Source: a virus. Taken from it: a DNA stretch of 45,034 nt. Numbering within the stretch: the stretch's first letter is position 1; each line of letters begins with the position of its first letter. The translations under genes and the position numbers were made by a program. The notes beneath the pieces are model-generated. The model was not told the DNA's origin. It made no database searches and saw nothing but the letters and a program-made list of their open reading frames with translations. The DNA lies in UHGV virus genome UHGV-0114729. One strand, written 5' to 3'. Shown in pieces: positions 1 to 45,034 of this stretch.

Positions 1-49
1 CACATTAAAGTACACAATATTTGTGCCCTTCTCTGTTTCTTTCCCGTTA

Positions 50-598
50 TCAGCTAGCTGGAAACTTTTTATACAGAGTTGAGAGCCCTACTCCATACGT
101 TTTTGATACGCTTTGTCGTGATTCACCGGTTGCCATCCGCTCCCCCATTTCCCGCCATTGCTCATCCGTGAACTTAGGCCTGCGACCACCAACTCGCCAT
201 TTTGCCCTGGCTACGGCCAGCCCTGCTAAGGTACGTTCGCTATTAAGATCAGATTCATATTGTGCTGCGGAAAGGATGTTACGAAAGTTATAGCGGCCGC
301 TGGCTGTTTTGAGATCCACGCCATCGGTAATACTGCGGAAGTTGATACCCTTTTCCTGTAACTGCTGGAACATCAACAGCGCATGCAGAACGTTGCGGCC
401 TATCCTGTCCAGCTTCCACACCACCAGTGTATCGCCCGCATTCAGAGTCCGCAGAAGCTTTTTGAGCGCTGGCCGGTTCGCTACCGTCCCGCTCATTTTT
501 TCTTCAAAAACCTGTTCACATCCTGCGCATTCCAGAGCGCCTCTCTGTAACGCTGTATTCTGGTCATTTGTTGATACCCGGATATATCCAATTTGCAC
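50..598 (-). CDS. Serine DNA invertase, Gin/Pin/Cin/Hin family
   Basis: 182-aa ORF; N-terminal MQIGYIRVSTNDQ with the catalytic serine and near-collinear similarity to Mu Gin as remembered; lies directly beside an invertible tail-fibre segment. Confidence 0.9.
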   Translation of the reverse strand: MQIGYIRVSTNDQNTALQRGALECAGCEQVFEEKMSGTVANRPALKKLLRTLNAGDTLVVWKLDRIGRNVLHALLMFQQLQEKGINFRSITDGVDLKTASGRYNFRNILSAAQYESDLNSERTLAGLAVARAKWRVGGRRPKFTDEQWREMGERMATGESRQSVSKTYGVGLSTLYKKFPAS

Positions 599-663
599 GA
601 ATTACCGCCTCTCTCTATCAAAAAACGCGTGAGAGTAACGGAGGTGGCTATAAATCGCATTAT

Positions 664-690
664 CACAAACCTCGGTTTGGGAACAGCGGC
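664..690. repeat. Left inverted repeat of invertible segment (gix-like crossover site)
   Basis: CACAAACCTCGGTTTGGGAACAGCGGC recurs in inverted orientation at 2126..2152 with one mismatch; core AAACCTCGGTTT matches the gix core of Gin-family sites. Confidence 0.8.
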
Positions 691-1459
691 CACAAAGACG
701 GTCGGCACGGCGACAGGGAATTTGTTGGAAGTGGGCGCATTTGGTTTGGGCGTCAAGGTGCTGAAAGTGAATTCGGTCACTAACGCTGACAGTTTGGAAA
801 ATTGCTCGTTTGCAGCGGGCATTGGCAGCGACGCTATAAATTTTGCGTCTAATTTTGCCCCGATAATTGTAGCGGCGCGCGATGGTGGTGGGGATGGTAC
901 CGGACAGATCTCTCAGATCCAGAGCGATGACGCGCTGCTTGCGTTTAGATATCGAGGCGGCAATGTCTGGTCTCCGTGGCGTTATGTATATCATTCCGCA
1001 AATACAACAAAAACAAGCGATGGCACGTTAAAAGCTGCGTCGCCTGTAATTAAAATTTTTCACGACGGCTCTGCGGAAACTAACGATGAGTCAGAAGGTG
1101 TAACAGTCTCCAGATTGTGTGTTGGGCAGTACTTGATTGAAGGGTGTGTAGGAATGAACTCCGACGCGGCGTGGGGCGGGATTGATGGCGGGTTTGACAT
1201 TCCCCGAGATCGGAACGGACAGGCGCTAATCTGGCTGGATTACGAAGTGAATGCCGACGGATCAATCCTCGTCAAAACATATCACCGCACGTATCCCGCC
1301 GCTCCTGCATTTGCGCGTAACGAGATAGATGGGCTGGCAGCCGGCGACCCGGTCGACATTCCCGCCGACCAGTTCGTTTCTGTGCGCGTTGAAATGCCCG
1401 CTGATAGCATATGGAATCAGCGGCAATCAATTATTCTGGCTGATCAAGAGCCTGAGTGA
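664..1459 (+). CDS. Silent alternative tail-fibre C-terminal cassette (promoterless; expressed only after inversion)
   Basis: Plus-strand ORF 593..1459 shares the TNLGLGTAAT junction peptide in frame with the left repeat; the part upstream of the repeat overlaps the invertase start region and is not a credible start. Confidence 0.6.
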
Positions 1460-2646
1460 CTTGCTCTTTGGTTATTTTGCAGTTGTGCTTGCAGGTCTGA
1501 AATTTGTTGTTGTAGAGCCTGAACACAGCCGAGGAGATCCATTACTATCGGGTTGTTGTCCACGGACGGGCGATCCCGATATTCCTCACTAATTTTATTC
1601 CCGGCCTCATCATACACCTCCGTGCCGGGAATTGGCTCTGGATTATGTTTGATATACTGCGGGGCAATTATTTCTGCGTCTTCCGCAATAACCCCAAAAC
1701 GTACTCGCTCTTGTTCGTCGTCACGGTAAATAAAATTAACAAGCTCAAGCGACAGCACTCTGTTTAGGGCGGTGGCCGCGTCCGCTAGCGCAATATTTTT
1801 CTTGTAATCCCTGCCAGACGTTCCCTGTAATGCAATCGTTCCCGTTGACGTCGGGAAGTTGATCATTACCTGTCCGGTTTTGTCCCAACCAGTGCCTATT
1901 CTTTTCACTAAATACACTGATACGAAATCATTACTCTCCGAATACGACGTCTCGAGCAACACAGTTTTACCAACAGTTGAATCGGGTGCCGAGGTGATTT
2001 CAAGAGTCATATCCGGGTACGACTGGCCTGAAATCCTTAATTTTGGCAGGGTCTGCTCCTGACTAAAGGTATTTTTTTCGCTCAGTAACGGGATTGCGCT
2101 ACCTGATGTGCCTGTGTTTACTGTCGCCGCTGTTCCTAAACCGAGGTTTGTGCGGGCCTCTGCTGCTGTTTTGCCACCGGTGCCGCCCTGAGCGATACTA
2201 AGCGCTGTAGTTAACCCGGTCAGGCTCGTAATGTCCTTATTTGCCCCTTTCTTCGCTAGCGATTTCTGACCAGGAACGGTCACAGCCACACCGTTAATCG
2301 TAATTGTCACGTCCCCTGTGCCGTTCATTACGTCAGCGAATCCGCTCATATTGCGCTGGTACAGAGTGAACGTCTCGGCAATATCTTGCGCCAGCCCATC
2401 AACGCTCAGACTATCACTCAGCAGAATTGAATATTTCGTACCGGCTGGAATTGCTGGGCTGGCAGCAGGCGTTACAGTGAGACTCGTAGCGCTGTTAATT
2501 GCAGTAATCTGAAATACCTGTGCCGGATTTGTCAGTGCAATAACAGTGCAGCCGTTCCGAATTAATGAACCCGCAGCAGTAAAATTAGTTCCGGTGCCGG
2601 TCAGAGTATTACCGCTGACAGCGATAGTGCCGGTTGTATAGATCAT
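1444..2646 (-). CDS. Tail fibre protein: constant N-terminal part plus currently expressed variable C-terminal cassette with intramolecular chaperone (peptidase S74-like) domain
   Basis: ORF 1444..2664; likely start is the ATG at 2646 (MIYTTGT) preceded by GGAG; C-terminal SGRDYKKNIALAD...RFGVIAEDAEIIAPQ resembles the auto-cleaving chaperone of endosialidase-type fibres. Confidence 0.75.
   Translation of the reverse strand: MIYTTGTIAVSGNTLTGTGTNFTAAGSLIRNGCTVIALTNPAQVFQITAINSATSLTVTPAASPAIPAGTKYSILLSDSLSVDGLAQDIAETFTLYQRNMSGFADVMNGTGDVTITINGVAVTVPGQKSLAKKGANKDITSLTGLTTALSIAQGGTGGKTAAEARTNLGLGTAATVNTGTSGSAIPLLSEKNTFSQEQTLPKLRISGQSYPDMTLEITSAPDSTVGKTVLLETSYSESNDFVSVYLVKRIGTGWDKTGQVMINFPTSTGTIALQGTSGRDYKKNIALADAATALNRVLSLELVNFIYRDDEQERVRFGVIAEDAEIIAPQYIKHNPEPIPGTEVYDEAGNKISEEYRDRPSVDNNPIVMDLLGCVQALQQQISDLQAQLQNNQRASHSGS
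2126..2152. repeat. Right inverted repeat of invertible segment (gix-like crossover site)
   Basis: Reverse complement of 664..690 (26/27 identical); lies in frame inside the tail-fibre ORF at the conserved TNLGLGTAAT peptide. Confidence 0.8.
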
Positions 2647-2660
2647 TTTATTTTCTCCAG

Positions 2661-2690
2661 GCAATAAAAAAACCCCGCCGGAGCGAGGTT
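2661..2690 (-). terminator. Rho-independent terminator after the lipoprotein gene
   Basis: Minus-strand hairpin CCTCGC-TCCG-GCGGGG followed by TTTTTTTATT. Confidence 0.6.
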
Positions 2691-2709
2691 TATGTTTAAG
2701 CGTAGTGGG

Positions 2710-2943
2710 TTATTTGCAGGTTGTTTCGGTAAATGTATTCGCACTTACCCAGCGCCAGCTGAAAGGATATCCAGCCCGGTACTGCGTCTGGTTGTTTTGT
2801 TTACGCACACCGTAAATCTGAACCGTAGTTTCCTGACCGCCAACGATTGCAGTGCCGCTGCAAACTGGTTCCTGTTTCTCAATTACGCCAGCGCATCCTG
2901 TAAGCATGACAGCGCCTGCCATGCAGATAATCAGTTTTCTCAT
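2710..2943 (-). CDS. Small lipoprotein (moron; possible Cor-like superinfection-exclusion protein)
   Basis: 77 aa; signal peptide plus lipobox LTGC; own promoter-like region upstream and own terminator downstream; sits between tail-tip and tail-fibre genes. Function is inferred from position only. Confidence 0.6.
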   Translation of the reverse strand: MRKLIICMAGAVMLTGCAGVIEKQEPVCSGTAIVGGQETTVQIYGVRKQNNQTQYRAGYPFSWRWVSANTFTETTCK

Positions 2944-2994
2944 TTTGATAGTATCCAGAGGAATTCAGTATCTTAGACGATACCAATACAATTC

Positions 2995-3054
2995 TGGTGG
3001 GTATAATTGATTGGATAGATCAATATTATGTTATTGATCGCTAAAAACGATCAA
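2995..3054 (-). promoter_or_regulatory. Candidate promoter/operator of the lipoprotein gene with two 8-bp palindromes and three GATC sites
   Basis: GATCAATA-N6-TATTGATC and ATTGATCG-N7-CGATCAAT; minus-strand TTGATC-N18-CATAAT sigma70-like elements. Confidence 0.4.
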
Positions 3055-3729
3055 TCAATCATAGGCCGCTGTATTTATGGCGGTTAATGAAATGCCAGTA
3101 TTCGTTCCCCCTCCAGGTGAACCTGCCCCAGTGGAGGTCCCCCCTGCGTTTATCCTCGTATTGGCCCCGTCAAACCTGCATGAAGAATAAGCATTTATCG
3201 TGTAGATAGTCGGAGGCTTGGTTGAATTATTCACAATGATGGTCTGACCCAACTGAGCAGGTGCAACGGCCCATGACCCGCTCAGCGTCTGGTCAATATT
3301 TATCCCGCCGTTTGCACCAGGCGTGCCAACCGTCTGCAGGTCTGATAGCACACGGGACTCATTAGTTAACACAAGCTTTCCGCTCGCATCCCATATTGCC
3401 AAACCCCATTTCGGTAATATCTGCGGGAATATGGCAAAAACGTACGCCGTTAAAGTGAAACTTTGGTTGTAGGGATTAACACCAGCAACATACACATTAC
3501 CGCCGTTCCTGTAAGACATAACCGGAGTGGGCTGTGCTGTATTGGTGGTTTTGATAAAAACCATCACTGGGTAATCAGCGTTTAAAGCGATATTTTGAGC
3601 AACCTGCTGAGAACTGCCATTCGCGGATGAATTGAAGGTATACTTCCCGTAAAGACAGAAAGGCGTTGATTGTGGCGTTACAAAGGGATTCCCGTTATCC
3701 ATTAATATCATCGCGCCAAATTCGGCCAT
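3055..3729 (-). CDS. Hypothetical tail-associated protein (downstream of J)
   Basis: 224-aa ORF whose start overlaps the stop of the preceding ORF; Gly/Asn/Thr-rich; shares a WDASG motif with the upstream 100-aa ORF. Confidence 0.5.
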   Translation of the reverse strand: MAEFGAMILMDNGNPFVTPQSTPFCLYGKYTFNSSANGSSQQVAQNIALNADYPVMVFIKTTNTAQPTPVMSYRNGGNVYVAGVNPYNQSFTLTAYVFAIFPQILPKWGLAIWDASGKLVLTNESRVLSDLQTVGTPGANGGINIDQTLSGSWAVAPAQLGQTIIVNNSTKPPTIYTINAYSSCRFDGANTRINAGGTSTGAGSPGGGTNTGISLTAINTAAYD

Positions 3730-4031
3730 TATGCTTTCTCCATGAAAACGACCACCTCACATTTAGAGGCCGGGTAATTACCCAGGCCCACAGAAGAGGC
3801 TGCGGTTACGGTTATTGTGTTCCCTGACGCGACAATGCTCCTCCCTACGCTGTTACCTCCTTCATCAAGTGAGAGCGCAAAACCGACCTTCATTCCTGAG
3901 GGTACAGTGAAAGACCAGCTGCCGGAGTTTTGTCCGGCGGCAAGTTGTATACGTCCAACAACGGAAACGGGCTTGATTCCGTAGTTGTTGGGGTTTCCCG
4001 AAGCATCCCAGGTCTGTATTCCATAAGCCAT
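3729..4031 (-). CDS. Hypothetical tail-associated protein (downstream of J)
   Basis: 100-aa ORF overlapping the J stop; translationally coupled. Confidence 0.5.
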   Translation of the reverse strand: MAYGIQTWDASGNPNNYGIKPVSVVGRIQLAAGQNSGSWSFTVPSGMKVGFALSLDEGGNSVGRSIVASGNTITVTAASSVGLGNYPASKCEVVVFMEKA

Positions 4032-4032
4032 A

Positions 4033-7000
4033 TCAGAACACCCCCGTTAATCGGCCAACCTGCACTCTCAGAACGTTGTTGCCATCCTTGACGCTGATTG
4101 TCTGGTTGGTCTGCTTCATGGCTCCCTCCCCAGCTGTCGAACCGTAGTTCTCAAACGTCCCGGACTTATCCAGTTTCCAGCCAACAGAGCCGGCAACATA
4201 ATTGTTCGACTGGATGTAATTGCCAATTTTTGCATTGCTTATGGTCCCGTCGCCAATGACTGTATCCCTGATAATGGCCTGGCCATTCTGAATAACGAAT
4301 GGCAGCGTGACCGCACCACCGGCCTGAGTCATAACAGCAAAGCGGTTAGCCAGGAACAGCACCTGCGACTGCATACCTGCTGGCGTATTTTCGACTCCGA
4401 TACCCATTCCGGCAGCGTATTGCCGTCCGTTCGAGTCGATAGCGACTTTAATACTGTACATCGCATTCAGATTTCCGCTGATATCTGCAACCGCCCGTGC
4501 GTTCTGTTCAATTACTGTCGTCTGCCCATTAACTGACACTGTCAGCGAGTTAATCCGCGTTGCTGACGCCTGCGTGAAATCCGCAAGAGTTTTTGCAAAA
4601 TCAGTCGTATTTGCAGTACCACCTCCTGCACTTGAATCCAGCGTTTTGAGTGACTCAGCCACAGCCAGGCTTGCATCAGCCATCACGTTATCGACACGTT
4701 CGAGCCCTGCTTTATTGTCGCCGTACTGCACACTCATTCGCTGCGACTGATTCACCTGCGCTAACGTCTGCTGAATTACTGCAATCGCGTTATTCTGAAT
4801 GCCTCCTTTAATGACGCCCACATTACTGCTCTGATCTGCGATTTCTGCTGAGATTTCGTCAAAACGTAACGCTGTGGCGCTGTCCAAATCCGTGACCACT
4901 TGATCCAACTCGCTGATTTCTGCGGCATTGCGAGTACTGGCTTGTTCCGCCTCATCTGCTTTATCGCTGGCAGCTTTAGTAGCAGCAGAAAGCTCGTCGA
5001 GTCGCAGCGCTGTAGCTGATTCTGTATCTGTCACAACCTGCTCAAGCGCTGTGATTTTCGCTGCATTTTGTGCGCCAACCTTACCCGCCGCGTCCGCTTT
5101 AGAGTCGGCAGTCTTAGTAGCAGCATTGAGTTCATTAAGACGCGTCGCGACTGCTTGAGACTCGTCAGACATAGCTTGACGCACTTCAATGATATCAGCT
5201 GCGTTGTGCTCTGTAGTAGCTTCAAGGCGCAGTACATCAGCAACACGGGCTTCGGTCTCGTTGGCTATGGCTTCCTGTGTGCGCTCGATCCCGGCCTTGT
5301 TGTCCAGGTACTGAACCGTCATGGTGTTGCGCTGGCTAACCTGAGCTAACGTGTTGTTAATCAGAGCGATGGCATTACTCTGAATGCCGCCCGCAGCGCT
5401 GGCAGTAGCAGCGCTAAGCTCATCAAATCGTGAAGCGGCCGCAGAGGTGCTATCTGTAACAACTTGGGTAAGTGATGTGATATCCGCGCTGTTCTGTGCG
5501 CCAACCTTACCCGCCGCGTCCGTAGCAGCAGTAAGCTGATCGACAGCAGTTGCGCGGGCTTGAGTTTCATCAGCAAGTGCTTGTCGAACCTCAGTGATGC
5601 CCGCCGCGTTATCCTTCGTCTTAGCTTCGAGACGGGTAACATCGGTCACGCGAGCTTCAGTTTCTGTCGCTACAACTTCCCGTAGTTGCTCGAATTGCGC
5701 CGTATTAGCGCCGTTTTGGGCGGTCTGACGCAATACGACATCAGTAATCGCGAGAGAATTGGCAATAATAGCTTCAGCGGTCTGTTTGTTAGATGAAACC
5801 GCCGCGGCAAGACTATCTGCATTTTCACGAATCGCTGCTGCCAGATTTTCAGTACTGGATTTCAAATCCTCTGCAGTTTGTTTCCCGTCAATAATTGCAG
5901 CTGCCAGCGCGTCGGCATTTTCCCGGACCGCATCAGTCAGTTCGGCAATATTTTTGGTATCCTCATCTACAGTGGCGATCAGGTTTTTGAAAACCTCTGT
6001 TTCCTGAATCTCTTTGAATATTGCATCCGTAATTTCTGAAACATCGGTGCTCGCCTGCCCGCGCACCCAGTCGGTATACCCCGATTCGTTACCGGTCCGG
6101 TCAACAAGTTGCGCGCGGTACCAGAAAATCTGCCCAGCCTTAAGGCCCATCTGCTGATATTTGCGCTGCGGGTAAGGCACATCGGCCAGCAGCATTGCAT
6201 CGTCCTCGGTACCGGTCAGGCTATACTGAATTTCCGTCTTCAGCGTGTCTTCGGTATTCGCCGGGAATCCCCAGTTCAGCTCGATACCGAATACCACGTT
6301 TTCAGAAGCGATGAAGCCAACCGGCTTCGGTGGGTTTCCCACTTTACCCGTCAACGTTTTCTCTTCTGAATAGCCCCACCCAGATGAAATTTCGGCGGCA
6401 TTGATGGCACGCACGCGAACCAGGTAGCGTCCTGCATAAATCCCCGGAACATCGAATGACGTGGTGGAGCTGCGCGGCACATTCACCCAGTTCCCGTCAT
6501 TGCGACGCCACTGTGCCTCATACGCGATAGCATTTTTCGCCTGGTCCCAGCTGACGCGCATGGTCTCAACGCTGATATTCTGCTGAACGACAGAAAACGA
6601 ACTGATCGCGATATTAGCTGGCGGGGACTGATTACCGGGCGGAATTACACTTATTGGCCGCTGGTCGATAATGGCACCGGTATCGATACGCGCATATTTA
6701 TCCGGATCGTGCAAAGCGCCAGCAATCGAATACGTTCCGTCATTATTATCCGTAACGCTGATAACGCGATATTGCTGCGCGTAAAGCTCTTCAGACTCGA
6801 CAATCCACACCGATTCCACTGCAGGTGTTTCGCTGTATGCCGTTGTCACAGTGACGGCCCGCCCGTTTACGCTCTGTATCGTCCTGCTCTGCGATGCGCC
6901 GGACGGAAGGTTAACCATCAGACGGCTTCCGGGAGCGGCTGCCGAATCACGATCAAGCGTGATAACGCGACCGTTAACCGCACTGATGCGCCCTCCCATC

Positions 7001-8490
7001 ACTTTTCCGGAAAGCAGCTCATCGGCAACCGCGATGATATAACCAGGCTGTGGGATCTTACCGTCAAGACCAACATCGAACGACACGATGCGATCCTTGT
7101 TATTGGTCAGGATACCCCAACGTCCTTTGCGGTTTGCCTCTGACTGCCGGGTACAACCAATGGCTGTCATTTCGAGCTGATTTGTGCCAAAGCGAGCAAC
7201 GAGATCCTGCTCAAATACAGGCTCCATCGCATCCGCGTAGGCATTACCCGGATCGGACCAGGAAACCAGTGCCGTGGTATAGCGGGTTTTGGTGGTGCTG
7301 CCCGAATAGGTAAAGCGCCCATTAACCACGTTTGCACGCGTGTAGCTGTAATCCACATCGCGGGGCATATCCGCCAGCGCAACGATTTGATCGCCACCCC
7401 AGTACGTCATGCCCCGGAATATCGCCGCAAAATCACGTAACACGGTATAGGCGTCATTCCTCTCCTGCACGTACACGTTACAGGTATAGCGAGGCTCAGT
7501 GCCGCTACCGCCTTTACCATCAGGAACCGGCTGATCGCAATATTGCGCGACCTGATAAAGCGTCCATTTATCAATATTGGCCGCCGTCAGGCGATTGCCC
7601 AGCCCAAAGCGGTCGCTCACCACCAGATCGTAAAAAATCCAGGCTGGATTATCCGTCCACGCCCACTTAAACGCCCCTGTCCATGTGCCGCTGTAGGTGC
7701 GGGTCTCCGGGTCATACGTATCCGGAACGCGGATTACACGCCCTCGCGGTTCGCAGGATATTTGCGGGATAGAGCCGTTAAACTGGCTTGAGTCGAATTC
7801 GATGTACAGCAGCGCGGTATTTGGATAACGCAGTTTGGCGTCAATAACCTCTGTGTAGCTCTGCAGCGTCATCGTGTCGCCAATTTTCGCGCTGTTGGCA
7901 TCCGCCGTAAGCTTACGCAGGCGCACCGTCCATGTACTGCCTGCCTGTGGTAAATCGATACGATGGCTGCGTTCGTAGCCGGAAGTTGTCTTGCCGGTTA
8001 CGCTGGTATTAAGTACCGTCTGCCAGGTGCCGCCATCGGTCTGCAGATCAATAGCGTAGTTAATTGAATAGCCAACCAGATCGCCATCATCCTCCTGTTT
8101 AAAAAGCGATGGCCACTTGAGGCGCAGGCGAACGGCTGACAGTTGCGTGTTGGTAAAGGTATGTGTCCAGCCGGTGGTGCTTGACACTTCGGTGCCCACG
8201 CTGATTTCATTTTCTGTGCCGGGGATACCCTGAATATATTTTTGTGCCTGAGTCCCCGGACGAAATTCCCACGCCACGCCACTGAAGTTTTGCGATCCGT
8301 CTGCATTCTCCAGTGGCGTGCCATCGAGATAGATATCCTTCGCCGTCAACTGCCCTGCAAATTCGCCCTCTCCCAGTGCAACAAGAATTTTGGCTTTCGC
8401 TACGGACTGGAGATCGTCTGGTTGTTCAGTCGGGGTGCGTGAACTGGAGCTGCCGCCCTTGCGGCCTCTAATCGGAGTAGATGTAGCCAT
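4033..8490 (-). CDS. J: Host specificity protein J (central tail fibre / tail tip)
   Basis: 1485 aa; follows I as in lambda; J-like N-terminal two-thirds; carries an internal tandem duplication in the C-terminal third. Confidence 0.85.
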   Translation of the reverse strand: MATSTPIRGRKGGSSSSRTPTEQPDDLQSVAKAKILVALGEGEFAGQLTAKDIYLDGTPLENADGSQNFSGVAWEFRPGTQAQKYIQGIPGTENEISVGTEVSSTTGWTHTFTNTQLSAVRLRLKWPSLFKQEDDGDLVGYSINYAIDLQTDGGTWQTVLNTSVTGKTTSGYERSHRIDLPQAGSTWTVRLRKLTADANSAKIGDTMTLQSYTEVIDAKLRYPNTALLYIEFDSSQFNGSIPQISCEPRGRVIRVPDTYDPETRTYSGTWTGAFKWAWTDNPAWIFYDLVVSDRFGLGNRLTAANIDKWTLYQVAQYCDQPVPDGKGGSGTEPRYTCNVYVQERNDAYTVLRDFAAIFRGMTYWGGDQIVALADMPRDVDYSYTRANVVNGRFTYSGSTTKTRYTTALVSWSDPGNAYADAMEPVFEQDLVARFGTNQLEMTAIGCTRQSEANRKGRWGILTNNKDRIVSFDVGLDGKIPQPGYIIAVADELLSGKVMGGRISAVNGRVITLDRDSAAAPGSRLMVNLPSGASQSRTIQSVNGRAVTVTTAYSETPAVESVWIVESEELYAQQYRVISVTDNNDGTYSIAGALHDPDKYARIDTGAIIDQRPISVIPPGNQSPPANIAISSFSVVQQNISVETMRVSWDQAKNAIAYEAQWRRNDGNWVNVPRSSTTSFDVPGIYAGRYLVRVRAINAAEISSGWGYSEEKTLTGKVGNPPKPVGFIASENVVFGIELNWGFPANTEDTLKTEIQYSLTGTEDDAMLLADVPYPQRKYQQMGLKAGQIFWYRAQLVDRTGNESGYTDWVRGQASTDVSEITDAIFKEIQETEVFKNLIATVDEDTKNIAELTDAVRENADALAAAIIDGKQTAEDLKSSTENLAAAIRENADSLAAAVSSNKQTAEAIIANSLAITDVVLRQTAQNGANTAQFEQLREVVATETEARVTDVTRLEAKTKDNAAGITEVRQALADETQARATAVDQLTAATDAAGKVGAQNSADITSLTQVVTDSTSAAASRFDELSAATASAAGGIQSNAIALINNTLAQVSQRNTMTVQYLDNKAGIERTQEAIANETEARVADVLRLEATTEHNAADIIEVRQAMSDESQAVATRLNELNAATKTADSKADAAGKVGAQNAAKITALEQVVTDTESATALRLDELSAATKAASDKADEAEQASTRNAAEISELDQVVTDLDSATALRFDEISAEIADQSSNVGVIKGGIQNNAIAVIQQTLAQVNQSQRMSVQYGDNKAGLERVDNVMADASLAVAESLKTLDSSAGGGTANTTDFAKTLADFTQASATRINSLTVSVNGQTTVIEQNARAVADISGNLNAMYSIKVAIDSNGRQYAAGMGIGVENTPAGMQSQVLFLANRFAVMTQAGGAVTLPFVIQNGQAIIRDTVIGDGTISNAKIGNYIQSNNYVAGSVGWKLDKSGTFENYGSTAGEGAMKQTNQTISVKDGNNVLRVQVGRLTGVF

Positions 8491-8542
8491 ATTGCGCCCA
8501 TAAAAAAGGCCACCCTGAGGTGGCCTGAAAGGAGGTTTTTAT

Positions 8543-9133
8543 TTATTGCTGGTCTTCGACATAAATCCCGGCAGAAATAATCGCACCGCCGATTTGCCGA
8601 CGACCATAAAGAAGCGGTACCGGATAGCCCTGCGCGGCGGTGTTGGTGACTCCACCGAACGCGTATGAGGCGCGGTTATCTGAACTCTGTTTGCTGGCCA
8701 GCCCCGCTGGTTGAGGGGAAAGCATCTGAACAACCCCGCCAATCATCATTGCGGCACCGAATTTGTATAAGAATGGTGATGCCGCAGCCCAGGGTGTGAA
8801 ATTAAGCACCGCCCCAACGGCAACCAGAACTGCACCAAGTATTGTCTGGAGTAATCCGGCCTTTTTGCTCCCGATAATCACCGGGACAATGCGAATGACA
8901 TCGCCGGTGACCGGGTAACCCAGGTCATCAACACCAATATTCTTTTTCCCTTTGAATACTGAATAAGTGAGACCACGGCGTTGGCTGGAAATCATAAACT
9001 GCTCAAAGCCCGGTATAGTCTTTGCCAGCGCAACACTCGCTTCGTTCACGCGGGAAATCAGGCGATGGTGAACTTTACCGAATGTTTTCCCGAGCACGCC
9101 GCCAAGCTCAATGCGGGTCATTACTTCCTGCAT
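8543..9133 (-). CDS. I: Tail assembly protein I
   Basis: 196 aa; lambda gpI-like Gly-rich hydrophobic C-terminal half; position between K and J. Confidence 0.8.
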   Translation of the reverse strand: MQEVMTRIELGGVLGKTFGKVHHRLISRVNEASVALAKTIPGFEQFMISSQRRGLTYSVFKGKKNIGVDDLGYPVTGDVIRIVPVIIGSKKAGLLQTILGAVLVAVGAVLNFTPWAAASPFLYKFGAAMMIGGVVQMLSPQPAGLASKQSSDNRASYAFGGVTNTAAQGYPVPLLYGRRQIGGAIISAGIYVEDQQ

Positions 9134-9852
9134 GTTTCACCTGCCATTACATCTTTATAGCGAACGATCTTCATTGTGCGCTCCTGCCAGTATCCGCCAT
9201 AAGGAACACGTTGACTCAGATGCCCGTAAAGATGGTGCAGCAGCATGTTACCCTCCAGTAAAATCCCGGCATGATTCCACTTATCGGCCTGCACCTGCAT
9301 GATGACGAGGTCCCCTTCCTGAGGCGGACCATCAAACTCCCTGAATCCGCACTCGTACCAGCACTCCTGATAGAAATTGTCCGGGTAGTCGTTTTCCCAC
9401 CAGGGATAATCCACCCGGTAATCGTGGAGCTCGATACAGTGGGTCTGCCGGAAATAGCTCATTACCAGACCCCAGCAATCGAAGTGGCCAAGCACGAACG
9501 GACGCTCCAGCAATGGCAGCTCCCCGCGTGGCTGAATGGTACGTAAATCCCCCTCTGGCCAGCTCACAATATGCCAGGGCAGCAGCGTTGCATCACACTG
9601 CGCCTTATCCAGCTCGCTGGCCTGCGTCGTCGCATCAGGATGGCTGTGAACAATGGCCACCACCGTCCCCCAGTCTTCTGCCGCTGCGTAATCTTCGGGG
9701 GACAGGTGAAAATGTTCAGTCGGCTCTGCTGCGAGATTACGACAGGGAAAATAGCGCTCAACCCGGCTTTTCTGTGCCACCACGCCGCAGCACTCTCGCG
9801 GATATTCCGCTGCAGCGTGTGCCATGATGGCATCAATGGTTTTCTGGCGCAT
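9121..9852 (-). CDS. K: Tail assembly protein K (NlpC/P60 plus JAB/MPN)
   Basis: Near-identical to lambda gpK as remembered (YPRECCGVV, HSHPD); likely start MRQKTID at 9852. Confidence 0.9.
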   Translation of the reverse strand: MRQKTIDAIMAHAAAEYPRECCGVVAQKSRVERYFPCRNLAAEPTEHFHLSPEDYAAAEDWGTVVAIVHSHPDATTQASELDKAQCDATLLPWHIVSWPEGDLRTIQPRGELPLLERPFVLGHFDCWGLVMSYFRQTHCIELHDYRVDYPWWENDYPDNFYQECWYECGFREFDGPPQEGDLVIMQVQADKWNHAGILLEGNMLLHHLYGHLSQRVPYGGYWQERTMKIVRYKDVMAGETCRK

Positions 9853-9853
9853 A

Positions 9854-10609
9854 TCAGCTCCTGATAAGAGATGTACCGGGGAAACCGCCAAACGGCAGCT
9901 CGTTGCTGTCTCCGTGCCGGAGCTTGCAGGCCGTCAGCGTGCCGTTGCAGACATCCAGCGATGGATCGTCAACCGGATTATTGTTTTTGTCGAAATAGCG
10001 CGTTCCGGCATAGTCGCAGCCGTCGCCGGTCCGGTACTTGTTCCGGATGCACCAGCTGCATAACGAATGCAGCTGCCGCGTGGGTATCATCTGGCCCTGT
10101 AAATCCATCGGACTGGAAAGCGTAAATTCAACAGATTCATCCGTCTCGGTGCTTCTGGCATCGATATAAAAGACCTTCAGCTTTTCCTGTGACGGGTCTG
10201 CAGTGGGATTGCCCTGCGGAAAATTTCTGGCGTCCAGATACTGTGCCAGCGTGTCGTGGATACTCACTTTCGCCTGCAGCAGATCGTCATACGCCAGACA
10301 GAGCGCTGAGATCGAGCTGTCCAGGTTCGCCACACTCAGTTTTGGCTGTGGACTGGTACCGTCCGTAGTCGCTTCAATACCCTCAACCTGACACGGCCAG
10401 GCTTTATACTCCTCCCCCTGCCACCAGATGGACTTCGCCGGAAGTTTATTCTCATCCCCGCCTGCAGCCTCAATCTCTTCCGGGGTATGCGCGATATTAT
10501 GTGCGTGGAAGCGGAGTACATCTGACATACCGAACGCTGTGCCATCGACAGAAAAAAGCCGGACTTCATTGCCCGGCTCGAGTTTTTGATAATCAGCATT
10601 AAGACTCAT
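9854..10609 (-). CDS. L: Minor tail protein L
   Basis: 251 aa; cysteine cluster CDYAG...CNGTLTACKLRHGD typical of gpL; synteny. Confidence 0.85.
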   Translation of the reverse strand: MSLNADYQKLEPGNEVRLFSVDGTAFGMSDVLRFHAHNIAHTPEEIEAAGGDENKLPAKSIWWQGEEYKAWPCQVEGIEATTDGTSPQPKLSVANLDSSISALCLAYDDLLQAKVSIHDTLAQYLDARNFPQGNPTADPSQEKLKVFYIDARSTETDESVEFTLSSPMDLQGQMIPTRQLHSLCSWCIRNKYRTGDGCDYAGTRYFDKNNNPVDDPSLDVCNGTLTACKLRHGDSNELPFGGFPGTSLIRS

Positions 10610-10953
10610 GGTGCAAATGCCTGTTCAAACGTTGCGGTTACGGTTATCACTTTTACGTTTTTAACCACCTTTTTGAGCGTGTCAGCCTCGACACGCCACA
10701 GCGCGGTATCGCCGAAAGGCGGTGTGAAAATAAACGACTTCACTTTATGCCGCCGAAGGAAAGCGTGAATTTCATTCGCTGTAGTCGGATCCCCTGAAAA
10801 GGAATATTCATAGGTACGAATCTCATCATTCAGGCCGGAGCCGCTCACCTGTGCGTACCCGTCGCCGAACTGGACCTTCCTGACTGTGTCTTTGCTTCCC
10901 TCGGTGGGCTGGCTGGAAACCTTAATGCCCCAGGGGAATGTTTCTATCGTCAT
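10606..10953 (-). CDS. M: Minor tail protein M
   Basis: 115 aa; RKVQFGDGY motif as in lambda gpM; synteny. Confidence 0.85.
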   Translation of the reverse strand: MTIETFPWGIKVSSQPTEGSKDTVRKVQFGDGYAQVSGSGLNDEIRTYEYSFSGDPTTANEIHAFLRRHKVKSFIFTPPFGDTALWRVEADTLKKVVKNVKVITVTATFEQAFAP

Positions 10954-10958
10954 AACTG

Positions 10959-13475
10959 TTACCTGCGATTGGTCGCATTCCAGATAAGCCCACCGGGCTG
11001 GATTGCCCTGGCGATACCATCGTTGACAGATTTGTTAATCACCTGCTGATACGCCTTACCCAGCCTGTCTCCGTCGTTTTGCTGCTGTGCGTTACCGGAA
11101 GCATTCTCGACCGTCACCGGGGCATATACACTGACACCGAAAGGTGCTGCAGCCGGGCCTGTACCACCGCCCCCGACATACCCACCCGTGGCATACCCTT
11201 TCATCATCCGGTAAAGATTGCCGACGCCGATCCGGCTGGTAGCCTCTTTGGTGAAAACAAATTCACCACGGTGAACGACACCTGCAGGTTCATATTTCCC
11301 GCCTGAACCGGTATAACCGCCACCTGCAAATCCCAGCGCGGTTGTCGCTGAATCCACCAGGCCTACCATCGCCTGTTTCAGCAGGATCTGTGTCAGCATG
11401 GAGAGCGTGGAGCGGGTGAAGTCAGCCCAGTCAGCCTTTCCGCGCGTCAGCATGTCAGCCATATTTTGCCCGATGCCATCAAACGCACTGGTGGCAGCCG
11501 ACTTCATCTGGCCATAAGCATCTGAAGCGGAATCAACATAATCTGCCCATGCGGATTTGGCTCCGGACTGCCAGTCGTCCCGCAGCTTATCCTGCTCGGC
11601 GTAATACGCCTGCAGCGCCTGCAGCTCATTCTGATAACCAGCATCGTTCTCCGAACCACCACCATTTTTCCAGCCCTGAAGAAGCTGGGCCTCTTCATTG
11701 CGACGTTGTGCTGCACGACTGCTCATACCAGCACTTTCCGCAAGGGCTCGGGTTTTCTCGCCGATCTGCGTGACGTATTTTTGGGACGTATCCTGCAGGC
11801 GATTAAGCCGCTCCTGCGCCACTATCTGATCGCCGAGCTTCGCATTCAGCTCCGCACGGGAAAGCACCTCACTTTTACTGGCCAGCAGGGATTTTTCCTC
11901 AGCAGAAAGCGTTCGGGTCTTCGCGGCCTCTTCCAGAACCGTAAAGCGGGACTGCTGACGCCACAGCTCCTGACGCTGCTGGCTGATGGTGTCATTGATG
12001 CTCTTATGCTCCTGCAGGGTGCGCAGCTGTGTCTGTAGCTCCAGCGTCTGGGCACTGGCCGTATCGGTGGCACGGGCACCTGCGGGGGTTCTGATTGCCG
12101 GGGTCTTCTTCGGCTTTTTAAGGGTGTCTTCGTACTCTTTTTTCGCGGCAGCCAGGTTGATGTTGTAGTCAGCCTGGAGGATCCGCCCCTCTTTCAGCGC
12201 CTTGTTGAGCTCGCTCTGCCTGGCCGTGTATTTCTCAAGGGCAGTTTGGGTTTTGGCATAGTTGGCCTGAGCCTGCGCGGCATATTTCTGACGATCGGAC
12301 TCTGCGACCGCTTCACGGGAAGCATTCTCTTCGTTCGCTTTGGCAATACCAGCCTGCTGCTGCGCCATATCCAGTGCCAGTCTGGCCGTTTCACGATCAT
12401 TCCAGAACCGGGCGCGGGCCTCATCATTCACATAATGATCGCCTTTACGCAGATTCCAGATTTCATCAGCCTTTTTAAACGCGGCCTGGGCTTTTGCCAC
12501 CATCTCCTGGGCGGTGTCAGGTCTGCCAATATCAAGTGCAGCATCCCACATCGACTTGAAGGCACGCTTCAGGGAATCCGCTGAAGACTCAATCGTCCCC
12601 ATATTGTCGCGGATGGCCTTGGTCTGATCGTTGAATCCGGCAGTAGCAGCCTGATTAGCCGCCTGCAGTGCGCCAGCCTCATCACCGGCACGCTGCAGCT
12701 GTGCCACATGGGCAATCTGTTCGGCCGTAACATTGTGGAACTGCTGAGCCATCGCGATCAGGCCTGATGTCGGGTCAGTAGTGAGCTTGCCGTATGCGGC
12801 TGCGACTTTTTCCACCGGCACGCCGGAGGCATCAGTAAATCGCGCCACCGCCTGGCTCATTTCATCAAAGCGCGAACTCGCGCCCACCCCCGCGTTGATA
12901 AGCTCGCTCAGGGCTTCGCTGGTCTGATTGAACGTCAGCCCCGCTGCCTGGCCGTTTCGTGCCAGCGCCAACATACGATCGGCAGTCAATCCGGCCGTGT
13001 TCCCCGACAGTACCAGCGTTTTGTTGAAGTCAGATAGTGTGGATGAGCCCTGGTACCAGGCATAGAACAGCGCACCCGTTGCGGCGGACAGTGCACCGAT
13101 GCCGACCATCAACGGTGAGATCGTACCCAGTAAGGCCCGGAATGTTGGTATTATCCCGCCAAAGGAGTCCTTAACCTGACCGCCCTGCTGAAGCAGAATC
13201 AGCCATGGGTTCTGCCCGCCCGCTAGCTGCGTAGCTATATCGGTAAACTGCGCCGGAAGCATACGCATTGCTGCGTTATACTGGCCTATTGAAATACCCG
13301 CCTTGCGCGCGGCGTTCTCCTGGCGGCTAAAGGACTGCTGGATCCGTAGCGCTTCGTCGTTCGCCGCGCTGCCAGTCTGCTTTAATTCTTTTTTGACGTA
13401 GTTAAGCTGCTCGTTAAATTTCGTCGAGTTAACGTCAAGGTTAACGACCAGATCACCCACTGCCGTCTGGGCCAT
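10959..13475 (-). CDS. H: Tail tape measure protein H
   Basis: 838 aa, Ala/Gln-rich coiled-coil protein between G/T and M. Confidence 0.9.
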   Translation of the reverse strand: MAQTAVGDLVVNLDVNSTKFNEQLNYVKKELKQTGSAANDEALRIQQSFSRQENAARKAGISIGQYNAAMRMLPAQFTDIATQLAGGQNPWLILLQQGGQVKDSFGGIIPTFRALLGTISPLMVGIGALSAATGALFYAWYQGSSTLSDFNKTLVLSGNTAGLTADRMLALARNGQAAGLTFNQTSEALSELINAGVGASSRFDEMSQAVARFTDASGVPVEKVAAAYGKLTTDPTSGLIAMAQQFHNVTAEQIAHVAQLQRAGDEAGALQAANQAATAGFNDQTKAIRDNMGTIESSADSLKRAFKSMWDAALDIGRPDTAQEMVAKAQAAFKKADEIWNLRKGDHYVNDEARARFWNDRETARLALDMAQQQAGIAKANEENASREAVAESDRQKYAAQAQANYAKTQTALEKYTARQSELNKALKEGRILQADYNINLAAAKKEYEDTLKKPKKTPAIRTPAGARATDTASAQTLELQTQLRTLQEHKSINDTISQQRQELWRQQSRFTVLEEAAKTRTLSAEEKSLLASKSEVLSRAELNAKLGDQIVAQERLNRLQDTSQKYVTQIGEKTRALAESAGMSSRAAQRRNEEAQLLQGWKNGGGSENDAGYQNELQALQAYYAEQDKLRDDWQSGAKSAWADYVDSASDAYGQMKSAATSAFDGIGQNMADMLTRGKADWADFTRSTLSMLTQILLKQAMVGLVDSATTALGFAGGGYTGSGGKYEPAGVVHRGEFVFTKEATSRIGVGNLYRMMKGYATGGYVGGGGTGPAAAPFGVSVYAPVTVENASGNAQQQNDGDRLGKAYQQVINKSVNDGIARAIQPGGLIWNATNRR

Positions 13476-13806
13476 AGCGCACGCCTCCTGAAATACCTGC
13501 AGCCTTCGCCATCAGCGTATCGTCATCCGGCTCATCAACGTCGATGCTTTCCGATACAGGGGAAAGGATGCTGAAACTGTCCGGTGTTAATTCCGGATCA
13601 GCAAAAAACAGGGTTGAGATGGTGTAGAGCAAACCGGAGAAATGAGCATCCAGCTGCGCATCATGAAAGTAATTGTCCTGGTAGAAGATTTTCCAGTCGC
13701 CGTATTCCGTTGAGGACATGCCAGCAAGCATGGCACGCCAGTCCGGGCGACCGAACTCACGCGCCAGTTTCATGGCAAACTTCAGCTCACTGGCGAGGGC
13801 TTTTCC
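13453..13806 (-). CDS. T: T portion of the G-T frameshift fusion (tail assembly chaperone GT)
   Basis: ORF 13453..13773 is in the -1 frame relative to G and is open back to a GGAAAAG heptamer at 13800..13806 just before the G stop. Confidence 0.75.
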   Translation of the reverse strand, partial: GKALASELKFAMKLAREFGRPDWRAMLAGMSSTEYGDWKIFYQDNYFHDAQLDAHFSGLLYTISTLFFADPELTPDSFSILSPVSESIDVDEPDDDTLMAKAAGISGGVRYGPDGSG

Positions 13807-14204
13807 GCAGTAACAGGTTCAGCGGGTTCATTACGTTCTTCACCGGGCTCAGCCTGGTCATCAGTGACCGGCGCAATCATCCCGGACAGGAGTTTCACCT
13901 TATATTCGGCTTCGGCAACAAGTTCGGTCGGCCATGTCTGCATGACCTCATCCTGAATCTGCTCCACTTCCGCCGCCGCGTTTTCTCCCTGCGATCCTTT
14001 AAGCGCGTGGCCATGCCAGAGTGACATTGCCACCAGATATGCTCCACTCTTCACGGTAAGGGTAATGGCAGCCTGAAAATCACCAGCTTCAACCGCCTCA
14101 AGTTGTTTCAGGTATTCGAGGTATTCAATACGCTGCAGCGCCGACAGCTGGAACAATGTGACGCTGCTGCCGTTACTTTCAAGCAGCTCGCTCTTTAGAA
14201 ACAT
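13782..14204 (-). CDS. G: Tail assembly chaperone G
   Basis: 140 aa, acidic C-terminus, directly after V; the downstream ORF is in the -1 frame. Confidence 0.85.
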   Translation of the reverse strand: MFLKSELLESNGSSVTLFQLSALQRIEYLEYLKQLEAVEAGDFQAAITLTVKSGAYLVAMSLWHGHALKGSQGENAAAEVEQIQDEVMQTWPTELVAEAEYKVKLLSGMIAPVTDDQAEPGEERNEPAEPVTAEKPSPVS

Positions 14205-14240
14205 AATTACTCCGGGGGAACGGGGCTTTCGCCCCGGTTA

Positions 14241-14978
14241 TCAGGAAACAGTGACTTTGCAGATCGCCACAAAGTTACCGTCATTGCTCATTACGATGAT
14301 CTCGACGGTGCCTGCCGCCACGCCGGTAACAGTCAGGGTATTGCCGCTGACGGTGACCGTTGCTTTTGACGGATCAGAACTGGCTACGCGGAAAGACTTA
14401 TCTGAAGCACTTGCTGGCAGGACAGAAACAACCAGTTGCGTCGTGGCCGCGACAGCCACAGCCGCCGTGGATTTATCCAGGCTGATCCCCGTAACGGCAA
14501 TCGGCGCGGTACCACTGTCTTCGGCCAGCGATGGTTTGCCATTGTTGGTGATTTTTGCCGTGCGGGTCATGACCTCTTTAGACGAGATGGTCTTGCCGAG
14601 ACTGCTCACCCAGCCCTTAAAGACATCGACAACACCATTCGGATATTTGATTTTATACCCCTTCACGGTGCCTTCATCGAACCAGTTCACCAGGTCCTGC
14701 TGACCGGAATCCTCCGGCATCCATGCGAGCGTCAGGTTTGTTTCACCGGCTGATTTCTGCCCCTGCATCGTTGATGTCCAGTCGGCATTCTCATCATCGA
14801 TGTAGGTGTCATCTTCCGATTCAGCTGTCAGTTCTCCGGGCTGCAGGTCTTTAATCTTTGCCAGGCGCAGCCAGTCAACGTCTGAAAGCGGATTGGCGTA
14901 TGGATCACCAGTTCCGGTGTAAACCCAGAGGGTGGTACCAGCACCTTTTGTTGGTGCCAGCGGGTTTGGTGTGGCCAT
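14241..14978 (-). CDS. V: Major tail protein V with C-terminal Ig-like domain
   Basis: 245 aa; lambda gpV-like N-terminal domain and Big_2-like C-terminus. Confidence 0.9.
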
Positions 14979-14985
14979 AGGGTCC

Positions 14986-15384
14986 TCACATGTCGTAAGT
15001 AATGGAATATTTCAGGTCGGCAGAACTCCACAGCGCCATATCGTCATCGCGCTGGTAGTCATAGCCCTGCTGAACCATTGTGGTGATAAGAGATTCAAGC
15101 CCCGGAACCTCTGCGAGAACCGGATACACTCTCGTCTCCATCCAGTCATCCAGATCAGAATCAGGTACCTGAGCCTCAAGAAAGACTTCGATATGCAGAA
15201 TGGCCTGCCAGCTATCGGCGTCCAGTTCTTCCCCTGTGTATTCCGCATCTGTCAGGTAGACGGCAACAGCGGGAAAATCACCCTCTTCGAGCACTGCAGG
15301 TCTGCCGTCAAAATAAATGACATCAGTACCAATCGCGCTTTCCAGCGCGTCAATAATCACCTTGCGAATATCGCTGTGTTTCAT
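14986..15384 (-). CDS. U: Tail terminator protein U
   Basis: 132 aa, near-identical to lambda gpU as remembered ([24 protein letters not shown]). Confidence 0.95.
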
Positions 15385-15935
15385 CGTGTCAGAATTAACC
15401 TGAGTTGGTTGGTAAGGGATGCCCGGAGCTCTTTGGGCATATCTGACTCCATGAGCTTCGGCAGTTCTTCTTTAAATGCCGTAGTTAATGGAGCTGCCAG
15501 CGGGATGCTGACCACTTCAATGGGGTAACGAGGTTTTGAAGTCCGCCTCATGACATGCCAGCGACCATTTTTAAGTTGCTGGATAAAGCCGCCCGGAAAA
15601 CGAAATGGCCCTATGCGCAGAACGCTGTTGGCCCCTTTCTTGTCCCGTTTTCTGCGGGAAAGTCGCACGCTTGCGGTACCGAGTTTAATGGCCGGTAAAT
15701 TTCCCCGGTTTACCCGGATAAGTGCACGAGGTCTATTGACCGTCGCACGCTTCACCCTGGCGCGTTGCTTTACCAGTTTTCGCGGTACGCGCGTATCTTT
15801 TGATACGACTGCCACGCTGCGGCTGACGGCCCGGTTTGCCACGCGGTTAACGGCCTGCGCCGATGCCCGCGGAACAGCCGTTTTGCTGATGCTGTTAAGG
15901 TTTTCTATGGCCTGTTCAAGGCCTTTTATGGACAT
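15381..15935 (-). CDS. Z: Tail completion protein Z
   Basis: 184 aa, lambda gpZ-like (IKGLEQA, GAFIQQLKNGRWHVM). Confidence 0.9.
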   Translation of the reverse strand: MSIKGLEQAIENLNSISKTAVPRASAQAVNRVANRAVSRSVAVVSKDTRVPRKLVKQRARVKRATVNRPRALIRVNRGNLPAIKLGTASVRLSRRKRDKKGANSVLRIGPFRFPGGFIQQLKNGRWHVMRRTSKPRYPIEVVSIPLAAPLTTAFKEELPKLMESDMPKELRASLTNQLRLILTR

Positions 15936-15944
15936 ATGCGCTCC

Positions 15945-16298
15945 TTAACGGCGACGCGAAGATGCAGGTGGAGAGCCGTTACCCAGACAGATATGACAGG
16001 AGCCACAGTCATCCGGACCAATACGTTCAACCCAGAATTGCCGACCGTTAATCGTCAGCGTGTCCATACGCTGCAGCTGCCTGACAGTGGCGGTTTCCAC
16101 AAACAGGGTCGGGCTGGTTCCTTCAACACGAATCCCGGCACCGGCATATCCGATATTTTCTGGATCATCGAATACACCGACCAGGGTGGCACCTGACAAA
16201 GCGCCTGACATCACCTTTGCCTCTGTGCCCATCACACCACGGATAGCGCTATCAGCTCGCGACATGGCCTCGTCAAAGAGATTATCGAAATCAGCCAT
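15945..16298 (-). CDS. FII: Head-tail joining protein FII
   Basis: 117 aa, MADFDNLFD and GVFDDPENI as in lambda FII. Confidence 0.95.
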   Translation of the reverse strand: MADFDNLFDEAMSRADSAIRGVMGTEAKVMSGALSGATLVGVFDDPENIGYAGAGIRVEGTSPTLFVETATVRQLQRMDTLTINGRQFWVERIGPDDCGSCHICLGNGSPPASSRRR

Positions 16299-16308
16299 GT
16301 GGCCCCCT

Positions 16309-16734
16309 TCAGACTTCGAAAGCCAGCCCCTTTGCGATCAAGTCGTCGGCATCCTGTTCAGATACGCGGATAATCACACCAGGCTCTACGATAGATACCG
16401 GCTCGTTACGCGTGGCATGCAGAGCGTCAATATGCAGGGTGGCCAGCGTTTCTACTGATACCAGGTCACCCGTTGTGGCCGATTCCGTTTTTACTTTTGC
16501 CACGTTAGCAACATTGTTGTCGGTGCTGTCGGTGCTGTCGGTGCTGTCGGTGCTGTCGGAAGCATTCTGCACGCCGTTTTCACCGTCAACTGACCCGGCA
16601 TTGCCATCCAGTTCCTCTTCAAGCTCAGCAATACGCATCGTCAGTTCCTGAATGGTGCCGCTGGTACTGACCTCGCGGTTAAGCTGGGTCCCAAGTTCAT
16701 TCAGGCGGGCGACCAGCTTTTCTTTTTCTGTCAT
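16309..16734 (-). CDS. FI: DNA packaging protein FI
   Basis: Lambda FI-like ends; likely start MTEKEK at 16734 with GGAG at -9; central linker encoded by a 9-bp tandem repeat. Confidence 0.85.
   Translation of the reverse strand: MTEKEKLVARLNELGTQLNREVSTSGTIQELTMRIAELEEELDGNAGSVDGENGVQNASDSTDSTDSTDSTDNNVANVAKVKTESATTGDLVSVETLATLHIDALHATRNEPVSIVEPGVIIRVSEQDADDLIAKGLAFEV
16519..16554. repeat. Four perfect 9-bp tandem repeats (GTCGGTGCT) encoding (STD)n in the FI linker
   Basis: Read directly from the sequence. Confidence 0.9.
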
Positions 16735-16779
16735 GGGAAATACTCCAGAAAGGTGGCCCGACAGGGCCACTGGGGGAAG

Positions 16780-17805
16780 TTATGCCAGTTTGACGGAGAC
16801 GAATGCGTCAGGGTCTGGCAGCAGCATCAGCGGAGCTGACTGAATCATGGTGAATTCGCGCGCCGGATCCCCCGACTGCACCCAGTTTTTCGGGTAGCGT
16901 GTCGAGGCATTGATACCTTCGCGCTGGGCATCAGCATCAAGAATGCAGCCATAGGTACGCAGGCCACGAGCCTGGGTATTCCCCAGCACCATTGTCAGGT
17001 CCGGCAGATAATTCTTTTTGACGTCGTTTTCGACGTACTGGCCGGAGTACACCACGATGGCCACATCGCCAAACATCCCCTTGTATGAAACAGCCATACC
17101 CAGGTCTTTCACGGCAGTTTCCAGCTCAGAGTTAGAACCACGACGCGTATCCAGCTTCTTCTCAACAGCCTTGAAGGAACGGAACAGCGCCCAGCCTTTC
17201 GGATCGAACACAATGATGTTGACCACACCGCTGGCGTTGAGCGCGTAGGCTTCAATGTCATCGGTCGGGTCATACGTTTCTTTGTCGCGGGTTGACCATG
17301 CAGCCGCACCGGCCTGGACAATGTTGTTACCAGCGCTGCGGCCCATATCGACTTCAACAGGCTCGAACGCTTCCCCGGTCATGGTGTATTTACCGCTGAG
17401 CACCGCCGAAACAGCCTGTTTCTCTTCGACCTGAGCAATCGCCAGCTCTTCATCCTTCATGTTCTGAAGGATAATGCGGCGACGGCGATAGACCGGGTCA
17501 GCGAGATTCTGCGGATCCTCATCCGGCAGGCGGCGGAGAGTCATCAGTGGGTTAACTTCGTGTTTCGGCTTCACATAACCCGGCGTGAATTCAGACGTGC
17601 TGCCGCCACGGGAGCGGATCACTTTGCCGGAGACAATCGGCGAGACGTAAAGCGCCATATTGACCAGGCCAGGAATTTGCGACAGGTAAACCTTCTCTGT
17701 ACTGAAGGGATAGGTTTCGCGGAAAAAGATACGCAGGAAAAGCGGATCGAATTTGAATTTCTTCTCATTGACCGCCAGCAGTTGGGCAGTGGTGTAAACG
17801 GACAT
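16780..17805 (-). CDS. E: Major capsid protein E
   Basis: 341 aa, lambda gpE-like throughout. Confidence 0.95.
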   Translation of the reverse strand: MSVYTTAQLLAVNEKKFKFDPLFLRIFFRETYPFSTEKVYLSQIPGLVNMALYVSPIVSGKVIRSRGGSTSEFTPGYVKPKHEVNPLMTLRRLPDEDPQNLADPVYRRRRIILQNMKDEELAIAQVEEKQAVSAVLSGKYTMTGEAFEPVEVDMGRSAGNNIVQAGAAAWSTRDKETYDPTDDIEAYALNASGVVNIIVFDPKGWALFRSFKAVEKKLDTRRGSNSELETAVKDLGMAVSYKGMFGDVAIVVYSGQYVENDVKKNYLPDLTMVLGNTQARGLRTYGCILDADAQREGINASTRYPKNWVQSGDPAREFTMIQSAPLMLLPDPDAFVSVKLA

Positions 17806-17819
17806 AGATTTTTCCCGTA

Positions 17820-17846
17820 AAAAAAGCCGCGCAAGCGGCTTTTATG
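17820..17846 (-). terminator. Terminator-like hairpin between D and E
   Basis: Minus-strand AAAGCCGC-TTGC-GCGGCTTT followed by TTTTTTAC. Confidence 0.5.
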
Positions 17847-17872
17847 AATGATGATGGTTGTAGAAATGCGGA

Positions 17873-18205
17873 TTAAACGATGCTGATTGCAGTACCGGCG
17901 AACGCGTTACGTTTAATGTTGTCGTCGGTGACGGCAGATGGCCAGAGGACATCTTCAATACGGAAAGAGCCAGATTTGTAATATGCCAGTTCCGCGCTGT
18001 TCTGGTCTGCGGTTACAGCCAGGATGCCCATTGCCGCGCCAGCATGAGCACCATCCCAGACGGTCAGCTTGCCAGAAGTGGCATCCAGCATGAGCGGCGT
18101 CATGGCTGGAGTGGAAGCCGTCAGTTCGCCAGGACCATACGCAGTGTGCGCCGGGTCGCTGTTACCGAGCGGCTGGTTATGTGTGAAAACTTCAGTAATT
18201 GCCAT
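17873..18205 (-). CDS. D: Head decoration protein D
   Basis: 110 aa, lambda gpD-like ([19 protein letters not shown]). Confidence 0.95.
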
Positions 18206-18214
18206 GATAGCCTC

Positions 18215-19558
18215 TTAAACGGGGGTGTTTAACAAATCGTCAGCGGCATCAGAAGATGCGCTACCTGCTGGGAGTGCACCGGGTGCGGTTTCCATCAAAC
18301 GATCCAGCGCCGTATCGGTACGCGCCTGGGCACTTTGCGGTGCAGCAGCCAGAATGCGCTGTGCGCTCTCTACCGTCATACCCGGCGTTTCGGCCAGTGC
18401 TCGCGCCTGTGACTCACGCCCTTTAGCCTCATCGCAGTTCAGGATGCCCATGATGCGGCTATTCTCTGCAGCTACTGCTGCAGTAACCTGCGCACTGACA
18501 TCTACAGGGGCCGCTACGGAAGCAATGGTCGTGTCAACGGTAGTGACCTGTTCAGCTGAGGCAGTTGTCTGAGTTGCTGCCTGGTCAACTGGCTTAGTGG
18601 TCACAGCTGAAGCAGAAGGTGATGGCATAGTTCCTCCAAGGGTTGTTTTTTTGCGTCTGTCGAGTGCTTCGCGCATCACGCCGAGCGCATCGGTATTGTT
18701 AACAAGTTCATCCGCCAGTCCGTTATCCAAAGACTCCTGGCCGGAGAATACTGCCGCTTCGGTGTCCAGCACGTCCTGAACAGACATGCCGGTATAAGCG
18801 GAAACCTTTTCGGCAAACATCTGACGAGTGGCATCGATACGCGTCTGGAAATCAGCACGCACATCTTTCGGAAGCTTTTCGTAAGGGTTGCCGTCGACCT
18901 TGCGATCGCCGCTGTAAATCAGCGTGACCTCAACGCCGTTAGTTTTGAGCGCAGCGCCATAGTTGCTGTGCGCCATCATGACCCCAATGGAGCCGGTTCT
19001 GGCCGTTTGTGTGACCAGCCGTCGCGATGCCGAACTGGCTATAAGCTGCCCTGCACTGCAGTTCATGTCATTGGCCAGCGCCCAGATGGGTTTGATATCG
19101 CGCATACGGGCTATAATGTCGGCGCAGTCAAACGCCCCGGACACCATTCCACCCGGCGTATCCATATCCAGAAGAATGCCGTCAACGCCGGGGTCACTGA
19201 TTGCCTGCTGCAGGCGAGCAATGATCCCGTTGTAACCCGTCATGCCGGAATAAGGCTGAAGCGCACGGGTTTTACTGACCAGCGTGCCGGAAACCGGCAA
19301 GACCGCGATACCATTTGCCACCTGATAGCTGCGTGATGGACGGGGATCCATGTCATCATCCTCACCAAACAGCGCCAGCGGTTCGGCTATTTGTCCGGCA
19401 TCAAGCGTGATGCCAGAGACGGTATCTGTCAGCCGGGTGATGCCCAACTGGCCAGCCAGCGCGCAAAAGAAAACCCGCGCATAGGCGGGTTCAAGCATCA
19501 GCGGCTCATTAAAGGCCATACTGGCAATATGCGGAAGATTACGCAGCTCGTGCGCCAT
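18215..19558 (-). CDS. C: Head maturation protease / scaffold C (S49 family; Nu3 nested in frame)
   Basis: 447 aa, lambda gpC-like end to end. Confidence 0.95.
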   Translation of the reverse strand: MAHELRNLPHIASMAFNEPLMLEPAYARVFFCALAGQLGITRLTDTVSGITLDAGQIAEPLALFGEDDDMDPRPSRSYQVANGIAVLPVSGTLVSKTRALQPYSGMTGYNGIIARLQQAISDPGVDGILLDMDTPGGMVSGAFDCADIIARMRDIKPIWALANDMNCSAGQLIASSASRRLVTQTARTGSIGVMMAHSNYGAALKTNGVEVTLIYSGDRKVDGNPYEKLPKDVRADFQTRIDATRQMFAEKVSAYTGMSVQDVLDTEAAVFSGQESLDNGLADELVNNTDALGVMREALDRRKKTTLGGTMPSPSASAVTTKPVDQAATQTTASAEQVTTVDTTIASVAAPVDVSAQVTAAVAAENSRIMGILNCDEAKGRESQARALAETPGMTVESAQRILAAAPQSAQARTDTALDRLMETAPGALPAGSASSDAADDLLNTPV

Positions 19559-21131
19559 CTTGCTCCTCCTCGTTTGATTTTTTCACTCCGGCCTCAAAAG
19601 CTGCAGCGGCCCATGCCGGTGGTTTCAGACCCGCAGCACGACGCTCCATGGTTTCCCGGACCTGCTGGGCAAAAATCTCCTGATAATCATCACCGCGTTT
19701 GGCGCACTCTTTTTCATACGTGCTGAGACCTGCCTCAATGAGCATGACGGCCTCCTGTACCTCTTTCAGCCCGTCAATTGCCATTCGACCAGAGCCAATC
19801 CAGTTGGCATTCCCCCAGGCTGTTCTCGCCTCCTGGAAACTGAACCGGGCTTTCGAAGGAAGCGTGACCACGCGGCGGACAATCGCCTCTTCAAGCCAGC
19901 AAAGAAACATCTGACAGGCCTGTCGGGATGCCACAAACTTGCGACGCCCCATAAAGTACGCCCAGGACTCGTTAGCACTTGCGCGTGCGGTCGAGTAGCT
20001 CATCTGCGAATAGTTTCGCGAAAGCTGCTCATACGACACACCAAGCCCAGCGGCAATATAACGCAGCAGGGACTGTTCAAAAGTCGAGTAGCCGTTATCG
20101 GTATCCTGCGCCGACTGAAGGTTGAGAGAATCACCCGGCAACAGGTGTGGAACCCTTGCCCCACCCAGGCGAACAGGCGCAGCTGAGTAATAGGACGCCA
20201 TTTCACCGAGCCAGCCCGTAAGTTTGCTCTGCTGCTCTTTATTATCCGCGCCGAGAATAAAGTCCATCGCCGATTGGGTATCCAGTTCACTCTCGATGGT
20301 AGCGGCATACATAGCCTTCACTATCGCGCTCTGGAGCTGGGTATTTTGCAGGGTATCGAGCATTTTCATCTGCTCCATCACGCTGTAAAACGCATTGGCC
20401 CCACGGGTCTGTCCATCCTCCATCGGTTCGAATACATGGATAAATGAAGGTCGACCGCCGGGTAGTTCGCGAGGAATGTAGGTCCAGTTCTGCGCCATCC
20501 AGCCGGGATAACCATCGTCGCTGACGTAATATCCCAGCGCAGCACCGCTATCATTTATTTTCACACCGGCGCGACAGTTCCGGGTATCACCGATATTATT
20601 CGGATTGCTGACGCGCTTCGGACTGACCATTTTGAACTGAGTACGGAAAAGACGCGTTGAATCGCTGTCCCAGGTCGCCTGCGTGCATAATTCACCGTTA
20701 AACGCGTGCATGGCCACACCTTCTCGGATCATCATCGTAAACGTTCGCTTACGCTCGGCATCAATCCCGCAAAAGTCGTCCTCGGCATACTCATTCCATG
20801 CAGCTTCCACATCCCGCGAGAATGCCCGTGAATCCTCCTCATTTATTCCCAGATAACGCCAGCTTGGTCGATAACTGAGTCTGAAAAATGACCCGACGAT
20901 GTGGTCCTGGTGGAGCTGCACGGCGTTTGCCGCGTAGCCATTATTTCGCACCAGATCGTCAGCGCGGGCATTTCCGCGAGAATAGTTGGGTAGGAGTGCG
21001 GCATCTGCACTTTCACTCGGCGGATTCCAGCCTCGCAGCTGCCCACCAAACCCGCCTCCACTGCCATGATATCCTGCGTATTCCCGAAGGGATGTTTTCC
21101 CGTCAGGTCCCACCAAAGATGGTATTTTCAT
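19539..21131 (-). CDS. B: Portal protein B
   Basis: 530 aa, lambda gpB-like. Confidence 0.95.
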
Positions 21132-21334
21132 ACGTAAAACCCTGCTGGCCCCCGGCGTCGTGATGTGGTGCCAACCTGAGATTCAAGGTCAGCAATATAT
21201 TTTTTGAGATCGCTGACTGAAGTGGCTGTAAATTCCACTCTTCGACCGTCTTTCTGTACCGTCGCCACGCGCTTTCCCATCATCAGGTCATGTAACGCAG
21301 CGCGCGCGGCATCCAGTTCAGTCTGTGTTGCCAT
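21128..21334 (-). CDS. W: Head-tail connector protein W
   Basis: 68 aa, lambda gpW-like ([20 protein letters not shown]). Confidence 0.95.
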
Positions 21335-23256
21335 TATTCATCTCCAGATAATGCCCGCGCGTAATCCGCCAGGGTCTTGTTATTGTTACGGCTGCCTTCT
21401 TCCTCCAGCAGGCTGGCCAGAAGTGAATCAAGATTTAGCTGCCAGCGGGATATGCTTATACGCAGCGCCGCCAGTGCATAAACAAAGCAATCGAGCGCCT
21501 CATTTCGTCGTTTTTTGCTGTCCCAGACGATTTTCTTACGCCCGTCCACCCATTTTTCAACCTGCTCCTCAGCAGTAAGCTGCTGCGCCTCAGCCAGATC
21601 ATAAATTTCGGGGTTATTGGGAAAATGCACGGCACCGGCAAGAGGTTCACTCCCTTCCGGCTGAAGTGTGAAGCGGTTATAAATCTGCTCCTTTGCGGTA
21701 TCAGTCCCCACTTCCGTCAGATAAACGCCGTTCTTGTTGCGTTTACGCGGCATATTCGCGACAGGCTTACCGTAAACGGAAGCCCCTTTAATCGGGATCA
21801 CGCGAAACAAACCATGCTTTTTTGAGCGATTGTAGACAATGGTGGGGTCAATACCGCCGATATCCCAGCAGATACGGGATACCGACATTTCCACGCCATT
21901 CTTTCGGAGATAGGTTTTGTTAATCGCCTCGTCCACCCTGACGAGGGTCGCTTCATCATCATGACGGCCCATAATGATCTGCCGGTCAATCAGCCAGCTT
22001 TCCTCACCGGGCCCCCATCCCCAGACGCGCATTTCATATCGATCCAGTTGGGAGTCGATCCCGGCTGTCAGATAAGCAACACGCTCCGGTACGGATGCCC
22101 CGAAGAACTCTTTGCGTTCGGCCATGAGCTCCGCGTCAGGCCGTTCACCAATTTTAGGCTCCCATGTTTCGCCCAGAGTGGTGTTCACGAAGGTTTTACG
22201 CTTTCCTGTATCCCCTTTCGTTTTTAGCCAGTCTTTAACGATCTGAACCCAGGTGGTAAACGGGCTGTATGCCGTCCAGATGTGAAACGTCACGCTGTCT
22301 GGCGGGTCGATTTCGGTGCCTGTTGATGAAAACCAGGATAAACCGTCGCGCGTCCAGATCCCGGTGGTGTCGCAGATGTAACGAGCTTCAGTGAAATCCA
22401 GCTCCTGCTGCTTAATGACGCAGGCATTATGTTCACACAGGTAAAAGACGCTGGAGGGTTCGCCCGGTGTCCATTTCAGCCCGAACGGGGTCTCTTTGTC
22501 GCCGAATTTAAGGTACTGCTCTTCACCACAGTGCGGACAGGCAACATGAAAACGCATGAAATGCCCGGACTCGCTGGCAGCACGCTCAATCTGGCAGGTC
22601 CCCTTTGTTTTTGGCGTTGAGCCGCGAATAGATTTGGGCCAGACAGACCCCTCAATACGTTTATCACCCAGGAACGTCGGGGATCCCTCTTTCTCAATAT
22701 CTTCATCGAATGCCGCCAGTTCATCGTAACCGGCGACATCGACCGATTTCTCACGATAGTTTTTCGCCGCTTTACCACCCAGACACCAGAACCCGCGACC
22801 GTTGGAGAAGCGTTTCATACTGAGCGTATTGTCCCGGTGCTTTTTTCCATACCAGGGGGCCAGCGCCAGAAGTGACGGAATATCGCGAATCGTCGGCTCA
22901 ACATGCGACTTCATAAAGTTTTCGGCGTCACCATCAGTAGGCAGCCAGATAAGGGAATTTCGCTGCTTGTGCTGAATAAAATACGCATAAACACCCAGCA
23001 ACATTTTTGAATAGCCAACACGGGCAGACTTAACAACGTTGACCTCACGTATGTAATCGTTACCCATCGCATTCATGATCGCGCGTTGAAACGGCAACGT
23101 TTCCCAGCGCCCTTCCTGGTAGGCCGACTCTTTGGGGAGATAGTAATTATCGTCTGCCCATTCAACCGCCGTTTGCGGCTCAGGTCGGTACAGCGAAAGT
23201 AGACCCGCGCGCGCAGAGTGCTGCAGCCCCTTAACCTGACTGTTCGATATATTCAC
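21334..23256 (-). CDS. A: Terminase large subunit A
   Basis: 640 aa, lambda gpA-like from MNISNSQV to the C-terminus. Confidence 0.95.
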
Positions 23257-23776
23257 TCAGCAACCCCGGTATTATTTCATCCAGCGCAGCTGCTTTGTTC
23301 ATGGCTTTAATGATGTCCTTCTTGAGGAAATCAATATGTCGGTTTTCCAGCTCCGGGAAGCGCCGCTGAACCGACAGAGGAACTCCATCAAGAATGCTGG
23401 CTACTTCTCCGGCCATCCGCGACAGCACGAACGTGCAGAATGCGGTTTCCACCACCTCAGCGGAATCTTTTGCATTTTTTAGTTCCTGGGCATCTGCCTG
23501 CGCTCGGGTGAGGCGGTGACGCTCATAGTCAATCGTACCAGGCTGAAGGTCGGATTCCGATGCAAGACGAAGGTCTTCCACCTCCTTCCGTAATTTCTCA
23601 TTCTCAATCGCCGCGTCGCGTGCGGAATACCATTCGATAGCCGCGGAAGATTCATAGAGGACCTCATTACCTTTTCCACCGCCACGTGCTACAGGCATTC
23701 CCTGATCCTGCCAGTTCTGAATGGTTCGCACGCTGACCCCAAATATTTCAGAAAGACGCTTTTTGTTGACCTCCAT
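23231..23776 (-). CDS. nu1: Terminase small subunit Nu1
   Basis: 181 aa, lambda Nu1-like (MEVNKK, IRTIQNWQ, C-terminal [10 protein letters not shown]). Confidence 0.95.
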   Translation of the reverse strand: MEVNKKRLSEIFGVSVRTIQNWQDQGMPVARGGGKGNEVLYESSAAIEWYSARDAAIENEKLRKEVEDLRLASESDLQPGTIDYERHRLTRAQADAQELKNAKDSAEVVETAFCTFVLSRMAGEVASILDGVPLSVQRRFPELENRHIDFLKKDIIKAMNKAAALDEIIPGLLSEYIEQSG

Positions 23777-23953
23777 AGCTCACTCCATACACAAAAACAG
23801 AGAAAGGAAACGCCCTCTGGCTATTTAGCCGTTTTTAAGGCTTATCATTTCCTTTCTTTTCAGGGGGTGTTTACAGTTAAAACAATGAATTAGCGAGAAG
23901 AAGAACGGAAACGGCAAATGCCTGAAAATTTTCATAAATAGCGAGAATCTGCG

Positions 23954-23965
23954 AGGTCGCCGCCC
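23954..23965 (-). other. cosN cohesive-end site (GGGCGGCGACCT on minus strand)
   Basis: Exact lambda 12-nt cohesive end; flanking sequence toward Nu1 resembles the lambda left end (cosB region). Confidence 0.85.
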
Positions 23966-24260
23966 CGTAAGAAGACGATAAGCTGGAAAGGACCCGAATA
24001 ATGCATACATCCGCATATATTATGGGCCCACACTCAAGCAAATAACTTGTATATGGTCGTAAAATCCTAATAGCATCTACCAAAGCAAACTATTGAAATT
24101 AACCTGTTCATCATGCTTTAAAATAAACCTATGTAATTAACATTTCCACTTAGTTCCAAACTGTTGTGTGTAGCAACTGACACATAGCCAAGAAATAAAT
24201 ATCGTCGCAACTTATATGTCACCCCACTAAACCTTATCAACAAACTTACACGTTAAACAC

Positions 24261-25148
24261 TTAATCCCTATCTAAAATCCCTTTCTTATAAGCCCTAGCA
24301 AGATAAAGTAGGTTACTTTCCTTATCATCACTATGTAAAATCTCAGCATGCTTATCACTTACTTTAATGAATCCCTTCGCAGCCTGCAGAAGCCCCAAAC
24401 CTGTCACCAACGGATTTTCCGTGTCGCTAACACTAATAATCGCTCCTAAAACAATATTAACCATATCGTCAGAACCTGGCATTTCAAAACTTAAATTGTA
24501 GCGATTTAAGAACCAACCTTTATTAATTTCACTAATTCTGTTTATATCTTCCAAGGAATTACGGAAGCGTTCATAAGCCTTTTTTTGAAAAAGCGGCTCA
24601 TCGGGAGCATAAGCAACATCTTGGTATAAGTCATCCAGATAATTATGGAACGCATCATAATCAACTTTATATTTATGCTTAAACTCAAGTATCTGCTCAG
24701 GATGGATATGTGGTCCGGGAACAGGAAGTGCATCAAAGAGTTCAAGTTTTAAGTTCGTATTTCTATCACTTGTCCCATTCCCCCCTATAAATTCCTCTCC
24801 TATCTGATGTAAATTCCAGTCACGCTGAGGCTCATCCTTCCTTAACTTACTAAGTATCTCAACCTGACGTTTTGGGAACTCTATCGGGTACTGATCGCTA
24901 TTGAATCCGATAGACACTACTGGTCTAGACAAAAAGTCCAAACCAATCAATATATCTTCTCGGGGTAATTGAAAATATATTTCTCTTGAGCCTGGAATTA
25001 CTAATCTATCCCAAAAAAGAGTGTAATAATTCAAATCTTCTTCATTCAACCCTCGCGCTGTCTGGAATCCACCAGTGGGCAAAACTTCCGTCATAACAGG
25101 TGAAGCAACAACACATCTTTCCACAATATTCCCCTTAGTAGTTTTCAC
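24261..25148 (-). CDS. Hypothetical protein, AT-rich cargo gene between Rz and cos
   Basis: 295-aa ORF; GC content visibly lower than flanking phage genes; AT-rich flanks; first codon is GTG and the true start is uncertain (GTG at 25124 has a better SD); contains RDWNLH. Confidence 0.55.
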   Translation of the reverse strand: MKTTKGNIVERCVVASPVMTEVLPTGGFQTARGLNEEDLNYYTLFWDRLVIPGSREIYFQLPREDILIGLDFLSRPVVSIGFNSDQYPIEFPKRQVEILSKLRKDEPQRDWNLHQIGEEFIGGNGTSDRNTNLKLELFDALPVPGPHIHPEQILEFKHKYKVDYDAFHNYLDDLYQDVAYAPDEPLFQKKAYERFRNSLEDINRISEINKGWFLNRYNLSFEMPGSDDMVNIVLGAIISVSDTENPLVTGLGLLQAAKGFIKVSDKHAEILHSDDKESNLLYLARAYKKGILDRD

Positions 25149-25398
25149 TCAAAAGCTTAGGAGAAAGTAACTATCACACCCACAAAAAAAAGTAAACGAA
25201 AAATACTGTATACTTGATTTGGATTATGAAACTCTATCAGTCACGCTTGTGGCAATAATAAAAATAATCGACAACATCGGAATACCTAATAAACAATCAT
25301 CTCAAAAATGAAATCTACTAGCATTTTTCAGAACGTCTTTTTCATAAACTAGTACATAGAACAGTTTGACTGACTTCATAAAATTTATTTTTCCCTAG

Positions 25399-25920
25399 TT
25401 AATGAGATGCTCGAACATTTTCTATCTCTCGAATCCCTGCAAAGCGCTTGTTGCCCTTTTCGATAAGTGACAGTAACGGTTTTATCCAAAGCACTGCCTG
25501 ACAATATGTCATTGGGCTGGTGGTAACGGCACGATCATCGGCTGAGTTAAGTTTGTCGGTATCGGTGTGCATGGCGCTGGCACGTAAACGGTACGCGTAT
25601 TCGAGCAGCCCACCAGCAATGTCAGCAGGAACAGGCAGATCACAGGTTTTTTCACGGCGGAGAATCTCCCGGTATTCGATAACTGTTTCTTCAGTACTGG
25701 TGTCGATCAGGGAGTTAAGCCTGATGGCATGTTCGGCAACCTGATTGAATCGATTGAAGTTGAATGCCTGGGTGGCGATCACCTGCCCCTGCATAGAATT
25801 GTCGCTTCGCAGAACGTCGTTATCGCTCTGAAGGCTACTGGCGTCGGAGCAACTCTTAACGAGAGCGACCGAAAGGACAGCAATAACAACAACGCCGATA
25901 AGACCCGGATTAATTTTCAT
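25399..25920 (-). CDS. Rz: Rz i-spanin
   Basis: Start MKINPG at 25920 overlaps the endolysin stop (ATGA); N-terminal transmembrane segment then coiled-coil periplasmic domain. Confidence 0.8.
   Translation of the reverse strand: MKINPGLIGVVVIAVLSVALVKSCSDASSLQSDNDVLRSDNSMQGQVIATQAFNFNRFNQVAEHAIRLNSLIDTSTEETVIEYREILRREKTCDLPVPADIAGGLLEYAYRLRASAMHTDTDKLNSADDRAVTTSPMTYCQAVLWIKPLLSLIEKGNKRFAGIREIENVRASH
25509..25655 (-). CDS. Rz1: Rz1 o-spanin lipoprotein, embedded in the +1 frame of Rz
   Basis: Hand-translated: GTG start after GGGAG, MKKPVICLFLLTLLVGC lipobox, proline-rich mature part, 48 aa; not on the ORF track because it is under 60 aa. Confidence 0.7.
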   Translation of the reverse strand: MKKPVICLFLLTLLVGCSNTRTVYVPAPCTPIPTNLTQPMIVPLPPAQ

Positions 25921-26465
25921 TGGTCTAACCCCCAGCACGCCAGTGCGCTTTCCTGGTCCCGTCGCTCAACCTGACCATAGCAGCCATTCTTCTGGCCTTT
26001 GGTTAGACGGCAATCACGGCCACCGTCTTTAATCCACCAGCGGATAGCTTCACAGGCTCCTTTCGTATCGCCAGCATTAATTCGCTTATAGAACGTAGAC
26101 GGGAAACATTTTCCGGGGCCGATGTTATATGGGCAGAAAGAAGCGATACCCGCTTTCTGTGGTTCGGTCAGTGGTACTTTGATATTTCGGTCAACCCACG
26201 CCAGCGCCTTGTCGCGTTCAATGGCGTTTACCTGGGCGCATTTCTCAGCTGACAGCTTCATGCCCTGTACTACTGGCTTGCCATCAACCATTGTTGCACC
26301 ACGGCAAATGGTCCAGAGTCCGCCGCCGTCGCGATATGCTGTCAAGCTGTTACCCTCTTTCTCATCCAGAAACTGATCGAGAATCACGGGTGCGGAAGCC
26401 CCGGCAAGAATCAAACCAACGACCGCTGCGCTCAATTTATTCTTCAGCTTTAGAGACATAGCCAT
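25917..26465 (-). CDS. R: SAR endolysin (T4-lysozyme-like, signal-anchor-release)
   Basis: 182 aa; N-terminal weakly hydrophobic SAR segment; E-x8-D-x5-T catalytic spacing (EGNSLTAYRDGGGLWT); resembles P21 R21. Confidence 0.85.
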   Translation of the reverse strand: MAMSLKLKNKLSAAVVGLILAGASAPVILDQFLDEKEGNSLTAYRDGGGLWTICRGATMVDGKPVVQGMKLSAEKCAQVNAIERDKALAWVDRNIKVPLTEPQKAGIASFCPYNIGPGKCFPSTFYKRINAGDTKGACEAIRWWIKDGGRDCRLTKGQKNGCYGQVERRDQESALACWGLDQ

Positions 26466-26715
26466 TGCGCCGATCCTCCCGTTCTTTCCAGCGGAAATAC
26501 CAGTTCACTGCACAGGTGATTACCGTGCATGCGATACCGACAATAATTGCCCAGTCGCTCAGGCTTAACCCTGCAATTCTGTCGGCCAACATCCAGGACA
26601 CCTCTTTTGCTGTTTTTGCTGTTTCGGCATATGCCTTCGCTGATACACCGCAGCCGGTCAGCGTGGTGCCTGTTCCATATGAAAGTCTGCTGTAAATGGT
26701 GCTCATTCTGGTCAT
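26437..26715 (-). CDS. S: Pinholin (S21-like class II holin) with dual start Met1/Met4
   Basis: 92 aa; MTRM dual-start; SAR-like first transmembrane segment; C-terminal WAIIVGIACTVITCAVNWYFRWKEREDRR resembles S21. Confidence 0.8.
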   Translation of the reverse strand: MTRMSTIYSRLSYGTGTTLTGCGVSAKAYAETAKTAKEVSWMLADRIAGLSLSDWAIIVGIACTVITCAVNWYFRWKEREDRRNGYVSKAEE

Positions 26716-26823
26716 AGCCTCACCTCCGATTCTTCGGATGGCGCTGTGTGTGTATGAAAAGGATCAGGCTTCACTGGCTGGATTTATCAACAAAGCACGT
26801 AGCGGATGATTCCCGGAAGCCTG

Positions 26824-26851
26824 AAATAAAAAAGCCCCGCTATTACGGGGC
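26824..26851 (-). terminator. Rho-independent terminator after the Q-S moron gene
   Basis: Minus-strand GCCCCG-TAATAG-CGGGGC followed by TTTTTTATTT. Confidence 0.7.
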
Positions 26852-26879
26852 AGTTAATAGAATTATAAAGTTTAAAAGT

Positions 26880-27521
26880 TTAAAAGTTTAAAGGAACCAT
26901 AAAGCTACCAGGCTCTGCACCAGCTTCTTTATTTATTTCTTTACGGATTACCTCATTAATCTGAAAAGCCTCATTGTATACTTTTTCTAAGTTAATTGAC
27001 GCCTTCATATTATAGTATGTTTTTTCCTCACAAACATATAACCTTATCGGATATGGCCTAGGGTTGATTGCCTTCCAGTGGGAGATCACAAAATTATAAA
27101 CTGCAATACCATGACCTTTCATCTTCCCTGCTGTAACATCAATGTTTAGCTGATCTAAATACTCATCGAAGTGTTGCAAGGTGTTTCTCACCCTCACGGA
27201 ATTAATTTCCTTAATTTCAATATCTTTTATTTTTTCTTGAAGGTAATTACTTCGCTTAATATGCAATCTGAATTGTTCAGGGGATTCTTCCCTAGTCTGA
27301 TTTTTAGGAACTGCGATTAGTTTCTTGACGTTAGCCGCATCTGAAAGAATACTATTTATTAATATATGAATATTGTAATCAATTTTAAAGTAGTAACCAG
27401 CATCAGGAAGTGGTGTCTCATGAAAGAGCTCTTCACAGCGTGTTTTTATCGAATGAGTTAACAACCATAATTCGTGCAAATAAATAAAATTAAGTTTCAT
27501 TTGCTCAAAGGTTTTTGACAT
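26880..27521 (-). CDS. Hypothetical protein, AT-rich moron between Q and the lysis genes
   Basis: 213-aa ORF with strong SD (AAGGAGAG N6 ATG), own sigma70-like promoter (TTCACA-N18-TATAAA) and own terminator; contains RNTLQH at residues 112-117. Confidence 0.65.
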   Translation of the reverse strand: MSKTFEQMKLNFIYLHELWLLTHSIKTRCEELFHETPLPDAGYYFKIDYNIHILINSILSDAANVKKLIAVPKNQTREESPEQFRLHIKRSNYLQEKIKDIEIKEINSVRVRNTLQHFDEYLDQLNIDVTAGKMKGHGIAVYNFVISHWKAINPRPYPIRLYVCEEKTYYNMKASINLEKVYNEAFQINEVIRKEINKEAGAEPGSFMVPLNF

Positions 27522-27854
27522 AGCGAACTCTCCTTTTCAATAGTCCGCTTTTATAGCATTTACATAAGGGGCCTGTGAATTACTATTCTGTTGCTTACCA
27601 CACTCTCGCAGTGGCCGCGCTCATGCCTTTGAGACCGTAGTCAGGGGTATCTCATGAATCCCTCACCTCTAACCGGAGAACGATTGGCGATCGTTCTGGA
27701 GTACCGGCACACCTCTTCTTTATTAACCCTAACCAGTGTGTGTTGCAGTTCGTACCTGCATCTGGCTCTCATGGAGACTCGGGACCGCATCACGACTGCG
27801 GATTTGCCTATCGGCTGCGGTCTATCCGTTTACTGGTGCATTTTCTTACCCTCC

Positions 27855-27890
27855 AGAAACGCAAAAGCCCCACGGTGTTATCCGCAGGGC
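27855..27890 (-). terminator. Candidate tR'-like terminator downstream of Q
   Basis: Minus-strand 9-bp stem GCCCTGCGG / CCGTGGGGC (two G-U pairs) followed by TTTTGCGTTTCT, about 100 nt past the Q stop. Confidence 0.5.
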
Positions 27891-27988
27891 TTGAAACGAA
27901 GGCATTAACCCATCGTTGGGACAAAATTAACACAGATTCGGGAAAAGTAAATAGCCCGCAACAAAATCGCAGGCTATCGCTACAGGCG
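27891..27988 (-). promoter_or_regulatory. Candidate late promoter (PR'-like) and Q-utilisation region
   Basis: Position immediately downstream of Q and upstream of the terminator; promoter hexamers not confidently resolved. Confidence 0.3.
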
Positions 27989-28819
27989 TTACCGCGTTAT
28001 CTGCTTAAGCTGTTTTTCTGCCCATGCCTCTTCAATATCGAATTTCGTAATCAGCTGATCATAGAACGGTTTAACGGACTTCTTCCACGTATCCAGGCTG
28101 ATTACATCCGTAATCTGGCAAACAGCTGCGTGGGCCTCAGTTGACGGGATGCGCTCATATCCGCGACCGCCACAGCGCTTGCAGGTGCTGAATACTGGAA
28201 CGCCTTGCTGCTTCGTTTCCTTCTGATTCACCGCTTTCCCACGGCCACGGCAATCACTACATGCGCAACTGATGGCTTTTTTCCCTTTGCACTGAGGACA
28301 GAGAACGCGCGTTATCTCTTTTACCTCACGCCTGTTTTGGTGCTGCGAAGGTATCACCTTCAAACCAAACGCTTTTGATGCCTTAATGATTTCTTTTGCA
28401 TGTGCCGGCGTATTGGTTTTCATACTGAATACCTCAGCATCAATAAAGCCCTCACCGTTGCAGCAATCGCACCGTTTTACACTGGCTGCGCTGCGGGAAT
28501 AATCCTCAAATGCGAAGGTGGCCAACTGGTACATCACCTGAGGCTTAACCCCGAAATCCAACTTACGCAGCGCGGCAACCTTGTCACATTTGGTCATCGC
28601 GTACTCAGCCAGCAGTCCGATAGCCCGATCCCGGTCGTTATTGCTTATGCCCATCTTGCCGAGGAAGGCGCTGTAACCCATTGCGGCGCGTTCCTGGGTC
28701 ATGCCCATGGCCGCCATGACATCCGTCCCGGTCAGCGAATCTGAACCAGTGGCGCGCGGAGAGTCGCTAATAAGCGTCGACTTGGCGAAGTGATATTTCA
28801 CGGTGTTTTCGAGGTTCAT
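27989..28819 (-). CDS. Q: Late-gene antiterminator Q (large Cys-rich Q family)
   Basis: 276 aa; SDSPRATGSDSLTGTDVMAAMGM N-terminal motif and CxxC zinc-binding motifs as in enterobacterial prophage Q proteins; position upstream of the lysis genes. Confidence 0.8.
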   Translation of the reverse strand: MNLENTVKYHFAKSTLISDSPRATGSDSLTGTDVMAAMGMTQERAAMGYSAFLGKMGISNNDRDRAIGLLAEYAMTKCDKVAALRKLDFGVKPQVMYQLATFAFEDYSRSAASVKRCDCCNGEGFIDAEVFSMKTNTPAHAKEIIKASKAFGLKVIPSQHQNRREVKEITRVLCPQCKGKKAISCACSDCRGRGKAVNQKETKQQGVPVFSTCKRCGGRGYERIPSTEAHAAVCQITDVISLDTWKKSVKPFYDQLITKFDIEEAWAEKQLKQITR

Positions 28820-28952
28820 TAGGCTGCTCCTGCTGAATGATAGATACGAACAAAATTACGAAGAATGCGATAATCCACCAGCACCGATCCCCGGTAGCGA
28901 TAAATGCGAAGGCGCTGCCAGCGCGCGCGGAGTATCTCAAGCGTTTCTGGCT

Positions 28953-29309
28953 TCATTTGGCCTCCTCAATAATGATTTGCCCGGTTTCTCCCCAGATTTT
29001 GGTAACCCGTCCGTCCCAGACATGGCTATCCTCGTCAAACACTGCATCCAGCAAAGCTTTTTCCAGGTTGTCTTTGTCCGGCTTTTGTCGATGTGGCTTG
29101 CCGACATATTGCGCCCGCTTTGCCTTACTCCAGCTCTTTGGCATGGGGATAACGAACGTGACGTGATATCCGGACTCAGGCAGACGGATGCCGAGCAACC
29201 TGACCTGTTCTTTGTAAGCCCAGTACGCTGCCGTTGCTGGCCGTTTATGCCATCGGTCACGCTGAGTCATCCTGGGCTTGCCAATCGGCGTAATTTCGTA
29301 AATTTTCAT
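28953..29309 (-). CDS. rusA: RusA-family Holliday junction resolvase
   Basis: 118 aa; KPDKDNLEKALLDAV matches the RusA DxDN...K catalytic motif; nin-region position. Confidence 0.8.
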   Translation of the reverse strand: MKIYEITPIGKPRMTQRDRWHKRPATAAYWAYKEQVRLLGIRLPESGYHVTFVIPMPKSWSKAKRAQYVGKPHRQKPDKDNLEKALLDAVFDEDSHVWDGRVTKIWGETGQIIIEEAK

Positions 29310-29590
29310 GCGGGCACCACCAGCCCGCGGCGGGCAACTTCAATCACTGTCAGAACAATCGCGCGATCCATAAGCTGCCGGCGCTCTTCCCTGTTCAGCT
29401 TATTCCCGTTATCAATGCTGTCATGACAGCAAACGCAGAGCGCAGCTGTCGCACAGTCATCAGTTTTTAATCCCATGCCTTTCCCTTCGTTCCGGTGTGC
29501 CACCTGCGTTCCCCATGCGCCACAAAGAACACAACGTTCGATCTGCCCGACTGCGGCGAGCCACTTCTTGCTGCGGTAGGTTTTACTCAT
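29306..29590 (-). CDS. YbcO-like (DUF1364) putative nuclease
   Basis: Cys/His pattern [14 protein letters not shown]...[11 protein letters not shown] resembles DLP12 YbcO; likely start MSKTYRS at 29590. Confidence 0.65.
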
Positions 29591-30251
29591 GGTCACCACC
29601 TTGCACCTGAACCAGCGTGAGGTTTCCGCAAAACACCGCTCCTGTGTCGATGTACATCTGGTTGGCATACTTCAGGGGCTGGCGCGCAGGGGTGTGGCCG
29701 AAGATAAACAGATCAGCACCGGCTATCGGCGAGACAATGCCGCCCTGAGCGTCGCTAACCCGCTCACGATTCCAGATGACCATGTCTTTCGGGACCGGCT
29801 TCTCGAACGCATATTCGTTATGCGGGTAGTCAGCGTGGCAAATTACGATTTTCCGATCGGAGGTAACCAGCTCGATGATGAGTGGTAACTCAGCTGCCTT
29901 GTGAACCAGAGCCTTAGCCAGCACCTCTTTGTCATAGTCGAGATTGAAGAACCAACCGCCACCGTTTACCAGCCAGTGATTGACGTTTCCATGCTCTGAA
30001 AGCCCATCAACCATCATCTGCTCATGGTTACCGCTCACTGCCCTGAACCACGGCATAGTAATCAGATCCAGGCACTCGACGTTTTCCGCGCCGCGGTCAA
30101 CAAGGTCACCAACCGAGATCAGCAAATCACGCGCAGGGTCGAACGAAACCTTTTCGAGCTCATTCATCAGCAGCGTGTAGCACCCATGCAGATCGCCGAC
30201 GACGAAGATATTGCGCCAGTCAGCGCCATTAATTCGTTGATACATGCTCAT
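29583..30251 (-). CDS. Ser/Thr protein phosphatase (NinI / lambda-phosphatase-like)
   Basis: GDLHGC, GDLVDRG and GNHE metallophosphatase motifs; likely start at MSMYQ (30251), overlapping the NinE stop. Confidence 0.85.
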
Positions 30252-30418
30252 GCTGATTTTCTCCTCGCTGCGAGACGCAGCCATTTCTGATCCACCAGGC
30301 GGGCGGTGTAGTCTTTCAGGGTCGGGATATCGGATGGCTTAACCGCGGGCTTAGGCTTGCGGCGCGCCGGAACGCGGAAGATTTCATTGGTGATGACGCG
30401 AGAAAGTGGAGTAGACAT
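30248..30418 (-). CDS. ninE: NinE-like protein
   Basis: Hand-translated 56-aa ORF ([15 protein letters not shown]...[11 protein letters not shown]) resembling lambda NinE; ATGA overlap with the NinB stop and with the phosphatase start. Confidence 0.6.
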
Positions 30419-30873
30419 CAGGCCTCCTGCTTATCGCGCAGTTGCTGGTACTCGCAGCCGGTCGGGATAGTCAGCGCCAGGCCGAACTGAGCGCACCACA
30501 TTTCAACCTTCACCAGGAAGATATGCATTTCCCCGGTGTCGAGGTCTGCGGTGTGGCGCGGCTCCCAGGTGGTGGTCTTCTCACCGGTGATGAAGTCGGT
30601 ATAAGTCACCTCTTCGCAGCCGAGATAGGTCTTTTTGAGGTTGCGCTTAACCCACTCTGGGGTAGCGTCAGTGCGCCCGGATTTAATCAGGTATTCACTG
30701 ATTTCAGCCAGCCACATATGAAGAAGTGAATTTTGAGACAGGCTGCGCTTCTCTCTCCACGGCTTAATTTGAAGGCGGAAGCATTGCCCGTCATTCAGAA
30801 GTGGGTGAAGGTGCTGGGTGATAGCATTAATATTGCCACGATGTAGCTTGATGCCGTCTTTTGGGAGAATCAT
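30418..30873 (-). CDS. ninB: NinB (Orf-family recombination mediator)
   Basis: 151 aa; RSLSQNSLLHMWL resembles the lambda NinB motif; position. Confidence 0.7.
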   Translation of the reverse strand: MILPKDGIKLHRGNINAITQHLHPLLNDGQCFRLQIKPWREKRSLSQNSLLHMWLAEISEYLIKSGRTDATPEWVKRNLKKTYLGCEEVTYTDFITGEKTTTWEPRHTADLDTGEMHIFLVKVEMWCAQFGLALTIPTGCEYQQLRDKQEA

Positions 30874-31053
30874 ACGTCACCTCCGAGAGGTAACGCAGAA
30901 TGCAGAAAATCGCAGGTGCCGTTAAGCATCTGTGACAAGGTGATACGTTCAAGTTGTGGTCGCATTTAATGTCCCCATCAAATGCGCAGAAGTCTTACCG
31001 TCGGGCGTTCAACTCCGACGGCGACTTAATTATGGCTGGTTGATTACTGAAAA

Positions 31054-31638
31054 TCAAAGGTCTTCTTCGTCTTGGTATTTCAGCCTTTTGTCTTTTATTT
31101 TCTGAAGTCTTTCCTCAAGCGCTGGAAGAACCCACTTTGCAAGTTCGGTAGCAGGGAAGCCATTCTCTTTACGGATTCCCGAAGCAATCTCAGCAGCTTT
31201 TAATCCAAGTAAGGAAAACTGGTATTGTCTCTCATCGAAGTACTCTCGATGATCTGGAGGTGAAGACATGTATTCACCGACAAAATTAATAGATTTTATA
31301 GCCTCATTTTGCTTCATTGGAAGGCTGCAAATTTCATACATTGTTTTAGATTTCAGAGACTTCCAGTTTCCCTTAACTAATGAATAGTCAATTTTTTCAG
31401 GAAGCTTTGTTGTAGATTCATACTCACCTTGCTCACCATTAGCCTCGCCATCATCCTGGACAACCTCAGCACACTTAACAGCATAGTTTTCAAGGAGGAA
31501 TACCAATTCTGCACAAATGAATTTTCTTTCTGGGCTAGACTGCTTATTTTCTTTGAACCACCCGATAAAGTGGTTTGCACCATGGCCTATTACTGCCCCG
31601 ATTGCACCACCGATCATTGAACCAACCCACAGTTCCAT
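31054..31638 (-). CDS. Hypothetical membrane-anchored protein (AT-rich)
   Basis: 194 aa; N-terminal glycine-zipper transmembrane segment; GGAG RBS 5 nt after the stop of the upstream 87-aa gene. Confidence 0.55.
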   Translation of the reverse strand: MELWVGSMIGGAIGAVIGHGANHFIGWFKENKQSSPERKFICAELVFLLENYAVKCAEVVQDDGEANGEQGEYESTTKLPEKIDYSLVKGNWKSLKSKTMYEICSLPMKQNEAIKSINFVGEYMSSPPDHREYFDERQYQFSLLGLKAAEIASGIRKENGFPATELAKWVLPALEERLQKIKDKRLKYQDEEDL

Positions 31639-31647
31639 TTAGGCTCC

Positions 31648-31911
31648 CTATTTAGTATTGGCTTCTGTCATTTCTATGTAACGTGGATCGCTTGCCTTAG
31701 GAAGTTTCAAACTCTCCTCCCGATAATGTCTCAACCGTTCAAGGAAATAATCTCGCAAATGCTCGGGCTGCTCGCGCATAACCACTTCGGCGATAACCGG
31801 CATGTTCAGCCGCTCTTTGTACGCCACGCCGGAGGCTGCAAGGTCAACGTTAACCTTGTCGCGTTCCTCTTGGCTCTTTGCAGCAATATTGAAGTCGTTC
31901 ATAATCATCAA
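31648..31911 (-). CDS. Hypothetical protein
   Basis: 87-aa ORF immediately upstream of, and coupled to, the 194-aa membrane protein gene. Confidence 0.5.
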
Positions 31912-31967
31912 CTCATTCGTTTTAATAGAACGTATCTTACGTCAGATAACCGCTGCTGAGACCAATT

Positions 31968-32147
31968 ATGCGCGCAAAGATCCATCGTTACTGCTCATGG
32001 ATATTTTTTATCGTACTTTTCCTGTTCCTGTTTGCTCTCTATCAGAAAGCGTACTTGGGTGTCGCCCTCAATCAAATTATCATTGCAACGCTTGCCGTTA
32101 CTGGTTTTCTCGGTTGGATTACGAGAGAAAAGCATCCCAAGAATTGA
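31968..32147 (+). CDS. Small hydrophobic membrane peptide on the opposite strand
   Basis: Hand-translated 59-aa ORF MRAKIHRYCSWIFFIVLFLFLFALYQKAYLGVALNQIIIATLAVTGFLGWITREKHPKN with two predicted transmembrane segments; below the ORF-track cutoff. Confidence 0.35.
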   Translation: MRAKIHRYCSWIFFIVLFLFLFALYQKAYLGVALNQIIIATLAVTGFLGWITREKHPKN

Positions 32148-32193
32148 GTAAATGGCCACTATGAAGTGGCCGGCTCATCGTAAAAATTAGCGT

Positions 32194-32562
32194 TCAAATG
32201 CCATCGGCACCCTGAAGCATGGCGGCGCGGCAGGCGTTCCAGCCGACTGCTTTTCCATGCTCAAACGCGCTGTCAAAGTCATCATCCATTTCCATCGAAT
32301 CAGGCACAGATACCGGCGCTGGAGGGGCGGTGTAAAGCGGCGTTACTTCTCGCAGCGGGTCGGCATAAGCATTGCCACTATCGAAGCTGACGTTGTTTTT
32401 TGCGCCGCCGCCTGACAGCAGCCACGCCACCGGCTCCGCTTCGAGCGATGCCAGCGCGATACGCGCCAGCTCATTCAGGATTGCCACATCAGCGTGACCG
32501 AGGGTGTATCCAGCTTTCAAATCGGCAACTGCTTGCACGGCCTGTTTGGTAATAGTGCTCAT
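32194..32562 (-). CDS. Hypothetical protein
   Basis: 122-aa ORF in the early-right operon. Confidence 0.5.
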   Translation of the reverse strand: MSTITKQAVQAVADLKAGYTLGHADVAILNELARIALASLEAEPVAWLLSGGGAKNNVSFDSGNAYADPLREVTPLYTAPPAPVSVPDSMEMDDDFDSAFEHGKAVGWNACRAAMLQGADGI

Positions 32563-32572
32563 AGGCTAGTCC

Positions 32573-32755
32573 TCAGTATCCAGAGTACGCGCGGAGTGAT
32601 GCTATTCTCGCGGTGATATCATTGATGATTTCCTGCACCACCACTGCGTGCTCATGCTCATCACGCAAGATGTCAAGGGCGCTGTCTATTTCACGGAGCA
32701 TATCCTGCTGCCATTCAATATCTTCTGATTCCGGTATTTCGTATTTCATGCTCAC
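32573..32755 (-). CDS. Hypothetical small acidic protein
   Basis: 60-aa ORF, coupled to neighbours. Confidence 0.4.
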   Translation of the reverse strand: MSMKYEIPESEDIEWQQDMLREIDSALDILRDEHEHAVVVQEIINDITARIASLRAYSGY

Positions 32756-33090
32756 TCTCCTTTACCGGCTGCGGCAATGTTGATGCCAGCTCTTTCTAGC
32801 ATTGCGACAACCTCGGATTCCTCATAGCACGCTATTTTTCCAGCCCATAGGCGAGTAGTTGGCAGTTTCACAGTGGGTTTATTGCGCTCCATCTTCCGAA
32901 TTAACTCTGAAGCAGAATCGTGAGCCTCGCGGAAAGATCGGGCCTGAAGGAGCATATCCTCATAGCGTTCTTCTGAGGCTTCCAGCTCATCCAGCAGCGC
33001 CAGCACATCGCGAGTTTCCACGAACATATTCGGGTCGAAGTTATCGACCGCTTTAGCCGCGGCTGATTTCAATTTGTCGATGTTGCTCAT
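32752..33090 (-). CDS. Hypothetical protein
   Basis: 112-aa ORF, overlapping starts and stops with neighbours. Confidence 0.5.
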   Translation of the reverse strand: MSNIDKLKSAAAKAVDNFDPNMFVETRDVLALLDELEASEERYEDMLLQARSFREAHDSASELIRKMERNKPTVKLPTTRLWAGKIACYEESEVVAMLERAGINIAAAGKGE

Positions 33091-33575
33091 TGGGCCTCCT
33101 GGCGAAGTTGGGCCGCGAACTGTGCTGCAACCGCTCCGGCATCCATGAAGAAGTCATAGGATTTTTCCAGCGCTTTCTGCTCGCAGTGTTTAACTAACAT
33201 CTCCACGCCCTGCGCCCGCACTTCAGCCAGGAAGGCGTCGGTTGCTGGGGTTTCAGGAATAGTGTCTGGAATAACTTCTGAGTAAATGCGATCCATTGCT
33301 TCGAGCCATCCATATTCACAGGCGTTATAACCGTCAGTCTGAAGACCGTTATCCTCAACACCACAGCCCATTCCGATGCTTTGATAATCAGGCTCGTTAC
33401 TGCGGTCAATCACTGCTGATAGAGTGCCTTTCAGCCACGCATTCTCCGCAGCCAGCGCCGCGAATGTGGTTTCAACCACGTTAAGCAAAGTCGTAACCTC
33501 TTCAGGCGACATGTGCTCACCACATTCGGCATTCACCCTGGCATTTTTAATCAGATCTTCGTATTTATTGCTCAT
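33087..33575 (-). CDS. Hypothetical protein
   Basis: ORF 33087..33632; likely start MSNKYEDL at 33575 to avoid overlap with the upstream gene. Confidence 0.5.
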   Translation of the reverse strand: MSNKYEDLIKNARVNAECGEHMSPEEVTTLLNVVETTFAALAAENAWLKGTLSAVIDRSNEPDYQSIGMGCGVEDNGLQTDGYNACEYGWLEAMDRIYSEVIPDTIPETPATDAFLAEVRAQGVEMLVKHCEQKALEKSYDFFMDAGAVAAQFAAQLRQEAQ

Positions 33576-33916
33576 ACCCCTGCCCTCCCCCAAACCATCA
33601 ATACTCGCTTCATCGCCGCGCTGTTGCGGCACTCCTGGCAGATCACGTTTGCCTCTGTACGCTGCACCAGCTTCGAATTTCCCTTCGGCATAGCCGGGAT
33701 TGTTTCTGGTGCGTATTTCATGCCGTAATCGGTCAGCCGATAAAGCCGCTGTCCGTGCTTGCCTTCGAACTCGATCAAGCCGTCTGCCAGCAGCGTGCTC
33801 ACCGTTCCGGATATCTTTTTGGTGGTCATGCCGATCATGCTGGCAATACGAGCACTGTTCAGGCCCGGGTTGTTACGCAGGGCTGCAAGAATCTGCCCGC
33901 GGATTGTTATGGTCAT
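33572..33916 (-). CDS. Winged-helix DNA-binding protein
   Basis: 114 aa; ILAALRNNPGLNSARIASMIGMTTKKISGTVSTLLADGLIE looks like a winged HTH. Confidence 0.5.
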   Translation of the reverse strand: MTITIRGQILAALRNNPGLNSARIASMIGMTTKKISGTVSTLLADGLIEFEGKHGQRLYRLTDYGMKYAPETIPAMPKGNSKLVQRTEANVICQECRNSAAMKRVLMVWGRAGV

Positions 33917-34767
33917 GCTGCCCCCTTAGAACGGTAAGAATCCCACGTGAATGACAGAGTGCACCCGCCGCCATCGCTCATGCGGTCAAGAACGCGCTCG
34001 CCGATGAATGCTGCCAGCTCTTCCCTTGTCTGGTTGCTGATCAGGATGGTCGGCTTCATACGCTCATAACGGGTGTTGATGATTTCGAACATGATCAGCT
34101 TCTCGGCCTCGCTGCCGAACTGGACGCCAACTTCGTCGATGATCAAAAGGTCCGGAGTGGTGAAGTGCGCAATCACGTCGTTCTCGCAGCGCTTCGCTGT
34201 TTTCGACCACGTTGATTTGAATTCGCGGGCAATCTTCAGCGCGGTGGTGAAAATTACCGGGCTCTGGTGGTTCTCGATGACATAACGGGCGATCGCCAGG
34301 GCGAGGTGGTTTTTACCGGTTCCCGGCTTGCCGCACATCACCAGGCCACCACCCTGCTTCAGGCGCTCTGGCCACTTCGCGGCATACGCCTGGCAAACCC
34401 GCAGCGCGCGCTCTGACTCCTTCCCCACCGGCTGATAGCTTTCCAGCGTGCACGTTACAAAGCGCTCAGGGATTTCGAGCTGGCGCAGCAGGCGATCGAT
34501 GTTCTGCTGGCGCGTGCGGTCTTCCCACCGCTTTTTCTCGTCATACAGGAAGGTCAGCTCATCGCGAAGGCAGCCCGGACAACGAGTCGGCGGTGACGGC
34601 AGCTTGATCAGGCTGCTGGTAAGCACGCGTTTACGCTGTTCGTACTCGCCATGTTTCTCGCAAAGCACTGTTTCGAAGACGGTCTCGCAGTTAGGGAGCT
34701 GCTCTGGAGGTCTACCAAGGACTTCCAGCATTTTTTCGATAGCGTCGATTTTTTCGAGCAGTTCCAT
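33913..34767 (-). CDS. DnaC-like replicative helicase loader (IstB-like AAA+ ATPase)
   Basis: Walker A GKPGTGKNHLALAI and Walker B LLIIDEVG; likely start MELLEK at 34767, 2 nt after the O-like stop. Confidence 0.85.
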   Translation of the reverse strand: MELLEKIDAIEKMLEVLGRPPEQLPNCETVFETVLCEKHGEYEQRKRVLTSSLIKLPSPPTRCPGCLRDELTFLYDEKKRWEDRTRQQNIDRLLRQLEIPERFVTCTLESYQPVGKESERALRVCQAYAAKWPERLKQGGGLVMCGKPGTGKNHLALAIARYVIENHQSPVIFTTALKIAREFKSTWSKTAKRCENDVIAHFTTPDLLIIDEVGVQFGSEAEKLIMFEIINTRYERMKPTILISNQTREELAAFIGERVLDRMSDGGGCTLSFTWDSYRSKGAA

Positions 34768-34769
34768 AC

Positions 34770-35639
34770 TCAGTCCCTCGCCCAAGATGGAATTTCAGTC
34801 TGGCCATAGTCCTTGCCAGCGAAGTTCTCAGATACGCGAGACTGATTGCGGGCTGGCTGCTTGATGCCTTTCGGCTCAAACAATCCCTGCCAGCCGTTCG
34901 CAATGCTCTGGTTGATGATTTCTTCAGGCTGATATCCGCTGCACTTGCAACGCTCGAGCAGGTTGATGGCCTGGGTAACCGTCTGCTGAGACTTGATCGG
35001 TTTCTTCAGGTCGCGACGATAATCGACCCATGACTTCCAGACTGAAACTGACAGCCATTCAGGAAGGTCAACACCAGCCGGATCGAACGAAGCATGTTTG
35101 GGGGATTTAGGGGGTTTATTAATATTGTCTTTATTGTCTTTTGTAATAGTGTCTTTTGTGTGTCCCCATTTTGGTGACAGGGTTGTCACTGTTTTGGTGA
35201 CACTTTTTGTCACCACCGTAGGGACACTGTCACTACCATGGTGACAGTCACTACTATGGTGACATTTTGGCGCAGGCTTAGTGCCAGGAATTACCCACTC
35301 ACTCAGGTTTTTGTTGGGCCCGATCAGCATGCCGTCGGACACCAAAACATTCATCGCAATGAGTTCGTTTTTGGCAGCGTTAACCTTCTGGCGAGGTAGC
35401 CTGGTCAGCTCAGAAAGTTGTGAGTCTGCTATGCGGTCCATCTTTTTGTTGAACCCATAGGTTTTGCGGCAAACAGCATGAGCTACCTTGGCCTGATTTT
35501 TGGTCAGGTTCGCGCCGATAAGCTCCTCATACAACTCGTTTGCCAGACGGGTGTACCCATCGTCTGTATCGGCCACGCGTTGCTCCTGTATTCCCGAAAC
35601 TACAGCGGGAAAGTTGAGAATTTCTGCGGTGTTTGACAT
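34770..35639 (-). CDS. Replication initiator, lambda O-like N-terminal domain
   Basis: TKNQAKVAHAVCRKTYGFNKK motif; iterons inside the coding sequence; likely start MSNTAEILNF at 35639 with GGGAG RBS. Confidence 0.8.
   Translation of the reverse strand: MSNTAEILNFPAVVSGIQEQRVADTDDGYTRLANELYEELIGANLTKNQAKVAHAVCRKTYGFNKKMDRIADSQLSELTRLPRQKVNAAKNELIAMNVLVSDGMLIGPNKNLSEWVIPGTKPAPKCHHSSDCHHGSDSVPTVVTKSVTKTVTTLSPKWGHTKDTITKDNKDNINKPPKSPKHASFDPAGVDLPEWLSVSVWKSWVDYRRDLKKPIKSQQTVTQAINLLERCKCSGYQPEEIINQSIANGWQGLFEPKGIKQPARNQSRVSENFAGKDYGQTEIPSWARD
35150..35290. repeat. Origin iterons (GGTGACA / TGTCACC family) inside the O-like gene
   Basis: At least six copies of GGTGACA or its complement within about 130 bp, flanked by an AT-rich stretch. 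Confidence 0.7.
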
Positions 35640-35724
35640 ACTTACTCCCGTTACTTGGCGTAACACAGTGTGATAAGGGCCTTTGAAGTTACCGCTTCAA
35701 GGGCTTTTTCTTTTCTTGTGCCTC

Positions 35725-36270
35725 TCATATAACCCCCAGCATCGATGTAACCATCGTCATCAGCGGTCCTACCTGCTCCGGCATGAGGCGGAACAGCGAC
35801 GCTATACCCTCGCTTACCTCTTTGAGCTTCTGATGCTCTGGAGCGTCCAGCAGCACGGCCTGTTTAGCCTCGGCACACTCTTTCATCGCAGAGGCGATCA
35901 GCGACATCGTGTCGTTCTGCGGCGCCAGACGGTTTCGGTACTCCAGCGGCAGGACCGACATGATTGCCGGGGCCAGCTGGCGAATGTTGTTGGCGGCATA
36001 TTCGGTATCGCCATCAATCCATCGAAACACTTTCTGCATCTGGCGGTGCGAGTCAGTCGGGATATCCAGACCGGTTCCGCCGGACGCCCGCCACTCTTCC
36101 ACGATCAGCGCGGCGACAAATTCACGGCTTCGGCAATCAGCTGCCCAGGCGCGAACAGCTGCGCGGATCCCATCGATGTTTAACGCCGTGGAATCAGGCT
36201 CCCGGCGATTCTGGTAAATCATCGCCGTTGGCGAAAATTTGTTACCTTGTTGATACGCAAGTGAATGCAT
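35725..36270 (-). CDS. YdaT-like regulator (cII-analogue position)
   Basis: 181-aa second gene of the rightward operon; family assignment from imperfect recollection of YdaT. Confidence 0.45.
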   Translation of the reverse strand: MHSLAYQQGNKFSPTAMIYQNRREPDSTALNIDGIRAAVRAWAADCRSREFVAALIVEEWRASGGTGLDIPTDSHRQMQKVFRWIDGDTEYAANNIRQLAPAIMSVLPLEYRNRLAPQNDTMSLIASAMKECAEAKQAVLLDAPEHQKLKEVSEGIASLFRLMPEQVGPLMTMVTSMLGVI

Positions 36271-36287
36271 TGCTTTCCCTTTCGTGG

Positions 36288-36521
36288 TTAGGCCGCAGTA
36301 TCACGCGGCGATGCGAATACCAGGCTTTCTTTTAGGACCGGAGCCTGGCGGTGAAAATTCTTCGTGCCTTTCTCGATAGCAGATGCCATTTCTGGAGATG
36401 CCCGGCGATTTCCGTAGGCGATCTGGTCCAGGTAACCTGGCGTCGTGTTAGCCAACTTTGCGAGCTGCGCCCATTCGTCGGTAGTGGCGGCCTTGCGCCA
36501 GCGGTGTAGTTCAGTGCTCAT
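36288..36521 (-). CDS. cro: Cro-like HTH repressor (first gene of rightward early operon)
   Basis: 77 aa; HTH-like WAQLAKLANTTPGYLDQIAYG; divergent from cI across the operator region; GGAG RBS. Confidence 0.65.
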   Translation of the reverse strand: MSTELHRWRKAATTDEWAQLAKLANTTPGYLDQIAYGNRRASPEMASAIEKGTKNFHRQAPVLKESLVFASPRDTAA

Positions 36522-36553
36522 TGGTGTCTCCGGGTGAGTCGTTTGATTTGGAG

Positions 36554-36619
36554 TTTAGCGTTATGCTAAATACTACGCAAGCATCATTTAGCAATTTGCA
36601 CATTTATCATTTTGCTAAA
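36554..36619. promoter_or_regulatory. OR operator cluster and divergent PRM/PR promoters
   Basis: Perfect palindrome TTTAGC-GTTAT-GCTAAA at 36554..36570 plus two degenerate copies between the cro-like and cI starts. Confidence 0.65.
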
Positions 36620-36637
36620 AGCAGTAACAATGCAGGT

Positions 36638-37315
36638 ATGGAAAATAAAGAAATCAGAAAAGCCAACCTGGAAGCGCTGTACGAGAAGCGTCAGCACGAG
36701 TCTGGAATGACCAAAGCGCAGTTTGCCGAGCTCATCGAGACAAGTCCGGCTGCGCTTAGCCAGCTACTGGGACCAAACCCTCATCGCAATATCGGCGATA
36801 AGATGGCTCGCAAAATTGAAACTGCGCTTGATCTGCCTTTTGGCTGGATGGATGTTTTACACGCCAGTGAAGAACCTTCGAACGTTGCATTTCGAGGACT
36901 GAACGAGACAAAAGGAAGTTATCCTGTAATCAGCTGGGTAAGCGCGGGGCAATGGATGGAAGCTGTAGAACCTTATCACCGAAGAGCGATAGATCGCTGG
37001 TATGACACGACTGTTGACTGCTCAGAAGATTCATTCTGGCTGGACGTTAAAGGGGATTCTATGACCTCCCCGGCTGGACTGAGCATACCCGAGGGAGCAG
37101 CGATACTTGTTGATCCTGAAGTCGAGCCGCGCAACGGAAAGCTGGTTGTCGCGAAGCTAGAAGGCGATAACGAAGCGACCTTTAAGAAGCTTGTAATCGA
37201 TGCCGGCAGACGCTTCCTAAAGCCCCTTAACCCCGCATATCCCATGCTAGAAATTAATGGAAACTGCAAAATCATCGGCGTTGTGGTTGATGCCAAAATA
37301 CTAAACATCCCATAA
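36638..37315 (+). CDS. cI: cI-type repressor (HTH plus LexA-like S24 peptidase domain)
   Basis: Start MENKEIRK at 36638; N-terminal HTH; C-terminal GDSM serine and downstream lysine typical of autocleaving repressors. Confidence 0.9.
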   Translation: MENKEIRKANLEALYEKRQHESGMTKAQFAELIETSPAALSQLLGPNPHRNIGDKMARKIETALDLPFGWMDVLHASEEPSNVAFRGLNETKGSYPVISWVSAGQWMEAVEPYHRRAIDRWYDTTVDCSEDSFWLDVKGDSMTSPAGLSIPEGAAILVDPEVEPRNGKLVVAKLEGDNEATFKKLVIDAGRRFLKPLNPAYPMLEINGNCKIIGVVVDAKILNIP

Positions 37316-37334
37316 CCTCACGCAAAACCCCTCA

Positions 37335-37360
37335 AGCCCGCCATCGCGCGGGCTTTTTTA
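37335..37360 (+). terminator. Rho-independent terminator after cI
   Basis: GCCCGC-CATCGC-GCGGGC followed by TTTTTT, 20 nt after the cI stop. Confidence 0.75.
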
Positions 37361-37399
37361 CGTCCCGAATTCCTTCGCTGTAAATTTTTAATCGCTTAT

Positions 37400-37473
37400 T
37401 AATCAATACGCTAAATAAAACCATTCAACAATTTAGCATTTTGCTATTGCGCATAATTTAGCATCACGCTAAA
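37400..37473. promoter_or_regulatory. OL operator cluster and candidate PL promoter
   Basis: Three copies of the operator family, including TTTAGC-ATCAC-GCTAAA at 37457..37473. Confidence 0.6.
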
Positions 37474-37891
37474 TTTACCCCATCGAAACGAAACATCGAC
37501 AGCTGAGCGAAGTTAGCCAGCGGCGGACAGCAAGTCGCCTGCTTTTTAACAACATGCAGATTTACAGCGTCAATGACCTGTTAAGACCCCTACACGTAAA
37601 CGTGCTGTATCACCGGGTGCGATCCGGTCGGTGAGAGAGTATCCCCGCGCGAGAGCGAGAACGGCGTGAGAACGGGCAACACTGGCAGGGAGTTGGCGCT
37701 GACCAATACAGGGAATGTTATGGGCTGTGGTGAAGGGTTCATGGACGGGAATATGTCGCACGTAAAGCGGCGAGGCCCGAGGAGCTATTGCCGAAGATAA
37801 GTAGGCCGAATCGGGTCGAAATGGGTCTCCCACCTACCACATCGCCAAAGCATTTCTCCCGCATCAGCGGGTAACGACAGAGGGTAAGTCA

Positions 37892-38560
37892 ATGATTCGT
37901 CTTAACAACGAAATTAAAAATCAGCTATGCCATAACCTGCTTCTCGCATCCCCATTGTTTGAGAAAGCGAAAGCTGCGGTTAATGAGAGGGCGAAAATTG
38001 TTGAAGAAATTCGACAGGCATTGCTCAAGCAGGAAAACACTAGCGATGAGCAAATAACTAAGGCTCGGGAAGATTTCAAAGATAACTCCTTCATCAAGAT
38101 GCAGGTCGGCGCTAAAACTGCAATTTTAAAGGTCATTATTAATGGTGAGTATCACGAATTAGCCAGGAACGGTTTGGATCATCGCTATCGCCACCGTGGA
38201 AAACATATTGGTAAGCACGATCTTGAAAGCGACCTGTTCTTCGGAGCTTCCTTCGCGCCTGTAATTGATTCGGGTTTCGTTCCTGAAAGTTACAGCACGC
38301 TGAAGAAAGTTGGAAAATTACACGACCGACTCACTGAATCGACGGTAACCATCAACGTTCTTTACGATGAAGTTGATGCCTTCCAATTGCAGGTTAAAGG
38401 TGCTCTAACCAAAGTCTCAACTGTTAAAAAACTGGCTGAGATGTGGCCTGATGCAGTGCCATATTTGCCTGAGGTGGAACGCCGTGAAGCGACCAGCACC
38501 GCACTTGCCATTCCCGTTGAAACGCTAAACGCCCTTTGCGGCATACCAAAGAATGAATGA
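37892..38560 (+). CDS. Hypothetical protein, first gene downstream of PL (AT-rich cargo)
   Basis: 222-aa ORF with GAGGG RBS; lower GC than neighbours; followed at once by a strong terminator; contains overlapping RNGLDH and RHRGKH motifs. Confidence 0.6.
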   Translation: MIRLNNEIKNQLCHNLLLASPLFEKAKAAVNERAKIVEEIRQALLKQENTSDEQITKAREDFKDNSFIKMQVGAKTAILKVIINGEYHELARNGLDHRYRHRGKHIGKHDLESDLFFGASFAPVIDSGFVPESYSTLKKVGKLHDRLTESTVTINVLYDEVDAFQLQVKGALTKVSTVKKLAEMWPDAVPYLPEVERREATSTALAIPVETLNALCGIPKNE

Positions 38561-38562
38561 CC

Positions 38563-38582
38563 CGCTCCGGCGGGTTTTTTAT
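38563..38582 (+). terminator. Rho-independent terminator after the 222-aa gene
   Basis: CCCGC-TCCG-GCGGG followed by TTTTTTATC. Confidence 0.8.
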
Positions 38583-38721
38583 CGGCCATACATAGGCAGA
38601 TTTTCGAGTCTGCCCATTTATGACAACCGGCGGCCATCCACCGCCCATTGAAACACTGAATAAATGCGTTGAAGTCTTGTATTAACCGTTCCGTTCGCCG
38701 CGATAAGGCCAAGAGGAAATC

Positions 38722-38928
38722 ATGGTAAACCAGCACTACGGTACACAGACAGTAAACCGCGGCGCAGTTCAGCCGGGGATGCTCGTCAAACACAAGGATT
38801 CAACCTGGACGGCATCAGCTAATGCTCGTGGTCGTTTGTATCTGCATCGCGGCGTTGAGATGACTTACACCAGGGATTTGCTGGTTGAAGTTTATCTGAA
38901 CGGTCTGGGGCATGGACTCAGCCACTAG
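38722..38928 (+). CDS. Hypothetical small protein
   Basis: 68-aa ORF with AGAGGA RBS. Confidence 0.45.
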   Translation: MVNQHYGTQTVNRGAVQPGMLVKHKDSTWTASANARGRLYLHRGVEMTYTRDLLVEVYLNGLGHGLSH

Positions 38929-38939
38929 CGGAGGATGTC

Positions 38940-39101
38940 ATGTTAGACAAGAAATGCGGATATTGCGGCAAGCCGGTTAAAACGGAGGAAGTAATCAAGA
39001 GCACCCTTCTCTATCGCAACGGCTCACAGCTGGCGCGCAAAGAAAAAGAGTATTGCTCCAAACGTTGCGCTTCGCACGACCAGATGGCTCACGAAGGCTA
39101 A
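38940..39101 (+). CDS. Small zinc-ribbon protein
   Basis: Hand-translated 53-aa ORF MLDKKCGYCGKPV...EYCSKRCASHDQ with CxxC...CxxxC and GGAGGA RBS. Confidence 0.5.
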   Translation: MLDKKCGYCGKPVKTEEVIKSTLLYRNGSQLARKEKEYCSKRCASHDQMAHEG

Positions 39102-39240
39102 CGTAAAACCCGCGCAAGGCGGGATCTACGTCCGGTGGTACCGACCAAAGTTACACCGGAAACAACATTAAAACCAAAGTTAACCCAATGGGCGCTATCA
39201 ATGGTCCGGGGATTCTAACACCCAAAAAAGAGGATCTCAC

Positions 39241-42150
39241 ATGGAATTTTTCCATCTGATAAAAGCCAGTCAGAAGTCTGGTAAGAAAGATGCAGTGATT
39301 TGGTTCACTGCGAAAAGTGTAGCGCGCGCCAATCTCCAACTCGATGTGGCACTGGAAGAAGCCGGAATTGAAGAAACTGGCCGCGGTAAAGATTATGCCA
39401 AACCAATCCGCACCGATTTCCCGGTATATGACGACCTGCCGGAAGAAGGCGCAGTGGATTACACCTGGTGCGAACGCTACGAACTGCAGAACGATGACCG
39501 CACCTGGCTGCCAAAAGTCACAGCTGAAAACTCTGACGAGAAAACGGCTCAGACCGTTGATAGTCACATAACTACTGAGTCAACGCTGCCAGAAACCGCT
39601 GGCATCACGCTGGACGAACACGACGACGACTCAACCCTCTACCCGGTAGTGCAGATGCCGTTTCGTAAGCAACTGCTTTCCCAGTTCACCGCCGACGAAC
39701 TGCGCCACCACGTAACCCACGAAGAGTACGAAGCTATCGGCGCGCTGGAGATGGACACTGATAACAGTTACGTCCAGAACTTGCTGTTAGCTGCTGAGAA
39801 CTGCCCGGAAGTGAAGGGTTACGACACCAAAGACCTGTGGCGCTACACCGATGCCATTCGCAAAGTGTTCAGCCAGGACAAGCGTCACGAACTCGCGCTG
39901 GTACTCCGTTTCACCAGAATGTGGGCGGCGACTGATTACATTGACCGTGGCATCCTGGCGCGTGAATGGGCCGCCGGTAATCGCATCAGTAGTGTGCAGC
40001 GTACTGATTCCGGCACTAATGCCGACGGCGGTTACGTCACTGACCGTGGACCTGACGCACACCACACACTGGACACTCTCGATTTAGAGATTGCGTGTGC
40101 CCTTCTGCCTATGGACTTCAACCACTTCGAGATCCCGGGCAGCATTCTTCGTCGCGCTAAAGAAATCGTGACCAAAAAAGAAGAACCATGGAAATCATGG
40201 AGCAACATCCTGCGCAATCAGCCAGGCGTTCTGGGTGTTAACCGCACGGCTATTTTTAACCTGGTACGTATCGCACCGGAAAATATTCATTTAACTCCTG
40301 TCGCTCACCTGGAATTTGTTAACCAGACCATGACAGCCGCGTTCAATTCCGCGGTCGAGTTATTGCCGTTGCATGAGGCTGAACCCGCAACACAGGAAAT
40401 TCCCCAACCTGAAGGTAAGGAGTCTCCGCGCAAATCCTTCTGCACTCACGAAGAGAACCTGCAACGCGTGCGTGAAGAAGGAGCACGCCGCCGCGCAGAG
40501 GAAGCGGCAGCACAACAGCAGAAAGTCGAACAAGAACTGGTTAAAAATGTCGGCAACGGAATATTCGACGTTACGGCTTTGCTGCAGAACTCAGCAACTC
40601 ATGGCACGAAAAAGGCTACGGAGACCACCAGCAATGTGCAGGTTCAAGAAACTGTCAGTGATGAAAAACAAGCTGGTGATGAAGTACAGCTAGGCGAAAG
40701 CAGTCTGGAGTCTGGTGAAGAGTCACATCCCGGCCAGAAGGACGATGTAAACCAGAATACGGATTCTGTCGCCAAAAATAGCGATTCTGTAAGCCAAACC
40801 GAACCAGTTGCAGCACAAACCGAGCCAGAAGCGCAATCTGACGAACCAGCTGTTGTTTATCCCGCTTATTTCGAGCCAGGCCGCTATGAAGGGCTGCCAA
40901 ACGAGGTTTACCACGCCGCCAACGGCATCAGCTCAACCCAGGTGAAAGATGCGCGCGTTTCGCTGATGTACTTCAATGCGCGCCACGTAGAGAAAACCAT
41001 CGTCAAAGAGCGCTCAGCGGTGCTGGACATGGGCAACTTGGTGCATGCGCTGGCGTTGCAGCCTGAACTACTGGACGCAGAATTCAGCGTTGAACCGGTG
41101 ATCCCTGAAGGCGCATTCACAACGGCCGCGACCCTGCGCGCCTTTATCGATGAGCACAATGCCAGCCTGCCGGCGCTGCTGTCTGCCGACGACATCAAGG
41201 TGTTACTGGAAGAGTACAACGCCACCCTGCCGCCGCAGGTTCCGCTTGGCGCTAACCTGGAAGAAACGGCACAGAACTATATGGCGCTGCCAGCTGACTT
41301 CCAGCGTATTGATGGTGACCAGAAGCAGACGGCGACGGCAATGAAGGCATGCATTAAAGAGTACAACGCCACCCTGCCGCCGCCGGTTAAAACCAGCGGC
41401 AGCCGTGACGCGCTGCTGGAGCAGTTGGCAATCATCAACCCTGACCTTGTGGCTCAGGAAGCACAGAAACCGGCACCACTGAAAGTGTCCGGTACCAAAG
41501 CAGACATGATCCAGGCCGTGAAGGCAGTCAAACCAGATGCCGTATTTGCCGACGAACTGCTGGATGCCTGGCGCGATAACCCGGAAGGAAAAGTGCTGGT
41601 CACCCGCCAGCAGCTGAGCACCGCGCTGAATATTCAAAAAGCGCTTCTGGCACACCCGACCGCCGGCATGCTGCTGACCCACCCTAGCCGAGCCGTTGAG
41701 GTGAGCTACTTTGGTTTTGACGAGGAGACGGGCTTGGAAGTTCGTGTGCGCCCTGACCTTGAGATCGACCTGGATGGCGTGCGTATAGGTGCAGACCTGA
41801 AAACCATCAGCATGTGGAATGTTAAGCAGGAAAGCCTGCGCGCCAGGCTACACCGGGAAATTATTGAACGTGATTATCACCTGAGCGCGGCTATGTACTG
41901 CGAAACCGCAGCGCTGGATCAGTTCTTCTGGATTTTCGTCAACAAAGACGAGAACTACCACTGGATCGCCATCATCGAGGCATCCGCTGAACTACTGGAG
42001 CTGGGTATGCTCGAGTACCGCAAAGCGATGCGCAATATCGCAACCGGATTCGACACAGGTGAATGGCCAGCGCCAATCACTGCTGACTACACCGACGAAC
42101 TGAACGACTTCGACCTGCGCCGCCTTGAAGCGCTGCGTACTCAGGCATAA
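39241..42150 (+). CDS. recE: RecE-like exonuclease VIII (C-terminal PD-(D/E)XK nuclease domain)
   Basis: 969 aa; C-terminal YHAANGISSTQ...NLVHALA...YFGFDEETGLEVRVRPDL...GADLKT matches the RecE-type nuclease fold; followed by an annealase gene. Confidence 0.75.
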   Translation: MEFFHLIKASQKSGKKDAVIWFTAKSVARANLQLDVALEEAGIEETGRGKDYAKPIRTDFPVYDDLPEEGAVDYTWCERYELQNDDRTWLPKVTAENSDEKTAQTVDSHITTESTLPETAGITLDEHDDDSTLYPVVQMPFRKQLLSQFTADELRHHVTHEEYEAIGALEMDTDNSYVQNLLLAAENCPEVKGYDTKDLWRYTDAIRKVFSQDKRHELALVLRFTRMWAATDYIDRGILAREWAAGNRISSVQRTDSGTNADGGYVTDRGPDAHHTLDTLDLEIACALLPMDFNHFEIPGSILRRAKEIVTKKEEPWKSWSNILRNQPGVLGVNRTAIFNLVRIAPENIHLTPVAHLEFVNQTMTAAFNSAVELLPLHEAEPATQEIPQPEGKESPRKSFCTHEENLQRVREEGARRRAEEAAAQQQKVEQELVKNVGNGIFDVTALLQNSATHGTKKATETTSNVQVQETVSDEKQAGDEVQLGESSLESGEESHPGQKDDVNQNTDSVAKNSDSVSQTEPVAAQTEPEAQSDEPAVVYPAYFEPGRYEGLPNEVYHAANGISSTQVKDARVSLMYFNARHVEKTIVKERSAVLDMGNLVHALALQPELLDAEFSVEPVIPEGAFTTAATLRAFIDEHNASLPALLSADDIKVLLEEYNATLPPQVPLGANLEETAQNYMALPADFQRIDGDQKQTATAMKACIKEYNATLPPPVKTSGSRDALLEQLAIINPDLVAQEAQKPAPLKVSGTKADMIQAVKAVKPDAVFADELLDAWRDNPEGKVLVTRQQLSTALNIQKALLAHPTAGMLLTHPSRAVEVSYFGFDEETGLEVRVRPDLEIDLDGVRIGADLKTISMWNVKQESLRARLHREIIERDYHLSAAMYCETAALDQFFWIFVNKDENYHWIAIIEASAELLELGMLEYRKAMRNIATGFDTGEWPAPITADYTDELNDFDLRRLEALRTQA

Positions 42151-42155
42151 GGGGA

Positions 42156-43274
42156 ATGATGATGGAAAACACGAATATCGTAACCGCTGAGCAGCAGACT
42201 CCAAACACGATCTCAGCCAGCAATGCCATTTTCAACGTGCAGGCTTTAACCCAGCTTCAGTCTGTCGCCGGGTTGATGGCACAGGCAGCCGTAACGGTGC
42301 CTGAGCACCTCCGCGGCAATCCGGCAGACTGCATGGCCATCATCATGCAGGCGATGCAGTGGGGTATGAACCCTTACGCCGTGGCGCAAAAGACGCACCT
42401 GGTTAACGGTGTCCTGGGATACGAAGCGCAACTGGTTAATGCGGTGATCTCCAGCTCAAACGCCATCGTTGGCCGCTTTCACTATGAGTACGAGGGCGAC
42501 TGGTCGAAATGTGCCAGCAGCCGCGAGATAACCGTTAAAAAGCCTGCGAAAGGTGGCGGGACGTACGACAAGAAAGAAATGGTACGCGGTTGGGAAAGTG
42601 CTGATGAACAAGGACTGTCGGTACGGGTAGGTGCCGTTATTCGCGGTGAAAGTGATATCACCTGGGGAGAGCCTGTTTTCCTCTCCAGCGTAATCACACG
42701 TAATTCTCCACTTTGGGTATCAAACCCGAAACAGCAGATCGCTTATCTGGCACTCAAATACTGGGCGCGCCTGTATTGCCCTGCAGTTGTTCTTGGTGTG
42801 TACACCCCTGATGAGATTGAACAGCGCACAGAAAAAGAGATCAACCCAACGCCGCAACGCGTTAGCCTGGCTGATATCTCAGGTGACACCGTCACAACCA
42901 CGCAAAGCGCACAGGAATCGTCGGTAAATGTCGACTCTCTTGCCGATGATTTCCGCGAACGCATCGAATCTGCTCAGGACGTGGATAGCGCCAAATCGCT
43001 GCGTGCCGACATTGAAACGGCGAAAGCTACGCTGGGATCCGCACTATTCACCGAGCTGAAAAACAAAGCCGTAAAGCGTTATTACCTAGTGGATGCACGC
43101 AACAAGGTTGAGGAGGCTATTAAATCCCTGCCCCAGCCCGACGAGCCGCATGCAGCCGAACGGTTCGCTGAAGCCGAGCGCATGCTTGCATCTTCAAAGC
43201 GTCACTTAGGCGATGAACTGCACGATCAATTCAGCATCACCCTGGCGGATATGAAACCGGAATACGTGGCCTGA
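42156..43274 (+). CDS. recT: RecT/Red-beta family single-strand annealing protein
   Basis: 372 aa; N-terminal core resembles lambda Bet; follows the exonuclease after a 5-nt gap. Confidence 0.7.
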   Translation: MMMENTNIVTAEQQTPNTISASNAIFNVQALTQLQSVAGLMAQAAVTVPEHLRGNPADCMAIIMQAMQWGMNPYAVAQKTHLVNGVLGYEAQLVNAVISSSNAIVGRFHYEYEGDWSKCASSREITVKKPAKGGGTYDKKEMVRGWESADEQGLSVRVGAVIRGESDITWGEPVFLSSVITRNSPLWVSNPKQQIAYLALKYWARLYCPAVVLGVYTPDEIEQRTEKEINPTPQRVSLADISGDTVTTTQSAQESSVNVDSLADDFRERIESAQDVDSAKSLRADIETAKATLGSALFTELKNKAVKRYYLVDARNKVEEAIKSLPQPDEPHAAERFAEAERMLASSKRHLGDELHDQFSITLADMKPEYVA

Positions 43275-43312
43275 CGAGACCGGGAGGGGTAACCCTCCCT
43301 CAAGGAGATTAT

Positions 43313-43555
43313 ATGCGACTGATCAATCGAGGAAGTAAGCAATCACCTTTAGCTCGCCAAGCATGCGACATCGCGCTGGCAGCTCACTTGCAAACATATG
43401 GCGACTATGGGCGAAGCAAGATGAAAGAGACTTATACGGTGAAGGTTGAAGGCGTGAAAGTCTGGGTGGAGGTGGTGAACCGAAAGGCGAGCTACGTGGC
43501 CACAGCGATGACCGGCATGCGCCGTCTCCGCTCCCTGCCCGGGCAGGTTGGTTGA
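43313..43555 (+). CDS. Hypothetical small protein
   Basis: 80-aa ORF between recT and xis. Confidence 0.4.
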   Translation: MRLINRGSKQSPLARQACDIALAAHLQTYGDYGRSKMKETYTVKVEGVKVWVEVVNRKASYVATAMTGMRRLRSLPGQVG

Positions 43556-43794
43556 AAAAGATTTTGAATGGCCCGAACGGGCAACTGGAGAGAGCTATGG
43601 ATGATATTTTGGTAACGTCAGACCTGACCAGTCGCTACAAAATTTCACGCAAAACCCTTTGGTCATGGCAAAGTGCAGACACAATGCCTCGGGGCTTCGT
43701 ATGCCCGTTCCCACCCCCTGACTGGCCCGGCAACCCTAACCGCTGGCGCTCTGAGTCAATCAAAGAGTGGGAGGATAAAAAGAAGATAAATTAA
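43552..43794 (+). CDS. xis: AlpA-type excisionase / transcriptional regulator
   Basis: 80 aa; [19 protein letters not shown] typical of AlpA-family Xis; adjacent to the integrase. Confidence 0.65.
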
Positions 43795-44984
43795 CTGAAG
43801 GGCTCTCCGATGATCTCTTCAAGATGGCTCTGCCAAACGCGGAGCCAGTGTTTCTGATCATCGATATAGTCATGAAGGTTGTAATGCGCCATAACCCCCA
43901 CCATCTGATGCCCGAGCAGCTTTTCAATTACGTGCGGCGGGCAACCTAACTCAGAGAGATTTGTGGCTATCGTCCGCCTCATATCATGAAGCGACCACTC
44001 TGCCATACCTGTTCCATTCCAAATAGAACGGGCGTAATTGGATGCCACAGGTGAATGAACGGGCGAATCTTTGATCCCGCCATCAATTTTACGTTGTGAA
44101 GTCACCAGGTGATTGGTGTTTATTTTCTTGAGGTGATTTCTGACCAGGTTAACGGCGGCGTCTGAGAGTCCCCTTCTAATATGTACCCGAGTTTTATAAC
44201 TGCCCGCAGGCACGACCCACTCATTATCATCCAATCGAAACCATGATCTCTCACTAAGTCGAATCTCAGCCGTACGGCATCCGGTAAGCATAATAAATTT
44301 CACCAGGAAAACGGACTCTATCGACATATGGCTTTTCAACCACTGATAGATTTTGCGCAGATCGTCATCGTCCATCCTGCGAGTTCTCTTTTTAGGCTTT
44401 TGCCCGACATCAGATGGCAGTAATCCCTCGAGTGGGTTTGAGGCGATCACACTTCTGTTAACGCAGAACCTAAACGCCCGTTTGCACAGCGAAAGCATGT
44501 AATGAGCCATCACCCTGCTTTCTATAGAATCGAAGACGTTGATCCAGTGCATTTTCGCTGTGTTATCGACTTTGACATTCTTCATCGGTTCGGCGATATG
44601 TTTCTCAAACACCTGGCGATAGTAATCGACTTTAACTAGCCCGTTAGCGATACAGTGCCTTTCAATCCAGTAATTGAACGCTTCGGCAACGGACATCGCT
44701 TCCTGTCGGGTCTGCTTATCCAGCTTCACCTGCTCTCGCGGATCCAGTCCCTCAGTTAACCAGTTTCTGAATTGTTGGCGACGCTCTCTTGCCTGGGTGA
44801 TACTCATTGCAGGATAATCACCAACATTGAGTTTTACCGCTTTACCGGCCCAGCGATACCGATAGAAAAATGATATTTTTCCGGCCTGGCTGATTCTGGC
44901 GTTGAGCCCGTGCGAATCAGAAATAATCTCGATATCATCTCTTTTCTTGCCGAGCGCCTTCCTGAGCTTTGTGTCGGTGATCAT
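43791..44984 (-). CDS. int: Tyrosine integrase (P4-like)
   Basis: ORF 43791..45029; likely start MITDTKLRK at 44984; LHDMRRT and HYNLHDY catalytic region; N-terminal arm-binding-type domain. Confidence 0.9.
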
Positions 44985-45034
44985 TGAATGGGTACACATT
45001 TTTGTTTTTGGGTACACAAAAGTGTACACAAAGT

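Follow-up and report, generated by a model that had tools for sequence, protein, structure and literature searches.

The left early operon of the prophage described here begins with an untranslated leader in which an rrn-type boxA is followed by a conserved, structured RNA of 133 nt, designated as domain A. The pair of boxA and domain A seems, on balance, to be a cis-acting antitermination RNA that works independently of N, as suggested by its position and by its co-occurrence with other elements. The region was analysed within a stretch of 45,034 nt (the window), and it probably represents a PL leader of the phi80 type with an exchangeable cargo gene behind it.

Organisation of the PL leader

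The untranslated leader after PL is 414 nt long and is followed by a gene for a protein of 222 aa. It consists of three modules, namely a hairpin with an rrn-type boxA (37522–37552), domain A, and a long hairpin designated as block B (Table 1). The elements named in the original prediction for this region were all found at, or a few bases from, their predicted places. At 37475–37888, the leader is 99.5% identical to the phi80 leader between pL and the gene named 'N'. The PL promoter is a putative assignment read from the sequence; OL operators (TTTAGCATCACGCTAAA) overlap it, and its -10 hexamer is the pL -10 annotated in phi80 (AC No. JX871397, L001 2996–3001, corresponding to window 37470–37475). 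The 278-nt "nutL regulatory signal" of GenBank entry M11919 is equivalent to window 37503–37780 and spans the hairpin, boxA, and domain A.

Table 1. Features of the PL region and their positions in the window.
Feature	Position	Strand	Description
cI gene	36638–37315		Peptidase_S24 + HTH_3
Intrinsic terminator of the cI (LexA-family repressor) transcript	37334–37355	+	terminator scan: AAGCCCGCCATCGCGCGGGCTT then TTTTTT; 8 pairs, 6 G-C
PL promoter (putative)	37448–37475	+	-35 TTGCGC 37448–37453; -10 TAAATT 37470–37475
PL transcript, first ~47 nt	37480–37527	+	common to phi80 and HK639
Hairpin directly 5' of boxA (position of rrn boxB)	37522–37539	+	GGCGGACAGCAAGTCGCC; 5-bp stem, 8-nt loop
boxA	37540–37552	+	TGCTTTTTAACAA; 1 mismatch from rrn boxA TGCTCTTTAACAA
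Domain A, multi-helix RNA of 133 nt	37567–37699	+	covariance model R1, covariation, fold energy
Domain A, P1	37567–72 with 37694–99
Domain A, P2	37578–82 with 37684–88
Domain A, P3	37588–90 with 37674–76
Domain A, P4 hairpin	37593–37604
Domain A, P5	37610–37615 with 37629–37634		encloses 13-nt conserved loop
Domain A, P6	37645–50 with 37655–64		GAGA loop
Block B, N-leader long hairpin	37715–37853	+	closing stem ~20 bp, 37715–37736 with 37833–37853
Linker	37858–37884	+	hairpin CCCGCAUCAGCGGG 37858–37871 and Shine-Dalgarno GAGGG 37880–37884; left edge of cargo slot
Nmad5-family gene, 222 aa	37892–38560	+	accessory cargo
Intrinsic terminator overlapping the Nmad5 stop codon	38559–38582	+	GACCCGCTCCGGCGGGTT + TTTTTTAT; 7-bp stem, 5 G-C, 4-nt loop
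Conserved element of ~50 nt	38600–38650	+	hairpin GGCGGCCAUCCACCGCC; right edge of cargo slot

The G+C content is 0.575–0.59 over 37500–37800 and 0.40–0.47 in the flanks, and the earlier description of a GC-rich stretch of about 340 nt that lacks a credible ORF holds. ORFs are present, one of 44 aa on the plus strand and four of 87, 50, 41, and 35 aa on the minus strand, but in relatives they are interrupted at mosaic breakpoints (37689–37727). A short ORF in 37741–37800 stops early here and continues in HK97. Coding potential of the leader was rejected, as its ORFs are not kept across the breakpoints. The fold energy of the whole leader is unexceptional (z = -1.0), and two passes of Rfam 15 over 37500–37900 gave chance-level matches only (bxd_1 with 19 bits against a gathering threshold of 75, and Pseudomon-groES with 12.8 against 50).

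At 37518–37548, a terminator-like hairpin with a T-run had been proposed. The hairpin is real, and GGCGGACAGCAAGTCGCC followed by TGCTTTTTAA was recognised as a weak terminator-like site in the terminator scan, but the T-run is boxA and not a conserved terminator. In relatives, the place of the hairpin is taken by one that differs in sequence, as judged by eye from the alignments. The match to the rrn boxA is exact in PA2-type phages, and the same boxA is annotated as the nutL boxA in phi80. While a single rrn-boxA match equals the chance expectation for 45 kb, a boxA with at most two substitutions lies 11–14 nt 5' of domain A in 55 of the 57 distinct contexts; the spacer is 11 nt here. No second boxA or second hairpin was found in the window.

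Structure and covariation of domain A

Domain A was recognised by covariance model R1 with 174 bits at 37562–37705, which is the sole match in the window, and it has no match in Rfam. Its minimum free energy gives z = -2.85 on the plus strand versus +0.50 on the minus strand. Alignment A6, with 77 sequences of which 70 are distinct, has 98% of its cells paired. In alignment A8, which comprises 32 diverse sequences, 95.8% of cells are paired, as against 29–42% when the partners are slid. Both-sided changes occur in 19 of the 32 pairs in A8, with six of six in P5 and five of six in P1, and none of 500 shuffles reached the observed covariation on four of five measures; the loci are phylogenetically related and mosaic, and such counts overstate the number of independent events. 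Covariation supports domain A across members ranging from Escherichia to Providencia and Xenorhabdus. P2 is invariant, as is most of P3, and covariation speaks neither for nor against these parts. The structured RNA that had been suspected in the leader is thus supported by RNA folding and covariation as domain A, in the promoter-proximal place of nutL and putL.

Several candidate alignments and pairings were discarded. Alignment A4, computed in MAFFT with the boxA spacer included, had P1 misaligned and was replaced by A5 and by the model-based A6 and A8. The proximal P5 hairpin given by RNAalifold was replaced by the distal helix, the sole survivor in two loci (L297 and L313), and the minimum free energy pairing of CACG with a distal CGUG was rejected because Providencia lacks such a partner. 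Alternative pairings exist in domain A at P5 and between AACAG and CUGUU.

Distribution of domain A and absence of N

Domain A is carried by Escherichia, Enterobacter, a Klebsiella phage, Citrobacter, Kluyvera, Providencia, and Xenorhabdus, with one copy per phage. A second copy on the PR side was found neither in the window nor in the phi80 PR operon. In a scan of genome contigs, about two thirds of the matches were due to chance and were discarded. In Providencia and Xenorhabdus, the RNA lies about 150–240 nt 3' of the gene for a cI-like HTH+S24 repressor, on the same strand. ORFs starting within 1 kb downstream of domain A form 142 unrelated clusters in 110 loci, and no gene is consistently linked to it.

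The original prediction had stated that no N gene follows PL, and the ORF list, Pfam and PHROGs, and tblastn all agree with this. An arginine-rich motif is missing from all ORFs after PL, none of the ORFs tested belongs to an N family in Pfam or PHROGs, and tblastn of lambda N, HK97/P22-type N, and PF25694 N against the 45-kb window gave nothing real, so that the window has no conventional N-like ORF. Matches of N to the noncoding leader in tblastn arose because the N annotation of phage phi419 is over-extended; at least one N annotation extends into the leader hairpin and looks wrong. According to tblastn, N is absent from every locus bearing the RNA. Among loci sharing the N-leader hairpin, an arginine-rich N is encoded in none of the 16 with domain A and in at least 86 of the 96 without it, a contrast in which the number of independent events is overstated, as the loci are related and mosaic.

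Comparison with known systems

As in the lambda N/nut system, boxA is present just after PL, intrinsic terminators lie downstream, and an N-leader long hairpin follows, as it does in HK97-, 933W-, and lambda-type phages. In contrast to lambda, the arginine-rich N is absent, an RNA of 133 nt and six helices stands in place of the 15-nt boxB hairpin (HK97 has GCGCTGACAAAGCGC there), boxA is of the strong rrn consensus type with a hairpin before it, and a second, nutR-like site is missing (in the window, and for domain A also in the phi80 PR operon).

Domain A resembles the put RNA of HK022 and the putL-like RNA of HK639 in being promoter-proximal in the PL transcript of a phage without N. The put RNAs are antiterminators that act in cis and independently of protein, and rpoC mutants affected in the zinc-binding domain block them. 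In HK639, the same sequence of about 47 nt comes straight after the putative pL and is followed by the annotated putL-like antiterminator RNA, which occupies a place equivalent to that of domain A. The put RNA is about 70 nt long, has two stems, and occurs as putL and putR copies (PMC9378689), whereas domain A has 133 nt, is multi-branched and single-copy, and always has boxA attached. The suggestion of an HK022 put-like RNA was not borne out, as domain A is no homologue of put by comparison with HK639, where model R1 finds nothing in the pL region with its putL-like RNA, and as there is no PR-side copy.

Antitermination in the rrn leader (boxB hairpin, boxA, and boxC, with NusA/B/E/G, SuhB, and S4) does not need a phage protein. 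The PL leader has the same order of a hairpin, a consensus boxA, and a GU-rich boxC-like sequence, GGGCUGUGGUG (37722–37732), which is called boxC-like by resemblance only and belongs to the 5' strand of block B. The versions from Xenorhabdus and Providencia reproduce TGCTCTTTAACAATTTA, which we take to be the rrn 17-mer. Differences are that rrn has no counterpart of domain A and that the elements stand here in a repressor-controlled phage early operon.

Block B shares about 91% identity with the sequence immediately 5' of N in HK97- and 933W-type phages, and N genes of the lambda and P22/HK97 types follow it in IMG/VR loci. Its flanks in these loci, CUUUGGGGUGUGG ... CCACACCACCAAAG, are presumably the base of the lambda N-leader hairpin, which is an RNase III site tuning the translation of N. 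Common to both hairpins are the flanking strands, the place between nut and the ribosome binding site of the first gene, and the long closing stem of the boxC-side strand with CCACA..CCAAAG, whose basal pairs covary (RNAalifold). The interior of block B presumably differs in sequence from that of lambda, and block B precedes a non-N gene here. Sequence and pairing identify block B as an allelic form of the long hairpin in the lambda N leader.

A preprint on the Pas sRNA, the mEpimmI paper, and a paper on the Stx regulatory region have no bearing on domain A.

Read-through of early terminators and alternative explanations

How early terminators are read through in lambdoid phages without N is a question that put RNAs answer for a few of them. 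In this prophage, a strong terminator right after the 222-aa gene had been predicted and was confirmed as an intrinsic one (Table 1). No own promoter was detected for kil, ydaE, recE, recT, or int in a promoter scan so insensitive that it missed PL itself; read-through of the terminator is therefore plausibly needed for these genes, as had been proposed. A strict sense-strand intrinsic terminator lies within 1.5 kb downstream in 78 of 96 distinct contexts, at a median distance of 466 nt, and in PA2 a terminator precedes the first gene after domain A.

A conserved RNA that keeps a fixed distance to boxA and is present only in N-less phages probably serves an RNA-based read-through of terminators. 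In the mechanism proposed, the repressor-controlled PL transcript would carry the hairpin, boxA, domain A, the long hairpin, the linker with the ribosome binding site, Nmad5, and the terminator in this order. BoxA would recruit NusB/NusE and other Nus factors as in rrn, and domain A would take the place of boxB and N in N-type phages, or of putL in HK639. By staying with the elongating polymerase, domain A could make it resistant to termination without an N protein, and PL transcripts would then pass the terminator at 38559–38582 and reach kil, recET, and int. We infer both the action on termination and the sufficiency of host factors. The lack of a copy in the PR operon (in the window and in phi80), unlike the nutL/nutR and putL/putR pairs, speaks against an antitermination RNA. 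For the boxA/Nus complex on its own, activity is established chiefly against Rho-dependent termination, whereas the terminator at 38559–38582 is intrinsic, and this also speaks against the proposed mechanism.

Tentatively, boxA with domain A could be regarded as a third lambdoid early antitermination device beside N/nut and put, acting in cis from a single copy with host Nus factors and no phage protein. Its possible users are phi80, the Oslovirus-type Shiga-toxin phages TL-2011c and PA2, the O104:H4 Stx2 phages phiON-2011 and P13363, and prophages from Escherichia to Xenorhabdus and Providencia. If true, this would settle the matter of read-through for the classic laboratory phage phi80 and also for N-less Shiga-toxin phages, in which early gene expression governs induction and toxin release. 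It would also be a hybrid mechanism, in which a dedicated RNA domain is joined to a strong boxA of the rrn type, and would tell how much of the job of N can be done by RNA in the Nus-factor complex. The proposal is directly testable, as the RNA is about 160 nt long and is already present in the common cloning strains DH5alpha, DH10B, and TOP10, which carry it via phi80dlacZ; TGCTTTGGAACAA is a point-mutant form of boxA TGCTTTTTAACAA.

Among the alternatives, the one that survives best, although unlikely, is a leader inert on the downstream terminators. BoxA with Nus factors would then only shield the long leader against Rho, while domain A and the long hairpin would be concerned with stability, RNase III processing, or first-gene translation; alternatively, domain A would be released as a trans-acting or decoy RNA. 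The relationship of block B to the lambda N-leader hairpin fits this explanation, as do the single copy per phage and the untranslated leader of 414 nt, an obvious target of Rho, and the alternative pairings (P5 and AACAG/CUGUU) could form a switch. However, the spacing to boxA, the exclusion of boxB and N, and the position of putL point to the elongation complex, and gene-specific translational control is unlikely because the first gene is hypervariable and in PA2 a terminator lies between.

Somewhat less probable again is that domain A is a large nutL for the 98-aa 'N' of phi80 or for another phage factor. In this prophage, it would be an orphan site, Nmad5 having replaced the gene, and either PL transcription would stop at 38582 or the factor would be encoded elsewhere. 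The 98-aa protein was reportedly named 'N' in a 1985 study of phi80 in which nutL was mapped, and nutL may be protein-dependent according to that study. Both M11919 and JX871397 annotate the stretch as nutL and the next phi80 gene as N. Moreover, 12 of the 13 locus entries with a homologue of the phi80 'N' also have domain A, including Xenorhabdus locus L148, where the copy is 65% identical. In the one entry without domain A (L202), a true arginine-rich N is encoded about 1 kb 5' of the homologue, and in the flanks fetched for the 139 domain-A locus entries, the homologue is present in 12 (three of them phi80 itself) and missing in 127. The phi80 protein itself has neither an arginine-rich motif nor similarity to lambda N, it belongs to a PHROG of unknown function, and its name looks wrong. 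An orphan site would not retain compensatory changes across genera, and no other gene accompanies the RNA consistently.

It is very improbable that the prophage is decaying or defective, with a leader inherited from a phi80-like phage, a left operon insulated by the Nmad5 cassette, and no selection in this host. Recent exchange by itself can leave lambdoid mosaic blocks nearly identical, and a frameshifted gene lies just downstream; against this, the RNA structure is kept by compensatory changes in distant genera, three unrelated E. coli genomes have identical copies of the locus and a fourth has one with 99.9% identity, and the prophage retains int, recET, replication, Q, and lysis genes.

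The Nmad5 gene and its cargo slot

The AT-rich gene for a 222-aa protein had been predicted correctly, and its G+C content is 0.41–0.465. Residues 2–219 of the product match positions 1–206 of the 206 in profile PF18757 with 102.8 bits against a cut-off of 27 (E = 3e-29). The protein belongs to phrog_1965 (function unknown), and its PGAP name is Nmad5 family protein. The family-invariant residues G94, W185, P186, P193, and N213 are present. Two motifs had been pointed out in this protein, and both exist; G94 is the only family-invariant residue of R-N-G-L-D-H, and R-H-R-G-K-H is outside the conserved columns, in a lower-confidence block of the structural model. This AF2 model (pLDDT 86) consists of a helical hairpin and a small sheet and matches the models of other phage Nmad5 proteins. 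In Foldseek searches of PDB and BFVD, the only matches were to other Nmad5 proteins and to generic coiled coils; none from PDB was informative, and none had the fold of a known regulator. No PADLOC model matches the protein, and word-index and exhaustive homologue searches, PADLOC, and NCBIfam gave nothing on its function beyond Nmad5 and coiled coils. Clear homology to a known early gene would have told against the original prediction; this applies only in part, the clear homology being to a family of uncharacterised proteins.

The family was named from nucleotide-modification gene neighbourhoods, whereas the gene is here the first of the PL operon, with the repressor, kil, ydaE, and recE genes as neighbours and no nucleotide-modification gene nearby; the label is thus unsupported by the context. 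In a Dhillonvirus, nmad5 was apparently toxic on attempted cloning (PMC11846954).

That the Nmad5 protein is itself a regulator or antiterminator replacing N, one of the roles proposed earlier, is hardly credible: it starts exactly where the 98-aa 'N' of phi80 does, directly past the leader, but another lambdoid phage (L187) has a homologue of 80% identity 3' of a genuine N (PF25694), a 49% identical one adjoins a large protein with phage-tail Pfam domains, the nmad5 of the Dhillonvirus is non-essential and near the capsid gene (PMC11846954), the gene follows domain A in only two to three of more than 110 loci, and the predicted fold matches no known regulator. Since a true N is found together with a close homologue of it elsewhere, the 222-aa protein is not a substitute for N, nor does it belong to the antitermination device.

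As an accessory early gene, Nmad5 occupies a slot that is bounded by recombination and houses many unrelated genes. The other role proposed for it, that of insulated cargo, fits such a swappable cassette with its own terminator. At the left edge of the slot, the linker element is common to HK639 and CobraSix, and its parts recur twice more in HK225, just 5' of the gp39 and gp38 genes. At the right edge, homology with phi80, KO-TP1, and HK225 resumes in the conserved element past unrelated cargo.

The PL region and its leader

The window is an E. coli prophage of the lambdoid, Rac/phi80-like kind, and its stretch 37300-38650 is matched at 100% in three sequenced E. coli chromosomes and at 99.9% in a fourth. 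In the PGAP annotation of one matching chromosome, a Q-like antiterminator, nin genes, replication genes, YdaT/cII-like and cro-like genes lie leftward on the - strand, and a LexA-family repressor (cI), an Nmad5-family protein, kil, ydaE, a frameshifted gene, recE, recT and DUF4060 lie rightward on the + strand, with the integrase gene beyond DUF4060 on the - strand. By this gene order PL reads rightward on the + strand, and its -10 falls on the same bases as the annotated pL -10 of phi80. Coordinates of the features are collected in the table.

The original prediction of a leader without N, followed by a 222-aa gene and a terminator, was confirmed. No credible gene lies in the leader, where the G+C fraction rises to 0.575-0.59 as against 0.40-0.47 on both sides; relatives do not conserve the ORFs that it contains, one of 44 aa on the + strand and four of 87, 50, 41, and 35 aa on the - strand. 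Pfam and PHROGs gave no N-like protein for the ORFs that were searched, and tblastn gave none in the entire window. The 222-aa ORF was found as predicted, closed by a terminator that overlaps its stop codon. The hairpin that had been read as a terminator with T-run is real, but the T-run is boxA.

Features of the PL region (window coordinates)
Feature	Position	Remark
Repressor gene cI	36638-37315	Peptidase_S24 + HTH_3
Terminator ending the repressor gene	37334-37355
PL -35 TTGCGC	37448-53	3' of the repressor terminator, together with operator-like repeats
PL -10 TAAATT	37470-75	as for -35
Leader	37475-37888	PL transcript
Hairpin	37522-37539	directly 5' of boxA
boxA TGCTTTTTAACAA	37540-37552	one mismatch from rrn boxA
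Leader block	37540-37727	common to PA2, TL-2011c, O104:H4 Stx2 phages phiON-2011 and P13363, HK225, KO-TP1
Domain A	37567-37699	133 nt
P1	37567-72 with 37694-99	closing helix
P2	37578-82 with 37684-88	no variation
P3	37588-90 with 37674-76	largely invariant
P4	37593-37604	hairpin; annotated "nutL core" of phi80
P5	37610-15 with 37629-34	conserved 13-nt loop inside
P6	37645-50 with 37655-64	GAGA tetraloop
Block 2	37715-37853	N-leader long hairpin
Block 2 closing stem	37715-37736 with 37833-37853	~20 bp
Leader block	37721-37850	common to HK97, HK106, 933W-type phages
Leader block	37845-37888	common to HK639, CobraSix; parts recur at two further HK225 sites
Cargo slot, left boundary	37858-37884	linker hairpin + Shine-Dalgarno
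222-aa ORF (Nmad5)	37892-38560
Terminator	38559-38582	7 pairs, 5 G-C, T-run
Cargo slot, right boundary	38600-38650	conserved ~50-nt element, hairpin GGCGGCCATCCACCGCC; 3' of the cargo terminator

The leader and its phi80 pL-to-'N' counterpart are 99.5% identical, and the Nmad5 ATG stands at the exact start position of the phi80 98-aa 'N'; phi80 homology returns at 38600-38650, beyond each phage's own cargo and terminator. BLAST against phages resolved the leader into three blocks with separate histories. The whole leader is also present, at 99.5% identity and without annotation there, in the common E. coli cloning strains DH5alpha, DH10B, TOP10, and NEB 5-alpha (hits H39-H50), which presumably got it through phi80dlacZ. 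PA2 (L002 330-2749) and TL-2011c (L006 1-1750) carry a type II restriction-modification pair between cI and PL, upstream of the boxA/domain A leader; it consists of a BsuBI restriction enzyme and a methylase annotated PstI in PA2 and BsuBI in TL-2011c.

A conserved structured RNA linked to boxA

Domain A is a boxA-linked structured RNA without an Rfam family (no match in Rfam 15) and without put homology. Members were gathered by an IMG/VR scan with a 17-mer from the block, which gave at least 120 stretches; a genome scan contributed members from Enterobacter, Citrobacter, Kluyvera, Providencia, and Xenorhabdus, and a gapped pattern more divergent, lower-GC lineages. From the first alignment, RNAalifold derived internal hairpins closed by a long-range helix; this structure was refined by hand into the covariance model R1, and the members were realigned with it. 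In 32 distinct, diverse sequences, standard pairs occupy 95.8% of cells as against 29-42% with slid partners, and both-side changes occur in 19 of 32 pairs (P5 6/6, P1 5/6, inner P6 3/3), in an alignment that is fitted to the model, comprises few lineages, and has P2 and most of P3 invariant. The observed value was reached by none of 500 shuffles on four of five measures and by 43 of 500 on the "further pair types" measure. The single-sequence fold has z = -2.85 on the + strand and +0.50 on the - strand.

BoxA lies 11-14 nt 5' of domain A in 55 of 57 distinct upstream contexts; PA2 has an exact rrn boxA, and the same site is annotated as nutL boxA in phi80. Each locus has a single domain A: 80 sources gave 77 matches, the three without one being HK97, phi419, and a partial contig. 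It is also single-copy in the window with filters off, and was not found in the phi80 PR operon by R1 search. In Providencia and Xenorhabdus it lies ~150-240 nt 3' of a same-strand cI-like repressor gene, thus again at the PL position.

Two partners are available to the 5' strand of P5 within 37610-37634, CCGGU proximally and CGGUGA distally. Both pairings are kept in most lineages, and the distal alone survives in two loci (L297 and L313); the alternative pairing may represent a switch or an intermediate in folding. AACAG (37563-67) is likewise a potential competitor of P2 for CUGUU.

Alternatives at one genomic position

Sixteen loci share block 2 and have domain A. Their first gene is phi80 'N' in seven and Nmad5 in two, and none is called within ~120 nt in the remaining seven, which are PA2-type (in PA2 itself, a terminator precedes a Rha-family gene); an arginine-rich N follows the hairpin in none of the 16. 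Among the 96 loci that share block 2 and lack domain A, at least 86 begin with an arginine-rich N. Since tblastn also found no N in any domain A-bearing locus, boxA with domain A and boxA with boxB and N are alternatives at one genomic position. A third alternative is visible in HK639: the first ~47 nt of its PL transcript are those of window 37480-37527, after which it diverges into an RNA annotated in GenBank as a putL-like antiterminator. R1 did not match this RNA. The predicted cis-acting leader RNA is supported in spirit, but domain A is not a put homologue.

The 142 unrelated clusters of ORFs starting within 1 kb 3' of domain A (110 loci) include no gene consistently linked to it. The partner of domain A, if any, is therefore more likely to be host Nus factors or RNA polymerase than a phage protein. 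The less likely phage protein is favoured by GenBank M11919 (1985), in which a 278-nt "nutL regulatory signal" (window 37503-37780) adjoins the "N protein". Homologues of this phi80 'N' are present in 12 of 139 domain A locus entries, three of them phi80 itself. The protein (L001 3418-3714) has no arginine-rich motif and no lambda N similarity, and its only PHROG is of unknown function; in L202, a locus lacking domain A, a homologue (10784-11080) stands ~1 kb 3' of a true arginine-rich N. The name is probably historical, not functional.

In a strict search, at least one sense-strand intrinsic terminator lies within 1.5 kb 3' of domain A in 78 of 96 distinct contexts (median distance 466 nt), at 1.02 per 3 kb sense versus 0.45 antisense. 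Here the first one 3' of domain A is that closing the 222-aa ORF; in PA2 one precedes the first gene. From its position, its boxA linkage, its exclusion with N, and the position shared with putL, we give an antitermination role of domain A roughly an even chance.

Block 2

Block 2 lies in HK97 between the P22-type boxB (GCGCTGACAAAGCGC) and the N start codon, and in IMG/VR loci directly 5' of lambda-type N (MDAQTRRRERRAEK...), HK97/P22-type N (MTRRTQFKGNSRSRRRER...), and other arginine-rich N genes. Its flanks in these loci are CUUUGGGGUGUGG and CCACACCACCAAAG, which we take to be the strands closing the lambda RNase III-sensitive N-leader hairpin, the first holding boxC. With these flanks and a closing stem whose basal pairs covary (RNAalifold), block 2 is a known kind of module, an allele of the lambda N-leader hairpin. 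The 'anti-termination protein N-like' CDS annotated in phi419 (L011 1521-2021) begins 39 codons too early, within the non-coding N-leader hairpin, and so gives spurious protein matches to other phages' leaders.

The Nmad5 gene and the cargo slot

Over its full length the 222-aa protein is an Nmad5 (PF18757, 102.8 bits); its PHROG is phrog_1965, of unknown function, and no PADLOC model matches it. AF2 (pLDDT 86) models it as a long hairpin of helices plus a small sheet. An exhaustive search gave 118 cluster representatives, most of them about 180-250 aa long and apparently with a single domain. An 80%-identical homologue belongs to a lambdoid phage in which cI is followed by N (PF25694), two small genes, Nmad5, a further gene, and kil, and a 49%-identical one adjoins a large protein with phage-tail Pfam domains. 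In the one experimental nmad5 paper found, the Dhillonvirus gene was dispensable and apparently toxic on attempted cloning, and a point mutation in it let the phage escape Tmn defence (PMC11846954). By these contexts and this paper the protein is accessory cargo; its proposed role as a novel regulator is unsupported, as a homologue coexists with N.

The 38600-38650 element is common to phi80 (84%), HK225 (about 75%, longer stretch), and KO-TP1 (100%, last ~30 nt), and has the look of the slot's right-hand recombination boundary. Judged by eye, the first cargo after domain A has a RelA/SpoT-like motif (...TGYRGIHR...) in two IMG/VR loci and one Providencia prophage (L063, L117, L142); these proteins may be small alarmone-synthetase toxins.

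Further downstream, PGAP places a frameshifted 'DNA breaking-rejoining protein' pseudogene at 39142-39493 (L004 13843-14194), between ydaE and recE. At 969 aa, the recE ORF listed for the window (39241-42150) falls short of the RecE CDS annotated in strain W619, which has 3390 nt. On the - strand, 39103-39199 gives a weak isrB-like Rfam match (28.6 bits versus a gathering score of 35, E = 0.025), bracketed on the same strand by sites that resemble a promoter (39240-39212) and a terminator hairpin (39123-39109); it could be a ~95-nt sRNA between ydaE and recE.
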